From an uncultured Alphaproteobacteria bacterium (GTDB taxonomy: Bacteria > Pseudomonadota > Alphaproteobacteria > Rs-D84): a DNA stretch of 64,000 nucleotides. Below the pieces are notes generated by a model. The model ran no database searches and had not been told where the DNA came from. It was given only the letters and a program-made list of their open reading frames with translations. Shown piece by piece: positions 1 through 64,000 of the stretch (positions are counted from its first letter, which is position 1; each line of letters begins with the position of its first letter). Where the stretch lies: NCBI GenBank assembly GCA_944389495.1, contig CALXMN010000001.1, forward strand, positions 7,551 to 71,550, in the 5' to 3' direction. Made by a program: the position numbers and the translations under genes.

Positions 1-486
1 AAGTCTGTAATTGATGCAACGGCGGCGTCGTTGTTTGCGGAAACGGGCGACAGTGTTGAATACACGGTTGGGTCAATGATTGAATTGCCGCGCGCGGCCG
101 TTTTGGCGGATCAAATTGCGGAAAGTTGCGAATTCTTTGAATTTGGTACAAACGATTTGACCCAGACCACATTGGGAATGTCGCGCGATGACACGGGCAA
201 GATTTTGGATGAATATCGTGCACGTGGAATTTATGTTGCAGATCCATTTGCGTCCGTTGACCAAGAGGGTGTCGGTCTGTTGATCCAGGACGCGGTTGCC
301 AAGGCTCGCAAGACCAAGGGCGATAAAATCCACCTTGGGGTTTGTGGTGAACACGGCGGTGATCCTGCATCGGTTGAATATTTCCATCGTGTTGGATTTG
401 ACTCTGTTTCCTGCAGTCCGTTCCGTGTGCCAATTGCACGCCTTGCGGCGGCCCAGGCGGCGGTCAAATTCCCGCGCAACAAATAA
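1..486 (+). CDS. ppdK: Pyruvate phosphate dikinase, C-terminal part (5' truncated by window)
   Basis: GSMIELPRAA, FGTNDLTQ, GVCGEHGGDP and VSCSPFRVPIARLAAAQ motifs; frame open from base 1. Confidence 0.95.
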   Translation, partial: KSVIDATAASLFAETGDSVEYTVGSMIELPRAAVLADQIAESCEFFEFGTNDLTQTTLGMSRDDTGKILDEYRARGIYVADPFASVDQEGVGLLIQDAVAKARKTKGDKIHLGVCGEHGGDPASVEYFHRVGFDSVSCSPFRVPIARLAAAQAAVKFPRNK

Positions 487-510
487 AAAACGCCCGAAAG
501 GGCGTTTTTT
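485..510. terminator. Bidirectional intrinsic terminator
   Basis: AAAAAACGCCC-GAAA-GGGCGTTTTTT between convergent genes. Confidence 0.85.
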
Positions 511-556
511 CAGATAACAGAGTACAAATGATGCATAAATATCTGTTTTCTGTTAT

Positions 557-1117
557 CTAGAAACTATAGTTGATCGCGATACCAGTAAAATTAAAGCCGC
601 GATTTATTTCTGTAAAGTCGCCATTTGAAAAATGCTGGGTAAACAATTCAATGCGCCAATCATTCCCAATATTTTTCCCGATAAATACGCGTTCCCCGAA
701 TACCAGTCGGCTTTCCACATATCTGTCGCGTGAATCGCGCATATATGGCCCGATACCGATGCCCAGGTAAAATCCACGCCAATCAATTATCGAAACGTCC
801 CACGAAACGCCAATTGCCATAAAGGATAAACCACGGTCGTGCCCATACCCAAGGTTTTGGACAAATGTTAAATTCATACGTGATGGCAATCTGAAAATAC
901 TAAGCGGTTGACTGTACTGCAGCATCAGGTTTGTCATCGGTTCAAATTCCCATAAAAAAGGGTCGACCAGTTTAAATAAAGACCCCGGTCCCGTTCCCTG
1001 GGACACATACAGTGCGATTGAATTTTTATTATTATTTCCAAACATTGGGTTGTACGCATTGTCTGCAAATGCGGGCATTGTAACAATTGCTAAAAATACT
1101 GTGATAAATTTTTTCAT
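557..1117 (-). CDS. Acyloxyacyl hydrolase / PagL-like lipid A deacylase, outer-membrane beta-barrel
   Basis: Signal peptide, C-terminal HFSNG...NRGFN motif (PagL HxSN..N.G.N), terminal Phe. Confidence 0.7.
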   Translation of the reverse strand: MKKFITVFLAIVTMPAFADNAYNPMFGNNNKNSIALYVSQGTGPGSLFKLVDPFLWEFEPMTNLMLQYSQPLSIFRLPSRMNLTFVQNLGYGHDRGLSFMAIGVSWDVSIIDWRGFYLGIGIGPYMRDSRDRYVESRLVFGERVFIGKNIGNDWRIELFTQHFSNGDFTEINRGFNFTGIAINYSF

Positions 1118-1309
1118 AATAAGTTATTATACACGATAAAACATATCGTAACAAATAATAAAAAATTCCGCTTTGTAAATACCCGGTTTTCTTATTTACA
1201 GACCGCACCAAAAATGTTATAATTAAAGAAAACAGATGGGGGTTAATGTATCCAAAACACCATTGAACATCGGGTTTTCCGGTTGTTTCCGGAATACAGG
1301 AGAGTATTT

Positions 1310-3544
1310 ATGAAAAGCCGTAATTTCGCAGAACACGTAAAAAATGCGATGGGGACAGTATTCTTGTTGGCCGGCGCGTTCTTTGTTTGTTCAACATTAT
1401 TATCGATGCGTGCCGTATTTGCCGACCCTATTGCGCCGGCAAATACGGTTCCCACGTCATCTGGGGCGGTGGCGTCACCGCGTGCGTCCGGTACGGTACG
1501 TTCTGCGGCGCGTCCATCTGTTGCCGCATCGCGTGGTACATCATCAAATATTGTGTCACGTGGCACGTCATTGACGTCAAATAATAATTCTGCAACGACT
1601 GCGCGTACGGTGACATCGCGTACCGCTGCATCACGTGCGGCCGTAACGCCGGGGGGCGCGCGTACAAATACCGTGTCCCGTGCAACGAATACATCGGGTG
1701 GTGGTCGGCCGTCTGTAACCGCGTCGCGTAATACGGGTGTGGTAACATCACGCACAAATGCATTGCGCGGAAATACATCACGTAATGTTGTGTCGCGCAC
1801 AACGTCAACAAATGTTGCCAATCCGTCACGTGCGGTTGTGTCACGTACAACAACACCATCGCGTGTTTCCCTCCAGGGCAGTGCCATCCGTGGCAGCAAG
1901 GCCGCCGTTAATTCCAGCACATATACATATCTTCAGAACAGATTGTATACCGGTAACTATTCAAACATAATTGATTCCACCACGGGTCTTATCTCGGCCG
2001 AGGCATATAATAACTGTCTGGAATCATATTATGCCTGTATGGACGAGATTTGTACGGCGCGTAACGCGGCCCAACGTCGTTGTGCCTGTGCCGGTCGTGT
2101 CAAGGCCTTTGCCGAGGCCGAAGACGCACTTGAGCGTGCAAACGAAGAATTAATCAAGGTTTCTGGCGAATTGGCATTATTAATCGCCACCAAGGGCAAA
2201 GATATAAGCGAGGCATTTCAATTAACCGATGCAGAAAAGGTTATGAACTGCGTTTCCTGGAAAGAGGTTACCGATCAATATGGCCAATCTTCGGACGAGG
2301 CCGTTGAATGGTGTAATAACCACGGCATCTATGGAACAAATGGTGGTGCATTATCCACCTGTTCCCAGCCATCGTATTGCTCGGAAAGTGGAAATAATTT
2401 CGGTTTTGATATTACGAATATTGATGGTTCCAGCAGTGATATTTTGGCGTCCCTGCAATCTTGGGCCGATGCCAAAGAACAGACGTTAACAATTCTGACC
2501 GATGATAATGACAGTTTGACATCTGCATTTGATGAATTGACCAGTGTCGTCGGCAGTTTGGCCGGCATAGATGGCGCATTGGCATCGTCGGATGAATTAA
2601 AGGATTCTTTGGCGGAAACGTGGGGTTATGAATTGTTTGAATATGCGCATAATAATGTGTGCAACCGCGTATTAGACTCTTGCTTTAACGGTATATACGA
2701 GGCCTGTGGTACACCGCCCGCCGGTGGCACCAAGTGCGGAAATGGTCGTTCCCAGTGTCCATATAACTATAACAGTTATATATCCGTATCAAACAGCGGT
2801 TCGTATGAATTGGACTTTATTGAACCGAACACGGGCTATACGGCATCTAATTCGGCGACGTGTTTTGGCTATACAACCGCATCGGGTGACCCGTATGCTG
2901 ATTTGCGCGGCCCGGTTGCAGATGCCCGCCGCAGTATTATGCAGAAATACGCATTGGATGCAAATGCAGATTGTGATGCGTATGGCGAACAGTTAAGTGC
3001 CACCGCCCAAAATATTGGATATCAAAAGGTTGCCGCACAACAGGCATTACAACAGAAACGTCTTGAATTCTATCAAGAAGAACAAGAAACTGTTTTGGCC
3101 GATGCAACCGCCGCCGGTACAAACTTTAACGAGTGCCTGAGCGAGATATTAGATTGCTATGAAACCCAGGCGGATTCCGAACCGAACTGGACAACGGCGC
3201 GTATCAAAACATACTGTGCCCAGGTTGCAAATGTTCCGCATTGTTATGAAACGATGATTTGTAACCCGTCCACGTCCCAGTTCCGTGCCATCATCGACGA
3301 ACAAGACAGTGAAACCTGTAACAACAGCCAGGATTACGAAGAAAATACCTGTCGTAATATCGTGACATTGAACGAAATCTTGAATGGTGTTAACGGCGCG
3401 ACGGTAACGGATACAGAAACCGCATTGTGCATTGGCGAAGATGCATCGCGTTGCAGTTCTGCAAATATGCGTGAACAATGTCTGTTGAACAATTGGGTAA
3501 CCGAAATTCGTGAATGGGAAAAACCCAAAGACGATGGTGAATAA
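1310..3544 (+). CDS. Large exported protein with T/S/R/A low-complexity N-region and Cys-rich domain
   Basis: AGGAGA RBS before ATG 1310; hydrophobic leader; repeated VxSR motifs; CLESYYACMDEIC...RRCAC; paralog of 5454-7829. Confidence 0.8.
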   Translation: MKSRNFAEHVKNAMGTVFLLAGAFFVCSTLLSMRAVFADPIAPANTVPTSSGAVASPRASGTVRSAARPSVAASRGTSSNIVSRGTSLTSNNNSATTARTVTSRTAASRAAVTPGGARTNTVSRATNTSGGGRPSVTASRNTGVVTSRTNALRGNTSRNVVSRTTSTNVANPSRAVVSRTTTPSRVSLQGSAIRGSKAAVNSSTYTYLQNRLYTGNYSNIIDSTTGLISAEAYNNCLESYYACMDEICTARNAAQRRCACAGRVKAFAEAEDALERANEELIKVSGELALLIATKGKDISEAFQLTDAEKVMNCVSWKEVTDQYGQSSDEAVEWCNNHGIYGTNGGALSTCSQPSYCSESGNNFGFDITNIDGSSSDILASLQSWADAKEQTLTILTDDNDSLTSAFDELTSVVGSLAGIDGALASSDELKDSLAETWGYELFEYAHNNVCNRVLDSCFNGIYEACGTPPAGGTKCGNGRSQCPYNYNSYISVSNSGSYELDFIEPNTGYTASNSATCFGYTTASGDPYADLRGPVADARRSIMQKYALDANADCDAYGEQLSATAQNIGYQKVAAQQALQQKRLEFYQEEQETVLADATAAGTNFNECLSEILDCYETQADSEPNWTTARIKTYCAQVANVPHCYETMICNPSTSQFRAIIDEQDSETCNNSQDYEENTCRNIVTLNEILNGVNGATVTDTETALCIGEDASRCSSANMREQCLLNNWVTEIREWEKPKDDGE

Positions 3545-3570
3545 AAAACGGGGCAGATGCCCCGTTTTTT
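3543..3570. terminator. Bidirectional intrinsic terminator
   Basis: AAAAAACGGGGCA-GA-TGCCCCGTTTTTT. Confidence 0.85.
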
Positions 3571-3619
3571 ACAAAAATTTAACCGTGTTATGAAAACGTG
3601 CCGAACGCGGGTTATATGC

Positions 3620-3898
3620 TTATTCTAATGGACAGATTTCGGTAAATTCATATGTGCCGGTTGTATCGGTGTATTCTGTGTTCGCCGGTGCGTACATTAT
3701 GCAAAAACCGTCGGGTGCGGTGGTCAGACAACTGGTCACCGTACCACCAGATAGGTAACCCGTCGGACAGGACCAAGGCGCGATAATTGTATCTTTTTCT
3801 TCGGCCTGTATATATCCATTTGGGCACGTGGTCAGTGGTTCGGCCGCAATTGCGGTGCGGAATATCGGTAATATACATAAAAACAAAGATTTTTTCAT
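3620..3898 (-). CDS. Small secreted Cys-rich protein (cassette 1, gene B)
   Basis: AGGAGG RBS; signal-like N-terminus; two CPxGY repeats; CIMYAPANTEY...CPLE shared with 31864-32142. Confidence 0.8.
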   Translation of the reverse strand: MKKSLFLCILPIFRTAIAAEPLTTCPNGYIQAEEKDTIIAPWSCPTGYLSGGTVTSCLTTAPDGFCIMYAPANTEYTDTTGTYEFTEICPLE

Positions 3899-3917
3899 AT
3901 GCATCCTCCTTGTCTGT

Positions 3918-4340
3918 TTAAATAGATTTTATCAGCGAATATCTGAATGGTTGATTTGCTGTTATTTGTTTTGCGCATTCTTCTGCGCATCGGCTGGTAC
4001 AGGAAAGGCTGTTGCTAAATGAAAATGCTTTTACCCAGTTTGACATAACGGGGTGAATTATTTTGCAGTAACAATGCCGATTGTTGTTTTGCGTTGTTGC
4101 ATCGATTTGCAGATGGGTTAGTGCGCCCGAGTTGTCTTCAGAAGAGCATCCTGCAATACCGTCGATAACCGTTTCTTTGTTGTTTGTGTCACAATTGGTG
4201 CGCCAATCATATGCACCTTTAAATACACCGGCACTGCATTTTGTAAGTCCGGAATCCAGTGCCACGCACTTTACAACGGCCGCGGCCGGCGGAATCGCGA
4301 CCACACACAACGCACCTGCGATTAGTAAATATTTTTTCAT
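3918..4340 (-). CDS. Small secreted Cys-rich protein (cassette 1, gene A)
   Basis: GGAGATAAGAAT-ATG; signal peptide; VVKCVAL and CYCK..P..S.W..C...CA..CA scaffold shared with 31411-31848. Confidence 0.85.
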   Translation of the reverse strand: MKKYLLIAGALCVVAIPPAAAVVKCVALDSGLTKCSAGVFKGAYDWRTNCDTNNKETVIDGIAGCSSEDNSGALTHLQIDATTQNNNRHCYCKIIHPVMSNWVKAFSFSNSLSCTSRCAEECAKQITANQPFRYSLIKSI

Positions 4341-4371
4341 ATTCTTATCTCCATTTTCTTTTGTTTTTTAT

Positions 4372-4547
4372 AAAGAAAAACCACCGAATTTTTTAGGTGG
4401 TTGGAGTTTAAGAACAATTGATCGAATTGCGTGGCTTATTCAATATATTCACCACACTCCAACCGCGCGGGTTGGATTTATTTTACGTCCGTATTACCAG
4501 ACGCGATCAATGGGTTCTTAAGCCCAATGTGGAAACACCCCACATCA
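4372..4547 (-). ncRNA. Structured leader RNA, C4-antisense-like element copy 1, ending in an intrinsic terminator
   Basis: Homologous to 31212-31388 and 19140-19296 with compensatory changes; AACCACC/GGTGGTT hairpin plus U-run; upstream TTGATT-16-TATTAT promoter-like sequence. Confidence 0.7.
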
Positions 4548-4733
4548 GTATTTATAATATCATACGCGCGTGGTAAATCAACAGTAAATGTTATTCATAA
4601 TCATTTGTTAATCTTGTTCAAGGCAATGTTTGCAGTAAATTTTATGCAAAACACTTGACTTTTTAACAAAATATGTTACTTTTGTAGAAACTTTTGAACA
4701 AAACGAACAAGAACAATAACAAGAGAAAGACAG

Positions 4734-5033
4734 ATGAGCAACATTGCAATCTTTCAAACCGGCGGCAAACAATATCGCGTAAAGGCGGGCGATTTTGTAA
4801 AGGTTGAACGCCTGAATGCCGAAGGTACGGTCGAATTCGACCAGGTTTTAATGCTGGACGATAAAATTGGCACACCGTTTGTTGACGGTGCGCGCGTTGT
4901 GGCCCAGGTTGTTGAACAAAAACGTGGGGACAAGGTTTTGGTGTTCAAGAAAAAACGCCGTCAAAACTATCGTCGCACACGCGGCCATCGCCAGTATATT
5001 ACGGTTTTAAAAATTACGGAAATCAAGGGTTAA
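4734..5033 (+). CDS. rplU: 50S ribosomal protein L21
   Basis: [12 protein letters not shown]...[16 protein letters not shown]. Confidence 0.98.
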
Positions 5034-5058
5034 TCCCCGGATATGAAGGAGTTTAATT

Positions 5059-5325
5059 ATGGCACATAAGAAAGCTGGTTCTGCAACCGCCAACGGACGC
5101 GATTCTGCGGGACGTCGTTTGGGTGTTAAAAAATCCGGCGGCAGCCGTGTTATCCCGGGCAACATCATTATTCGCCAGCGTGGTACATCGGTTCATCCCG
5201 GTCTGAACGTTGGTATGGGCAAGGACCACACACTGTTTGCAAAAATTGCGGGCATTGTGAAATTTAAAAAGGGTTTGGGCGACAGAAAGACTGTTTCTGT
5301 TATTCCAGAATCCGAAGCAAAATAA
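5059..5325 (+). CDS. rpmA: 50S ribosomal protein L27
   Basis: [25 protein letters not shown]. Confidence 0.98.
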
Positions 5326-5350
5326 AAAACGCCCCGACGGGGCGTTTTTT
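5324..5350 (+). terminator. Intrinsic terminator after rpmA
   Basis: AAAAAACGCCCC-GAC-GGGGCGTTTTTT. Confidence 0.85.
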
Positions 5351-5453
5351 ATTAGAGAACAAAGTTCAGGAGAAAGTTAGCAGTAACGAGCAACCAGTAA
5401 CATTTTCATCTTTTATGCGGGCGGTTGTTGTGATATAATTACATAATAAAATT

Positions 5454-7829
5454 ATGAGAAGATTGCCCCTGTGCTTTTTCTTGATGGCGGTTTTTATACC
5501 GTTGGTTTTTGCCGACGGTACTGCTTCGGCCATATCACGTGTTATTCCATCTACGGGCGATACAACAAATGGCGCCGCGACCACGTCCGGCGGGCGCGGG
5601 GCCACAAATACGGTTTCGCGCACATCCGTATCACGTGCGACAACTGCGACAACGACGGGTGAACAATCGATTGATGTTTCCGGCCAAGATTCAGAAAATA
5701 CATCTGGGCGTGGGACGTCGGCACGCACGGTCGTCGGGCGCAGTGCAACATCCGGACAATCCAGGTCTGTGACGGACAATTCATCGGTTGTGCGTGTTGG
5801 TTCGCGTGTGTTGAATTTGGGGGACGCGGCCACGCCAACATCAACCGCGCGTGGTTCAACGACAACCGTGAATTCGGGTACATCGCGTGCCGGTGCGACC
5901 CAGACGCATACAAATACTGCGCGTGAAAATTTGGATGCAACGGTTAACACGGTTGGTCGCAACGCTCGTGTGGAAAGTGCAAGTATAAATAATAATCCTG
6001 CGGTTCGTCGGGCTGGGTTGACATTGCGGCCATCCACGGCCGAGGTTGGCGGTCGTGCCACCATTGCGGGCACAGATGTCCAGACTGGATCAAACATCGA
6101 CGAACAGGTTCGTGGTGTTCGCACGCGTGCGGCGTCTGTGACACCAACGGCGGAATCAATTGCCGATGCGACCGAACGGTTAAACCTGACGTCGGATTTA
6201 AATTCTTCGTGCCAGCAACAGTATAATGATTGTATGGACCAGTTTTGTAATGTTATCGATGCAAACCAGGGACGTTGTTCGTGTTCTTCAAACCTGTCGA
6301 ATTACACCGATGTAGAAGAGGCTGTCACCGATGCCAACAACCAATTGAACGAGGTTGCACAACGTATTCGCTATGTCGGATTGTCCGCGGATGAAATTCG
6401 CGCCATTATGAATGAAACCGAGGCAGAAGAGGCTTTATCCGGCGCCAAGGATACATCTGAAACCCGTAATATGTTGGAAGAGATAGAAAATCTTATTCGT
6501 GACCCATCAAGTACGGCGTCATCATATAATTATGGTTCCGGTTTCGGGTTGGATATGGATTTAGATTTTACGACAAATATTGCGGATTTGTTCAGTTTGG
6601 ACTTTTTGAACACCGGCACAACCAGTTTTTCGAACCTGCGTGGAACGGATTTGTATAACGCGGCCAAGAATCGTTGTCGTGTCGTCCTTGACCAGTGCGA
6701 GGCCGCCGGTGCCAACATAGACCAGATTACCGCAAACTATGATTTGGCCGTGGACAAGGATTGTATTGCCTATGAACAGGGGCTGAACAAAATGAATGAA
6801 ACGTTGGTTTCTAATGTGCGCAGTGCGAATTTAATGCTGCAAAAGGCGCGTTTGGCCGTGTTACAGAATAAAAATCAATATGATGCCAAGGGATGTATTG
6901 CCGCGCTGGATCAGTGTATGACGGATGAAATGGTGTGCGGTGCGGATTATACAAAATGCTTGGATCCGACCAAAACGTATATCGATGAAAACGGCGAAGT
7001 CGTATTGGGCCAGGATGTTACCAAAATTCGTGACTTTATGACAAAGTATGACAATTCAAAAATAGACAAAGGATTTTTGCAAAATTCATACAGTATGCCA
7101 ATTGGTGTGAACAATTGCACCGCCGCAGTGGACGATTCGGACGAAGATGATGTTGGTAATAATGGCGCCTGTATTGTAAAATATTTGTTACAGAAAATTG
7201 GTACCAAGCAAGAGGTCACAGACGAAGGTTTGTGTCGTGCTGTTTTGGATAAATGCCAGGCATACACATATGACGACCGTGGAAATTATTTACCATATAA
7301 CGACGTTGTCATAAATTATGTCCAGCGTGCAATGGTTAATATTCAGGCCGAACAACGCCAGATTATATCGGACTATGCATCAAATTGTATGTTGGATATT
7401 GCGAATTGCTATAACCAACAGGTAACCCAGGTTAATGCCTGGTCCACCAGTGCCAGCGTAAACAGCATTTATAACGTTATGCGTGGTGCGTGCCGCAATG
7501 TTGCATTAACGTGCGCATATGCCGTGTTCGATCAAGACAGCACCAGTTGCCCTGCAACCAACGACGATAAGTGCATAGAAAGCATTTCGGAAATGTTTTA
7601 TCAATCATTGTTGTGTCCGGATAATGCGATATATGACGATACGTGTTCAACAACCGATGGCGAATGTGTCAATGAAAAGTGCAGATGTTTGTCTGAGTAT
7701 GAAAAGTGGGGTACCCAATGTTTGGCCAAATGTCCGCCCAATTCAAATCGTAATTCTTATGGTTCGTGCACCTGTCTGTCAGAATATGTAATGAAAAACG
7801 GTGTTTGTGAAAAGATAAACGACAACTAG
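5454..7829 (+). CDS. Large exported protein with low-complexity N-region and Cys-rich domains
   Basis: Signal peptide; T/S/R-rich region; CQQQYNDCMDQFC...GRCSCS; EGF/furin-like Cys-rich tail; paralog of 1310-3544. Confidence 0.8.
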   Translation: MRRLPLCFFLMAVFIPLVFADGTASAISRVIPSTGDTTNGAATTSGGRGATNTVSRTSVSRATTATTTGEQSIDVSGQDSENTSGRGTSARTVVGRSATSGQSRSVTDNSSVVRVGSRVLNLGDAATPTSTARGSTTTVNSGTSRAGATQTHTNTARENLDATVNTVGRNARVESASINNNPAVRRAGLTLRPSTAEVGGRATIAGTDVQTGSNIDEQVRGVRTRAASVTPTAESIADATERLNLTSDLNSSCQQQYNDCMDQFCNVIDANQGRCSCSSNLSNYTDVEEAVTDANNQLNEVAQRIRYVGLSADEIRAIMNETEAEEALSGAKDTSETRNMLEEIENLIRDPSSTASSYNYGSGFGLDMDLDFTTNIADLFSLDFLNTGTTSFSNLRGTDLYNAAKNRCRVVLDQCEAAGANIDQITANYDLAVDKDCIAYEQGLNKMNETLVSNVRSANLMLQKARLAVLQNKNQYDAKGCIAALDQCMTDEMVCGADYTKCLDPTKTYIDENGEVVLGQDVTKIRDFMTKYDNSKIDKGFLQNSYSMPIGVNNCTAAVDDSDEDDVGNNGACIVKYLLQKIGTKQEVTDEGLCRAVLDKCQAYTYDDRGNYLPYNDVVINYVQRAMVNIQAEQRQIISDYASNCMLDIANCYNQQVTQVNAWSTSASVNSIYNVMRGACRNVALTCAYAVFDQDSTSCPATNDDKCIESISEMFYQSLLCPDNAIYDDTCSTTDGECVNEKCRCLSEYEKWGTQCLAKCPPNSNRNSYGSCTCLSEYVMKNGVCEKINDN

Positions 7830-7882
7830 GGCGAATAAAAAACACGGTTTTCCCGTGTTTTTTATTGCATTTTTTAATGTGT

Positions 7883-8569
7883 TTATGCCGTTATTTTTTC
7901 CATAAATGCGTTATGTGCGGCCAATTCATCTGGGTGTGGCCGAAATTCGCGACGTGGAAAATCTGCGCCAATTTTTGGATGTGCCAAAAAAGCGGCGTGT
8001 TGTTTTTCAATTATTTCTGAAACGTCGGGCGCGGGCGCCGTGTTTTCCAGTTCTTTGTACACCTTGGCCAAAATTTCGGCGTCAATTAACGCGCCGTGCG
8101 CATCTGCGCGCGCCGTCAGTGATATTCCATACCATTTGGCCAACGCGTCCAGCGAATAACTTTTGGGGCCAAAAACGCGATTACGCGCAATAACAATGGA
8201 ATCAAATTGTTGGCTGCGCGGAATCTGGGGTAATCCCACCATCTGTAATTCGTGATTTATAAAAGGAAAGTCAAAGTCCAATCCATTGTGCGCGACAATG
8301 GGGCTGTCGCCGATAAAGGCCAAGAACTTTGGTGCGACCGCGGACATTTTCGGTTTGTCTTCCAGAAATGCGTTGGATATTTTATGAACCATATACGAAT
8401 CAGGCGGGATAATTTTCCCATCTGGGTTAATATATTCGTGAAATGTATTATCTGTTATTGTGCCGTCAATCATTTCAACCGCACCGATTTCTATGCATCT
8501 ATCGCCACGCATATATTCCAATCCGGTTGTTTCTATGTCAAAGCAAATAACACGCCCCATTGTCCCCAT
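7883..8569 (-). CDS. dnaQ: DNA polymerase III epsilon subunit
   Basis: DIETTG, EIGAVE, VAHN..FD, HGALIDA DEDDh motifs. Confidence 0.93.
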   Translation of the reverse strand: MGTMGRVICFDIETTGLEYMRGDRCIEIGAVEMIDGTITDNTFHEYINPDGKIIPPDSYMVHKISNAFLEDKPKMSAVAPKFLAFIGDSPIVAHNGLDFDFPFINHELQMVGLPQIPRSQQFDSIVIARNRVFGPKSYSLDALAKWYGISLTARADAHGALIDAEILAKVYKELENTAPAPDVSEIIEKQHAAFLAHPKIGADFPRREFRPHPDELAAHNAFMEKITA

Positions 8570-8628
8570 CCCATAAATATAGTTTTGTAAAGTTATGTTT
8601 TGTGTATTATAATGTGCTGGTGAATTTA

Positions 8629-10752
8629 ATGCTACAAAATCTTAACCCGGAACAAAAATTGGCGGTCGAAACGACTGATGGGCCATTATTGGTGCTGTCG
8701 GGTGCGGGCACGGGTAAAACGCGCGTTTTAACCACCCGGGTGGCATATATATTGAATTCTGGTTTGGCATTACCGTGGCAGGTGTTGGCCCTTACATTCA
8801 CGAACAAGGCCGCAAATGAAATGAAGGCGCGTCTGGCTGCATTTGCTGATGATGGTACGTGGTATGCGGGCGATGTATGGTGTGGAACGTTTCATTCAAT
8901 TTGTTTGCGGATATTGCGGTCTAATGCGGACGCGGCTGGTTTGCGTCGTGATTTCTTGATATATGGCGAAGATGAACAAAAAACTGTTATTAAAAATGTT
9001 TTGGCCGATATGGGGATGGACGTCAAAGATTTCAGTCCCGCCGATTGGGTTGAACGTATTTCTGCAATCAAAGACAGGGGCTTGCACGGCACAGAACACA
9101 CGTCCGCCGTTGCATTAAAGATATTAAATGCATACAACGCAGAATTGGCGCGTCTTGGTGCGGTGGATTTTGGTGATATTATTTTAAAAGTTTTGGGTTT
9201 GTTTGACGCATTTCCTGATATTCTTGCCCGGTACCAGCGTCAGTTTAAATATATCCTGGTTGACGAGTTCCAGGATACAAACGCCGCTCAGATGCAGTTA
9301 TTACAAATGTTAACACGTGGTATTGAAAATCCGAATATATGCTGTGTTGGTGATGACGACCAATCGATTTATTCGTGGCGTGGTGCGGAAATAAAAAACA
9401 TTTTAAATTTTGAAAAGACATTTCCAAATGCCAAGGTTATCCGTTTGGAAACCAATTATCGCAGTACACCAAATATTTTGGGGGCGGCAAATTCTTTGAT
9501 ACGGCATAATACCGGTCGTCTTGGCAAAGATTTGCGTACACCGGATACATCCACACCTGGCGAGCCGGTTTATGTTTTAACCGTCCCCAGTGATTTTGAC
9601 GAGGCGCGCATTGTTGCAGATACAATTATGTCCAAATCATCGGATATGCCGTATTCTGGTTTTGCAATATTAATTCGTGCGGGCTCGTTATCACGTTTGT
9701 TTGAAGAAGAATTTACATCGCGTGGTATACCGTATAAATTAATTGGTGCGACCAAGTTCTATGATCGTGCCGAAATACGTGATGTGATTGCGTATTTACG
9801 ATTACTGGTATATCCGTTTGATGATATATCGTTTATGCGTGTTATTGGGCGCCCACGTCGTGGGTTTGGGCCATCTGCGATTGCGCGTCTGCGTACCGCG
9901 GGTGAAAATCTGATGGATGGGTTACGCCACGCGCAATTAACCACGCGTCAGCGTGCGGCCGCAGATGCATTTTTGGCGGCGTTTGATTTTGACTGGGCGG
10001 GCATTGCGCCAATGGATGCCGCCCAAAAGTTGTTGGATAATGTGGGCTATATAAAAATGTGGCGTGAATCCAAGGATGCGGATGCAACCGACCGATTGGA
10101 TAATATACGCGAATTAATAACAAACGTAATTGCCAAGTATGACACTTTGTCGGAATTTTTAGAGCACGCGGCATTGATGATGACGGACGATAATGATTCA
10201 GATGATGCAAACTCTGTGGCTGATGCGGTCAGCATTATGACAATTCACGCGGCCAAGGGGCTGGAATTTGATACGGTTTTTCTGCCCGCCTGGGAAGAGG
10301 GTATTTTCCCCAATGATATGGCGGTCCAGTCCGGCGGGCAAGAGGAAGAGCGTCGTCTTGCATACGTTGCGATTACACGTGCGCGTCGTCGTGCGATAAT
10401 AATAAACACAATGTCACGAATGCTGTTTGGTGAACGTCGCTATAATTCGCCCAGTCGCTTTATTACCGAAATGGATAACCGCTTTTTGGATTTCCAGGGT
10501 GGTGCGCCACGTTCTTATGTGTATGGTAACTATGGTGATGGGGCATATTCGCATTCGCGTGGTGGCACATTAAATACGGTTTCGCGTATGCGACGTACAA
10601 CAGAACATAAATCTGCGGTGGGTCGTTTGGTATCACACGATGAATTGGGCAATGGCGTTATAATCGAAGAAAACGGTGATATACTGACAATTGCCTTTAA
10701 GGCCAAAGGTATAAAAAAGGTTGCCCGCCAATATATTAAGTTTATCGATTAA
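8629..10752 (+). CDS. uvrD: UvrD/PcrA family DNA helicase
   Basis: SGAGTGKT, TFTNKAA, VDEFQD, VGDDDQSIYSWRGA, HAAKGLEF, EERRLAYVAITRAR. Confidence 0.95.
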   Translation: MLQNLNPEQKLAVETTDGPLLVLSGAGTGKTRVLTTRVAYILNSGLALPWQVLALTFTNKAANEMKARLAAFADDGTWYAGDVWCGTFHSICLRILRSNADAAGLRRDFLIYGEDEQKTVIKNVLADMGMDVKDFSPADWVERISAIKDRGLHGTEHTSAVALKILNAYNAELARLGAVDFGDIILKVLGLFDAFPDILARYQRQFKYILVDEFQDTNAAQMQLLQMLTRGIENPNICCVGDDDQSIYSWRGAEIKNILNFEKTFPNAKVIRLETNYRSTPNILGAANSLIRHNTGRLGKDLRTPDTSTPGEPVYVLTVPSDFDEARIVADTIMSKSSDMPYSGFAILIRAGSLSRLFEEEFTSRGIPYKLIGATKFYDRAEIRDVIAYLRLLVYPFDDISFMRVIGRPRRGFGPSAIARLRTAGENLMDGLRHAQLTTRQRAAADAFLAAFDFDWAGIAPMDAAQKLLDNVGYIKMWRESKDADATDRLDNIRELITNVIAKYDTLSEFLEHAALMMTDDNDSDDANSVADAVSIMTIHAAKGLEFDTVFLPAWEEGIFPNDMAVQSGGQEEERRLAYVAITRARRRAIIINTMSRMLFGERRYNSPSRFITEMDNRFLDFQGGAPRSYVYGNYGDGAYSHSRGGTLNTVSRMRRTTEHKSAVGRLVSHDELGNGVIIEENGDILTIAFKAKGIKKVARQYIKFID

Positions 10753-10776
10753 AAAAATCCGCGTTGCGCGGACTTT

Positions 10777-12075
10777 TTATTTTTTCTTGCGAATAATACT
10801 GATTACTCTTTTACCCCAGTTAACAGAATTATTCCACAGTTTACTTATATCGCCACCGAACTTTTTACCAAAACTGTCGTCAATGGCCCCCCCAAGGTTC
10901 CCCGCGATTTCATCGGCCCTGTTTGCCAGATATGCCACCAATAACCCGGTCATAAGTGTTATAATAAATCCACTGTTTTCCAAACTTGGTATGTTTGTGG
11001 CCAAATTTGCATCCACGGTCCCCGCCAATAATGCCGCACACAGTGCCACCACAATGGACAGTGATACAAAATATATTGCCGCATTTATAAAGCGCATAAT
11101 TTGTTTTGATAAAGATTCCGGACTGAATAATCCCAAGAATCCATTAAATATATCGCCGACAATGCCTTTGTACGATGTTTTGTTAATTGTCTGGGCAATT
11201 GCGGTAAATGGTAACATTATAACCCCCAAGAACAGATCGACAATTACACCAAATCCCATTAATGCAAACTTAAACGCATTGTAAACGAATATAACAATAA
11301 ACACCGCCCCAACCAGTGTTGTAAATGCGCTGTGCCCGATGCCGGAAATCATCCATTTCCATCCGGCGGCAATCGCGGTCATAAAAAATCCAGACAAACG
11401 TGTCGGCACACAAAGCATATTTGCCACAGAATTTGCATCAACTAACATTGTGTCCGCCATATTTGTGGCGGCATATTCGCGAATTGCGGCACACGTATCC
11501 GGCAATTGCGCCCCCGTGGCATTGGCCACCGCCCCCAGTATTAAATCAGACATATATGTTGCAACGCCAATAATTGGTCCAATAATCCACATAAACACCT
11601 GGGCCGGGCCAAACGCCAATATGATTGACCATATTGCGACGACCGCGCCCTTTTTTACCAAATTCACCCCCAGTTCCATTGCGCTGGAACCCTTGGTCAT
11701 CATATTGTATGCTTCGAACATAACCCAGAATATATACGCAACAATCATAAATATGATTGCAAATCGCACCAGCGATGAATCCAGCATATCCGCAACCAGT
11801 GACATTCCCTGCATTAATGCAAAGCCAATTTTCGCCTCGATCGGGACATAGTCAGGCACCAACTGGGTCGCTTGAAATTCCGATTGGAATTCGGTCATAT
11901 CTTGGCCGATTGTATTATTAAATGTTGCCAGGTTGTCGGCCGTCATCCAATTGCCGTAATCGCCAATTTCACTGAATGGTGCATTGGTTGTTGCCGCCAC
12001 GGTGGGTGATGCAATTAAAATTACGGCCACGGCGGCAATTAAGATTTTGTTTAAGATATGTTTTAAATATTTCAT
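10777..12075 (-). CDS. Polytopic membrane protein, VirB6/TrbL-like paralog 4
   Basis: Many TM segments, Cys-containing periplasmic loop, LFLGVIMLPF motif, basic C-terminal helix; overlaps its neighbour. Confidence 0.55.
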   Translation of the reverse strand: MKYLKHILNKILIAAVAVILIASPTVAATTNAPFSEIGDYGNWMTADNLATFNNTIGQDMTEFQSEFQATQLVPDYVPIEAKIGFALMQGMSLVADMLDSSLVRFAIIFMIVAYIFWVMFEAYNMMTKGSSAMELGVNLVKKGAVVAIWSIILAFGPAQVFMWIIGPIIGVATYMSDLILGAVANATGAQLPDTCAAIREYAATNMADTMLVDANSVANMLCVPTRLSGFFMTAIAAGWKWMISGIGHSAFTTLVGAVFIVIFVYNAFKFALMGFGVIVDLFLGVIMLPFTAIAQTINKTSYKGIVGDIFNGFLGLFSPESLSKQIMRFINAAIYFVSLSIVVALCAALLAGTVDANLATNIPSLENSGFIITLMTGLLVAYLANRADEIAGNLGGAIDDSFGKKFGGDISKLWNNSVNWGKRVISIIRKKK

Positions 12076-13514
12076 TATTTTTTACCAACCGCCTTGGATA
12101 TTATGTCGAAAAGTTGCTTTGGTGCGTTCCATATTTTCGTTCCCAAATCTTTGGCCCAGTTACCAAAGTCAAATTGTTCTTTGCCACCAATATTTAATAC
12201 GCCATCAACCTTGGGCTTGATGGTATAGAAATACAACAGGCAGATTAAAAACATCATCAGCAAGAAATCCCACCCATCGCGCATAAAGTCAAATGCGCCG
12301 GGGTATTGTGTCTCTGCCATATTGCGTTGTGCGGTAAAGCAATCACGGAATTTATCTGCGTCCATTTCGCCATCGACGGTTGCCACTGTCTCGCAGACAG
12401 AGAACGCGTTTATAACAGACATTGTTTGCGCATCTGGGTTTTTAATTTCTTGGCCCATCATTGGGGGCAATATTGCACTGTACCCATCAACGGGACCGGG
12501 GAAGTATGCATCTGCGGCGTACGCGACGATGGCGTATGTAATAATAACCTTTAATGTTATCCCAACGATTTGAATTGCAGACTTAACCAGCGTGTTAATT
12601 GCGCCCTTGACCACGCCCGCGGCCAAAGACCAGGTTTGTTCAAATGCTGCCGCCGCCAACAGCAGGGGCAAAAATATAATTAAAAATACTAATTTAAAGA
12701 TAACGGTCAGAACCTGGAACACCAAATCAAATCCGATAATCAAGAACATCAGCACCAATGTTAATCCTGCAATCCAGGTAAACACCCCGCCACCCATATC
12801 CATCCAGGCATAGTTCATCAGGGAAAATCCACCCGCCGCCCCGGCCAGCATTACGCTGTTGATATTTCCCATAACGCACATAAATGGTTGCAAAATCGGG
12901 TTTAGTATATCGCCGGTTGCATCGCCAATGTTTGCGGTGGCGCCGCATTGTGCGGCATCATTAACCCCAGTTGCGGCCATAGATAATTCTGCACCGACAA
13001 ACAGTACGGGTGTAATGGTTATATTTGCAACTGTTCGCAGGGCGGCACTGCCACCCATACCCAATGCGCCCATCAATGCGCCAACAATCAAGACACGTGC
13101 GCCTTGGCGCCAAACTTTGTCGAACCAGGCCTGGAATTCCAGTTTTTTTTCAGATGTATCCAATGTTGCGGTTTTTTTTGTGGCATCAAATATATATTTA
13201 CCGGTGTGTATAAATAAAAATATTCCGAAACCTATTGCCATCAATATCCATATATTGTCCACCATCGCGTTCCAGAACAATTCCGCGGCATCACCAATCA
13301 CGGCAAATAATTGTTCTATGTATCCGCACAGGAAACATCCATTTGCGGTTGCGATGTCACCATTTTGCACACCGATTGCGTGCAAAAATCCGTCCATACT
13401 AGTGTACGTTATTGCGGCCCCGCCGATTGATGAAGATAAATACCAAATCCCAACTCCCAGCGCGATTGCACCCATTAAAATACGTATGGCAACGGATATC
13501 AGTGTCGCCTTCAT
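12075..13514 (-). CDS. Polytopic membrane protein, VirB6/TrbL-like paralog 3
   Basis: N-terminal CFLC motif, FLPLLLAAAAFEQTW, multiple TMs. Confidence 0.55.
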   Translation of the reverse strand: MKATLISVAIRILMGAIALGVGIWYLSSSIGGAAITYTSMDGFLHAIGVQNGDIATANGCFLCGYIEQLFAVIGDAAELFWNAMVDNIWILMAIGFGIFLFIHTGKYIFDATKKTATLDTSEKKLEFQAWFDKVWRQGARVLIVGALMGALGMGGSAALRTVANITITPVLFVGAELSMAATGVNDAAQCGATANIGDATGDILNPILQPFMCVMGNINSVMLAGAAGGFSLMNYAWMDMGGGVFTWIAGLTLVLMFLIIGFDLVFQVLTVIFKLVFLIIFLPLLLAAAAFEQTWSLAAGVVKGAINTLVKSAIQIVGITLKVIITYAIVAYAADAYFPGPVDGYSAILPPMMGQEIKNPDAQTMSVINAFSVCETVATVDGEMDADKFRDCFTAQRNMAETQYPGAFDFMRDGWDFLLMMFLICLLYFYTIKPKVDGVLNIGGKEQFDFGNWAKDLGTKIWNAPKQLFDIISKAVGKK

Positions 13515-14698
13515 TTAGTGTCCTTTTTTTCGCCGCCGGACAATATATTTTTCCCAACTTTTTTTGCCATATCAACGATATTGGTGGTCAGTTTCATTGC
13601 ATCATTGGCCAACTGTTCACTTAATTGATTTTCGGCCGACACCCCAAATGCATCCAGTACCATTTTTGTAACGTTTGGAATTTCTTTATAAAGTGTGTTC
13701 AGTACATATACCAATATTACACATCCACCAATTGTCATCGCGGCCAGGTTGTCATCTGATAAATCGCCTGCGAAAATGTTTCCATTGGTAATCAGTTCCA
13801 TAATTTCTGTGGTGCTTTGTCCGGGCGCGGCAAAGAACTTAGAAATAATTACCATAATAACCGTATATGTTAAAACCGCAGCGGCCAAGGCGATAATCGC
13901 ATTAATCAGATTTTTAAATTGATTCGTGCCAACCTTTTTCCCAAGATTTGACATCCATCCCGGTGCATCACCACCCTTGAACGCCACCAGTATTAATGAC
14001 AGCGGGAAAAAGAAAGCAAAGAATGTCATTGCAACAATAATATCTGCAAAATAGCAGCAAAATCGCCAAAACAATTTAAAAAATCCATAGAACAAATATG
14101 CACCAATAAAGAATAAAATAATGTGCTTAATCAAAGAACCTATGCCCAACAGCGCGTCCAAAGAAAACGCCTTGTCCATAACTGCAATGCCCAGTTTCAT
14201 ATATGATTGAAATTGCGTAATGGTTGTTTTCATCAACATAACAATCGTATCACGCAGTTCTGGCCGGAAAAATCCATCATCAGAAATTTCCATTGGTTGA
14301 TATGTGACACGTTCGTTAACATCTTCGGGATTTGTTTGCAGCATACTTTGCGTATAAATCAGTGTAATGTTTGCGACGGGTTCAAATGTAATTGATGTTA
14401 TAAACCGCGGCAGCATAATTCCCATACTTAACAGGGCCAACGCAACCAAAGAATTAATAATTACGGGTTTAACCGATTTTTGATAGAACGGATCAGAAAC
14501 ATCGTTCTTCATATTTTTCCATACTGCATTTACGATATAAAACGCGAACAGTACACAGAATAAAATTACACAGAATATTACAAATTGATCATACACAGCG
14601 GCGGCGGCATTCGACACAATTTGAAATAAACGGTCAAACACCGGACAGCCCCAACACTGTACGGTGGTGTCAACCAAAGATCCCATAAATCCGTTCAT
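13511..14698 (-). CDS. Polytopic membrane protein, VirB6/TrbL-like paralog 2
   Basis: N-terminal CWGC motif, FFPLSLILVAF, multiple TMs; 4-nt overlaps at both ends. Confidence 0.55.
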   Translation of the reverse strand: MNGFMGSLVDTTVQCWGCPVFDRLFQIVSNAAAAVYDQFVIFCVILFCVLFAFYIVNAVWKNMKNDVSDPFYQKSVKPVIINSLVALALLSMGIMLPRFITSITFEPVANITLIYTQSMLQTNPEDVNERVTYQPMEISDDGFFRPELRDTIVMLMKTTITQFQSYMKLGIAVMDKAFSLDALLGIGSLIKHIILFFIGAYLFYGFFKLFWRFCCYFADIIVAMTFFAFFFPLSLILVAFKGGDAPGWMSNLGKKVGTNQFKNLINAIIALAAAVLTYTVIMVIISKFFAAPGQSTTEIMELITNGNIFAGDLSDDNLAAMTIGGCVILVYVLNTLYKEIPNVTKMVLDAFGVSAENQLSEQLANDAMKLTTNIVDMAKKVGKNILSGGEKKDTK

Positions 14699-15963
14699 TT
14701 CTTTTTAATCCACCCAAACGCCTTGCCCAGGGTTGTCCCCAGGTTTTTAATGTTTTTCACGGTTTTTGTTGCGTCGCCTGTAACTTGTGTATACAGATTG
14801 TCCATTCCTTTACCAACGTACGAATTTAACTGTTCCCGTGTCAGGTTAAATATGCGGAACATTAAATAGAATGTTAATATTGCCGACAACCATAACACAG
14901 AATGTGCGCCAAATCCCAAAGATGCGGTTGCCACCGGAACGTTTGATGTCGCACTGCCCCCGGCGGCGACAACGAATACAGATGAATTCCATTGAAACAA
15001 AGATTTTATTACCGCCAGGTTTACACACAGTATAAACACGCACGCAATCATTGTGATAACAATTTTTTGCAGTGCCTTGGTAATTCCCCCGAATGCAGGC
15101 CACAGGTCAAACCATTTATCACTTGGTTTTACGACATAGGCCAAAACCTGGAATGGATAGAGTATCAATGCCATTCCAAAATTAAATATCGCCTGGATAA
15201 TCAACAGTGCCATAAATAAGTTACTGGCGACAAATGTGAACACCAGGAATATTCCCGTAACTATGTTTAAAAAGTTTTCCCCCCCGTGTGGAATAAGTGT
15301 TATCAGACCACGCAACCCGGTATTAATAAAATCGAAACCGCGTTTTATAATTTGATTGTTTGCGTGCGATATATCAGATACGGGTTGAATCAGAAATTCA
15401 CAACTTTCTTGGCTTATCCATCCTTGTTGGATTATTGATTCTGGGCATTGCATTTTTGGTGCTTTGGCGCCGGTTTCATTTATTGTATTTGAAATACTTT
15501 CTGTATATATTGCCCCGAATTGCAGAAACGGATTAACCAACCATTCTGTTAGATATACGGGTTTTATTTGTAACAGTACTGTAACCGCAATGATGGCACG
15601 AATTGATGGCTTCAGCAGGTTCGTTGCGATTGTAAATCCATCGATGCCGCCCGACATTTCGCCGCCGCCCGAGAATCCGAAAAACGAAACCCAGATTTTT
15701 GGGAAATACATTTTTATCAGGTACAACGCCATTGATACCGCCAAAAATCCCCATACCAAGATATATATAATTCCATTTCCGCGTCCGACAAAGAATTCAT
15801 AACCGCCCGTTGCAACGGCCAACAGTGCATCCAAAACGGTTGGAATAATCGGTGCCAGGTTTAGCGCATCAACAATTGCGTAATCTGCGGCATTGGCGCA
15901 CATTGGCAAAAACAATGCCATTGCCACAGTTGCAAAAAAACATACACGTTTGAAAAAAAACAT
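14695..15963 (-). CDS. Polytopic membrane protein, VirB6/TrbL-like paralog 1
   Basis: Signal/TM segment, Cys pair in loop, LILYPFQVLAYV, basic C-terminus; ATG 15963 chosen as start. Confidence 0.55.
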   Translation of the reverse strand: MFFFKRVCFFATVAMALFLPMCANAADYAIVDALNLAPIIPTVLDALLAVATGGYEFFVGRGNGIIYILVWGFLAVSMALYLIKMYFPKIWVSFFGFSGGGEMSGGIDGFTIATNLLKPSIRAIIAVTVLLQIKPVYLTEWLVNPFLQFGAIYTESISNTINETGAKAPKMQCPESIIQQGWISQESCEFLIQPVSDISHANNQIIKRGFDFINTGLRGLITLIPHGGENFLNIVTGIFLVFTFVASNLFMALLIIQAIFNFGMALILYPFQVLAYVVKPSDKWFDLWPAFGGITKALQKIVITMIACVFILCVNLAVIKSLFQWNSSVFVVAAGGSATSNVPVATASLGFGAHSVLWLSAILTFYLMFRIFNLTREQLNSYVGKGMDNLYTQVTGDATKTVKNIKNLGTTLGKAFGWIKKK

Positions 15964-16031
15964 TACTCTCGGACTTTTTTGTCTTTTCAATTATATCACA
16001 TTTAGGGCAAAATATGATATACTTAAAAACA

Positions 16032-17321
16032 ATGAATAAACTAAAAAAGTTCTGGATTATTTTTTTATCCTTTCTGCCGTTTTCGGCGGGCGCGGTTGCA
16101 CCATTTGTTGTCGGCGCAATTGCGGGTGTTGGGGTAATTGCGGGATTTTCTATATACAGAACGGCGGCGCCGGTTAATATGGCGGACGCATTGAATTTTT
16201 TTTCCAGTTGTTGGTCGTGCCAAATGTTTTCAGATGTTATGGCAACGATGTCTGGATTGGTGCCGCGTGTTTATGACGCATTGGGGTCTGTGATTGTTCC
16301 GTTTGGTGCGGCATTAATGGCGATATGGTTCGCGTGGAAATTATTTTCCGGATTTATAAATGCCAAGATTAACGAACCCTGGTCGATTGTCAGTGATTTT
16401 GGTACCAAGTTTATCAAGTTGGCATTTGTGGCGGCATTGTTGGCTGTGCCGTTGCCGCGTATGTTGACCGATATTGTCATAGAACCGATATTTAATGTTG
16501 GTTTGTCATTGAATCGTGTTGTCGCCGGTGACGATGAATTTGCCAAGTGCGTCGTTGCAACGGCCGTTGCGGACCCTACGTCGGTCAGTGTTGATGCCGC
16601 GTCTGCGGGTGCATTTTCGCCACGTCTGCGTCATAATTTATCGTGTGAAATTGCCAATGTTCATCAAATGACAGGTTTGGGGATGACGGTTGGTTGGACT
16701 ATGCTGAATATGGCATTTAACGAAGAATATATGCATCATATTCTATGGGATATTCCGATTTTCCCAAACATTCCGATTTTCTTTGCTGGATTGCTGATAC
16801 TGGCGTTGTTTTTTGCGGCATTATTACCGATACCATTATATTTTCTAGAGGTTTTTATAAAACTGTCTATGGATTTGATAATGTTGCCGTTTATGATGCT
16901 GTCGTGGTTGTTCAAGGGATGGGGAATATTTCCAAATGGCGGACGTAACATAAGGTCTATGTTGGACGATGTGATTCGTGCCACCGGTGGTATTGCATTG
17001 ATTGGCGTATTTATTACCTTTGCCGTAATGTTTTTGAATGCGGTGTTTGGCCGTTGGCAGGGTGCGGACAGATTGGCCGCTGCATTATCACAAAACGATT
17101 CGACGATTTTGATGGATGGCCTGATGATGCGCAACGACAGTATTATAACGATTCTGTTAATGGGCATATTTATTGCGATGTTTATGACGATGATACCTGT
17201 ATTGGTAAAGACGCTGTTCGCCAATGTATCCATACCAAAAACATTTTATGAAACGACGGTAAAAAATTTAAATACAGTGTGGGGAAACCTTAAAAAATGG
17301 TACGCCGCACTAAAAAAATAA
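16032..17321 (+). CDS. Polytopic membrane protein, VirB6/TrbL-like paralog 5 (divergent)
   Basis: CWSC motif, LIMLPFMMLSWLF, similar topology to the four minus-strand genes. Confidence 0.55.
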   Translation: MNKLKKFWIIFLSFLPFSAGAVAPFVVGAIAGVGVIAGFSIYRTAAPVNMADALNFFSSCWSCQMFSDVMATMSGLVPRVYDALGSVIVPFGAALMAIWFAWKLFSGFINAKINEPWSIVSDFGTKFIKLAFVAALLAVPLPRMLTDIVIEPIFNVGLSLNRVVAGDDEFAKCVVATAVADPTSVSVDAASAGAFSPRLRHNLSCEIANVHQMTGLGMTVGWTMLNMAFNEEYMHHILWDIPIFPNIPIFFAGLLILALFFAALLPIPLYFLEVFIKLSMDLIMLPFMMLSWLFKGWGIFPNGGRNIRSMLDDVIRATGGIALIGVFITFAVMFLNAVFGRWQGADRLAAALSQNDSTILMDGLMMRNDSIITILLMGIFIAMFMTMIPVLVKTLFANVSIPKTFYETTVKNLNTVWGNLKKWYAALKK

Positions 17322-17389
17322 AAAATCAAGTGCTTTATTTAACGTGCCCCCCTTTTTTGTATAAACCGAATCTGATATAATTCATAGCA

Positions 17390-17905
17390 ATGAGGCACTT
17401 TCCGATTCTTTACTGGCCACGCAAGACAACCGCCGACCCGGATTACCAGTTGGCGCGCAAGGTCATAAATAATACCGCCGGTGTGATGCCGGATGTTATA
17501 ACCGGCGATTTGGATTTGATGGGGCTTTTGGCCAAGAATCCAAATGCAACAATATATTATCCTGTATTTTGTGAATCGACCGGTTGGTGGGGGGAATTGT
17601 TGGGCGGCAATGCCGTTGTAACGGACAAATTAATTATATCCCCGGAATGTCAGTTAATGGTCATAGAATCAGAACATACGGCCGGTACATCGACGCGTGG
17701 CAAAAATCAACTGTTGGCGGCGGAAATCTATCCAGCCAGCGGTTTTTTCAAGAAAATGAATTCTGGTATTGCGACGGTTGCAGATATGTTGGCAACGGAT
17801 GCCGGCACGATTTTGGCACTGTTTGCGGGGAAAAGTCCCACCCAGTTTATAAATGTTTTGGAATCAACGGGAAATTCATATTTGGGATGTATTGGTCGGT
17901 ATTAA
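17390..17905 (+). CDS. Hypothetical protein
   Basis: 171-aa ORF filling the gap; TATAAT 8 nt upstream of ATG; no family recognised. Confidence 0.7.
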   Translation: MRHFPILYWPRKTTADPDYQLARKVINNTAGVMPDVITGDLDLMGLLAKNPNATIYYPVFCESTGWWGELLGGNAVVTDKLIISPECQLMVIESEHTAGTSTRGKNQLLAAEIYPASGFFKKMNSGIATVADMLATDAGTILALFAGKSPTQFINVLESTGNSYLGCIGRY

Positions 17906-17919
17906 TGTTTTAATATTGC

Positions 17920-17947
17920 TTGATTTCTGGAAAAATACTTGTATAAT
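17920..17947 (+). promoter_or_regulatory. Sigma70-type promoter of rpmE
   Basis: TTGATT-16nt-TATAAT with TG upstream. Confidence 0.55.
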
Positions 17948-17980
17948 TTCGGGGCTTATGAAATAAAAAGGGTAAATACG

Positions 17981-18193
17981 ATGAAAAAAGGAATTCATCC
18001 GGAATACTATGAAATCAACGTCACGATGACGGACGGTAACACTGTAAAAATGTATTCTTCGGTTAAAAAAGATTTAATTTTGTCTACGGATAACCTGAAT
18101 CATTCCGCGTGGACCGGCCAACGCAGCAATGCCGGCGAAAAGGGACAACGCGCAACCAAATTTAAAAGCAAATTTGCAGGATTCAATTTTTAA
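17981..18193 (+). CDS. rpmE: 50S ribosomal protein L31 (Zn-free type)
   Basis: MKKGIHPEY...H.AWTG...KF..KF. Confidence 0.95.
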   Translation: MKKGIHPEYYEINVTMTDGNTVKMYSSVKKDLILSTDNLNHSAWTGQRSNAGEKGQRATKFKSKFAGFNF

Positions 18194-18217
18194 TATAATT
18201 ATATACGGGGCGGGGCA

Positions 18218-18922
18218 ATGGAACTGCTGATCAAAGGTTCGACCGAATTAAACAAAATGTTTATGGCGTTGCAACGAACGGCATCCGGCCTGCGTCACGA
18301 TTTTGGCGAGGTGGAAAATCTGCAACAATCCCTGCACGGTGCGCGTGACTTTGTAAAAAAGGCCGCGAGTCGTATCGAAGAAAGCATTTTGTCCGATTTG
18401 CTGTTGGTGCGTCCGGCGGCGGGTTTGTTGACCCCGAATGTGACACGCGACGGCGCGGGGCGTGAAGAATTTGTATTATCGCTTTCGGGTGCGGCGAATT
18501 TTGTTCGCGCGAATCCGCATTTTGCAATATCATTGGCATTGCGTTCGAATGACGAAACGAAAATCGCATTGGTATATTCACCAATTGATGAACGTTTGTA
18601 TTATGCCGAGTTGGGACGTGGCGCATACGTTTTTTCGGCATATCATTCTGCGCGCGTTCGTGTATCTAATTTATCAGAAACGGCGGATTTAACGGTTGCG
18701 TATAATACCACGTATGCGCGGCGCACAATTGGTGATGTGCGTCGTACGGGATGTCCGGCATTGGATTTGGCGTGGGTTGCATCTGGTAAATTTGATGGAT
18801 ATGTTTCTGATCCGTTGGATTTTGCAGAAATTGCGGCGGGCGACCTGCTTGTACGCGAGGCCGGCGGAAAAATCACAATGGATTCTGAATTAATTGCGAC
18901 CAACGGCCACATAGATTTATAG
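18218..18922 (+). CDS. suhB: Inositol monophosphatase family protein (SuhB-like), catalytic motifs degenerate
   Basis: RHDFGEVENLQ, NF...PHFAISLAL, RRTGCPALDLAWVASGKFDG, IAAG.LLVREAGG; DPxDGT motif absent. Confidence 0.75.
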   Translation: MELLIKGSTELNKMFMALQRTASGLRHDFGEVENLQQSLHGARDFVKKAASRIEESILSDLLLVRPAAGLLTPNVTRDGAGREEFVLSLSGAANFVRANPHFAISLALRSNDETKIALVYSPIDERLYYAELGRGAYVFSAYHSARVRVSNLSETADLTVAYNTTYARRTIGDVRRTGCPALDLAWVASGKFDGYVSDPLDFAEIAAGDLLVREAGGKITMDSELIATNGHIDL

Positions 18923-18948
18923 TTTTTTTGTTTGATGGCTTGGTTTAT

Positions 18949-18970
18949 CCCGCACAAACGCGGGGTTTTT
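18949..18970 (+). terminator. Intrinsic terminator of rpmE-suhB
   Basis: CCCGC-ACAAAC-GCGGG followed by GTTTTT. Confidence 0.6.
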
Positions 18971-19065
18971 ATTTGATGGTCCGGTGCGAATGATTTTTAG
19001 CCAGAATCGAGAAACACATCACTTAATTATCTTTTGCCGGGTCAAAAAATAAAAACCCGGGCCAG

Positions 19066-19296
19066 AAAAAGGGCGGGAATGCCCGAATTTGTGGAGATAA
19101 GATGGACATTCCCACGGCAGGTTACATATATTTGTAACAGGTGGTTGGAGGTTCAAAACTATATCAAGCAAATAGCGGAACTTATTCGATATATTCGTTC
19201 CCCTCCAACCCGATAAGCAATTGGTTGGCAGGATTTTAACGCAACCCGGTGCGCGCCTGATAGAGGTTTTGATGCCTCGCATTGATTCCCAATGCC
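19066..19296 (-). ncRNA. Stand-alone C4-antisense-like structured RNA, copy 3, with 3' hairpin exposing an anti-RBS loop
   Basis: Same stems as copies 1 and 2 with compensatory changes, loop GAATATATCGAATAA, CCTCCAACCACC; extended -10 TGTTATAAT upstream; 12-bp terminal stem with G-U pairs only on the minus strand, followed by CCTTTTT. Confidence 0.7.
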
Positions 19297-19380
19297 ATAT
19301 TATTATAACACGTTTAATTTTGCATTTCCAGAAAATAAAATACAAAACTTGCAAATGCGGGATAAATATCTTAAAATTTA

Positions 19381-21435
19381 ATGGCTATGAAATTCAAAAA
19401 ATTTTTACGTATTTTTCTGAATATATTGTTTTGGTGCTTTACATTTGGGATTGCGGCATTGGCGGTCTTGGTTTTTATTTATGGTAACGATTTGCCGGAT
19501 TACAAGAAATTGGCAACCTATGCCCCGCCGGTTGCAACCCGTCTTTACGCTTCGGACGGCAGTTTATTAATAGAATACGCCGAAGAACGTCGCGTATTCA
19601 TTGATTTTGAAGATTTGCCGCCCCAATTGGTTAATGCGTTTATCGCGGCCGAGGATCAAAATTTCTGGACACATCCCGGCATTGATGTCCAGGGTATAAC
19701 CCGTGCATTGGTAAATAATGGATTGCGTTTGGTCGGGTTTGATGCGCGTTTTTCGGGGGCATCCACCATCACGCAACAGGTTGCAAAAAACTTTTTCTTA
19801 ACATCTGAACGTACCATTTCGCGCAAGATAAAAGAGGCGATTTTGGCCCTGCGTCTGGAACGTACTTTTTCCAAAGAACATATTTTAACCCTTTATATGA
19901 ACCAGATATATTTGGGTGCGCGTGCATACGGCGTTGGTTCTGCGGCATTGATGTATTTTAACAAGCCTGTGTCGGACTTAACCTTGGCGGAATGTGCTTT
20001 TTTGGCGGCATTGCCCAAGGCGCCAAACAATCGTGATAACGCCATTGCGCGTCGAAACTATGTATTACGTCGTATGGTTGACGAAGGCTATATCACACAA
20101 TCTGCGGCGGATGCGGCCGCGGCCGAACCATTGAATATCAACAGTGGTTTTACCGCGCAAATGGATGCAGACTTTCAATATTTCGCCGAAGATGTTCGTC
20201 GTCAATTATTGGAAACATTGGGGCGCGAAACATTGTATAACCAGGGGCTTTATATCAAGACGACAATTGTTCCTGAATTCCAGCACGCCGCATCTGCGGC
20301 ATTAAATCGCGAACTGGATCGATATAATTCAATTCGTGGTGAAAACGAGCCGAAGTTACAAGGGGCAATTATTGCGATGAACCCGCACACAGGACGTATT
20401 GTTGCGATGTCTGGGGGGCGTTCCTTTGCCGAGAGTTCTTTTAATCGTGCAACCCAGGCAATGCGCCAAATTGGCAGTACGATAAAACCATTTGTATATT
20501 TGGCGGCACTGGAACAAGGTACCTCGCCCGAGGCATTAATTCTTGACGCACCGATTGTTGGCTGGCGCGAAGATAACTCGTTATGGAAACCGGAAAATTA
20601 CGATAAAAAATTTTTGGGTGATATACCGTTACGCTATGCATTGGAAACATCGCGCAATGTTCCGGCGGTTCGTATGGTGCAAAGTCTTGGGGTTGAAAAC
20701 GCCATAGAGGTTGCCCAGCGTTTCGGTGTCTATCCCCAGAATTTGGAAAATATAAATTTGTCATTGGCATTGGGGTCGGGCGAAACAACACTCCAGCGGT
20801 TGGTTTTGGGATATTCCGCGTTCGTAAATGGTGGTCACGTAATTCAACCGAAATTGGTTGATTATATCCAGGATCGTTATGGTCGTTCTTTGGATGGTCG
20901 TACGCCCCAGTTGATTGATTGGCAACCTGATTTGTTGCCACCCGAACGCGTTTCTGATGATTTGCCTTTGTCCGACCCACAAAGTTTATATCAAATGGTA
21001 TCAATATTACAGGGCACCGTTGAACGTGGTACCGGTCGCCAGGCACGTGTTCCCGGCCATACAATCGCGGGCAAGACCGGCACAACAAACGATGTCAAAG
21101 ATATATGGTTTGTTGGTTTTTCCAAGAATTTAATCGCGGGCGTTTATCTGGGGTTTGATATGCCGGCCCCATTGGGGCGTGGCGCAGGCAGTCATATGGC
21201 CGCGCGCGTATTCGCAGACTTTATGAAAACTGCCCTGGCGAATGAAAAGAATCAACCGTTTTCTGTCCCGGATGGTATGACCTTTGTTCGTGTTAATCGG
21301 ATGAGTGGCGCCGCCGCCGCCGATGACCCCAATGGCACCATTATTACCGAGGCATTTAAACCCGGGCAAAAACCGAATCCGGCCCCGCATAAGACTGCGG
21401 CACAATCCGGTCCGTCCGTTGGCGGAATATTTTAA
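19381..21435 (+). CDS. mrcA: Penicillin-binding protein 1A (bifunctional transglycosylase/transpeptidase)
   Basis: AEDQNF..HPG, GASTITQQVAKN, RKIKE, STIK, SRN, KTG motifs; start may be ATG 19387. Confidence 0.93.
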   Translation: MAMKFKKFLRIFLNILFWCFTFGIAALAVLVFIYGNDLPDYKKLATYAPPVATRLYASDGSLLIEYAEERRVFIDFEDLPPQLVNAFIAAEDQNFWTHPGIDVQGITRALVNNGLRLVGFDARFSGASTITQQVAKNFFLTSERTISRKIKEAILALRLERTFSKEHILTLYMNQIYLGARAYGVGSAALMYFNKPVSDLTLAECAFLAALPKAPNNRDNAIARRNYVLRRMVDEGYITQSAADAAAAEPLNINSGFTAQMDADFQYFAEDVRRQLLETLGRETLYNQGLYIKTTIVPEFQHAASAALNRELDRYNSIRGENEPKLQGAIIAMNPHTGRIVAMSGGRSFAESSFNRATQAMRQIGSTIKPFVYLAALEQGTSPEALILDAPIVGWREDNSLWKPENYDKKFLGDIPLRYALETSRNVPAVRMVQSLGVENAIEVAQRFGVYPQNLENINLSLALGSGETTLQRLVLGYSAFVNGGHVIQPKLVDYIQDRYGRSLDGRTPQLIDWQPDLLPPERVSDDLPLSDPQSLYQMVSILQGTVERGTGRQARVPGHTIAGKTGTTNDVKDIWFVGFSKNLIAGVYLGFDMPAPLGRGAGSHMAARVFADFMKTALANEKNQPFSVPDGMTFVRVNRMSGAAAADDPNGTIITEAFKPGQKPNPAPHKTAAQSGPSVGGIF

Positions 21436-21449
21436 AAATGGGGGAAAAG

Positions 21450-21743
21450 ATGAAACGTTTTATGTTGATGTTTTTGATGGCAATGACATTGGTTGCGTGT
21501 AATAAAAAAGATTCCACGATTGTTTGTGGTGATTATGATGTAACAATAAATATGGCCGCGGATGGCGAAACAATAACTGCGGTTATAAACGGCGACGAAA
21601 TGACATTACAACACGCGATTTCAGCATCTGGGGCGCGATATGTCGGCGAATTAAATGATACCGTTGTGACATTATGGAACCAGGGCACGGAATGGACGCT
21701 GTTTTTTAACGAAGATGTACCAATTTCGTGTACTATTAAATAA
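21450..21743 (+). CDS. MliC/PliC family lysozyme-inhibitor lipoprotein
   Basis: Lipobox LVAC; ISASGARY and LWNQG motifs. Confidence 0.8.
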   Translation: MKRFMLMFLMAMTLVACNKKDSTIVCGDYDVTINMAADGETITAVINGDEMTLQHAISASGARYVGELNDTVVTLWNQGTEWTLFFNEDVPISCTIK

Positions 21744-21797
21744 TTTTGGCTTTGTAATATTTATGTGATAGAATGTCAGCATAAGAAGGAGAATTTT

Positions 21798-22886
21798 ATG
21801 CTGACATCTTTGTTTTTGGAACGTGGGGCGACTTTTTTTGCCAGTGGTTGGACCCAGTTTGCGGCGGCATTCGGATTTGCGTTTTTAATCGTGTTAATAT
21901 TCGGTCGCCCATTTATAAATATGATGCATCGTATCCAAAAACGGGGCCAGCCAATCAGCGAAAATGTTCCAAGTGTTCATCGGCAAAAGGCCGGAACACC
22001 ATCGATGGGTGGTTTGTTAATAATTACGGCAATAATAATCCCCAGTATTTTGTTTATGCCTGTTTTTAATCCGACGGGTTGGATTGCATTATTGTCGCTG
22101 GTAATGTTTGGGGCGATTGGTTTTGTGGATGATTATAAAAAAATATCATCTCAATCGCACAAGGCATCAAACGGACTGTCGCCGTTAACCCGTCTTGGGC
22201 TCGAAGCGGTATGTGTTATCATCTTGGCGTATTTAATAAACCGCACAATTCCGCTGTATATCCCGGAATTGTCTTTGGCGTTACCATTTGGAATAATTTT
22301 GTCGTTGGGAATATGGTATTACGTGTTTGCGTATTTTGTAATCGCAGGCAGTGCAAATGCCACAAACATAACCGATGGCTTGGATGGTATGTTGGCCAAG
22401 TTATATATGCCGGTTTTGGTTGTGTTGGTTGTTGCGCTTTATGGTGCGACGCGAATTGGTTTTATGGATACGGTTATGTTTCTGCCGACGGCCAGCGGCC
22501 TGTACGCGGTTTTGGGCGCGGCATTTGGTGCGGTTCTTGGGTTTTTGTGGTTTAATGCAAAGCCGGCGTCAATTTTTATGGGCGATGTTGGTTCGTTGGC
22601 ATTGGGCGGATTTATGGGTACGGTCGCGATGTTGTTAAAGTCGGAAATAATAATGGCTATTGCGGCGGGAATGATGGTTTTAATTTTGCTGTCATCATTT
22701 ATCCAGACAATGTATTTCAAGATTTCGCGCAAGATTACCGGTACTGGGCGTCGTGTATTTCTGCGTGCGCCATTACATCATCATTTTGAAGAATTGGGAT
22801 GGCCAGAAACCAAGATTGTTGAACGATTTTTCGTGATGTCTGTTTTGTTTTCTGGGCTGGCGTTGGTGTTATTAAAATTCGCATAA
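21798..22886 (+). CDS. mraY: Phospho-N-acetylmuramoyl-pentapeptide transferase
   Basis: KAGTPSMGG, DDYKK, NITDGLDG, FMGDVGS, APLHHHFE. Confidence 0.96.
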   Translation: MLTSLFLERGATFFASGWTQFAAAFGFAFLIVLIFGRPFINMMHRIQKRGQPISENVPSVHRQKAGTPSMGGLLIITAIIIPSILFMPVFNPTGWIALLSLVMFGAIGFVDDYKKISSQSHKASNGLSPLTRLGLEAVCVIILAYLINRTIPLYIPELSLALPFGIILSLGIWYYVFAYFVIAGSANATNITDGLDGMLAKLYMPVLVVLVVALYGATRIGFMDTVMFLPTASGLYAVLGAAFGAVLGFLWFNAKPASIFMGDVGSLALGGFMGTVAMLLKSEIIMAIAAGMMVLILLSSFIQTMYFKISRKITGTGRRVFLRAPLHHHFEELGWPETKIVERFFVMSVLFSGLALVLLKFA

Positions 22887-22887
22887 G

Positions 22888-24033
22888 TTGAAAATGTTAC
22901 GAACCGAAGAAAGTAAACTTACCAGTTGGTATTTTGAAACAGACCGTAAATTATTGGTCTATGTACTGGTTATGATGGTAATCAGTGTAATTTGTATGAT
23001 TTCCGCCGGGTCGGTTGCGGCGGAACGTCTTGGACATCCGTGGAATTATTATATTGTCAAGGCAATTCCTTTTTATATCCTGGGGGTTATCTTTTTGCTG
23101 GGGTCCAGTATGTTGTCCAAGAAATGGGTTATGTGGCTGTCGTGGGCAAATGTTGGTGTTGGGTTACTGCTGCTGTTGGTTACATTGATTGCGCCACATA
23201 CCATAAACGGTTCAGACAGATTTGTGTCTTTGATGGGATTGGCGAATGTTATGCCCGCAGATATTATGAAGCCCGGGTTTATAATTATTACGGCCTGGTT
23301 TTTATCCAAGATGCGTGATACATACGGTGACGATATATTTTTCAATCGTGCGGCGTGGCGTTTTCGGTGGCTGTCTTGGTGGCCATATCTGGCGACCTTT
23401 GCGGTTGCATTGTTGATAATCTTTTCGCATCCAGATTTGGGAACGGCAATTTTATATTTAACGGTTTTGGGCGCGATGCTGTTTATTGCGGGGTTACCAT
23501 TGATAATGATACCTGTGATTGCAATGGCTGGATTGGGATTGTTAACGGTGGCGTTTTTCACAATGTCGCACGTTCATAATAGAATAATTTCATTTTTTAC
23601 CGGCACAGGTGACACGTACCAGGTTACGCAATCAATGCAGTCGATACAAAATGGCGGCTTGTTTGGCCAGGGTGACGGTTCGTTTGTAAAGCAATCATTG
23701 CCGGATGCGCACACAGATTTTATCTTTGCCGCGATTGCCGAAGATGCGGGTGCGATATTGGCGTGTGCATTAATTGTGTTCTTGATGTTGGTTCTGCGCC
23801 GTTTGATTGTGAACGCGTGCAATGCGCGTGACAAGTTTGTGTTATATGCCGCGGGTGGTGCGGCGGCACTGTTCGGAACCCAGGTTTGTATAAATCTGAT
23901 GTCTACGTTAAATTTATTTGCGCCCAAGGGTATGACGTTGCCATTTATTTCATATGGGGGCAGTTCGTTGTTATCGTTCTGTTTGCTGTTTGGTTTTATT
24001 ATGGCAATTGTTCGTGAAGACAAATGGAAATAA
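22888..24033 (+). CDS. ftsW: SEDS peptidoglycan polymerase FtsW
   Basis: PDLG, LPDAHTDFIFA, KGMTLPFISYGGSS; lies between mraY and murG. Confidence 0.92.
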   Translation: MKMLRTEESKLTSWYFETDRKLLVYVLVMMVISVICMISAGSVAAERLGHPWNYYIVKAIPFYILGVIFLLGSSMLSKKWVMWLSWANVGVGLLLLLVTLIAPHTINGSDRFVSLMGLANVMPADIMKPGFIIITAWFLSKMRDTYGDDIFFNRAAWRFRWLSWWPYLATFAVALLIIFSHPDLGTAILYLTVLGAMLFIAGLPLIMIPVIAMAGLGLLTVAFFTMSHVHNRIISFFTGTGDTYQVTQSMQSIQNGGLFGQGDGSFVKQSLPDAHTDFIFAAIAEDAGAILACALIVFLMLVLRRLIVNACNARDKFVLYAAGGAAALFGTQVCINLMSTLNLFAPKGMTLPFISYGGSSLLSFCLLFGFIMAIVREDKWK

Positions 24034-24048
24034 ATTGGGGGATTTAAA

Positions 24049-25095
24049 ATGAAGATTTGGATTGCAACGGGTGGAACCGGTGGACACGTTTTTCCCGCAC
24101 TAAGTGTGGCCCAAGAATTATCCGCACGTGGCCATAAAATTATTATATCAACCGATGGGCGTGTTCGTAAAATGGTTCGTGACGGTGCGCCACGTGGTTC
24201 GGGCGTTGTGTCTGTATGGGCATCTGGTGTTGGTGGCAAAGGACGTATGCATCAAATTATGGCGTTGTTTAAAATTGCGGTATCTGCGATATGGTTATCG
24301 TTGCGTTTTGGGATTACGCGTCCTGAACGTGTGGTTGCGTTTGGCGGATATGCATCTGTGGCACCGGTGTTTGCGGCGCATTTGTGGAAAATTCCAACAT
24401 ATTTGCACGAACAGAATGCGGCAATTGGTCGTGCGAACAAATTTACAATGCGCTGGGTCAGGACATTGATGACCAGTTTTCCAAACGTTGACGGAATTCC
24501 AACCAATACATCTGTGCGTGTGGTGTATACAGGATTACCGGTGCGTCGTGAAATTTTGGCACGTGCGGGCGCGCCTTTGCCAAATGGTGCGCATTTGTTG
24601 GTGACGGGCGGTTCGTTGGGTGCCCAGATTTTGGATGATGTCGTTCCAACCGCAATTTTACAAATGAAAAATAAAAAGATTTTTGTGACACATCAAACGC
24701 GCCCTGAAAATGTTGCACGCCTTCAAAAGTTATATGCAGACAATAAAATACGCGCAAATGTTTTGTCGTTTATTCACGATATGGCGGGCGCAATTGCAAA
24801 TTCTGATTTGATAATCGGCCGCAGCGGTGCCAGCACGGTTGTTGAATTGGAAACAATCGGTCGTGCGGCAATATTGGTACCATTAAATATCAATCCAGAC
24901 CAGGCGGCCAATGCGGCCAGTTTTGCGCGTCTTGGCGGCGGCTTTGCGGTGCCCCAGGAAAAGTTTACGCCAAAATGGTTGGCGTCAACATTAACCGAAC
25001 TGTTCGATAATCCATCACGCTTGGAAAAAATGGCCAAGAAAGCATTGGTTCCAAACAATGCAGTAAAAATAATTTGTGATGAAATAACAAAATAA
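24049..25095 (+). CDS. murG: MurG glycosyltransferase
   Basis: GGTGGHVFP, FGGYAS, HEQN, GGSLGA, RSGAST. Confidence 0.96.
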   Translation: MKIWIATGGTGGHVFPALSVAQELSARGHKIIISTDGRVRKMVRDGAPRGSGVVSVWASGVGGKGRMHQIMALFKIAVSAIWLSLRFGITRPERVVAFGGYASVAPVFAAHLWKIPTYLHEQNAAIGRANKFTMRWVRTLMTSFPNVDGIPTNTSVRVVYTGLPVRREILARAGAPLPNGAHLLVTGGSLGAQILDDVVPTAILQMKNKKIFVTHQTRPENVARLQKLYADNKIRANVLSFIHDMAGAIANSDLIIGRSGASTVVELETIGRAAILVPLNINPDQAANAASFARLGGGFAVPQEKFTPKWLASTLTELFDNPSRLEKMAKKALVPNNAVKIICDEITK

Positions 25096-25169
25096 TTTGT
25101 TTGATGCATTTTTCCACTTGCGCCCGATTCGTCATTTGTTCTATGATAAATACAGGAAGGAAAGGAAAA

Positions 25170-26639
25170 ATGCGACAGATTGCAATTTCTGTGTTATCGC
25201 TGTTTATTGCGTTGCCGGCATTTGCGGATGTTCGTTTGCCGGTTGTAAATATTGCTGCGGGCGGGATTTCGGCGCGTGCCGCATTTGGTGAACCGATTGT
25301 TCCAACACAATCTGTAACGCCAAAATCGACCGGAACTGTCGCATCAAATTCAACAAAAGATACAAAAAAATTGGCCCAAGATTCTGTGAACGTGGCGGAC
25401 ACGGCCGCGCGTGCCGTTGTACCCGCAAGGCCGGAAACGCTTGTGGCCACGGCGGATGCGGCGGATACGGGCGAACAAATTATTGCGGATGCGGATGTTT
25501 TGACACCGCGCCGGCCCAGTTCTGATTTATGGGCGCACGCATCGGTTGGTGATGTGGTACCGTTGCGTTTACCCACACCGGACGAGTTTTCGGTTATCCG
25601 TTCTGATGCCACATTACCGGAAGAGAATTTGGATAATACCGCCAAGACGACGCAAACACGTGTTGCCGTGGCGCCGGTTAATAAACCTGTGTCGGTAAAT
25701 ACAGAAACGACGTCCCGTGCGGTGTCGGAACCACTGTCTGAATTGGATGCCCAGATTGCGCGCCTGAACGAATTACAGCGTCGTGCCGACGAAAGTGTAC
25801 GTGAAGATTTTGCCCGGGCTAACCCCGCACCACGTGCGGCAACGGTCGTGGACCAAAACGTTACGACGCGTCGAAATGTTGTTGCGCGCCCAACCGTGTC
25901 GCGTGCCGCAAATATTGATGTGGCGCCCCGTGTTGCGCGTTCAGATGTGGACGATTATTCCCCCAACGATACAGATGATGTAACTTTGTCGCAAATGGTT
26001 GTACCAATGGATGATATGACCGATGACGTTGTTGTTCGCGCGGTAAAAAAGGCAGAATCCCCACGCATCGCATCTGTTCGTAATGATATGACACAAATGA
26101 GCCCCAGTGAATTACGCAAGGCGTTCAGAAAAACATTTTTATCTGAAAACAAACATTTGTCCACATTCCAAATAGACGATCGTTTTGACGTGGCCAGTGA
26201 TATGACCGCCAACGCCGCAGGTTTTACGTCTGCGCGTGATTTGTCCGAAACGGGTGGTATTCGTCCATTGGAAATCAAGATAAAGTTCCGTAATGATGAT
26301 GCGGCATTGTCGCGTGATAATTATAATTTGTTAACCGAATATGCGGGAATTGTGTTAAGCAATCCAACACGTGCGGTCCAGGTTTCAATTCCGCAAAGTG
26401 TAACGACCGACAAAGATGATCGTAAATTGGCGGCGCGTCGTTTGGCCATCATAGAACAGGTGTTACGTGATAACGGTATTTCCGAACAACGTATTTTACC
26501 TGTCTTGTCCCAACGGGACGAGGAGGGATTGGTTCTGCGTATGATTTCTTTGGATCAATATGAAACATTGACCCGTCAACAGCGTGATATATTTGGCGAC
26601 ACAATCAGCAAAAAAACCTACAGAAGTATGTCGTGGTAA
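25170..26639 (+). CDS. Exported protein with low-complexity region and C-terminal OmpA-like domain
   Basis: AAAGGAAAA RBS, signal peptide, IKFRNDDAALS...LAARRLAIIEQVL..NGIS..RI resembles OmpA_C. Confidence 0.6.
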   Translation: MRQIAISVLSLFIALPAFADVRLPVVNIAAGGISARAAFGEPIVPTQSVTPKSTGTVASNSTKDTKKLAQDSVNVADTAARAVVPARPETLVATADAADTGEQIIADADVLTPRRPSSDLWAHASVGDVVPLRLPTPDEFSVIRSDATLPEENLDNTAKTTQTRVAVAPVNKPVSVNTETTSRAVSEPLSELDAQIARLNELQRRADESVREDFARANPAPRAATVVDQNVTTRRNVVARPTVSRAANIDVAPRVARSDVDDYSPNDTDDVTLSQMVVPMDDMTDDVVVRAVKKAESPRIASVRNDMTQMSPSELRKAFRKTFLSENKHLSTFQIDDRFDVASDMTANAAGFTSARDLSETGGIRPLEIKIKFRNDDAALSRDNYNLLTEYAGIVLSNPTRAVQVSIPQSVTTDKDDRKLAARRLAIIEQVLRDNGISEQRILPVLSQRDEEGLVLRMISLDQYETLTRQQRDIFGDTISKKTYRSMSW

Positions 26640-27391
26640 GTCCGTATATGGAACGCGTGACCAAGTTTGTTTCAGGTGTCACGCGTTTTTCAATTGAATT
26701 TTTATTTCCGTCTGCGTGTCCATTGTGTGATGCGCCTGTATCTGTGGACGGCGAATTGTGTGCAGATTGTTGGACATCTTTTAATTGGATTGGGCGTCCC
26801 TGTTGTGTACGGTGTGGTTATCCGTTTCCGGCGGATTTGGATTTAGGCACGCGTCCGTTGTGTCCAAAATGTGCGTCGGGTGAAACTTCGTTGGACTTTA
26901 TTCGCAGTGCGTGTGTTTATGATGATGTATCGCGTTTGGCAATGTTGCCGTTCAAGCACGGCGGTCGTATTCGTTATGCGTCGTTTATGTCGCGTGCAAT
27001 GATGTGGGCGCTGCGTGATATTGATGTTCAGCCAGATATTATATTGCCGGTTCCATTGGCGTATCGTCGTTTGTTTCATCGTGGTTATAACCAGGCGGCA
27101 TTATTGGCGCGGCCGATTGCGCGTGCGTATGGTGTAACAATGGATTTGGATTGTGTTCGTCGCGAATACAGGCCTGATATGGGACACAAAAGTGCGCCCC
27201 AGCGTGCGGAAAATATTCGTGGTGTATTTCGCGTTATTCATCCGGATGCGGTTCGCGGTCGCCGCATTTTGTTGGTTGACGATGTTATGACAACGGGCGC
27301 GACATTTTCAGAATTGTCACGTGTATTAAGAAATGCGGGTGCCACGGCCGTATATGGTGTAACATTTTGTCGTGCGGCACGCGCAATATGA
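26633..27391 (+). CDS. comF: ComF family competence protein
   Basis: Double zinc ribbon, RGYNQA, LLVDDVMTTGAT. Confidence 0.92.
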   Translation: MVSPYMERVTKFVSGVTRFSIEFLFPSACPLCDAPVSVDGELCADCWTSFNWIGRPCCVRCGYPFPADLDLGTRPLCPKCASGETSLDFIRSACVYDDVSRLAMLPFKHGGRIRYASFMSRAMMWALRDIDVQPDIILPVPLAYRRLFHRGYNQAALLARPIARAYGVTMDLDCVRREYRPDMGHKSAPQRAENIRGVFRVIHPDAVRGRRILLVDDVMTTGATFSELSRVLRNAGATAVYGVTFCRAARAI

Positions 27392-27399
27392 AATCGGAT

Positions 27400-27798
27400 T
27401 TATTGCATACGCTGGTTATATTTATTTATAAAGGATTTCAACATATGATGCTTGTGGCTTTGTAATTCTTGGCGTATCACCTGGACCGAGCATAAATAGG
27501 CCAGTAATTCCAGTTGGTCGGCCAAATTTTTTATTTTTGTTGGATCCTTTGGAATGCTTGGTGTGTTGAATACTGGTTTTATGGCACGTGCGAACTGCTC
27601 GTTATCAGAAAACATTTCGTATTCTATATAGCAATTTTGTGGATCTGTATGTGAAAATCGTGTGCATAAATCTATGGTTACGTTATTTCCCCCATCGGTC
27701 ATTTCGAATGAATAAATTGACTCGGTCGGCGAGTTAATCGCCGAAACATACGATTTTTGTATCAATTCACATAATAAATAAAACAAATAAATTGGCAT
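27400..27798 (-). CDS. Hypothetical protein
   Basis: 132-aa ORF filling the gap, AT-rich. Confidence 0.55.
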   Translation of the reverse strand: MPIYLFYLLCELIQKSYVSAINSPTESIYSFEMTDGGNNVTIDLCTRFSHTDPQNCYIEYEMFSDNEQFARAIKPVFNTPSIPKDPTKIKNLADQLELLAYLCSVQVIRQELQSHKHHMLKSFINKYNQRMQ

Positions 27799-27913
27799 AG
27801 CGGTTGTTATCGTATTACAAATATTTCTTTTGTCAAGCGTTGTATAACAATGCCTTGAATTTTGTTTTTTATCTGGTACGATTTACGGGTATTAATTTTT
27901 ATGGGATATTACG

Positions 27914-30322
27914 ATGAATATAGAACTGGGTAAAAACGTTAACACGCGTGAACTGGAAACCAAGATCCAGGAATTTTGGGATTCAAATAATTTCTGGGAT
28001 AACGATGTAAATTCTGACAAGACGCCATTTTGTATAATGATGCCGCCACCGAATGTAACGGGTAATTTGCATATGGGGCACGCATTGGATAATATTTTAA
28101 CGGACATAGTCTGTCGGTATAAGCGTATGTGTGGATACGATGTGTTGTGGCAGCCGGGTACGGATCACGCATCTATTGCGACCCAGTTGTTGGTAGAGCG
28201 CGATTTGTCAAAGCGCGGCATAAATCCCCGTTCTTTAAGCAAAGAAGAATTGTTAAAAACTGCCTGGGAATGGAAGGCCGACAAAGGTGGTCAAATCATT
28301 CGTCAATTGCATATATTGGGCGTGACGCCGGTGTGGCATCGTGAACGTTTTACTATGGACGAAGGTTTGTCGCACGCGGTTATAAAATTATTTGTCAAGA
28401 TGTATAATGCGGGAATAATTTATCGTGCAAAACGCCTTGTTAATTGGTGCCCGAAACAGCAAACATCTGTATCGGATCTAGAGGTGGAAACCCGGGAAGA
28501 ACACGGAAAATTTTATTATTTTAATTATCCATTGGTTGGTGGTGGGGTGGTTGAAATTGCAACCACACGTCCAGAAACATTATTTGGGGACCAGGCAATC
28601 GCCGTACACCCGGAAAATGAAAAACTAAAGCATTTAATTGGTCGTCGTGCAATTATACCGTTAACCAATATTGAAATACCGATTATTGGTGACGAGCACG
28701 CCGATCCGGCCAAGGGTACCGGTGCGGTAAAAATTACGCCCGCCCACGATTTCGACGACTGGGACGTTGGGGTTCGTCATAACCTTGGGGTGGTTAATAT
28801 TTTGACCCCGGATGCGAAATTGAATGACAATCCGGTTGTGCCGGAAAAATATCGTGGTATGGATCGGTTTGCGGCGCGTGCAGAAATTGTTGCGGATATT
28901 GATGCCGCCGGTCTGTTGGTAAAAATAGAAGATAAAATAATTCCGACACCATATTCTGAACGTGGCGGTGTGGTTGTAGAACCGTATCTTACGGATCAAT
29001 GGTTTGTTGATACGACAAAATTGGTTGGCCCGGCCATAGATGCGGTGGAATCGGGCAAGATAAAGTTTATGCCTGAACACAGATATAATCTTTATATGTC
29101 TTGGATGCGAAATATTCGCCAGTGGCCAATCTCGCGCCAGTTGTGGTGGGGACACAGAATACCGGCGTGGTATGATGCAGATGGTAATGTCTATGTGGCC
29201 GAGAGTGAATCCGCCGCCGTCGAACAATCGGGTGGCAAAAAATTAACCCGCGATAATGATGTGTTGGATACGTGGTTTTCGTCGGCGCTGTGGCCATTTT
29301 CTACGTTGGGTTGGCCGGATGAAACGCCCGAGTTAAAAAAGTATTATCCAACAGATTTATTATACACCGCCGCAGATATAATCTTTTTCTGGGTTGCGCG
29401 TATGATAATGATGGGGATGTACGTGATGGGCGACGTGCCATTCAGAATGGTTAACTTTCACGGTTTGGTGCGTGATGCCAAAGGACAAAAAATGTCCAAA
29501 ACCAAGGGTAATGGCACAGATCCATTGGTCGCGGTTGAAAAATTCGGTGCAGATGCATTGCGTTATTGGGCGGCAACTGCGCCAATTGGAACGGATCTGC
29601 GTTACAGCGATGACGAGGTTAGACGCGGATCCAAGTTGCTTACAAAATTGTGGAATGCGTCAAAATATGTTTTGATGAATCTGGCGGATTTTGATCCGAA
29701 TACTGCGGCGCCGATTGCGATTGAAAACAGATATATCGAAGATAGGTGGGTTCTGTCTGAATTGAACAAGACAATCGCAGATGTGCGTCGGCATTTGGAT
29801 AAATATGATAACTGTAATTCTCGTGCGGCGATTGACACGTTCTTTTACGAAATATTCTGTGATCAATATTTGGAGTTTATCAAAGACAGATTTTGGTCGC
29901 CGGAAAAATACAGTGCCGAATCAAAACTGTCTGCGCAATGGACGTTGTTCCAGGTGTTGCGTGCAATAATCGGAATGTACGCACCGTTTATTCCATTCCA
30001 GACCGAAGAATTATGGCAAAAGATTTATAAGGCATACGAAGGCGGTGAAACACTGCATCTGACGTCGTACCCGGTGGTTGACGATGCGCGTAATACGGAT
30101 GTGTCCAATATGCAAATTGCACTGGATATTTTAAAAAGTGTTCGTGGTTTACGTACCGAGCGCAAGGTTGGCAATGGTGCCAAATTGGAAACTTTGACAA
30201 TTCCGTCCACAACACCGGCAACATTGCACGGATTAATTAAATCCGCCGCACGTGCGAACGAAATAATTTTGGGCGATACAATTGACTTTGTTGTTGCCGC
30301 ATCACAAGCAAAGGCGGAATAA
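27914..30322 (+). CDS. valS: Valyl-tRNA synthetase
   Basis: PPPNVTGNLHMGH, ATTRPET, ISRQLWWGH, KMSKT. Confidence 0.97.
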   Translation: MNIELGKNVNTRELETKIQEFWDSNNFWDNDVNSDKTPFCIMMPPPNVTGNLHMGHALDNILTDIVCRYKRMCGYDVLWQPGTDHASIATQLLVERDLSKRGINPRSLSKEELLKTAWEWKADKGGQIIRQLHILGVTPVWHRERFTMDEGLSHAVIKLFVKMYNAGIIYRAKRLVNWCPKQQTSVSDLEVETREEHGKFYYFNYPLVGGGVVEIATTRPETLFGDQAIAVHPENEKLKHLIGRRAIIPLTNIEIPIIGDEHADPAKGTGAVKITPAHDFDDWDVGVRHNLGVVNILTPDAKLNDNPVVPEKYRGMDRFAARAEIVADIDAAGLLVKIEDKIIPTPYSERGGVVVEPYLTDQWFVDTTKLVGPAIDAVESGKIKFMPEHRYNLYMSWMRNIRQWPISRQLWWGHRIPAWYDADGNVYVAESESAAVEQSGGKKLTRDNDVLDTWFSSALWPFSTLGWPDETPELKKYYPTDLLYTAADIIFFWVARMIMMGMYVMGDVPFRMVNFHGLVRDAKGQKMSKTKGNGTDPLVAVEKFGADALRYWAATAPIGTDLRYSDDEVRRGSKLLTKLWNASKYVLMNLADFDPNTAAPIAIENRYIEDRWVLSELNKTIADVRRHLDKYDNCNSRAAIDTFFYEIFCDQYLEFIKDRFWSPEKYSAESKLSAQWTLFQVLRAIIGMYAPFIPFQTEELWQKIYKAYEGGETLHLTSYPVVDDARNTDVSNMQIALDILKSVRGLRTERKVGNGAKLETLTIPSTTPATLHGLIKSAARANEIILGDTIDFVVAASQAKAE

Positions 30323-31051
30323 ATGACGGAAAAGTTAATAGAAAAACGCGTGCTCCAGGCGTATCAATGCGACCGTTATGGGTATGTTCGGCCATTAATT
30401 TTAATGAATGAATTACAGGGTGTCGCTGATACGCACGCCGAACGTCTTGGGTGTGGTCGTACGTATTTGTTGGAACATAATTTGGCGTGGGTTGTAACGC
30501 ATTATCTGGTTGATATTGTGGAAATCCCGCGTGAGGGCGAAGAATTGTCGTTTATAACCTGGCCGTCTGCACACGATATTCTGCGTGCCACCCGTGATTT
30601 CGAGGTTCGTGGTGCAGACAATCGATTGTTGGTTCGTGCCACGTCCCAGTGGATTTTAATTGATATGTCGCGTCGTCGGCCGTTGCGTCTGGATGAAAAT
30701 TTACCATATTGGGAAATTATTCCGGAACGCGCGTGGGATGTGCCGTTTGAAAAGTTTCCGGATTTTGTATCGACCAAAACGCATACAATGAAATGCCGTT
30801 TCGATGATATTGATGTGAACCAGCATATAAATAATGCGGTCTATGCGGTATGGGCCACGGAAAGCGTCGGGTACATATATCGTAATCAACATAAATTGAA
30901 ACGTATCGAATTGAATTTCAAAAAAGAAATCAGTCCGGACACGCCTGAAATTTCAGTTGATGTCGCAATTGATGGTCTGACCAGTCGTCATAAAATCAAG
31001 ACGGGTGATATAGAACACGCAGATGTTATTTGCACGTGGGCCGATTTGTGA
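30323..31051 (+). CDS. Acyl-ACP thioesterase
   Basis: Double hot-dog fold; DIDVNQHINNAVY motif. Confidence 0.88.
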   Translation: MTEKLIEKRVLQAYQCDRYGYVRPLILMNELQGVADTHAERLGCGRTYLLEHNLAWVVTHYLVDIVEIPREGEELSFITWPSAHDILRATRDFEVRGADNRLLVRATSQWILIDMSRRRPLRLDENLPYWEIIPERAWDVPFEKFPDFVSTKTHTMKCRFDDIDVNQHINNAVYAVWATESVGYIYRNQHKLKRIELNFKKEISPDTPEISVDVAIDGLTSRHKIKTGDIEHADVICTWADL

Positions 31052-31065
31052 TAAAATTGCTTGTG

Positions 31066-31095
31066 AAAAAAATGGGGCGCTTGCCCCATTTTTTT
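31066..31095 (+). terminator. Intrinsic terminator
   Basis: AAAAAAATGGGGC-GCTT-GCCCCATTTTTTT. Confidence 0.85.
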
Positions 31096-31211
31096 GTTAT
31101 GGGTCACAGGGCGGTGGTATGTGTGGTGTATTTTTTTTTATTCTATGATGGGTTTGGTAACCGAATTTTATTATTCCTTGCGTTGGTATGGCTAATACGA
31201 TAATATAAATA

Positions 31212-31388
31212 CGTCGGTGGGTGTTCCGCCGATGGGCTTAAGAACCCTTTACACGCGTCTGATTCAGACGTTAAACAAAACGTCCAACCATAACGGTTGG
31301 AGTGTGGTGAATATATTGAATAAGCCACGCAATTCGTGTAATTGTTCTTAAACTCCAACCACCTGAAAATTTTTGGTGGTTTTTTCTT
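31212..31388 (+). ncRNA. Structured leader RNA, C4-antisense-like element copy 2, ending in an intrinsic terminator
   Basis: 43-nt and 25-nt blocks identical to copy 1 flanking a 3-nt variable loop; TTGCGT-17-TAATAT upstream; AACCACC/GGTGGTT plus U-run. Confidence 0.7.
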
Positions 31389-31410
31389 GCAGAAAAAAGG
31401 AGATAAGAAT

Positions 31411-31848
31411 ATGAAAAAATATTTATTAATTGCGGGTGCGTTGTGTATGGTCGCGATTTTGCCGGCGGCGGCCGTTGTAAAGTGCGTGGCATTAAAGCCC
31501 GGCGAAACCACTTGCAGTGGCCCCAGTTTAAGTCCGGGTACGAATGAATGGACAACAACGTGTACAACAAATGGTACAAATGTGCCAGTCAGTGGTATAA
31601 TCGGGTGTTCGTCCGTCCGCGGCAGTTATGTTGGGGCCACTGTTGATGAATTACCAACAAATGTAAGAGCAGATGAAACGGTATACTGTTGGTGCAAAAT
31701 GACAAGTCCCGCTGTATCAAAATGGACGTATCGTACATCTTGGAGCGATGCAGAAACTTGTTTGAACTCTTGTGCCCCTAATTGTGCAAATGCATTTTGG
31801 ACGACGGATGGATTCAGTGATGGAATGTTTTCGTCTTTGTATGATTAA
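31411..31848 (+). CDS. Small secreted Cys-rich protein (cassette 2, gene A)
   Basis: GGAGATAAGAAT-ATG; MKKYLLIAGALC..VVKCVAL; CWCKMTSPAVSKW; paralog of 3918-4340. Confidence 0.85.
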   Translation: MKKYLLIAGALCMVAILPAAAVVKCVALKPGETTCSGPSLSPGTNEWTTTCTTNGTNVPVSGIIGCSSVRGSYVGATVDELPTNVRADETVYCWCKMTSPAVSKWTYRTSWSDAETCLNSCAPNCANAFWTTDGFSDGMFSSLYD

Positions 31849-31863
31849 ACAGGGGGGGCAGAT

Positions 31864-32142
31864 ATGAAGCATTTATTTGTTTTTATATTGGCGATCGCGC
31901 CGTGTGCATCATTTGCCGCCGCGCCGTCAACATCGTGTCCATCCGGTTATGTTGCCATAGAAGAAGAATATATGGCCATAGCGAATACTTCGTGCCCATC
32001 GGGTTACACATCCGCCGGCGCCGCGGCCAGTTGTTTAATTACCTCGCCCACGGGGTCGTGCATTATGTACGCGCCGGCAAATACAGAATATGACGATGTC
32101 GCGGGTGTGTATCTGTTTACCGCCGCGTGTCCGTTGGAATGA
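31864..32142 (+). CDS. Small secreted Cys-rich protein (cassette 2, gene B)
   Basis: Signal peptide; CPSGY x2; CIMYAPANTEY...CPLE; paralog of 3620-3898. Confidence 0.85.
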   Translation: MKHLFVFILAIAPCASFAAAPSTSCPSGYVAIEEEYMAIANTSCPSGYTSAGAAASCLITSPTGSCIMYAPANTEYDDVAGVYLFTAACPLE

Positions 32143-32194
32143 TGTGTAAAACATAGGTGGTGTGAACGTGTATAATGGAACAAGGGGGGACAAT

Positions 32195-32222
32195 AAAAAA
32201 ATCGCCAATCGGCGATTTTTTT
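32195..32222. terminator. Bidirectional intrinsic terminator
   Basis: AAAAAAATCGCC-AATC-GGCGATTTTTT. Confidence 0.85.
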
Positions 32223-32373
32223 AGTTTGCTGCACTTACAGCCAATCTTTTACGACCCGCTGCGCGGCGACGATTTAATACGTCACGACCGCCCTTGGTCG
32301 CCATCCGTTCACGAAAACCGTGTGTACGTACGCGGCGTGTTTTGGATGGTTGATATGTACGTTTTGTTGCCAT
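32221..32373 (-). CDS. rpmH: 50S ribosomal protein L34 (absent from ORF track, 50 aa)
   Basis: Manual translation [50 protein letters not shown]. Confidence 0.97.
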
Positions 32374-32543
32374 AATAAAATCCTTTTGTGCCCCTATTTA
32401 ATCACAGGTTTTGCAAAAACGCAACCTTTTTATTTAGATTTTATCAATCCCGTCTTTTTTAATCCTTCCAACATCAGATAGTATATAAACAATGCCGTAA
32501 ACAGTCGCCAAAATGGTAAAAACATATTTTTGTCCCCCGATTG

Positions 32544-32816
32544 TTATCTTATACGACTGTTGCGACGATGTTGGCGCATTTGGCGCACGAATTTATCACG
32601 CGCATTAACGGCATCTATGATAAGCCCCAGGTTCCATTTAATAATGGCCAGTTGTGCCCACATAAAAATATCACGTTTTTTACAGGTCGCCAGTATCAAA
32701 TCCAACTCGCGATGTGTTTCATATAAAGATTCTTTAAAGTGTGTCATAATGTTGGTTATATTATCACAAAGATTTGTTTTGTCAATATCTTTTTTGGGGT
32801 TTATGTCTTGACCCAA
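32544..32816 (-). CDS. Hypothetical protein (start uncertain)
   Basis: 90-aa ORF, helical, between rpmH and gyrA. Confidence 0.4.
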
Positions 32817-32867
32817 AGTGAAAAAATTTGCTATTCTTTATTTGTTAAAAGCAAGGGAATTTCCAGT

Positions 32868-35618
32868 ATGTCAGAAACAAACAATATCAACGAAATAAAC
32901 GAAATTAAAATTCCGCAATCGTCGCTGGAACACGAAATGCGGACCAGTTTTTTAGACTATGCGATGTCGGTCATTGTTGACCGTGCTTTACCGGATGTTC
33001 GTGACGGGTGCAAACCGGTTCATCGTCGAATTTTGTATGTTATGAACGATGTTGCGCCTGCGACCAAGCCAACGGTAAAATCGGCGCGTATTGTTGGTGA
33101 TGTTATGGGTAAATATCATCCCCACGGTGACAGTTCTATATACGAGGCGATGGTTCGTATGGGGCAAGATTTTTCTATGGGTGAAATGTTGGTCCAGGGC
33201 CAGGGTAATTTTGGTTCGCGCGATGGTGACAAGGCCGCGGCTATGCGTTATACCGAGGCACGACTCTCCAAACTTGGCGCATCAATGATGGACGATATGG
33301 ACAAAGACACCGTTGATTGGCAGCCGAATTTTGACGGTACATTACAGGAACCTGTTGTCTTGCCGACAAAATTTCCGAACTTTTTGGTAAATGGTGGTTC
33401 GGGTATTGCGGTTGGTATGGCGACAAATGTTCCAACCTATAACCTGGGCGAGATATGTAATGGTATCTTGGCAATTTTAAATAATCCCCAGATTTCTGAT
33501 GATGAATTATTTGGGATTATTCCCGGACCGGATTTTCCGACGGGTGCAATAATTATGGGGCGTGCCGGCGCGTACAAGGCGCACACCACGGGACGTGGAT
33601 CAATAATCGTTCGTGCCAAGACACATATGGAAACGTTTCACGATCATCCGGCGATTGTTGTTGATGAAATCCCGTACCAGGTAAATAAATCGCAACTGAT
33701 AATCAAAATTGCGGAATTAAGCAAAGAAAAACGTATCGAAGGTATCGCCGAAATTCGTGACGAATCATCCAAAGAAGGTTTGCGCATAGTCATAGAGTTA
33801 AAGCGTGATGCAATACCGGATGTTGTTTTGAATCATTTGTTCCAATATACGGAAATGCAGACAAATTTCCCGGTTAATATGATGGCGCTGAATCGCGGGC
33901 GGCCAATGCTGTTTAATGTTCGTGGCGTATTGGATGCATTTATTGATTTCCGATGCGAGGTTATTCGTCGTCGCACCATCTTTGATTTAAATCGTGCCCG
34001 CAATCGTGCGCATACGTTATTGGGGTTGTCTGTGGCGGTTGGTAATCTGGATGAAGTAATAGAGCTGATAAAATCCAGTGCCAACCCAGACGAAGCGCGC
34101 CAGGCATTAATTTCCCGTGGTTGGCGTGCATCTGATATAGAAAACTATATTCAATTAATTGATGATCCAAACACTGAATACAAGGACGGAATGTTCTATA
34201 TGTCCGAAGACCAGGCGCGTGCGATACTGGAATTACAGTTGCATCGTTTGACGGGGTTGGAACGTGATAAATTGCACGCAGACTTGGTTGATCTGGGCGG
34301 ACAGATTAAGGATTTGTTGGATATTTTGGGCAGTCACGAACGCATAATTCAAATTATTCGTGATGAAACAACAATGGTCCGTGACAGTTGGGCCAGTCCG
34401 CGTCGCACCGAAATTTCTGATGCGGAAATAGATATTGATGTCGAAGATTTAATTGCGCGCGAAGATATGGTTATAACTGTTTCCAATACGGGGTATATCA
34501 AGCGCGTGTCGCTGGATACATATCGCGCGCAAAAACGTGGCGGCAAAGGACGCAATGCAATGACGACCAAGGATGATGACTATGTGGTCCAGGTGTTTGT
34601 GGCCAATACGCATACGCCGCTATTATTCTTTTCGTCCAAGGGATTATGTTATAAATTAAAAACATATAAATTGCCCGAGGCCGCCGCCGCCGCCAAGGGG
34701 CGCCCATTGGTAAATTTGTTGCCGTTGGAAAACGGTGAAACAATAACCGCGATTTTACCGGTCCCCGAAGAGGATGTCGCCGCCGCACGTGAATCGGGGG
34801 TTGAACATTACTTTATGTTTGCAACTGCGTCGGGTACCGTGCGCCGTAATCGTACCTCTGATTTTGATTCAATTCGTGCAAACGGAAAAATCGCAATGAA
34901 ATTGGATGATGGTGACAGTTTGATTTCCGTACTGCCCTGTACCGAAGACCAGGATGTATTCCTTGCGACATATCGTGGTCGTTGCATACGCTTTCCTGTG
35001 TCCGAGATACGCGTTTTTGCGGGGCGTAATTCAACGGGTGTACGTGGTATGACGTTGGGTGCGGACGATAAAATTATCGGTATGGCGATGTTAAATCACG
35101 GTGAATCAGATGCCGCCGTACGTGCCGCATATATTCGCCAGTCGCGTGCCGCACGCCGTGCCGCCACCGGCATAGAGGAAGAGGTCGATGAAGAAGAGGA
35201 TGTGTCCACCCTGACATTATCCGATGAACAGATGGCGCAAATGGCGGCAAAGGAACAGTTTATTTTAACTGTGTCTGAAAACGGCTTTGGCAAACGCACC
35301 AGTTCGTATGAATACCGCACGACACATCGTGGTGGCGGCGGATTTACCAACATTAAACTGGGGGGCAAGAACACGGCCGTTGCAGGTTCGTTCCCGGTTG
35401 CGGATGATAACGATATAATAATGGTTACCGATGGTGGCAAGATTATTCGTACGCCTGTGCGTGATGTACGTATCGCGGGCCGCAGCACAGCGGGTGTAAC
35501 CTTGTTCCGTACGGCTGAAAACGAACGTGTCGTATCCGCCATATCTATCTTAAGCGACGAAGGCGAGGCCGCCGAAGTGGAAACCGAGGTTGCCCAACAA
35601 GAATCAACACAACAATAA
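32868..35618 (+). CDS. gyrA: DNA gyrase subunit A
   Basis: [37 protein letters not shown], GyrA-box QKRGGKG. Confidence 0.98.
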
Positions 35619-35633
35619 ACAACAGGGAACGGT

Positions 35634-36053
35634 ATGGATAACGAATATTTCGCATCAATAAATGAAGTATCAAAACGTCTGTCTGTGCCGGCGCACACCC
35701 TGCGTTATTGGGAAAAACAATTTCCTGTGATTATCCGGCCAACAACCGGCGCGGGCGGGCGGCGTTATTATCGTGCGGAAACGGTTGACCGATTAATTGT
35801 TATTCGTGATTTGTTGTATAAGCACGGATTAACAATTGCGGGGGTAAAAAAATTACTGCGTGATGGAAATTTTCCCGCGTCTGCGGATGAATTTATGGCA
35901 TCTGGCAATGTAATGGATGCACCCGCCCAGCATCAGGCAGCGCCGCAATCTGCACCGGTTAAACCCGCGCAGTCAAACGTTAATGCCGGTCAAATTGATT
36001 TGGCAATATCCATTTTGGAAAGTGCGCGTGACTTATTAAAAACAGCGCAATAA
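35634..36053 (+). CDS. MerR family transcriptional regulator
   Basis: SINEVS..L.VPAHTLRYWEKQF...GGRRYYR...LLY..GLTIAGVK. Confidence 0.9.
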   Translation: MDNEYFASINEVSKRLSVPAHTLRYWEKQFPVIIRPTTGAGGRRYYRAETVDRLIVIRDLLYKHGLTIAGVKKLLRDGNFPASADEFMASGNVMDAPAQHQAAPQSAPVKPAQSNVNAGQIDLAISILESARDLLKTAQ

Positions 36054-36060
36054 AATCGGT

Positions 36061-36090
36061 AAAAAATCGCCCCCGATGTGGGCGATTTTT
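36061..36090. terminator. Bidirectional intrinsic terminator
   Basis: AAAAAATCGCCC-CCGATGT-GGGCGATTTTT. Confidence 0.75.
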
Positions 36091-36189
36091 ATTAACCAGA
36101 ATGTTGTACCAAATTTAAATGTTTTGCGTCGCCAATGCAGTATACAAAAACAAAATGTGCATTTATTACATTGTAACAAATACAAATTA

Positions 36190-36264
36190 TGGCAGTCCCA
36201 ACGGGAATCGAACCCGTGTTACCGGAATGAGAATCCGATGTCCTAACCGCTAGACGATGGGACC
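36190..36264 (-). tRNA. tRNA-Glu (CUC)
   Basis: Reverse complement GGTCCCATCGTCTAGCGGTTAGGACATCGGATT-CTC-ATTCCGGTAACACGGGTTCGATTCCCGTTGGGACTGCCA; cloverleaf with encoded CCA. Confidence 0.95.
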
Positions 36265-36324
36265 AACGTCGTATATATTATCAATTATTTACTGTTTTGC
36301 AAATCTAAAAATTGTCGAATGGAA

Positions 36325-36891
36325 TCAATATTGCCGTGTTAATCTAAGCAATGATTGAATAGATTTGTTGGTTATTAACAATCTGCGTCCAAATACAGAC
36401 TGTATCAGTTTGCGTGCAAATACATTTTTGGGTACATAAACATCAACACCGTCTGCCTTTATAATATCGGGTGTAATATCAATCCGGGCCAGAATTCGCA
36501 CGTCGTCAAAGTTCACATATTCATCACGTACACCGGCGTCGTATTCGTGTAATCTGCGTTGTTCGAAGTTGGTCGGACACACCTGGTACACATAACTGAC
36601 GGGATTCATACTGTACGCAATAAATGTCCGGTCGTATTGTTCTGTGTTTGGGCGCCGGGTCAGAATATACAACCCATCCAGTTTATAATCATCGCGAACC
36701 CGGCCCGCGTGCAGATGCGGAAAAATGTGATATTGTAATGCATATGAAAATACAGATGTTGCGAATATAGCCACCTGGGTTTGTCCGTTTGCATTTCGTT
36801 CAGAACTGATCGCATTGCTGATACGCAACATATCCCCTACGGCCAGTTTTTGTTTGTTTGCGCTGTATAAAATCTTGGGCACTGACACCAT
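36325..36891 (-). CDS. Hypothetical protein, possible ADP-ribosyltransferase-like fold
   Basis: LYSAN..L.VGD.L / IFATS...ALQY / YVYQV / EYVN..DVRILARI pattern resembles Arr-type ART; paralog of 37009-37458. Confidence 0.5.
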   Translation of the reverse strand: MVSVPKILYSANKQKLAVGDMLRISNAISSERNANGQTQVAIFATSVFSYALQYHIFPHLHAGRVRDDYKLDGLYILTRRPNTEQYDRTFIAYSMNPVSYVYQVCPTNFEQRRLHEYDAGVRDEYVNFDDVRILARIDITPDIIKADGVDVYVPKNVFARKLIQSVFGRRLLITNKSIQSLLRLTRQY

Positions 36892-37008
36892 ACTGTGTTA
36901 TACAGTGAACTATTTACGTTGCAAAGTAAAGTCTTTTATCGTGCTGTATGCACAATATGGATTTTTATGACCAGTTATGATATGATTTATGATGATACGA
37001 GGACTAAA

Positions 37009-37458
37009 ATGTCAAATAAAATCAATGTGTTTGCAACATCTGATTTGGTGCACGCTAAAAATTATGCGATTATGAGGCTGGTTGGCAATGGATGGAAATC
37101 GCCACGCGAAAGAAATGTTTTATATATTCAAGAACTAAATCCAAATATTCCGGCCAAGGCGTATGTTTATGAACTGGATTCCAATGGTTTCAAACGGGAC
37201 GTAGATGGCAGTTATTATTGTTTAACGGACAAGCAGATAAACAAGGTTATAGAAATTGATATTATGCAAGAAATCAAAAACGGCAACATCAAAGTATATG
37301 TTTTGAAAGATGAATTTAATACGCCTAATATGTCTGGGGCCGAATGGGGCAAAATTGTCAAAGATAAAAACAATTTTGAATTGTATAAACCGGATTTCAA
37401 TAGCAAAAACATATTTGTTTTATCTGAAGCACGGAAAAGTAATTCTAATATTAAATAA
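37009..37458 (+). CDS. Hypothetical protein, paralog of 36325-36891
   Basis: GAGGA RBS; VFATS...AKNYA, LYI, AYVYEL, IDI...IK.G.IKVYV. Confidence 0.6.
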   Translation: MSNKINVFATSDLVHAKNYAIMRLVGNGWKSPRERNVLYIQELNPNIPAKAYVYELDSNGFKRDVDGSYYCLTDKQINKVIEIDIMQEIKNGNIKVYVLKDEFNTPNMSGAEWGKIVKDKNNFELYKPDFNSKNIFVLSEARKSNSNIK

Positions 37459-37530
37459 CATAGGGTGGGGTATCAATGAAATACGTGCGAATACCAAATA
37501 AAAAATGCCCCTGTGGGGTGTTTTTTTGTT

Positions 37531-37604
37531 TGGTTGGGGCGCACGGATTCGAACCATGATAAAGAGAACCAAAATCTCTTGTCCTACCATTAGACGACAC
37601 CCCA
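37531..37604 (-). tRNA. tRNA-Gln (UUG)
   Basis: Reverse complement TGGGGTGTCGTCTAATGGTAGGACAAGAGATT-TTG-GTTCTCTTTATCATGGTTCGAATCCGTGCGCCCCAACCA. Confidence 0.95.
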
Positions 37605-37705
37605 AAAGCAACACAGATTATAAATATCTTTTATATTTTTGCAATAACATTTTTTTTATTTATCTTTTTTATTGAAAAATTTTTAAAAAAGATTACTTTT
37701 TTCAC

Positions 37706-37754
37706 TTGAATTTTGTTTATTAAAACATATAATCATTAAGGTTTTTAATGATTA
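37706..37754 (+). promoter_or_regulatory. Promoter plus palindromic operator of the MarR-RND operon
   Basis: TTGAAT-16-TATAAT; TAATCATTAA-N5-TTAATGATTA (37730-37754) overlaps the -10. Confidence 0.7.
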
Positions 37755-37786
37755 AATGTCCTGTTTAATAAATCAAGGAAAACAAA

Positions 37787-38236
37787 ATGGCGCACAAAGA
37801 ATTTGTAAAATTATTTGAATCAAATATTTTGTTGTTTGATAAATTATCTGATCGGTTAAAACGTGGACCGTCGGCTTTGTCGGGTTATCCGCGGCAACAG
37901 TTAAGTATTTTGGTGCGGTTGCATATTGGTGGGCCGGCATTGTTAAAGGAAATTGCACGTCGTGAAATGGTAACGACGCCGAATTTGTGTGCGGCCTTTC
38001 GTAAATTAGAGCGCGATGGTCTGGTCCTGCGCAGAATTGACGACACAGATCGTCGCAATACGTGGTATTCGGTTACGAAAAAGGGTGAACAAATCGCGGG
38101 CCAGGCAATGGATTTAATGCGTGGCGCGATTGATAAACTGTTTGCCGGCATATCACGTGAAGACGAGGTTGCATTAACAGGCGCAATGAAAACTATAAAC
38201 AAGATTCTGGAAAAGATGGAGTTAACAAATGCATAA
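37787..38236 (+). CDS. MarR family regulator
   Basis: wHTH with LERDGLVLR..D..DRR....VT.KG. Confidence 0.9.
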   Translation: MAHKEFVKLFESNILLFDKLSDRLKRGPSALSGYPRQQLSILVRLHIGGPALLKEIARREMVTTPNLCAAFRKLERDGLVLRRIDDTDRRNTWYSVTKKGEQIAGQAMDLMRGAIDKLFAGISREDEVALTGAMKTINKILEKMELTNA

Positions 38237-39563
38237 TCTGAAACTGGCCGCGGTTGTAATGTGCGCGGTTGTTGCCACATCAAATGCATACGCAATGGAT
38301 TTATCATTAAATGATGCGGTTGATATGATTTTGGCTGAATCACAAGATTTGAAAAAGGCCGATGCCAACCTGAAAAAGGCCGAGGCGTCACTTGATTTGG
38401 CCAATTCAAATCGTTGGTTTAATATATCTGGTACCGCGACATATATGAATTTGATTGATGTGAAAAATCCGACCAAGTCATATTCTGTGAATATTCCGCC
38501 TGAATTGGGTGGGGTGCTGTCGCAAATGGTGGGGCAACAGGTTAATTTACCGGCCAGTTTGGATATCCCGGATAATATGTTTATGGCGGGTGTATCAGTT
38601 ACCCAGCCGATTTATACATTTGGAAAAATTGGCAATGCGGTAAAGTCGGTCAAGGCGGCGGTCAAAATGGCCGAATCCAACCAAGAATTAACTCGTCGGG
38701 CGGTTCGATACAGTGCGGTTGATATGTATTGGACGGCCAAGATGACGGATGAAATTGTTAAAATATCGCGTGCTGATTTGAATGCGGCACGTGATGCGCG
38801 CAAAAGTTTGACGTCGGCCGGACGTGCCAACCGCAGTAATTTGGTAAAAATAGAATCTGATATTGCGACCAAGGAAATTAATTTATCGAACGCAGAATTT
38901 AATCGTGATACCGCGCACAGAATGTTGAAAATTCTGGCGGGTATAGATATGAACGAAACATTAAATTTAACCGATGAATTCCCAGACGAATTTCCGGATT
39001 TAAATGCGGGCGAATTAACATCTACGCCACAATGGGATGTTTTGACAGAACAGATTCAGATGTACGAACGCAATGCCAAGTCCAAGCGTGATGGGGCCTT
39101 GCCGACATTGGCGGCAACCGCGTCATACGATTATATTGCATATGGCCCGAATATGGCAAATATGTTTGGTCATCATAATACCCAGTCTGCATATTGGGGG
39201 CTGGCGTTACAGATTCCGATTTTCAGTGGTGGTGCGAATATGGCGAATGCCACAATAGAGGCAATGAATGCCGAGGCCGCCCGTCAAGATCTGGATAAGG
39301 CAAAAAAAATGACAACCGAAGAATACACACGTGCCGTTGACCAGTACAATCATTTACGTGGCAACTTGGCAACATTGGAAAATGCACGTGATTTGGCGGC
39401 CAAAGCGTACGAGTTTTCCAGTGGTCGTTTTGCATCCGGCCAGACATCCGCCGTTGAATTGGCCGAGGTTTCCGCCGGTCTGTATCAATTGGATATGGCG
39501 TTATTGGATGCCAAGTACAATATTTTAATGTCTGCGGAATCTGTAAAAAAATTGGGTGAATAA
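38229..39563 (+). CDS. TolC family outer-membrane efflux protein
   Basis: Signal peptide, LSLNDAV, QPIYTFG and IPIFSGG repeats, helical heptads. Confidence 0.9.
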   Translation: MHNLKLAAVVMCAVVATSNAYAMDLSLNDAVDMILAESQDLKKADANLKKAEASLDLANSNRWFNISGTATYMNLIDVKNPTKSYSVNIPPELGGVLSQMVGQQVNLPASLDIPDNMFMAGVSVTQPIYTFGKIGNAVKSVKAAVKMAESNQELTRRAVRYSAVDMYWTAKMTDEIVKISRADLNAARDARKSLTSAGRANRSNLVKIESDIATKEINLSNAEFNRDTAHRMLKILAGIDMNETLNLTDEFPDEFPDLNAGELTSTPQWDVLTEQIQMYERNAKSKRDGALPTLAATASYDYIAYGPNMANMFGHHNTQSAYWGLALQIPIFSGGANMANATIEAMNAEAARQDLDKAKKMTTEEYTRAVDQYNHLRGNLATLENARDLAAKAYEFSSGRFASGQTSAVELAEVSAGLYQLDMALLDAKYNILMSAESVKKLGE

Positions 39564-39565
39564 AA

Positions 39566-40162
39566 ATGGAACAAGTGTTAATCAAGTTAAAATCAGAAAA
39601 GGTAAAACGTACGCTGTATGGGGCGTGTCTTGTGGCGTTAATTGGATGGTGTATATTTCGCTTTGCGGCGATTGGTGTGGAAAATGCACGCGCGGTGTTT
39701 AATCCGGCACGCTATGCCACGGATGTTGGGGCGCCCGTTTATGCGATGGATGTATCGCGCGAATCCGGCGTTCTGCGCGAACCCATAGAAATCAAAAATA
39801 ATCGTGCGTTGGTATCCAGTGTGCGTGTTGATAAATTACAACCCGGCCAGCGTGTTGACGATGGTGAAATTGTATCTGTATCACGTGACATAGATTTAAA
39901 TACGGGTATGCACATTGTTCGCACTCGTGGGGTGTCGGATGGTCTGCATTATGCAGAATACCAAACAGATGGATATTTTATTCCGTTATATGCGGTAAAT
40001 AATGGTGTTGTTATGTTGGATGTTGATGGCATTGCCACACCACGGGACGTTGATGTTTTGCGGTCTGATGCACAAACGGCGTTGGTATCTGGGCTGGCCG
40101 ATGGCGATATTGTTATTTTGTCCCAGATTGATGCCGGTGACCGTGTCCAGATTATAAAATAA
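39566..40162 (+). CDS. Short periplasmic adaptor (MFP)-like protein
   Basis: N-terminal TM, IDLNTG, IPLYAV, SGLADGDIVI; only 198 aa. Confidence 0.65.
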   Translation: MEQVLIKLKSEKVKRTLYGACLVALIGWCIFRFAAIGVENARAVFNPARYATDVGAPVYAMDVSRESGVLREPIEIKNNRALVSSVRVDKLQPGQRVDDGEIVSVSRDIDLNTGMHIVRTRGVSDGLHYAEYQTDGYFIPLYAVNNGVVMLDVDGIATPRDVDVLRSDAQTALVSGLADGDIVILSQIDAGDRVQIIK

Positions 40163-40201
40163 AAATATGCGTTAAAGAATTTTTTTCAGGGGGAATTTAC
40201 T

Positions 40202-43200
40202 ATGTTAAAGTTTTTCGTTCGCAGACCTGTTACAACGGTTATGTTTGTTTTGTTTTGGGTTGTGTTGGGTTTTGTATCTTTTCCAAAGATGAACATTGAA
40301 CGCACACCATCGGTTGAAATGCCGATGGTAACGGCGACCTTTATTTATCCCGGTGCGGCACCATCTGAAATAGAATCCCAAGTTATCAAGCGTGCCGAAG
40401 ACGCAATATCTGAAGTTTCCGAAATCAAAAAAATTACATCCCAGGCGTTTGAAAATGGTGGCTTTGTGATGGCAGAATTTAACATCGGCGTGGATGTTAA
40501 TGACAAAGCGACCGAGGTAAAAACAAAACTTGATTCATTGGTGTCTGAATTCCCCACAGATATGGAACAGCCCGTCGTTGAAAAATTAAACCCACTGGAA
40601 CAGCCGGTTGTTGATATTATGATAACTGGGGATAACCTGCGTGATTTACAGGAATATGTGGATGACACATTGTCCAACAAGATTACCGGAATTGCGGGCG
40701 TGGCCAGTGTGGATGTCTTTGGTGGGAAAACGCGTGCGGTTCGTATTGCAATGAATCCGGAATTATTGGCGGCGCGTGGTGCGACGGTAATGGATGTCGT
40801 GTCTGCATTGGGGGCACGCAATTTGAATGTTCCGGGTGGCAAAATTGAATTTGGCACAAATTCGTCAAACGTTCGTTTTGTGGGCGAATTTTCCAGTGTC
40901 GATGAAATTGCAAATTTACAGTTAACCACGGTCGAAGGCCAGCGGTTCAAGTTGTCTGATATTGCGACCGTAACAGATGCGGCGCGTGATCTGGAAAACG
41001 GTGCACGTTATAATGGGCGTGATGTTATTATTGCATCTGTTGTCAAGTCGTCTGATGGGAATGCGATAAATGTATCGCGTGCATTGCGGGATCAAATGCC
41101 GGCCTTAACCGCAGATTTACAATCAGAATTCCCCGATGCCACGATGGAAATCATATCTGATTCTTCGACCGCAATTGCCGATGAAACATACGGCACAATC
41201 GAAGGCATTATTTTGGGGGTTATATTCACAGTATTGGTTTTGTTGGCGTTTACGCGTAACTGGCGTTCAACGATTATTGCAGGCGTTGTGATACCTGCGT
41301 CATTAATTGCCGGATTTTTCTTTATGGATGCCAGTAATTTTACAATCAATGCATTAACATTGTTGGCGTATTCATCGGCATTGGGCACATTGGTGTCAAA
41401 CGCAATTATTTTAATAGAATCTGCCTTGCAGGAAATGCGCAACGGAAAAAATCCCGAAGATGCCGCAATTGACGGTACCAAAAAAGTTGCCGTATCTGTA
41501 TTGGCGGGCGTCGGGACAAATGTGGTGGTATTTTTACCATTGGCCTTTATGGGCGGTATAGCAGGTCAATTTATGAACCAATTTGGTATGACGGTTGTAT
41601 ATCTGACATTGTTGTCATTACTGTTCTCGTTCACATTGACACCGATGATGATTGCCAAATTTTTGCGTCTGACGAATAATAAAAAGTCCGGTCGCGCCCA
41701 ATCGGCCAAGACGGTTCGTGCCGCGGTTGTATCCCCGGACAAAAAAGACGCATCGGCAAAGAAGTCGCGTCTGCGCCGTTGGTTTGATTACCAGCACGCA
41801 CATCCGTGGCGCGTTGTTGCGATGGCACTTGCACTGTTATTGGTAACGGCCGGCTTAATGAAATTTGTCGGCAGTGAATTCGCCCCATCAACCGACACAA
41901 ACGAAATAAACATTACTGCGCGTGCGCCAATGGGGGCCACGTATGAAAAATCATCCGAAATCGCCGCCCAAATAGAAAAAAAGTTGGCTGATTTTGATGA
42001 GGTCCAGGCCGTATCTGTAAAAATTGGCGATCGTGGTCTGCAAAATATTGCGGTTAAGTTAACGTTGGTTGACGTATCGGAACGCAGTAAATCTGACCAA
42101 GAAATTGCGCGTGATATTATGCCGGTGTTGGCCCAGATTCCGGATGTCGAAATCCAGGTCAGTGCGGGTGCCGCCATATCGGCCGGAACATCCAATGCAG
42201 ATATTGTATTAAACGTATACGGTGCAGATGATGCAAAACGTACGGCGTATGCAAATCAAATTCTGGGTATGATAAACCACTTGCCCGAGGTGCAAACCGC
42301 CGTCCTGGCCCAGCAAAAGCCGGCCACTGAAACCCAGTTTGTCCCCGACGAAGATAAAATGAATTCTTGGGGTATAAACAATTCTTATGCGGGATTGACT
42401 TTGCGTACGGCATTGTATGGTAATGATGATTACAAGTACAAAGAAAACGGCGAAGAATACCCAATAATTTTGGAATTTGCCAAGCCTTTTAAAACAATGG
42501 GTATGTTTGATACCGTGTTTGTAAATTCCCAGCGTGGAATGGTACCATTGTCTGAATTGGGCAAGATCCAGGTTGTTGATGCCACACCCGAAATTATGCG
42601 TATTGACAAGAATCGTATAACAGAAATCGATGTTACACTTGGCAAGTCTACAATGGGGCCGGTCCAAAAAAAGATAGAGGTCGCCATTGCAAAAATTGAC
42701 TGGGATGCGGGCTATGGCGTTGAATTTGGTGGTATGTCTGAAATCCAGGGTGAAACAACAACCGAAATTGGAAATGCGTTTATGCTGGCGGTTATATTAA
42801 CGTATATGTTATTGGCGGCGATATTAAATTCGTTGGCACATCCATTTACAATTGCAACATCTATTGTGACCAGTTTTGCGGGCGTGTTTGCGTTGATGTT
42901 CTTGTCGGGCGCGACAATGAATGTTGGGGCGATGTTGGCATTTGTTATGTTGGTTGGATTGGTTGTTAATAACAATATTCTTGTTCTGGAACCGACGGTT
43001 AACCGTATTGCAAACGGTGAAAATGCGTCCGAAGCCCTGTGGACGGAATTAAAAGATAAACAATCAATGGTTTTAATGACGTCCATTGCGGTTATAACCG
43101 GTATGATACCCCAATTATGGTCAACCGATGGGATGAAGGTTGCAATGGGTGCGGTTATGATTGGCGGTATGTTTGCCAGTATGATATTTACATTTGTACT

Positions 43201-43264
43201 GACGCCGGCATTGTTCTTTTTGGTGGAACGCGGCCGTCAAAGATTACGTCGTGGCAATAAATAA
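40202..43264 (+). CDS. RND family (AcrB-like) permease
   Basis: RRPVTT, YPGAAPSEIE, N.NVPGG, TLTPMM; 12-TM RND layout. Confidence 0.92.
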   Translation: MLKFFVRRPVTTVMFVLFWVVLGFVSFPKMNIERTPSVEMPMVTATFIYPGAAPSEIESQVIKRAEDAISEVSEIKKITSQAFENGGFVMAEFNIGVDVNDKATEVKTKLDSLVSEFPTDMEQPVVEKLNPLEQPVVDIMITGDNLRDLQEYVDDTLSNKITGIAGVASVDVFGGKTRAVRIAMNPELLAARGATVMDVVSALGARNLNVPGGKIEFGTNSSNVRFVGEFSSVDEIANLQLTTVEGQRFKLSDIATVTDAARDLENGARYNGRDVIIASVVKSSDGNAINVSRALRDQMPALTADLQSEFPDATMEIISDSSTAIADETYGTIEGIILGVIFTVLVLLAFTRNWRSTIIAGVVIPASLIAGFFFMDASNFTINALTLLAYSSALGTLVSNAIILIESALQEMRNGKNPEDAAIDGTKKVAVSVLAGVGTNVVVFLPLAFMGGIAGQFMNQFGMTVVYLTLLSLLFSFTLTPMMIAKFLRLTNNKKSGRAQSAKTVRAAVVSPDKKDASAKKSRLRRWFDYQHAHPWRVVAMALALLLVTAGLMKFVGSEFAPSTDTNEINITARAPMGATYEKSSEIAAQIEKKLADFDEVQAVSVKIGDRGLQNIAVKLTLVDVSERSKSDQEIARDIMPVLAQIPDVEIQVSAGAAISAGTSNADIVLNVYGADDAKRTAYANQILGMINHLPEVQTAVLAQQKPATETQFVPDEDKMNSWGINNSYAGLTLRTALYGNDDYKYKENGEEYPIILEFAKPFKTMGMFDTVFVNSQRGMVPLSELGKIQVVDATPEIMRIDKNRITEIDVTLGKSTMGPVQKKIEVAIAKIDWDAGYGVEFGGMSEIQGETTTEIGNAFMLAVILTYMLLAAILNSLAHPFTIATSIVTSFAGVFALMFLSGATMNVGAMLAFVMLVGLVVNNNILVLEPTVNRIANGENASEALWTELKDKQSMVLMTSIAVITGMIPQLWSTDGMKVAMGAVMIGGMFASMIFTFVLTPALFFLVERGRQRLRRGNK

Positions 43265-43288
43265 AAATGGGGCATCGGCCCCATTTTT
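43263..43288 (+). terminator. Intrinsic terminator
   Basis: AAAAATGGGGC-ATCG-GCCCCATTTTT. Confidence 0.8.
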
Positions 43289-43346
43289 ATTGCAAAATTA
43301 AAAAAAAGATTGTTATAATTCCACCGAATTATCAAAGGATTTATAT

Positions 43347-43958
43347 ATGTTAAAGAAAGAAGATGTTGTCGTTTTTGATTTTGATGGGACGTTATCTGGT
43401 CGTGATACCAGTATGGAATTTGTAAAGTATTGTTTTCGTCATTCTGGTCGTCCGTGGTTGTATTTACCATTGATTGGCGTCGGTCTGATTGGTCGCTGGT
43501 TAAATCCGTCCGGGATTTGGTGGCGCCAGGCAACGCGTCGCTTTTTGACGCCGGAAATGATACGGCGTTTTGCGCCCGCGTTTATAAAACAGCATCGTCG
43601 TGAACGTTTCGGCTGGTCCAAGGACCAGGTGGCCAAAGAACGTGCCGATGGGCGCAGTGTTGTTTTAATTTCTGCCAGTCCAGATTATTTGTTGCCACAA
43701 TTGGTGCGCGATATTAAGTTTGATGCGGTATTGTGTTCGCGTATGGATGAAAATCATCCGTGGAAATATGAATTTTTGTGCTGGGGCCAGAACAAGGTTG
43801 TCGCAATGGATGAATGGGCCAAAAAAAATCATATGATTCCGCGTGTGGTGCGTTCTTATTCAGACAGTAAATCAGATATGCCGCTGATGGAAATTGCCGC
43901 GGAACAGGTATGGGTCGATAAAAAAACCGGGTTAAGAAAATCGTCCTGGTGCAAATAA
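43347..43958 (+). CDS. HAD-IB family hydrolase
   Basis: FDFDGTL, ISAS, K, YSDSKSD motifs. Confidence 0.88.
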   Translation: MLKKEDVVVFDFDGTLSGRDTSMEFVKYCFRHSGRPWLYLPLIGVGLIGRWLNPSGIWWRQATRRFLTPEMIRRFAPAFIKQHRRERFGWSKDQVAKERADGRSVVLISASPDYLLPQLVRDIKFDAVLCSRMDENHPWKYEFLCWGQNKVVAMDEWAKKNHMIPRVVRSYSDSKSDMPLMEIAAEQVWVDKKTGLRKSSWCK

Positions 43959-43983
43959 GGCATCAATCCGTTATAATCACAGT

Positions 43984-44223
43984 ATGGTTATAACGGATGT
44001 TTTATATGATTTAACGGTTGGCGTTGCGGGCGCGGTATTGGGGGCGCTGATAATGTTGGTGTTCAGCCATAAAAAAACGCGTCGTTTGTCGGATGAAATT
44101 TTGGTTAATCGCAAAGATTTAGAAAATTTACGCCTGGAAAACAATCGCTTGATTGAAACCATCAAAGACCGTGAAAATCAAATCCTGGCCCTGCAACGCA
44201 AAATTTTGAACAAGAAAAAATAA
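43984..44223 (+). CDS. Small membrane-anchored coiled-coil protein
   Basis: One TM followed by a heptad region. Confidence 0.7.
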   Translation: MVITDVLYDLTVGVAGAVLGALIMLVFSHKKTRRLSDEILVNRKDLENLRLENNRLIETIKDRENQILALQRKILNKKK

Positions 44224-44345
44224 TTGTCATTATACATAAGGTTACCCACAATACGCGCATAAATAATATACATTATACGCGTATTATTATTTTATATTGT
44301 TATCACAGTGGTAACCCGACAATCGGGGTTAAAATTTACACGTAA

Positions 44346-45227
44346 TTAATCTGCGTCTGTGCCAAAATCCATATCGCGCAATTTTTCGGCCCGCGGGGCG
44401 ATTTTTCCAATGGATGTTTGCAATTGTTCTATGTCTGTTACCGCCAGATTAAAGTGTTGTTGTACCTTGGTCGCGCGATCAGACAGACGCGCCAGGTCGG
44501 CCAGCAATAAATCCAGTTCGCGTTTTATTTTATCCGCCACACGTTTTATTTTTATATCAGACAACACCGCGCGTATCGTGTTCAGTGTTGCCCACAATGT
44601 TGATGGCGATACAATAAACACCTTGCGTCGGGCGGCATAATCAACGATTCCCGGAAAATTTCTGTGCAGTGTTTCAAATATTGATTCTGATGCAATAAAC
44701 ATCATTGCAGAATCCGCGGTTTTCCCGGGGATGATATATTTATCTGCGATTGCGTCGATATGTTTGCGCACATCCAATTCGAATTGCTTTTTTGCGCCAT
44801 CTTCATTTTGTGCGGTCATACGGTTATAACTTTCCAATGGAAATTTACTGTCGATAATCATATCGCCCGGCGGATACGGCAGACGTATTATACAGTCCGG
44901 TCGTACCCCTGTATCCAGCACGGTTTGAAAAGAATACGTATCGGGTGGCATAATATCGGCAACCAAGTCCGCCAATTGGCGTTCACCAAATGTGCCACGT
45001 GCCTGTTTGTTGCCCATCAATATATTCTTAAAATTGGCAATATCTGCGCTGATGTTTTTTAATTCGATTGCATTTTGACTTAACGCGCCAAGGCGTTCCG
45101 CCAATCGTTCGCGCAGACGTGCATTATCTTCACGCAGGGATGAAATGTCCACCGTTGGCCGGCGCATCAACAGCGCAATTAATAATATGATTATTATAAA
45201 CAGTAATACAAAAATATAGGTTGTCAT
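44346..45227 (-). CDS. rmuC: DNA recombination protein RmuC
   Basis: RGTFGE.QL, RPD.II.LP, IDSKFP, KYI.PG.T.D.A.MF, SPSTL. Confidence 0.93.
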   Translation of the reverse strand: MTTYIFVLLFIIIILLIALLMRRPTVDISSLREDNARLRERLAERLGALSQNAIELKNISADIANFKNILMGNKQARGTFGERQLADLVADIMPPDTYSFQTVLDTGVRPDCIIRLPYPPGDMIIDSKFPLESYNRMTAQNEDGAKKQFELDVRKHIDAIADKYIIPGKTADSAMMFIASESIFETLHRNFPGIVDYAARRKVFIVSPSTLWATLNTIRAVLSDIKIKRVADKIKRELDLLLADLARLSDRATKVQQHFNLAVTDIEQLQTSIGKIAPRAEKLRDMDFGTDAD

Positions 45228-45269
45228 TTTCCAATCCTTTGCTAAAATCCATTATAAAAGGATTTGTAT

Positions 45270-45770
45270 ATGTTGCAAATGAAACTTTGTGGTGATTTGA
45301 TTTTGCGGGAAAAGTGTGAACCCGTGACTGAAATTACCCCGGATGTTTTGGATATAATGAATGAAATGGTGGAAATGATGCGGGCCCAGAATGGCGTTGG
45401 TCTGGCCGCGCCCCAGGTTGGACAACTAAAGCGATTTTTGGTTATGATGGACCCGGATACAGAAACGGTGTTCAAGATGATAAACCCACAAATTATTACA
45501 CGCAGTTCCGATACCTGCACAATAGAAGAGGGATGCCTGTCTGTTTTGGGATCGGATAATTTACCGGTATACGCGAACGTTACGCGTCCCGCGTCCGTTG
45601 ATGTTACGTGGACAGACGAAACCGGAAACCAGGTGGGGGCAAAAATGTCCGGACTGCCGGCGCGTATTGTTCAGCACGAAACCGACCATCTTGACGGTAT
45701 ATTATTTATTGACTATCTGTCGCCGGTGCGTCGTGAAATGGTTATGCGAAAGGTTCGGAAACACAAATGA
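45270..45770 (+). CDS. def: Peptide deformylase
   Basis: GVGLAAPQ, EGCLS, QHETDHLDG. Confidence 0.97.
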   Translation: MLQMKLCGDLILREKCEPVTEITPDVLDIMNEMVEMMRAQNGVGLAAPQVGQLKRFLVMMDPDTETVFKMINPQIITRSSDTCTIEEGCLSVLGSDNLPVYANVTRPASVDVTWTDETGNQVGAKMSGLPARIVQHETDHLDGILFIDYLSPVRREMVMRKVRKHK

Positions 45771-46573
45771 AATTGGTCTTGATGGGCACAAATGATTTTG
45801 TTGTGCCAATATTTGAAGCAATACGAAATGCTGGTCACGAAATTATGGCCGTCTTTACGCGCGCGCCACGGCCGGTTGGGCGTAAACAGATTTTAACCCC
45901 GTCGCCTGTGCATACGTGGGCTGTATCGAACAGTTTACCGGTGTTTACCAGTATTCGTGAATATAATTTTTCACCGGATATGGTTGTGGTTGTGTCATAT
46001 GGTGTAATATTACGTGATAATGTATTGGCATCTGCCCCGTGTGTGAATGTTCACCCCAGTCGTTTACCGCAATATCGCGGGCCGTCGCCAATACGCACGG
46101 CGATTTATAATGGCGATGAAAAATCGGCTGTGTGTTTGATGCAAGTAACACCCGAAATGGATGCGGGTGACATCTATATGTGTCGTGAATTTGACATTGG
46201 CGAAAACGATACCAACCAAGATATTGAAAGTATTGTGTCAAAAATCGGTGCAGAAATGTTGGTCGAATATTTATCAAATCCGTCTGCGTATACCCCCACC
46301 GCCCAGGTTGGCACCCCAACATATACGCGCAAGTTTACGGGGGCCGATGAAATAATTGATTGGCGTCGTACACCACGTGAAATTCATAATCAAATTCGTG
46401 CGATTGGTGCGGGGCGTACCAAAATTAATGGTGTGGATGTAAAAATATTGGATACGCGTGTTGTGGATAATAAACTGGAAATTTTGCGGATTCAGCCGGC
46501 CGGTAAAAAGCCGATGGATTGGAAAAGTTTCTTAAATGGTCTGCACGGTGCAGAAATAAAATTTGGTGAATAA
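45767..46573 (+). CDS. fmt: Methionyl-tRNA formyltransferase
   Basis: MGT..F, NVHPS.LP.YRG.SPI, MDAGD; follows def. Confidence 0.93.
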   Translation: MKLVLMGTNDFVVPIFEAIRNAGHEIMAVFTRAPRPVGRKQILTPSPVHTWAVSNSLPVFTSIREYNFSPDMVVVVSYGVILRDNVLASAPCVNVHPSRLPQYRGPSPIRTAIYNGDEKSAVCLMQVTPEMDAGDIYMCREFDIGENDTNQDIESIVSKIGAEMLVEYLSNPSAYTPTAQVGTPTYTRKFTGADEIIDWRRTPREIHNQIRAIGAGRTKINGVDVKILDTRVVDNKLEILRIQPAGKKPMDWKSFLNGLHGAEIKFGE

Positions 46574-46574
46574 A

Positions 46575-46835
46575 ATGTATGTTGAAAAATATTGTAAATA
46601 TAAAAAACAAAAAACCATTTTGAACGAGGTTAATTTAAATTGTACCTGTATTGATTGTGAAAATGACGCGTGCTTTACCCGTCGTGATATTGGGTGCAAA
46701 TATGCATATTCCACGTGTGCGGAATATGTCGCGGCAAAAATAGACCCAGAATACAAAATGGAAAAAGAGCGTATGTGTCGTATGTGCCTTGATATGGCGG
46801 CGCGTTGTTTAAAACGAAATCAAAAGGAAAAATAA
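46575..46835 (+). CDS. Small Cys-rich hypothetical protein
   Basis: Multiple CxxC-like clusters, basic tail NQKEK. Confidence 0.55.
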   Translation: MYVEKYCKYKKQKTILNEVNLNCTCIDCENDACFTRRDIGCKYAYSTCAEYVAAKIDPEYKMEKERMCRMCLDMAARCLKRNQKEK

Positions 46836-47044
46836 ATGATTAAAAAAATGATTGTGTACACCAAGATTATCCACCACATTGGTGCAAATATTGTTACTTT
46901 TTGTGGTGTTATCGTGGGAACAATGCGTGTGGGTATGATAACTTGTTGCGTATGTTATTGATGGGGCCCAAGATTGTAAAATTCGACGACACGTGTAAAC
47001 ACTTTAAATATGCCGACAAATATAAAAATCAAAAAGTAAGATAG
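46836..47044 (+). pseudogene. Small Cys-rich ORF interrupted by a frameshift in an A7 run
   Basis: ATG ATT A7 then a 64-codon open -1 frame (DCVHQ...WCKYC...NQKVR) lacking its own ATG start. Confidence 0.45.
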
Positions 47045-47049
47045 TTTAT

Positions 47050-47808
47050 ATGACGCGGTACAAAATAGAACTTGAATACGACGGCAGTGATTTAATCGGT
47101 TGGCAACAAAATCGCCAGGGCCCATCGGTCCAGTCGTTGTTAATGGACGCAATTGAACGCTTTTGTGGTGCGCGTCCAGACGTTGTTGCCGCCGGTCGTA
47201 CAGATGCAGGCGTGCACGCGATTTCGATGACGGCACATTTTGATTTGAATGCAATGCCCGATGCAAATACGGTTATGCGCGCATTAAATTTTTATTTGAT
47301 GGAATTTCCTGTGTCTGTGTTGAATTGTGGTATTGTGTCGGATGATTTTAATGCGCGCTTTTCGTGTACGTGTCGGCACTATAAATATTATGTATTAAAT
47401 CGCGCGTCGCATCCGGTATTAAACAAGAATCGTGTATGGTGGGTCCCGCGCAAATTGAACGTTTCTGCGATGCGTCGCGCCGCCACAAAATTAATTGGCA
47501 ATCACGATTTTACCAGTTTTCGTGCATCCCAGTGCCAGGCAAAAAGTCCCATAAAAACATTGGATACGTGCAAGATAACGCGTCGTGGCGATATGGTGAT
47601 ATTTGAATTTTCTGCACGTTCTTTTCTGCATCACCAGGTGCGAAATATGGTTGGGACGCTGGTTGAAATTGGACTGGGTAAGCCATATGACATAGATGAA
47701 ATTTTTGCCGCCCGTAATCGCAGTGCCGCGGGCCCAACCGCGCCGGCATCGGGGTTGTATTTTATTCGGGCGGATTATGCCACGGACGTGTCCGTGAAAC
47801 ATACTTGA
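47050..47808 (+). CDS. truA: tRNA pseudouridine(38-40) synthase
   Basis: YDGS...GWQ, AGRTDAGVHA, FNARFS, HDFTSF, FLHHQVR. Confidence 0.97.
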   Translation: MTRYKIELEYDGSDLIGWQQNRQGPSVQSLLMDAIERFCGARPDVVAAGRTDAGVHAISMTAHFDLNAMPDANTVMRALNFYLMEFPVSVLNCGIVSDDFNARFSCTCRHYKYYVLNRASHPVLNKNRVWWVPRKLNVSAMRRAATKLIGNHDFTSFRASQCQAKSPIKTLDTCKITRRGDMVIFEFSARSFLHHQVRNMVGTLVEIGLGKPYDIDEIFAARNRSAAGPTAPASGLYFIRADYATDVSVKHT

Positions 47809-49705
47809 TTTTTCCATTTGGATATATAACAAATCCGCCGCGTAAAATTTTATGGTTGCACTTTGGTGCATCTATGTGAAAATAAGATACGATATAATCT
47901 ATGTCTTGGTTGTTGCACATTTGAACGATATTATTTTGCAGCGGAACATATTTTTGGATATAGGCCAATGTAAAATTTTTTGTTTCGTACATCCATACGC
48001 CATTTTCTGGTTTGCGCCGAATGTTTTTAAGTGCTGCGGGCTCGCCATTTATTTGTCGCCACGTATTAAATGTAAAATAATGATTGGATGCGCGCGATTT
48101 TGTAAAGCCCAATTTCCCGTCATTACCAACAAATGCCGCCAACTCGTGATCATTCGTTACATAAAACAGCGGTCTTGGTTGTGCCACAGCAAGACAAATT
48201 CCAATTGTTAAAAACGCGCCACCAAAAATATAGTTTATTTTTATATGTATATTTCGGATGAATATAATTGATATAAAGCCCAGGATGATAAATACCATTG
48301 CGATATTTGGTATGTGCGACAATGTAATTGTTGAACCGGGCATTGTTGTAATCCATCTGCCAATCCCCAGACAAAAGTCATAAATTTGTTCTGCAAAATT
48401 AATTGGCCACATCCATCCGAACAAAGATGTAAAAACGCCAATGCATACCAAAGGCATAATTGCGATTGAAAACAGTGGTAACAAAACAAGATTGCCAATC
48501 AGACCATAAACCGGCAATTCATAGAAATGCATTACAACAAATGGGGCGGTAAACAATGTTGCAACCCCAGATGTCAGTATTGCGGTATAAATTATTTTTA
48601 TAATTTTATTTTTGGGCATTTGTGGTTTTATATCGTTCCACAACCACACCAGTCCAAATATTGCCGCAAAAGACAATTGAAATCCGGCCTGCATTACAAA
48701 GTGCGGATTCATTATAAATATTATACAGAATGCGACACATACGTTGCGAACAGAAATTGCGTGTCGTCCAACAATGAATGCCATAAACACCAATGTTGCC
48801 ATAATAAATGCGCGAATTGTTGCAACGTCTGTACCCGATAAAATCACATAGAACAGTAAACCGCACCACGCACAAATTAATGCGGGTATTCGTGCCGGTA
48901 TGCGCCGTGTTAATGGTGCAATTGCGCGGAATATTAAAAAGAATATTGCGAACAACCACGCTGAAACCAATGTGATATGAAATCCACTGATTGACCAAAC
49001 GTGTCCGACGCCGGTTGCGGTCCATACGGGCGCATCGTCTTTTGGAACCGCATTTTTATAGCCCAACACCAATGTATCCACCAGAAAAGAATTTGTTTGT
49101 CTGTGAATCCAATCACGCAAATCGGAAATGCTTTCACCGTTTGATGGTGTGATGACGGAATATTCATCAATGTATCCCGTTGCAGTCAGGCCATTAAAAT
49201 ACATCCATCGTGCATAATCAAAAGATTCTGGTGCGTCTGCACCATCTGGGCGAAACAGTCCGATTTTGGCGCGGATTATATCGCCCAGTTTTGGTGGTGT
49301 AATATTCGTTCCGGCGGAAACACGAACGATTGCGTCGCCATCGGGGATGGCGTTAATTTGTGCGGCGTCTGTTTTTATATAAATACGCGTCTTGTCATAT
49401 GTATAGTCAATATGTGTGACCGTACCGATAATTTCTTGGTTATGTATATTGTGTGAAATCTGGGGTGTATTGATAAAGTGTGTAAATATTGCCGCCCAAC
49501 AAAACCCGATCAAGAACAAAGAAATTGCGCGCACAATTACCGGTGTATGTAATATGACAAAAATTATGCCCATAATCGCGCCAATAATACACAGCCCAAG
49601 ATTCGGTTCTGTACCCAGGTTAAAGTATAACCCGGCGCCAAATGCCAACAAGAATGGCACCCATAAAAACAGATTACGTAATTGATTTTTCCACAAATCC
49701 TGCAT
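47762..49705 (-). CDS. comEC: ComEC/Rec2 competence membrane protein
   Basis: OB-like domain with FDYAR, GVGHVWSISGFH, RAFIM, GFQLSF; no MBL domain; ATG 49705 chosen as start. Confidence 0.9.
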   Translation of the reverse strand: MQDLWKNQLRNLFLWVPFLLAFGAGLYFNLGTEPNLGLCIIGAIMGIIFVILHTPVIVRAISLFLIGFCWAAIFTHFINTPQISHNIHNQEIIGTVTHIDYTYDKTRIYIKTDAAQINAIPDGDAIVRVSAGTNITPPKLGDIIRAKIGLFRPDGADAPESFDYARWMYFNGLTATGYIDEYSVITPSNGESISDLRDWIHRQTNSFLVDTLVLGYKNAVPKDDAPVWTATGVGHVWSISGFHITLVSAWLFAIFFLIFRAIAPLTRRIPARIPALICAWCGLLFYVILSGTDVATIRAFIMATLVFMAFIVGRHAISVRNVCVAFCIIFIMNPHFVMQAGFQLSFAAIFGLVWLWNDIKPQMPKNKIIKIIYTAILTSGVATLFTAPFVVMHFYELPVYGLIGNLVLLPLFSIAIMPLVCIGVFTSLFGWMWPINFAEQIYDFCLGIGRWITTMPGSTITLSHIPNIAMVFIILGFISIIFIRNIHIKINYIFGGAFLTIGICLAVAQPRPLFYVTNDHELAAFVGNDGKLGFTKSRASNHYFTFNTWRQINGEPAALKNIRRKPENGVWMYETKNFTLAYIQKYVPLQNNIVQMCNNQDIDYIVSYFHIDAPKCNHKILRGGFVIYPNGKIKYVSRTRPWHNPPE

Positions 49706-49784
49706 ATAAAAAGTATAGGAATTTATTTTATTGCCTGGCAATGAAAAATTTCGTATGATGAAAGTCCATAAGGAGGCATTTCTT

Positions 49785-51359
49785 ATGGCAAAATATATTT
49801 TTATTACCGGTGGTGTTGTATCCAGTTTGGGCAAGGGCGTCGCGGCGGCAAGTTGTGGCGCCCTTCTTCAATCGCGTGGTTATACGGTGCACGCGCGCAA
49901 ATTTGATCCGTATTTGAACATAGATCCCGGAACGATGTCGCCGTTCCAGCACGGTGAAGTTTATGTTACAAATGATGGGTTTGAAACAGACTTGGATTTG
50001 GGGTATTACGAACGATTTTTGGGTATTCATTTGACACGAAATGATTCTGTATCTGGGGGGCGAATATATTGGGATGTGTTAAATTCGGAACGTCACGGTG
50101 ACTATCTTGGGGCGACGGTTCAAATGATTCCGCACGTCAGCAATAAAATCAAAGAATATATTTCTGGGCCGACCGGAACGGACTTTGTGGTATGTGAAAT
50201 TGGTGGTACGGTTGGTGATATCGAGGGCAAGATCTTTCTTGAATCCATACGACAATTTGCAAACGACGTTGGTCGCAAAAATGTTATGTTTGTGCATTTA
50301 ACCTTGGCGCCATATTTGGAAAAAAGCGGCGAATTAAAAACCAAGCCGACACAAATGTCTGTGCGCGAATTATTGGAAAACGGTATCCAGGCCGATATGT
50401 TGATTGTTCGCAGTCCGCGTATGTTAACTGCGGATGAACGTGCCAAAATAGGGATGTTTTGTAATCTGCCGGCGAAAAATGTAATCAGTGGAATCGACCT
50501 GGATAATATATATAAAATTCCATTGGCTTATGATGCCCAGCACGTATTTGATATAATCGCGGATCATTTCGATTTACCGAACGCAACGGGCAATATGGAT
50601 AAATTCCAAAAATTATCCAGGTATTTGTCCGCGGATTTACCGCACGTTAAAATAGGCGTTGTTGGTAAATACTTTGATGTTCCCGATGCGTACAAATCAT
50701 TGAACGAGGCACTGTTTCACGCAGGCATTCAAAACAACGTTCACGTGGATATTGAAAAAATAAATGCAGAAGATTTTTCCGCCGATGCGGCAACGGGATT
50801 GGATGGCATATTGGTTCCGGGCGGTTTTGGTGTGCGCGGCGTTGCGGGCAAAATTGCTGCGGCGGGATACGCACGTGAAAGTGGTACGCCATATATGGGA
50901 ATTTGTTTGGGGATGCAGGTTGCGGTTCTGGATTTTGCACGCAATGTATTGGGTATTTCTGATGCGGATTCAACCGAATTTACGAAAAATTGTACCCCTG
51001 TAATAAATATTATGCCCGATCACGATGCGTTGGATATGGGGGGCACATTGCGTCTGGGGGCGTATCCGTGCCTAATACGTCCAAATACATTGGCGGCAAA
51101 GATATACGGCAAATCACAAATATCCGAACGTCATCGTCACAGATATGAAATGGATATATCTTATGCGGATAAATTTGAACGTGCCGGTATGATAATATCT
51201 GGGGTAAGCCCGGATGGGCGACTGCCTGAAATGGTGGAATTAAAAAATCATCCATTTTTCATTGCGGGTCAATTTCATCCGGAATTTCAATCCAGTCCAT
51301 ATTCAGGGCATCCGATGTTTAACGCATTTATTGCGGCGGCCGCCCATCACGGTATATAA
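49785..51359 (+). CDS. pyrG: CTP synthase
   Basis: GGVVSSLGKG, DPGTMSPFQHGE, KTKPTQ, GICLGMQ, QFHPE. Confidence 0.98.
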   Translation: MAKYIFITGGVVSSLGKGVAAASCGALLQSRGYTVHARKFDPYLNIDPGTMSPFQHGEVYVTNDGFETDLDLGYYERFLGIHLTRNDSVSGGRIYWDVLNSERHGDYLGATVQMIPHVSNKIKEYISGPTGTDFVVCEIGGTVGDIEGKIFLESIRQFANDVGRKNVMFVHLTLAPYLEKSGELKTKPTQMSVRELLENGIQADMLIVRSPRMLTADERAKIGMFCNLPAKNVISGIDLDNIYKIPLAYDAQHVFDIIADHFDLPNATGNMDKFQKLSRYLSADLPHVKIGVVGKYFDVPDAYKSLNEALFHAGIQNNVHVDIEKINAEDFSADAATGLDGILVPGGFGVRGVAGKIAAAGYARESGTPYMGICLGMQVAVLDFARNVLGISDADSTEFTKNCTPVINIMPDHDALDMGGTLRLGAYPCLIRPNTLAAKIYGKSQISERHRHRYEMDISYADKFERAGMIISGVSPDGRLPEMVELKNHPFFIAGQFHPEFQSSPYSGHPMFNAFIAAAAHHGI

Positions 51360-51407
51360 ATTGGGTATATATGGCAATGGCCATCGATAGTTTACCGATG
51401 GCCTTTA

Positions 51408-51722
51408 TTATTTACCAAATATAAAAGAATTATCAACCGACAGTTTGATTATTTCATCTGTGTTATCATTATCTGCGGCGTGTTGTCGAACAGTTTTTCC
51501 ACATTGCAGGCATTTATGGGTAATTATAAATGTGTCGCCGGATTTTTCTGCGACAACGGGACGCATCATTCCGCCACAGTTTGCCATCCTGTCCCCCGGT
51601 GCATTATCAACGTGTCGCGACCATAAACAATTCGGGCAATGGTTTGTATATCCATTGCCCCGAACGTGCGCACCACAGTGTGCGCATATAAAATCTTCGA
51701 CCCGACGGGTAAATCTTTTCAT
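51408..51722 (-). CDS. RNHCP domain zinc-binding protein
   Basis: F.C.HCG...YTNHCPNCLWSRHVD..PGDR...CGG.M.P...HKC..CG. Confidence 0.88.
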   Translation of the reverse strand: MKRFTRRVEDFICAHCGAHVRGNGYTNHCPNCLWSRHVDNAPGDRMANCGGMMRPVVAEKSGDTFIITHKCLQCGKTVRQHAADNDNTDEIIKLSVDNSFIFGK

Positions 51723-51970
51723 TACAATCCCAATGCCGTACGATACATTTGTGTTAATTCGTCTGCCTCGTCCAATTCGTCTGGATCCATTTTACGCAGG
51801 CGTATCATTTGACGAATATATTTGGGGTCAAAGCCGGCGGATTTTGCCTCGCTATAAATTTCTTTAATATCTGCGGCGATGGCGGCCGTTTCTTCATTTA
51901 ATTTTTCGATGCGTTCAATAATACTTAACAATTGTTGATTGTCAATTGCGCCGTGATTTGCATTTTTCAT
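51722..51970 (-). CDS. DUF2312 / GapR nucleoid-associated protein
   Basis: QLLSIIERIEKL.EE...IKEIYSEAKSAGFD. Confidence 0.9.
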   Translation of the reverse strand: MKNANHGAIDNQQLLSIIERIEKLNEETAAIAADIKEIYSEAKSAGFDPKYIRQMIRLRKMDPDELDEADELTQMYRTALGL

Positions 51971-52062
51971 AGCAGATTTCCCCTTGTTTTTTGATGAACT
52001 ATATGATATATCATAAATCGCAAAAATCAAGAAAAACAAAAGTAAAAAAAGCAAGGAATATT

Positions 52063-53430
52063 ATGAGATTTACAAAAATAACTGCATCTATCGGTCCAAA
52101 GTGCGAAGACCGCGAAACGTTAACAAAAATGATTTCGGCGGGGGTAAATATGTGCCGCCTGAATTTCAGTCACGATACCGGCGATGTCCAGGGTAAAAAG
52201 ATTGATTTAATTCGTGAAATATCGGATGAATTAAATACGCCGGTTGCGGTAATGATTGATTTACAGGGCCCGAAACATCGTATTGGAAATTTTGAAACCG
52301 AAGAAAAATATCCGCTGCAAATCGGGCAAAAGTTTACATTTGATACAGATCCAACGCCGGGAAATTCGACACGTGTTCAATTGCCGGATTGTGATGTTAT
52401 GAAATCTTTGAACGTTGGTGACAGAATATTGTTAAATGACGGTAAAATCGAAATGGCGGTTGAATCTGTATCGGCCGACAAAGTTGTTGCGACGGTTGTG
52501 CGTGGAACAGAAATTTGGTCGCGCCGTGGTTTTAATTTACCAGATACCGAGATTGCAACATCTGTCCTTACGCCCAAGGATCGGGCCGATTTGGAATATG
52601 CGATAACCAAAAATCCTGATTGGGTTGCAATATCTTTTGTGCAAAAACCCGAAGACGTGGCCGAGGTTCGTGATTTTATCACTGCGCGTACATCGCACCC
52701 GATAAAGATAATTGCAAAAATTGAACGTCCAAATGCGGTTGCACGTATTACTGAAATTGCGGCCGTTGCAGACGGAATAATGATTGCGCGTGGCGACCTT
52801 GCTGTAGAGGTTCCGTTTGAAGAAGTGCCCGCAATATCGCGTCATATTATTCGCGAATGTCGCAAAATGAACAAGCCGGTAATTATGGCGACCCAGATGT
52901 TGGGCACAATGGTTAACAGTGAATTTCCCACCCGTGCCGAAATTACCGACGTTGCCAATGCGGCATATCTGCGTGCAGATTCCACAATGACATCCGAAGA
53001 AACAACAATCGGTATTAATCCGGTAAATGTCATAAACACTATGGACAAGATATTGGCATATTCTGACGGTGATGCGATTGCAAATCCGTATGATTGGTCG
53101 CGCGTGGAAAATATTCCTGAAAATGATTGGTCGCGCAGTGTGGCGTCTATGGCATATTTAAATCGTGTATCGGCAATAGTTGTGTTTGCGCGCGATGCAT
53201 CCGCTGCGATGCAGATTTCGTGTCGCAAGCCCGATATTCCAATTGTTGCCGTGTGCAACGAACGCGTTATCGCGAACCAGTTATGTTTATTACGCGGTGT
53301 GTTTCCGGTATATGACGCAGATTTATTTGCCCAGCGTGACGCATTTAATTCGGCACGTCGTTTTGGGGTAAATTCTGGGAAATTGGTTATTGTCGATGAC
53401 GATAAAATCAGTTTGCGTACATTGGACTAG
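52063..53430 (+). CDS. pyk: Pyruvate kinase
   Basis: TKI.ASIGP, RLNFSH, DLQGPK, AKIE, ARGDL, ATQML, PTRAE. Confidence 0.95.
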   Translation: MRFTKITASIGPKCEDRETLTKMISAGVNMCRLNFSHDTGDVQGKKIDLIREISDELNTPVAVMIDLQGPKHRIGNFETEEKYPLQIGQKFTFDTDPTPGNSTRVQLPDCDVMKSLNVGDRILLNDGKIEMAVESVSADKVVATVVRGTEIWSRRGFNLPDTEIATSVLTPKDRADLEYAITKNPDWVAISFVQKPEDVAEVRDFITARTSHPIKIIAKIERPNAVARITEIAAVADGIMIARGDLAVEVPFEEVPAISRHIIRECRKMNKPVIMATQMLGTMVNSEFPTRAEITDVANAAYLRADSTMTSEETTIGINPVNVINTMDKILAYSDGDAIANPYDWSRVENIPENDWSRSVASMAYLNRVSAIVVFARDASAAMQISCRKPDIPIVAVCNERVIANQLCLLRGVFPVYDADLFAQRDAFNSARRFGVNSGKLVIVDDDKISLRTLD

Positions 53431-53508
53431 TATAAAAAAATATCATATTACGGTGGCGGTTTTTGGTGTTGACCGCCACCGTGTTTTTTTACTAAAATCA
53501 TTCTTGAT

Positions 53509-54726
53509 ATGAAAGGATTTTGGGGGATATTTCTTTTAAGTTTTGCGTTTATTACGTCGGCGTCTGCCGCCCAGTATCGTGCGGCATTGGTTGCAGATAT
53601 GGACAGTGGCCGCGTTCTTTACCAAGAAAATGCCAATGACCAAAATTATCCGGCCAGTTTGACCAAAATAATGACATTATATTTAACATTTGACGCATTG
53701 GAACACGGTCGTCTGCATTTGGACGATTATTTAATTGTTTCAAAGTCTGCGGCATCGGCGTCGCCGGTAAAATTGGGGTTGGCCGCGGGCAGTAAAATAA
53801 AGGTCGAAGATGCAATCAAGGCGTTAACCGTGTTAAGTGCAAATGATGTGGCGCGTGTGTTGGCCGAAAACCTTAAGGGCGGACAAGAGGGGAATTTTGC
53901 CGGATTGATGACGCGCGTTGCGGCCGAAATAGGGCTGTCCGGTACAAATTTTGAAAATTCATCTGGTCTGCCGGATGACGATCATATGTCAACCGCGCGT
54001 GATATTGCGTTGCTGTCTATGGCCGTGTACAAGCATTTTCCCCAGTATTGGAAATATTTTTCAATCAAGACCTGGACATATAATGGCAAGACGTATACAA
54101 ACGGCAACCGTCTGTTGGGGACGTACCCGGGCTGTGACGGGATGAAAACGGGATATACTAACAAGTCGCGTTATTCATTGGTTGCGACGGCCAATCGCGA
54201 AAATCATCATTTAATTGCGGTTGTGCTTGGTGCGGCCAGCAAAGATGTTCGTGCCAACGTTGCAACAGATATGTTAAATCGTGGTTTTGAAATGGTGGCG
54301 GGGATGCCCGGGGAACGCGTTATTACATATACAACGGCGGCCCCTGTGAATAATGTGCCGCAAACGGTTACATATTCTGCGTCTGGGGCTGCGTCAACCA
54401 CGACATATTCTGCGCCTGTTCAATCGACTGTGCCAACGACGTTTGGTGCGGCATATAATGCCGCCACGGCCCAGACGGCACCCATTACGAACACGTCAAA
54501 TAATGCACCCGGTAATGCAGGCGTGCAATTTGGGGCGTTTTCTTCACATGATGCCGCCACGGCCCAGGTTTCAAATGTTCGTAATACTTTGGGGGTCACC
54601 GCTGTAATAGAAAGTGCGCCAAACGGTATGTTTCGCGTGCGTGTAAATAACTTGTCTGAATCCGCGGCCCAGGATATTCATACACGTGCCCAGAATGCGG
54701 GCCTGGACAGTTATATTTTTCATTAA
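53509..54726 (+). CDS. D-alanyl-D-alanine carboxypeptidase with C-terminal SPOR domain
   Basis: PASLTK, SAN, KTG motifs; VQFGAF SPOR. Confidence 0.92.
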   Translation: MKGFWGIFLLSFAFITSASAAQYRAALVADMDSGRVLYQENANDQNYPASLTKIMTLYLTFDALEHGRLHLDDYLIVSKSAASASPVKLGLAAGSKIKVEDAIKALTVLSANDVARVLAENLKGGQEGNFAGLMTRVAAEIGLSGTNFENSSGLPDDDHMSTARDIALLSMAVYKHFPQYWKYFSIKTWTYNGKTYTNGNRLLGTYPGCDGMKTGYTNKSRYSLVATANRENHHLIAVVLGAASKDVRANVATDMLNRGFEMVAGMPGERVITYTTAAPVNNVPQTVTYSASGAASTTTYSAPVQSTVPTTFGAAYNAATAQTAPITNTSNNAPGNAGVQFGAFSSHDAATAQVSNVRNTLGVTAVIESAPNGMFRVRVNNLSESAAQDIHTRAQNAGLDSYIFH

Positions 54727-54744
54727 TGGTATTTTGGTAATATT

Positions 54745-55344
54745 ATGAATTCAAAAATAGAAAAATTAATAAAACAGTTTGCAAAATTACCGCGCCTGGG
54801 GTCTCGCGCCGCCCAGCGGATTGTGTTATCCCTGCTCCAGGATAAAACGGGGCGTGCGGAAAATCTGGCAAATGCATTGTTGGATGCGGCATCAACTATT
54901 CGGCCGTGCCCGGTGTGTGGTGTGTTAACGGATACAAATGTTGGTCTGTGCGAATTTTGTCGTGATGCGACGCGTTGTAATGGGCAACTGTGCGTGGTAC
55001 GCGATTTGTCAGATGTATGGACATTGGAAAAGTCCGCGATTTTTCACGGGCGGTATCATATTTTGGGTGGACTGTTATCTGGGGTTGCGGGAACTTTACC
55101 GGATGATCTTAATATTGCGGGTTTGGCAAATCGCATAAGGCAAGAAAACATAACAGAAATAATATTTGCGTTACCAAACACGATCGAAGGAAAAACGACC
55201 CAGCATTATGTTATGTCAATAATTGATGCGGCCCCAGACGTTCGTTTTTCAGAATTGGCATCTGGGGTGCCATTGGGCGGTGATATAGATTATTTGGATG
55301 ATGGTACACTGTCGCTGGCATTTGGGGGACGACGAGAATTATGA
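54745..55344 (+). CDS. recR: Recombination mediator RecR
   Basis: C4 zinc finger, YHILGG.LS, EG.TT, G.P.GG.IDYLD.GTL. Confidence 0.93.
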   Translation: MNSKIEKLIKQFAKLPRLGSRAAQRIVLSLLQDKTGRAENLANALLDAASTIRPCPVCGVLTDTNVGLCEFCRDATRCNGQLCVVRDLSDVWTLEKSAIFHGRYHILGGLLSGVAGTLPDDLNIAGLANRIRQENITEIIFALPNTIEGKTTQHYVMSIIDAAPDVRFSELASGVPLGGDIDYLDDGTLSLAFGGRREL

Positions 55345-56177
55345 ATAAAACAAATACTTTTACTTTGGAAACATTACCACCTGTGTCAGAAATGATGCGT
55401 AATGCGGGGCTGGTGCCCAAGAAACAATTTGGACAAAACTTTTTATTTGATTTAAATTTGACTGGGCGTATTGCACGCAGTGTTCCGAACATTTCCACCA
55501 CCCCGGTAATAGAGGTTGGACCCGGGCCCGGCGGGTTAACACGCGCATTATTGATGGCGGGTGCACCGCGTGTTATTGCCATAGAAATGGATAAAACGAC
55601 CGCACCAATTTTAAATGAAATTGCGCGTGCCGCCACGTCCCGCTTAACGATTATTTACGATGATGCGCTGCGTGTTGATTTTGCGGGGTTGGGCGTATCG
55701 TCTTATGCGATTTGTTCAAATTTGCCATATAATGTTGGAACCGAATTGCTGGTTCAATGGTTAATACGTGCAGCCCACGGCGCGCCTATAAAATCTATGA
55801 CCCTTATGTTCCAGCGCGAGGTTGCACAACGTATCACCGCGCGTGTTGGTAATGACCAGTATGGTCGTTTGGCGGTTTTGACGGCATTGGTTGCAGATGC
55901 CCAGATTTTATTTGACGTTCCAAATACGGCCTTTGTTCCGCGTCCACGTGTACAAAGTGCCGTTGTTCGTGTTATACCGAACCCGAAAAAAATAGCGTCT
56001 TTACCGGATATTGCAAAAATTGAAAAAATAACTGCATTATTGTTTGGGCATCGTCGCAAGATGATACGTGGTATAATTCCAAATGTTGATTGGGAAAGGT
56101 TCGGCCTGCGCGGAACCGAGCGTGCCGAAGAATTATCGCCGGAAACATTTGCACAATTGGCGCGCGATTTGATATAA
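55341..56177 (+). CDS. rsmA: 16S rRNA dimethyltransferase KsgA
   Basis: KQFGQNFL, EVGPGPGGLT, NLPYN, MFQREVA. Confidence 0.96.
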   Translation: MNKTNTFTLETLPPVSEMMRNAGLVPKKQFGQNFLFDLNLTGRIARSVPNISTTPVIEVGPGPGGLTRALLMAGAPRVIAIEMDKTTAPILNEIARAATSRLTIIYDDALRVDFAGLGVSSYAICSNLPYNVGTELLVQWLIRAAHGAPIKSMTLMFQREVAQRITARVGNDQYGRLAVLTALVADAQILFDVPNTAFVPRPRVQSAVVRVIPNPKKIASLPDIAKIEKITALLFGHRRKMIRGIIPNVDWERFGLRGTERAEELSPETFAQLARDLI

Positions 56178-56211
56178 TATCATTAATGATAACAGAGAGA
56201 GAATATATAAA

Positions 56212-57915
56212 TTGACACTGCCTATACTAATATTTTTGGCGATATTGTTCGTATTGATTTGCGTGTTGCGTGTTGCGCACATAGGGGCATTGGTTGCTTT
56301 TTTATTGGCGGGTGTTATTTCCGGGCCATATGTTTTAAATTTATTCCAGTTATCTGAAACGTGGTCTTTTTTGGGTGATTTGGGAATATTATTTTTGTGG
56401 TTTAATATGGGATTGGGCATAAACATTCGCCGTCTGTGGGATATGCGTCGCACAATATTCGGTTTTGGTGCAACCCAGGTTTTAATGGTTGCGATAATGT
56501 TATTTCCAATATTAATGGGTGTAACACCGTGGACTATGCTTGGGTGCATAATGGTTTCGTTGTTGTTGGCGATGTCCAGTACATCTGCAGATATTCAATT
56601 ACTGACCGATCGGAACCAGTTAAATACGAATATGGGACGCCAGACATTTTCGATATTATTATTCCAAGATTTATTGTCCATTCCGCTATTGGCGATGTTG
56701 CCGGTTTTTGCGGGAAAGACTTTTAATTTGGGCGCAACGGCAATTGACATATTGGTATTATCGATTGCGCTGATTTTGGGTGTGGTTGTTATTGGTCGGT
56801 TTATATTGAATCCATTAATGCGTTTGGTTGCACGTCTTAAATCGCGCGAGGCATTTGTTCTTACCATAATGCTTATGATAATTGTTGGTGCATTTGGAAT
56901 GGACTTATTGGGGTTGCCGGTTGGTCTGGGGGCATTTTTGGCCGGAATGTTATTGTCTGAAACAATATATCGACATCAAATCAGTGCGGAAATATCGCCG
57001 TATGCAATGTTATTTTTGGCGTTCTTTTTCATAGCATTGGGAATGGGGTTAAATCTGCCGCTGTTGGGTGAAAACTGGTATTTTGTTTTGGCGGGTGTTG
57101 CCGGATTGGTTGTTATTAAGTTTTGTGCGATATTTATTGTTGCGCGTGTTCGCAATGTATCTGTGCCGGATGCGGCGATGATTGCATTAATTTTGGCCCA
57201 GGGTGGCGAGTTTGGATTGTTAATGTTACAGACAATGAAGGCTGCGGGTATAGATGCATTACCCGAAACGCACCAAGAAATATTAACGGCCATTATTGTT
57301 GTGTCTATTATGTTAACACCGATATTATTGGCGATATTCGATATTTTGCGCCGCCACGGCAAGATATTATCTGCCTATCCAATGCGTACGGCGGCCGATC
57401 GTGAAAAAAGTGTACGGCCTGCGGTTATTATTTGTGGATTTGGTCGTGTTGGTCAAATTGTTGCAGAAATATTAACCGTGGAAAAAATACCATATTTGGC
57501 GATTGATTTGGATGTAAATGCGGTGATGCTGGGCCAGGAACACGGATTTAATGTCGTGTATGGAAATACATCGAATGATGCTGTTTTGCGTGATTTTGGT
57601 TTGTCACGGCGCACGCGGGCGGTTGTTGTTGCGCTGGATAACGTGTCGACGGCGCGTGATACAATTTTAACGGTTCGAAATATTGCACCGCGGGTCAAGA
57701 TTTTTGCACGTGCGCGTAATTTGGCCGACAGCCAGGAATTGTTAACACTGAACGTGACCCAGGCATTACCTGAAACCATAGAATCATCATTTATGTTGGC
57801 GTCGGGTGTATTGTCGCACCTAGGAATATCTGATTCCAAGATAAACGGATTGCTGGACAATTTACGTACGGATAATTATGCGGGCGTTGGCAAAACAATT
57901 TCTGATAAAAATTGA
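56212..57915 (+). CDS. CPA2 cation:proton antiporter with TrkA-N domain (KefB/KefC-like)
   Basis: MSST, LLFQD, GAFLAG, QGGEF, ICGFGRVG; TTG start. Confidence 0.88.
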   Translation: MTLPILIFLAILFVLICVLRVAHIGALVAFLLAGVISGPYVLNLFQLSETWSFLGDLGILFLWFNMGLGINIRRLWDMRRTIFGFGATQVLMVAIMLFPILMGVTPWTMLGCIMVSLLLAMSSTSADIQLLTDRNQLNTNMGRQTFSILLFQDLLSIPLLAMLPVFAGKTFNLGATAIDILVLSIALILGVVVIGRFILNPLMRLVARLKSREAFVLTIMLMIIVGAFGMDLLGLPVGLGAFLAGMLLSETIYRHQISAEISPYAMLFLAFFFIALGMGLNLPLLGENWYFVLAGVAGLVVIKFCAIFIVARVRNVSVPDAAMIALILAQGGEFGLLMLQTMKAAGIDALPETHQEILTAIIVVSIMLTPILLAIFDILRRHGKILSAYPMRTAADREKSVRPAVIICGFGRVGQIVAEILTVEKIPYLAIDLDVNAVMLGQEHGFNVVYGNTSNDAVLRDFGLSRRTRAVVVALDNVSTARDTILTVRNIAPRVKIFARARNLADSQELLTLNVTQALPETIESSFMLASGVLSHLGISDSKINGLLDNLRTDNYAGVGKTISDKN

Positions 57916-58010
57916 ATTGTATTTTAAATATAAAAAGGCCGCATTTGTGGACTTTTTATATTTGATTTTATGTGTACAGATTGTTATATTTTCAAGAAAT
58001 GGGATTAATA

Positions 58011-58559
58011 ATGAAAAATATTTGGAAATATGTGATAATAATTTTGTCGGCGATTGTCGTTGACCAATTGACCAAGGGTATATTGTTATACCTTATAACT
58101 GGAACGGTCCCGTTATTTGGGGCGGCGTGGGATATTGTACCTGTACCGTACCTGATGACCCAGGTTTGCGATTTCTTTAACATAGTATTTACGTGGAATC
58201 CGGGTGCGTCATTTTCTATGCTGCGCACTGTGGGCGAAGTGGCACCCATAATTATCATATCTGCAACTGCGTTTATTATTGGATTGATAACATATTATTT
58301 ATTTGCGCGTGCCCCGGGGTATGAACGTGCGCCATTGGCATTGATTGTTGGCGGTGCGATTGGCAACTTGGTTGATCGCGTTCGATTTGGTGCGGTTGTT
58401 GATTTTTTGGATTTTCACGTTGGGGGCTGGCATTGGCCTGCGTTTAATATTGCGGATATGTGCATTGTAATTGGTGTTGCGTGGCTTATATTAAATTTTA
58501 TATTGGCACGTCGTCGTTGTGTATGCGCGTCCCAGACAACTAAAAATGGAAAGAAATAA
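58011..58559 (+). CDS. lspA: Lipoprotein signal peptidase
   Basis: DQLTK, NPGASF, GGAIGNLVDR, VVDF, FNIAD. Confidence 0.96.
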   Translation: MKNIWKYVIIILSAIVVDQLTKGILLYLITGTVPLFGAAWDIVPVPYLMTQVCDFFNIVFTWNPGASFSMLRTVGEVAPIIIISATAFIIGLITYYLFARAPGYERAPLALIVGGAIGNLVDRVRFGAVVDFLDFHVGGWHWPAFNIADMCIVIGVAWLILNFILARRRCVCASQTTKNGKK

Positions 58560-60130
58560 TGGTAAAGTATTTAAATAATAATAATTCTGGATTTCAACAG
58601 TGGAATGCCGCGCGCGATTCTAATGTAAAGCGGTCGCGTTGGGCTGGTATTCTGTGGTGGTTTATATTATTTTTGGCGGCTTGGTGGGTGCTGTCTTGGT
58701 GGATGGGGCCGTCCGGGGTTAATACGGGTGCCGATGAAGTGAAATTGGAAACAATTGATGTATCGACGGTTCCTGTATCAGAAATAAAATCAGAAAATTT
58801 AACCGCCAAGGTCCAGGGATTACGCATATCGGACATAGAGTTGTTAAAATATGCATCCGATGCGTCGGATGACAATTCTGCGCCGGTTGTATTATTGGGA
58901 TCGGAAAATTCGTACGCGTTGGTTGGACTGATTGCGAACGGTACGGATGTTCCGGGACAAACAACGGTATGGAATCAAGATGGTGATATGTATACGTGGC
59001 GTAACTCTGATGGTTTGGAATTTCGTCGTGCTATTACGATTGATGGTTATGTAATATCGGTTGCGGATACAATTAATAATACAACGGCCGACGCAATATC
59101 TGTTGCGCCATACGCCGAAATTTTACGTGCGAACGATGCGGAATCATCGGCCGGCGTATATACGGGGGCGGTTGCATACGTTAATTCTGATCTGGAACGC
59201 GAAGATTGGGCACGTATTGCGGATAAATCGTTTGCATATTCTACGACAAACGGCTTTATCGGCTTTGTGGACCAGTATTGGGAAACAATTTTATCCGTGG
59301 CCAGTCCGGATCAAACAATGCGTGTACGTCCAGCGGGCAATATGTACCAGGTTGATACCGTGGCCGCACCGGTAACCATTGCATCCGGCGAAACCAAGAC
59401 AATAACGACAAATTTATATATGGGGCCGCGCGACCATCGTATTTTGCAATCTGCGGATGCCAAGATAACGGGCATAGATGAAACGGTTGATTATGGATGG
59501 TTCTGGTTTTTTGTACGCCCGATATTATGGTTGTTGCACGTGTTAAATTCAGTTGTGATGAATTATGGTGTTGCAATAATCATAATGACATTGCTGTTAC
59601 GTTTGGCAATGTGGCCATTGACGCGCAAATCGTATGTTTCGATGATGGCAATGCAAAAGATGCAGCCGGAAATGGCGCGCATTCAAAAACTGTACGCCAA
59701 TGACAAGGCGCGTATGCAAATGGAAATGATGCGCCTGTACCAGACGCATAAAACGTCACCGATGTCCGGATGTTTACCAATGCTGATCCAGATACCAATT
59801 TTCTTTGCATTGTACAAGGCGTTGTTAATTTCGGTCCAGATGCGCAGTGCACATTTTCTGTGGATTTCTGATTTGGCATCAATGGATCCGTATTTTATAT
59901 TACCGATATTGATGGGGTTAACGATGTGGTTGCAACAGCATTTACAAACCGCATCCACCGGCGTCCAGACAAACGATGCGGTGGCCCAAACGCAAAAGGT
60001 AATGAAATGGATGCCATTGATATTTACGGTAATGTTTGCGTGGATGCCGGCGGGATTGGTGTTGTATTGGACTGTGTCAAATATATTCGGTATTGGCCAA
60101 ATGTATTATATTAAAAAGTTGGGTAAATAA
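58559..60130 (+). CDS. yidC: Membrane protein insertase YidC
   Basis: VDYGWF, NYGVAII, GCLPMLIQIPIFFALY, WI.DL...DPYFILP, GLVLYW. Confidence 0.96.
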   Translation: MVKYLNNNNSGFQQWNAARDSNVKRSRWAGILWWFILFLAAWWVLSWWMGPSGVNTGADEVKLETIDVSTVPVSEIKSENLTAKVQGLRISDIELLKYASDASDDNSAPVVLLGSENSYALVGLIANGTDVPGQTTVWNQDGDMYTWRNSDGLEFRRAITIDGYVISVADTINNTTADAISVAPYAEILRANDAESSAGVYTGAVAYVNSDLEREDWARIADKSFAYSTTNGFIGFVDQYWETILSVASPDQTMRVRPAGNMYQVDTVAAPVTIASGETKTITTNLYMGPRDHRILQSADAKITGIDETVDYGWFWFFVRPILWLLHVLNSVVMNYGVAIIIMTLLLRLAMWPLTRKSYVSMMAMQKMQPEMARIQKLYANDKARMQMEMMRLYQTHKTSPMSGCLPMLIQIPIFFALYKALLISVQMRSAHFLWISDLASMDPYFILPILMGLTMWLQQHLQTASTGVQTNDAVAQTQKVMKWMPLIFTVMFAWMPAGLVLYWTVSNIFGIGQMYYIKKLGK

Positions 60131-60474
60131 ACACTGCATAACTTGTACAATCCGCGTGGCGTGAATGGTCGTGCGGATTGTATACCGATTGCATACTTGC
60201 AAAATTCCACACACGATGTACATTGTTGTCCATACTGTACCAGTTTTTTGGGTACCGTATGGTTTGATTTTATAAAACACCATCCGCGGGCCTGCATCAG
60301 TTCCAACGCGCGCCTGTTCAGTGCGATTGATGCAACATATCCGCGTTTAACAAATTGATACATAATAAAGTGATTTTGTGTTACGCGTATAATTGGGGCA
60401 CAATGTCGTGGTGCGCGGCAACATATCTGCGGCAGTAATTTTGATGTATTTTGGGCAAAGGCAATGATAATCAT
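60106..60474 (-). CDS. Hypothetical protein, possible permuted papain-like (H...C) fold
   Basis: RHCAP, SCVEFCKYAIG, TPRGLYK; ATG 60474 chosen as start. Confidence 0.55.
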   Translation of the reverse strand: MIIIAFAQNTSKLLPQICCRAPRHCAPIIRVTQNHFIMYQFVKRGYVASIALNRRALELMQARGWCFIKSNHTVPKKLVQYGQQCTSCVEFCKYAIGIQSARPFTPRGLYKLCSVYLPNFLI

Positions 60475-60538
60475 TTTATTTTCCGTGATTTGTTTACCCG
60501 AATTTATTTTAAAATTCGGGTAACAGGTTAATCTGATT

Positions 60539-60898
60539 TTATTCAATCCATCCGCGTTCTGATGCAGCATCTTCGATAATTTTCATTGCATCATTCCACA
60601 GCCCGGCGGCGCGATTTTCCGTCCAAATATATTGATGTGGCGCACGTCTGCGATCGCCGAATTTTTTCATCACATTCAAATGTGCATCAGACAATTTTCC
60701 ACAAAGATATAATTTGGTTATCAATGTTTCGACATCTAATACTTCGCACACACGTTTACGTGTTGGCGCGTGCCCACGTGCAAAGCCATTTTGAATTGAC
60801 TTGGAATATAAAAACCAGAACCACAGTTGTTCGGCGCTTTGAAATTTGTTTGCATTACAGATTACGTTTGATGCGTTTTGTGTATTCATTTTTCTCAT
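60539..60898 (-). CDS. Conserved hypothetical protein
   Basis: F.SAEQLWFWF...CE..D......LY...L...HL...FG pattern; AAAGGAG RBS. Confidence 0.65.
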   Translation of the reverse strand: MRKMNTQNASNVICNANKFQSAEQLWFWFLYSKSIQNGFARGHAPTRKRVCEVLDVETLITKLYLCGKLSDAHLNVMKKFGDRRRAPHQYIWTENRAAGLWNDAMKIIEDAASERGWIE

Positions 60899-61190
60899 CT
60901 CCTTTTTTTGTTATGTGGTATGGTTTTGATATATAACCAAAATATGCGAATCTGTAAAATGTTACAACCGTTGGTTGAAATGCATTTCAGAAATTCGATT
61001 CGTATTTGGTTTTTTATTTTTTGTTTGCGAATCGATTAATATGATTTTTTACCGATTTGCGAAAATAAAAATGCGCCACGTGGCGCATTTGTTAAAATAA
61101 AAATTTTTATTTATTATTAATATATTTTCCCCAATAAATTTTTCAATAGTTTAACAAAAAATCCCGCCATATTGACGGGACGTGGTTTAG

Positions 61191-63707
61191 TTACAGAATT
61201 GGCGGGAAACAATCGCCACCGGCCTCGGGACAGCAGTTAAATCCCTGTTCGCCCATATCTGTATATATTTCACCCGGACAGCATCCAAATTCATCGGGCA
61301 GTGCCCCCCCCTCGCACGTGATGACGGCCTCGGTCGTGGTTTCTTCTTCTGTGACAACCGGATTAAACGGATTTTGAATTACACCAGTATCATCGTATGT
61401 CAATCCCAACACTTCTTCATTATACGCCTGGTTTCCACTTATGCCGGTTAATCCTGTACCGGTATTGAATGACGAACCTTCGCCATAATTGGCCTGGAAC
61501 TGTTTTTGTTGGTCTTGATACAATGCATCCTGTTGTGCATTGCTGATGGCCTGGTAATTCATTGATTGACAATATGCCAATACGGTTCTGTAATCATATC
61601 CCGATGTCATAATATCGTTCATTCTGCTTTCATCAATATCCCATAAACCATCTTCGGTTTTATTTGTGCAAAATCCACTTAAATCAAATGAACGTACCTG
61701 GCCAATCCAAGAACTGTCACCATAATTTACGGTTGGTGTTGCATTTTTGCGCCAATCATCCTGGCGAACATTACGCTGTGCATCGGCGGCGGCCAATCCT
61801 GTGGCGGCCTGGACCTTGTTAACAGAGCATTCTTTATCATTTTGTCCGCACGTAATTACCAAATCCATTGGCGAATATACGGTTATGCGCGTACCTGCGG
61901 CAATGGAAAATGGCGGAATGGTATTATCCAACGCATCAACCAACAGTTTTTGTGCCACCTGGTTCCAGGCGGAAATAACCTCTTGCTTGGCCAATTCGGA
62001 TGAACGTACGGTTCCCGATTGTACAACGGTATTATTATCCAAATCAATTTGGTTAATAAAGGTATCTGCAATTGGTGCAATCATATTTACGGCGGCCGGA
62101 ACAATCGCGGTCAGCATAGGCATAACCAATTGTTCGACATAGTCGGTACTGCCGTGACCGGGCACACCCGCGCGTCCCTGGGAATCGCCTGAAAATGGTG
62201 CCGATGCCGTATTAAAGTTAAATTCAACACCACTGGGCAATACAAATTGATACCATTGAATTTGCATACGTCCGATTGATTTATATGGCCCTGGCAATTC
62301 GCCCGTGACATAACCCAACATTAATGTTCCCGTTGGGATTACAACCGTTCGTCCATCATCTGCATAAACATTACGATCAACCGTGGCACGCACCGGCAAT
62401 GTTTGTCCGGCACAATTTCCCGATGCGTCACACTTGTACAGCGAAGGATCGGCACGCACCTCGGACACTATTGTGGCGGGAATAGGTTTATACTGGCGCA
62501 ACACAAATCGTCTGTCAAATGGATCCGATGAAAAAACGGCTGTTCCACTGGTCCCAATTTTCACGTCTGGCACCGGCGCCGGTTTTAAATTTATACCTGG
62601 TTGCTTTGTGCTGTCTTGCGGAATTGATGCGGTGGCCAATTCTTCGGTTGTTAATTGATATGCCTTGTTCACACTGCGTTCAGTTGCCGGGTTTGATAAT
62701 TGGGGCAATGCGCCATTTTGAATTGTTGTATATCCAATATGTTCGGCATCTGTGCCGATTTTTTGTGCTGGGTTATTTATATCTGTAATAATTCCGTTAT
62801 CAGGATTATATGTTCCGGCCGGATTACTGCAGGTTGTATCAGAAAACGGATGGTAATAATATGCGCCACCACTTGGGCGAATCCATCCGCTTTGCACCCC
62901 CGACAGATTATATGCCGGCATTGCGAAATCAGAACACGCCTCGGGCGGCCGAACATATTCTGCATCTGTTATTGATGCGGTAACCTGGGATGGCGTGGTA
63001 ACGGGTTTCGCCGGTTTTGCAATGTCGCCCAAAATAAGGTCATCATCCGATGCCACCGCATTAATATCTTCTTTTATTTCCTGTTGTATTGGTGATGTGG
63101 GCGTCGTAACAGGCGCCGGTTCGGCAATCACATCCGATTTTTTATCAGGTTCTGTTTTTTGTTCTGGTTCCGGTTCTGCGACTGGGGCCGGCATTTCTGG
63201 CGCATTTGCCCCCAATACTATGACAATTTTTTCGGTATTTTTCATTATATCTGGTGCATCCGCGGCGCGCCAATCCACGTACAGTGCGGCGGCGTGCGCA
63301 TCTGTGGCAACCGTTGGTTTATAGGTCATATCAACCGAACACGATATTTCTTCATTAATTTGCCCCAACGTGGTACAGGTTTCATTTCTTGACAATCCAT
63401 CGGCATTATCTGAAATGCGTATATCCATAATTTTTACGGGCGCACTGGCGGATATTTTCAGTGTTTCATTTTCACTGTCACCGACGGTTACATTTGCCCA
63501 ATCGATTGTATCTGGGGTGATGTTCAACTTAATTGCAGCGTCATCAACATTTTCTATTTTTTCTTCTTCTTTGCGTGTCAACAACAGCGTTAACAGTATC
63601 AGCACCACCACAAACGCCGCCGCCAAAAACAGCCATTGAATATGCTTTGGCGTATTTTTACGTAAATCAGAAAATTGTTTTTTTAACTTGTTCATATTTA
63701 CCCACAA
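61191..63707 (-). CDS. VirB10/TrbI-like type IV secretion scaffold with Ig-like N-domain and Cys-rich tail
   Basis: N-terminal TM, Pro-rich linker, IPAT..SE...V.ATV.RNVY..DG..V.IP.GT...G, GD.QGRAG.PG, I.AGTRITV. Confidence 0.75.
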   Translation of the reverse strand: MWVNMNKLKKQFSDLRKNTPKHIQWLFLAAAFVVVLILLTLLLTRKEEEKIENVDDAAIKLNITPDTIDWANVTVGDSENETLKISASAPVKIMDIRISDNADGLSRNETCTTLGQINEEISCSVDMTYKPTVATDAHAAALYVDWRAADAPDIMKNTEKIVIVLGANAPEMPAPVAEPEPEQKTEPDKKSDVIAEPAPVTTPTSPIQQEIKEDINAVASDDDLILGDIAKPAKPVTTPSQVTASITDAEYVRPPEACSDFAMPAYNLSGVQSGWIRPSGGAYYYHPFSDTTCSNPAGTYNPDNGIITDINNPAQKIGTDAEHIGYTTIQNGALPQLSNPATERSVNKAYQLTTEELATASIPQDSTKQPGINLKPAPVPDVKIGTSGTAVFSSDPFDRRFVLRQYKPIPATIVSEVRADPSLYKCDASGNCAGQTLPVRATVDRNVYADDGRTVVIPTGTLMLGYVTGELPGPYKSIGRMQIQWYQFVLPSGVEFNFNTASAPFSGDSQGRAGVPGHGSTDYVEQLVMPMLTAIVPAAVNMIAPIADTFINQIDLDNNTVVQSGTVRSSELAKQEVISAWNQVAQKLLVDALDNTIPPFSIAAGTRITVYSPMDLVITCGQNDKECSVNKVQAATGLAAADAQRNVRQDDWRKNATPTVNYGDSSWIGQVRSFDLSGFCTNKTEDGLWDIDESRMNDIMTSGYDYRTVLAYCQSMNYQAISNAQQDALYQDQQKQFQANYGEGSSFNTGTGLTGISGNQAYNEEVLGLTYDDTGVIQNPFNPVVTEEETTTEAVITCEGGALPDEFGCCPGEIYTDMGEQGFNCCPEAGGDCFPPIL

Positions 63708-63715
63708 TAGCCAAC

Positions 63716-64000
63716 TTACTGAATTCTTACCACGTTACAGGCAACACCACTGAACTGCAGCAATTTGTTACACAATTCTTGTGCGGTTGTAACATCGGCC
63801 AGTGGTCCAATGCGCAGACGATATAGCCGTGCGGCCGAACCTTCGGACCCCAGATCCCCGACGCCCTGTTCATCCACTGCAAAGAAAACCATATCTTTGT
63901 ATTGTGTTAATATACCCTGGCCATCTTCGCCGCTGAACTTTGCCAACAAATTGGCCCAATAATCATCCAGTGCCTTGACCGATGTATCCGATTTCAGTTC
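63716..64000 (-). CDS. SPOR domain protein, C-terminal part (5' truncated by window)
   Basis: YRLRIGPL....AQELC..L...GV.C.V SPOR signature. Confidence 0.75.
   Translation of the reverse strand, partial: ELKSDTSVKALDDYWANLLAKFSGEDGQGILTQYKDMVFFAVDEQGVGDLGSEGSAARLYRLRIGPLADVTTAQELCNKLLQFSGVACNVVRIQ

Follow-up and report, generated by a model that had tools for sequence, protein, structure and literature searches.

The leader element studied here occurs in several copies in the 64-kb window (the whole stretch of 64,000 nucleotides of alphaproteobacterial DNA that was analysed), and it raises the question why copies that are nearly identical over their 3' halves should each carry a private pair of complementary sites. 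In the preliminary description these pairs were taken for a recognition code which makes each cassette individually addressable, in parallel to the heteroimmunity of phages P1 and P7. Our analysis points to a different answer. The element is probably a multi-copy 5' leader built on a module of the c4/a1b1 type and acting in cis as a transcription attenuator. The two complementary halves most likely pair inside one molecule, setting the transcription stop signal, and the copy-specific pairs are probably not separate addresses.

The GyrA of the source genome (905,540 bp, 96.8% complete) has 92-94% identity to that of Candidatus Enterousia species and gut Alphaproteobacteria. BLAST of the genome returned fourteen copies of the leader, the RNA of which is about 175 nt long, and the covariance model R1, built from these fourteen, finds 20 strong copies (at least 75 bits) besides weaker and variant ones. 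Three copies lie in the window: copies 1 and 2, on which the preliminary description was based, and a third whose tail is atypical, being without the GGTGG arm of the terminator and without an ORF close downstream. Matches to R1 were found in 51 of 61 sampled genomes of the taxonomic family, where they number up to 43 per genome and sometimes stand in tandem arrays, such as the four complete units at G025:C1:71017-71916 of a relative, and in 87 of 101 sampled genomes of the order. At gathering thresholds Rfam recognises two tRNAs only in the whole window, and a permissive Rfam scan around copy 2 gave chance-level matches only. In the accessible literature on c4-type RNAs and on Enterousia we found no published description of the leader; a mention in texts or supplements on Enterousia is possible. 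The positions of all parts are given in Table 1.

Table 1. Parts of the leader copies in the window and the genes behind them (positions are those of the window).
Feature	Position	Strand	Sequence or content	Basis or remark
Copy 2 of the leader	31208-31386	+
Copy 2, promoter-like boxes	31178-31206	+	TTGCGT, 17 nt, TAATAT	putative; block position conserved in 14 aligned copies
Copy 2, hairpin P0	31214-31232	+	stem TCGGTGG/CCGCCGA, conserved loop GUGUU	fold and covariation
Copy 2, site X	31238-31245	+	TTAAGAAC	pairs with X'; position of phage P1 a1; b-like site of the preliminary description
Copy 2, site Y	31249-31255	+	TTACACG	pairs with Y'; position of phage P1 b1; private a-like site of the preliminary description
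Copy 2, hairpin P2	31256-31270	+	CGTCTG-ATT-CAGACG	fold; followed by A-rich linker 31271-31282
Copy 2, hairpin P3	31283-31301	+	TCCAACC-ATAAC-GGTTGGA	fold and covariation; putative anti-antiterminator
Copy 2, c4 / sRNA-Xcc1-like core	31295-31363	+	closing stem, then ACC tail (31361-31363)
Copy 2, hairpin P4	31302-31330	+	loop GAATATATTGAATAA (31309-31323)	loop conserved family-wide
Copy 2, hairpin P5	31329-31345	+	GCAAT/ATTGT; loop holds Y' = CGTGTAA (31335-31341)
Copy 2, site X'	31344-31351	+	GTTCTTAA	single-stranded in the c4-like fold; pairs with X
Copy 2, predicted intrinsic terminator	31357-31386	+	AACCACC, 11-nt loop, GGTGGTT, T run	fold and covariation
Gene downstream of copy 2	31411-31848	+	145-aa secreted cysteine-rich protein	24 nt past the terminator
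Copy 1 of the leader	4374-4551	-	P0 ATGTGG/CCACAT; X TTAAGAAC; Y ATTGATCG; Y' CGATCAAT; X' GTTCTTAA
Gene downstream of copy 1	3918-4340	-
Third copy of the leader	19096-19301	-	core at 19135-19210	core is the best sRNA-Xcc1 match of the window (35 bits)

The base-by-base comparison of copies 1 and 2 in the preliminary description was confirmed by exact string checks. Two blocks of copy 2, 31294-31336 and 31340-31364, recur unchanged in copy 1 (4423-4465 and 4395-4419, minus strand), and a triplet separates them, copy 2 having TGT there and copy 1 ATC. This triplet is the centre of Y' (31337-31339 in copy 2), and from P3 through the terminator stem its three bases are the sole difference between the two copies. 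Such near-identical 3' halves fit a conversion process homogenising the flanks together with selection keeping Y' matched to Y. In either copy Y is the reverse complement of Y': TTACACG of CGTGTAA in copy 2, and ATTGATCG (4504-4511, minus strand) of CGATCAAT (4417-4424, minus strand) in copy 1. The first hairpin also covaries as described, with TCGGTGG/CCGCCGA at 31214-31220 and 31226-31232 of copy 2 and ATGTGG/CCACAT at 4540-4545 and 4527-4532 (minus strand) of copy 1. The b-like site said to be shared is indeed the same in these two copies (TTAAGAAC with GTTCTTAA, in copy 1 at 4514-4521 and 4408-4415, minus strand), but it is not a family-wide constant: X takes 15 different forms in the 20 copies of the genome, and covaries with its partner.

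Copies 2 and 1 agree in P0, P1, P2, P3, P4 and the terminator of their minimum-energy folds, which have z scores of -5.7 and -5.9 (200 shuffles). P1 is a long-range helix, formed by X...Y with Y'...X' around P2, P3 and P4; the partners stand about 80 nt apart in one transcript and make up the closing helix of the minimum-energy fold. The model-based alignment comprises 57 matches, 54 of them distinct, from 49 loci. Both sides change in 45 of 52 pairs among the 54 members, and the proportion of paired cells is 92.4% versus 72.3% in column shuffles, none of 500 shuffles reaching the observed value, while slid controls give 36-46%. All 14 pairs of X:X' and Y:Y' covary, with change on both sides in 8 of 8 pairs of X:X' (94.7% paired) and in 6 of 6 of Y:Y'. 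Since X:X' and Y:Y' both covary, the a-like and b-like sites of the preliminary description are the two halves of one helix. Change on both sides was likewise found in 8 of 9 pairs of P0 (95.6% of cells paired), in 6 of 6 pairs of P2, the length of which differs among copies (77.5% paired), in 6 of 6 of P3 (98.7% paired) and in 7 of 7 of the P4 stem; the terminator helix is 95.0% paired. G-U pairs are frequent on the leader strand (in P0, for example, UG 33 and GU 31), and hence the folded molecule is the RNA of this strand. A short GGG...CCC hairpin around X, which would present X in its loop as the first site is presented in c4-a1b1, is possible, with covariation not above that of shuffles (76.2% vs 74.6% paired). 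By eye, a possible kissing contact can be seen between the P0 loop (GUGUUC) and the P4 loop (GAAUAU), the latter of which hardly varies.

Two pairings outside the model are supported on the same alignment: the P5 stem and the closing stem of the c4-like core. The P5 stem shows change on both sides in three of four pairs, as at pair 214:233 (AU 35, UA 18). The closing stem is formed by the 3' strand of P3, that is GGUUGGAG and one more base, with CUCCAACC just before the terminator; in copy 2 its strands are GGTTGGAGT (31295-31303) and ACTCCAACC (31352-31360), and this would be the alternative, antiterminator pairing. It is 96.4% paired, with both-side change in five of nine pairs, and at pair 183:242, which lies outside P3, GC (29) alternates with UA (18). 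Its 5' strand is sequestered by P3, and the AACC of its other side is shared with the 5' strand of the terminator. Because of this overlap of closing stem and terminator arm, the leader can be said to have an anti-antiterminator (P3), an antiterminator (the closing stem) and a terminator. Lying, as it appears, between a putative promoter and a gene, and having two mutually exclusive and conserved pairings, it shows two of the properties by which an attenuator would be recognised. As long as the terminator has yet to be transcribed, P3 plus P1 is the better fold in 50 of 52 leaders, with a lead of 8.4 +/- 6.0 kcal/mol over the closing-stem fold. This bias may overstate the exclusion between P1 and the c4-like fold, because the closing stem and P1 together would be a pseudoknot, which is beyond the reach of nested energy models. 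In phage P1 the closing stem of c4 stays formed while c4 is bound to its target. The bias is lost in three copies of the source genome with weak or broken P1 (L033, -5.8; L024, +0.3; L029, +0.4).

At the ends of the element, the formal promoter scan called the promoter of copy 1 (TTGATT-16-TATTAT) and did not call the boxes of copy 2, where three of six bases match in the -35 box. The simple terminator scan, whose limit is a loop of 8 nt, missed the leader terminators with their loops of 10-11 nt. Four runs compared with 31060-31900 comprise contigs only, mostly conserved stretches of paralogues or relatives, from which neither transcript ends nor levels can be read. In the fifteen copies with a gene called by our ORF rule the gap between the U run of the terminator and the start codon is 15-33 nt, which leaves no space for a promoter, so that these genes would depend on readthrough. 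The gene behind copy 2, for the protein of which no Pfam family was found, starts only 24 nt after the terminator and should therefore have no promoter of its own. Nine copies of the genome precede intact genes for secreted cysteine-rich proteins of about 140 aa. Others stand before three other signal-peptide proteins, two HTH_3 regulators and one 66-aa ORF; four copies precede damaged or shortened genes and one is without a nearby ORF.

The attenuator which we propose would work as follows. Transcription would start just upstream of P0, and X...Y would pair with Y', presented in the P5 loop, and X' to form P1, closing a four-way junction of P2, P3 and P4. In the OFF state P3 would hold GGUUGGAG, leaving CUCCAACCACC free for the terminator, and transcription would stop 15-33 nt before the start codon. 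In the ON state, P3 or P1 having been opened, GGUUGGAG would pair with CUCCAACC in the c4/Xcc1-like closing stem; this would take AACC away from the terminator stem, and the gene would be read through. X:X' and Y:Y' would act as an intramolecular clamp biasing the leader to OFF. All copies may respond to one and the same signal that flips the switch, sensed through the invariant loops, GAAUAUAUUGAAUAA of P4 and GGGUGUUC of P0. The clamp would differ from copy to copy because the helices of paralogues drift compensatorily and because selection removes the mismatched halves made by conversion. Two observations count against the clamp: the display of Y' in the loop of a covarying hairpin is a geometry of antisense recognition, which a plain closing helix does not need, and intact genes stand behind the mismatched copies L024 and L029. 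The tandem arrays of complete units in relatives suggest, moreover, a possible function of the terminated RNA itself.

To assess how specific the pairs are, loop and target were catalogued over the copies of the genome, as the preliminary description had proposed, and almost every copy has a self-complementary pair of its own. No two of the 20 copies have the same Y; in 16 of the 20 no partner is better than the cognate one, which leads by 3 kcal/mol or more in 13. Across genomes the cognate partner is the best one in 45 of 54 copies, the mean energy of the strand duplex being -14.2 kcal/mol for cognate and -4.05 (sd 2.5) for non-cognate pairs; within the genome the corresponding means are -12.3 and -3.75 kcal/mol. 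The uniqueness of the code is not absolute, since one tandem pair in a relative, L056:1501 and L056:1305, has the same Y/Y'. Among the non-cognate-best copies of the genome, L024 (C3:48930) and L029 (C3:76234) have mismatched halves beside intact genes; both have the 3' half of L026 (C3:37850) unchanged, together with 5' halves that agree with other lineages, and they are gene-conversion chimeras. Behind the remaining two, L028 and L039, the genes are damaged.

Copy-specific helices as such are the product of compensatory drift in any set of paralogous structured RNAs. In one closely related group the divergence of Y/Y' between copies is 0.62-0.64, compared with 0.45-0.56 for free loops. Between copies the P4 loop varies at 0.09-0.23 of its sites, and Y/Y' at about 0.6. 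The divergence of Y/Y' is not clearly above that of free loops, and we make no case for diversifying selection on these sites. A divergence matching that of free loops in spite of paired change would be expected under diversifying selection as well.

The parallel to c4 drawn in the preliminary description holds for the architecture, the order of parts being that of a1/b1 plus c4 in phage P1; it does not extend to membership in the Rfam families or to a target at a downstream ribosome-binding site. In the phage P1 record c4 (48343-48419) starts with GGU, ends with GCCACC and has two internal hairpins, with b' in the loop of the second, a' as the single strand after it, and a1/b1 upstream in the transcript, the upstream part being recognised by Rfam as c4-a1b1 (RF03163). 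The leader resembles the c4 and a1/b1 of the immI region of P1/P7 in its closing stem starting with GG, its ACC tail and two internal hairpins, in the position of Y' in the second hairpin loop and of the single-stranded X', both complementary to a two-part site upstream, and in the hairpin (P0) which precedes this site as in c4-a1b1. As with c4 of P1 and P7, a few changes in recognition sites set apart otherwise near-identical copies. The labels of the preliminary description are, however, reversed with regard to the annotated record, in which the site in the hairpin loop is b' and the single-stranded site a': X corresponds to a1, Y to b1, Y' to b' and X' to a', and the two names have thus been swapped. 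Unlike c4 of P1/P7, the leader has no a2/b2 target at the ribosome-binding site behind it: no c4-type target was found in the 55 nt that follow, the duplex of Y'..X' reaching -7.03 kcal/mol with the cognate and -7.00 with non-cognate regions, with a median rank of 22 of 54 for the cognate. Its closing stem, again unlike that of c4, competes with P3 and overlaps an intrinsic terminator, which indicates that the module is wired as an attenuator. A further difference from c4 of phage P1 is that at least 20 chromosomal copies are found in a 0.9-Mb genome, before genes for secreted and HTH proteins and not in a phage immunity operon.

Comparison with the covariance models of Rfam for this group, RF01695 (C4, threshold 45 bits) and RF03163 (c4-a1b1, 46.7 bits) of clan CL00128, gave no significant match. 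C4 has no match in the whole genome at E values up to 10, P1 c4 itself scoring 68.8 bits, and the best match to c4-a1b1 in the genome has 13.1 bits (E 0.54), such matches being present in all 14 control genomes. A second covariance model of our own, R2, which covers the core only, ranks P1 c4 first in a 3-kb stretch and with its exact mature 5' end; at 7.4 bits and E 0.72 this match is not significant, and homology to P1 c4 is not claimed from it. A 38-nt core pattern had no match in 100 shuffles. All 21 cores of the genome lie inside leader copies, that at C9:15086 in a truncated copy without X/Y of its own.

The best Rfam match is sRNA-Xcc1 (RF02221), a family of free-standing, trans-acting sRNAs of integrons, islands and prophages in Proteobacteria. 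It is found at eight places (26.4-40.1 bits, E 5e-6 to 9e-3 per genome), all inside leaders and five of them in a variant which is longer (about 240 nt) and has a larger P4; all matches in the genome are below the gathering score of 53 bits, and copy 2 has none at E values up to 10. The alignment extends over the closing stem, two hairpins, a single strand of the UUUGA type and a CCACC tail. Unlike sRNA-Xcc1, the core of the leader is embedded; it is accompanied by its own complementary site, by P3 and by a terminator that immediately precedes a gene. The family can be multi-copy and in tandem, the accessible text of one report describing five clustered copies in Xylella (PMC12189769). Acinetobacter baumannii has many c4-like sRNAs per genome which, as far as the accessible part of the report goes, differ mainly in one recognition loop (a') and, in Group 1, are apparently cut from longer transcripts at a GGW motif (PMC5320573). 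Unlike the leader, these Group 1 sRNAs match the Rfam C4 motif, and some have antisense partners; the same part of the report does not describe the sRNAs of A. baumannii as gene leaders with a choice of terminator and antiterminator or with a self-complementary upstream site (PMC5320573).

In its overall plan the leader is like riboswitch platforms, T-box leaders and classical attenuators, since it appears to stand between promoter and gene with an intrinsic terminator as its last part. With attenuators it shares three segments of like sequence and two mutually exclusive covarying pairings. Unlike riboswitches and the T-box, it shows no known aptamer or T-box features and no Rfam match at thresholds; its sensing part would be the c4-type module, whose closing helix is a two-part pairing of loop to strand.

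The individual addressing of each cassette, in which a released c4-like core would act in trans on its own locus only, as in P1/P7 heteroimmunity, seems to us unlikely. It draws on the layout shared with phage P1, including the presentation of Y' in a loop, on the sub-threshold sRNA-Xcc1 matches (26-40 bits), on the specificity of the Y code in the genome, and on the many A. baumannii c4-like sRNAs which, in the accessible part of that report, differ in a' and are apparently processed at GGW (PMC5320573). The release step would perhaps be a cut by RNase P 5' of the GG, as in phage P1, and RNase P RNA is present in the genome. The sole complementary site found for each core is, however, its own upstream site; as this partner lies in the same molecule, pairing in cis will outcompete pairing in trans. 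For sites of 7-8 nt about a hundred occurrences are expected by chance in 0.9 Mb, too many for a genome-wide search for targets in trans to be telling. Further points against separate addresses are the failure to find a site of the a2/b2 type near the ribosome-binding site, the decayed state of the only core without its own X/Y (C9:15086), the same Y/Y' in adjacent units of L056, the weak or missing matches between leader and c4 in both directions of the comparison, and Hfq, which was not found in the genome (96.8% complete). A variant of this scheme has the core cut free at GG, capturing X/Y of its own locus and blocking the clamp, so that the locus stays ON. We hold it to be quite improbable; were it true, it would be a locus-specific positive feedback by which each surface-protein paralogue flips ON and OFF independently and heritably with unchanged DNA, that is, an RNA-only phase or antigenic variation made from a phage immunity module in a 0.9-Mb genome.

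It is also conceivable, though in our view rather improbable, that the unit serves above all as the gene of a small RNA; the product of about 175 nt, ending at the terminator, would then act on targets elsewhere, and the downstream expression would be incidental readthrough. In favour of this, promoter-like boxes and a terminator belong to every unit, complete units stand in tandem arrays in relatives, no ORF follows closely on the third copy of the window, and the related sRNA-Xcc1 and c4 are free-standing. The fifteen called genes, on the other hand, have a Shine-Dalgarno sequence and start 15-33 nt past the U run, too close for another promoter, a covarying antiterminator pairing would be purposeless in a plain sRNA gene, and in the terminated RNA X'/Y' would be masked by X/Y. 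That the repeats act as DNA, as a site of recombination or inversion or as a mobile repeat with the complementarity reflecting DNA palindromes, is hardly credible. The chimeric L024 and L029 do show exchange within the element, but many pairs are G-U on the leader strand only, nested and alternative helices covary over 175 nt, and orientation and distance to the gene start are fixed.

If the attenuator reading holds, an antisense module of phage type would be the standard gene leader across an order of gut Alphaproteobacteria with tiny genomes, used 20-40 times per genome before secreted cysteine-rich proteins and small HTH regulators. It would link antisense RNA immunity and riboswitch-like attenuation, which are usually separate fields, and would provide a compact set of orthogonal RNA clamps, with 20 Y codes in one genome and cognate duplexes better by about 8 kcal/mol. 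To our knowledge the function of the a1/b1 sites of phage P1 is still unclear; their equivalents are here under visible selection and could reveal the role of such sites. The locus also raises the question whether the expression of surface proteins in these uncultured symbionts is set regulon-wide or locus by locus. What appears to be new is that the a1/b1-plus-c4 layout is joined to a terminator switch, that tiny genomes use such a leader generally for their surface-protein genes, and that selection is visible on the upstream sites. The presence of many c4-like RNAs per genome differing in one loop is already known from A. baumannii, according to the accessible part of that report (PMC5320573).

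The layout is not confined to the order. R2 has matches in 6 of 139 genomes of other alphaproteobacterial families. At four of these loci Rfam gave no RNA family, finding only two tRNAs and one sub-threshold match beside them, and all four of those inspected have the layout of the leader with matching X/X' and Y/Y'.

The leader of copy 2 (window 31208-31386, +) probably governs a two-gene cassette, since the secreted-protein gene under its control is followed by a second small secreted-protein ORF, assigned to no Pfam family, and then by a hairpin with a T run belonging to repeat family D1, which occurs four times within the window. A third leader copy in the window (19096-19301, -) has a well preserved core; other hairpins stand where the GGTGG terminator arm is usually found, and no ORF lies closely downstream. 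This copy is possibly an orphan, or else a unit whose wiring differs.

Features of the leader family (G000, genome holding the window; C, contig; other G-numbers, relatives)
Feature	Location	Strand	Remark
Second secreted-protein ORF	window 31864-32142	+	92 aa
Hairpin + T run	window 32191-32220		D1; after 92-aa ORF
L024	G000:C3:48930-49101	-	leader copy
L029	G000:C3:76234-76409	+	leader copy
L026	G000:C3:37850-38024	-	leader copy, reference for L024/L029
L030	G000:C4:16581-16747	-	leader copy
Truncated leader duplicate beside look-alike copy	G000:C9:14992-15174 and G000:C2:18483-18650	+ and -	pair
Longer-class leader	G000:C5:45596-45682	-	
Longer-class leader	G000:C5:47744-47839	+	
Longer-class leader	G000:C4:9513-9610	-	
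Longer-class leader	G000:C4:71628-71724	+	
Longer-class leader	G000:C1:161677-161765	-	
RNase P RNA type A	G000:C6:1399-1743		present
Tandem leader array	G025:C1:71017-71916		relative
Tandem leader array	G051:C4:75818-76473		relative
Tandem leader array	G131:C2:67936-69068		relative

Leader copies L024, L026 and L029 are identical in their 3' half, which runs from P4 loop to terminator; for L029 the identity continues as far as the start of the gene. A 5' half fitting this common 3' half is present in L026 alone; those of L024 and L029 match leaders L052 and L057 of relatives. The pairing of the upstream X/Y site is broken in both, and the adjoining genes are intact. Judged by sequence, L024 and L029 are gene-conversion chimeras.

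In L030 about 12 nt are missing (the P3 3' strand and the start of P4), and the gene behind it goes out of frame just past the start codon, at an A-run of seven versus six in sister copies; the break may reflect decay or a slippage switch. The truncated duplicate retains the leader 3' half alone. The downstream genes of both it and its look-alike have lost their start codon, and the two appear from their sequences to be cassettes in decay.

A second class of leader, of about 240 nt, has one additional hairpin and an enlarged P4 with GUUAUACAACAGG, and follows the same X/Y logic as the ~175-nt class. These longer leaders give the top sRNA-Xcc1 scores of the genome (34-40 bits, below the 53-bit gathering score). 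A PF17209 search of the whole genome (96.8% complete) detected no Hfq gene, although more than 20 c4/Xcc1-like RNAs are encoded there. In relatives, tandem arrays carry 3-5 complete leader units each at a spacing of about 240 nt, recalling Xylella, where sRNA-Xcc1 copies are reported to occur in clusters (PMC12189769).
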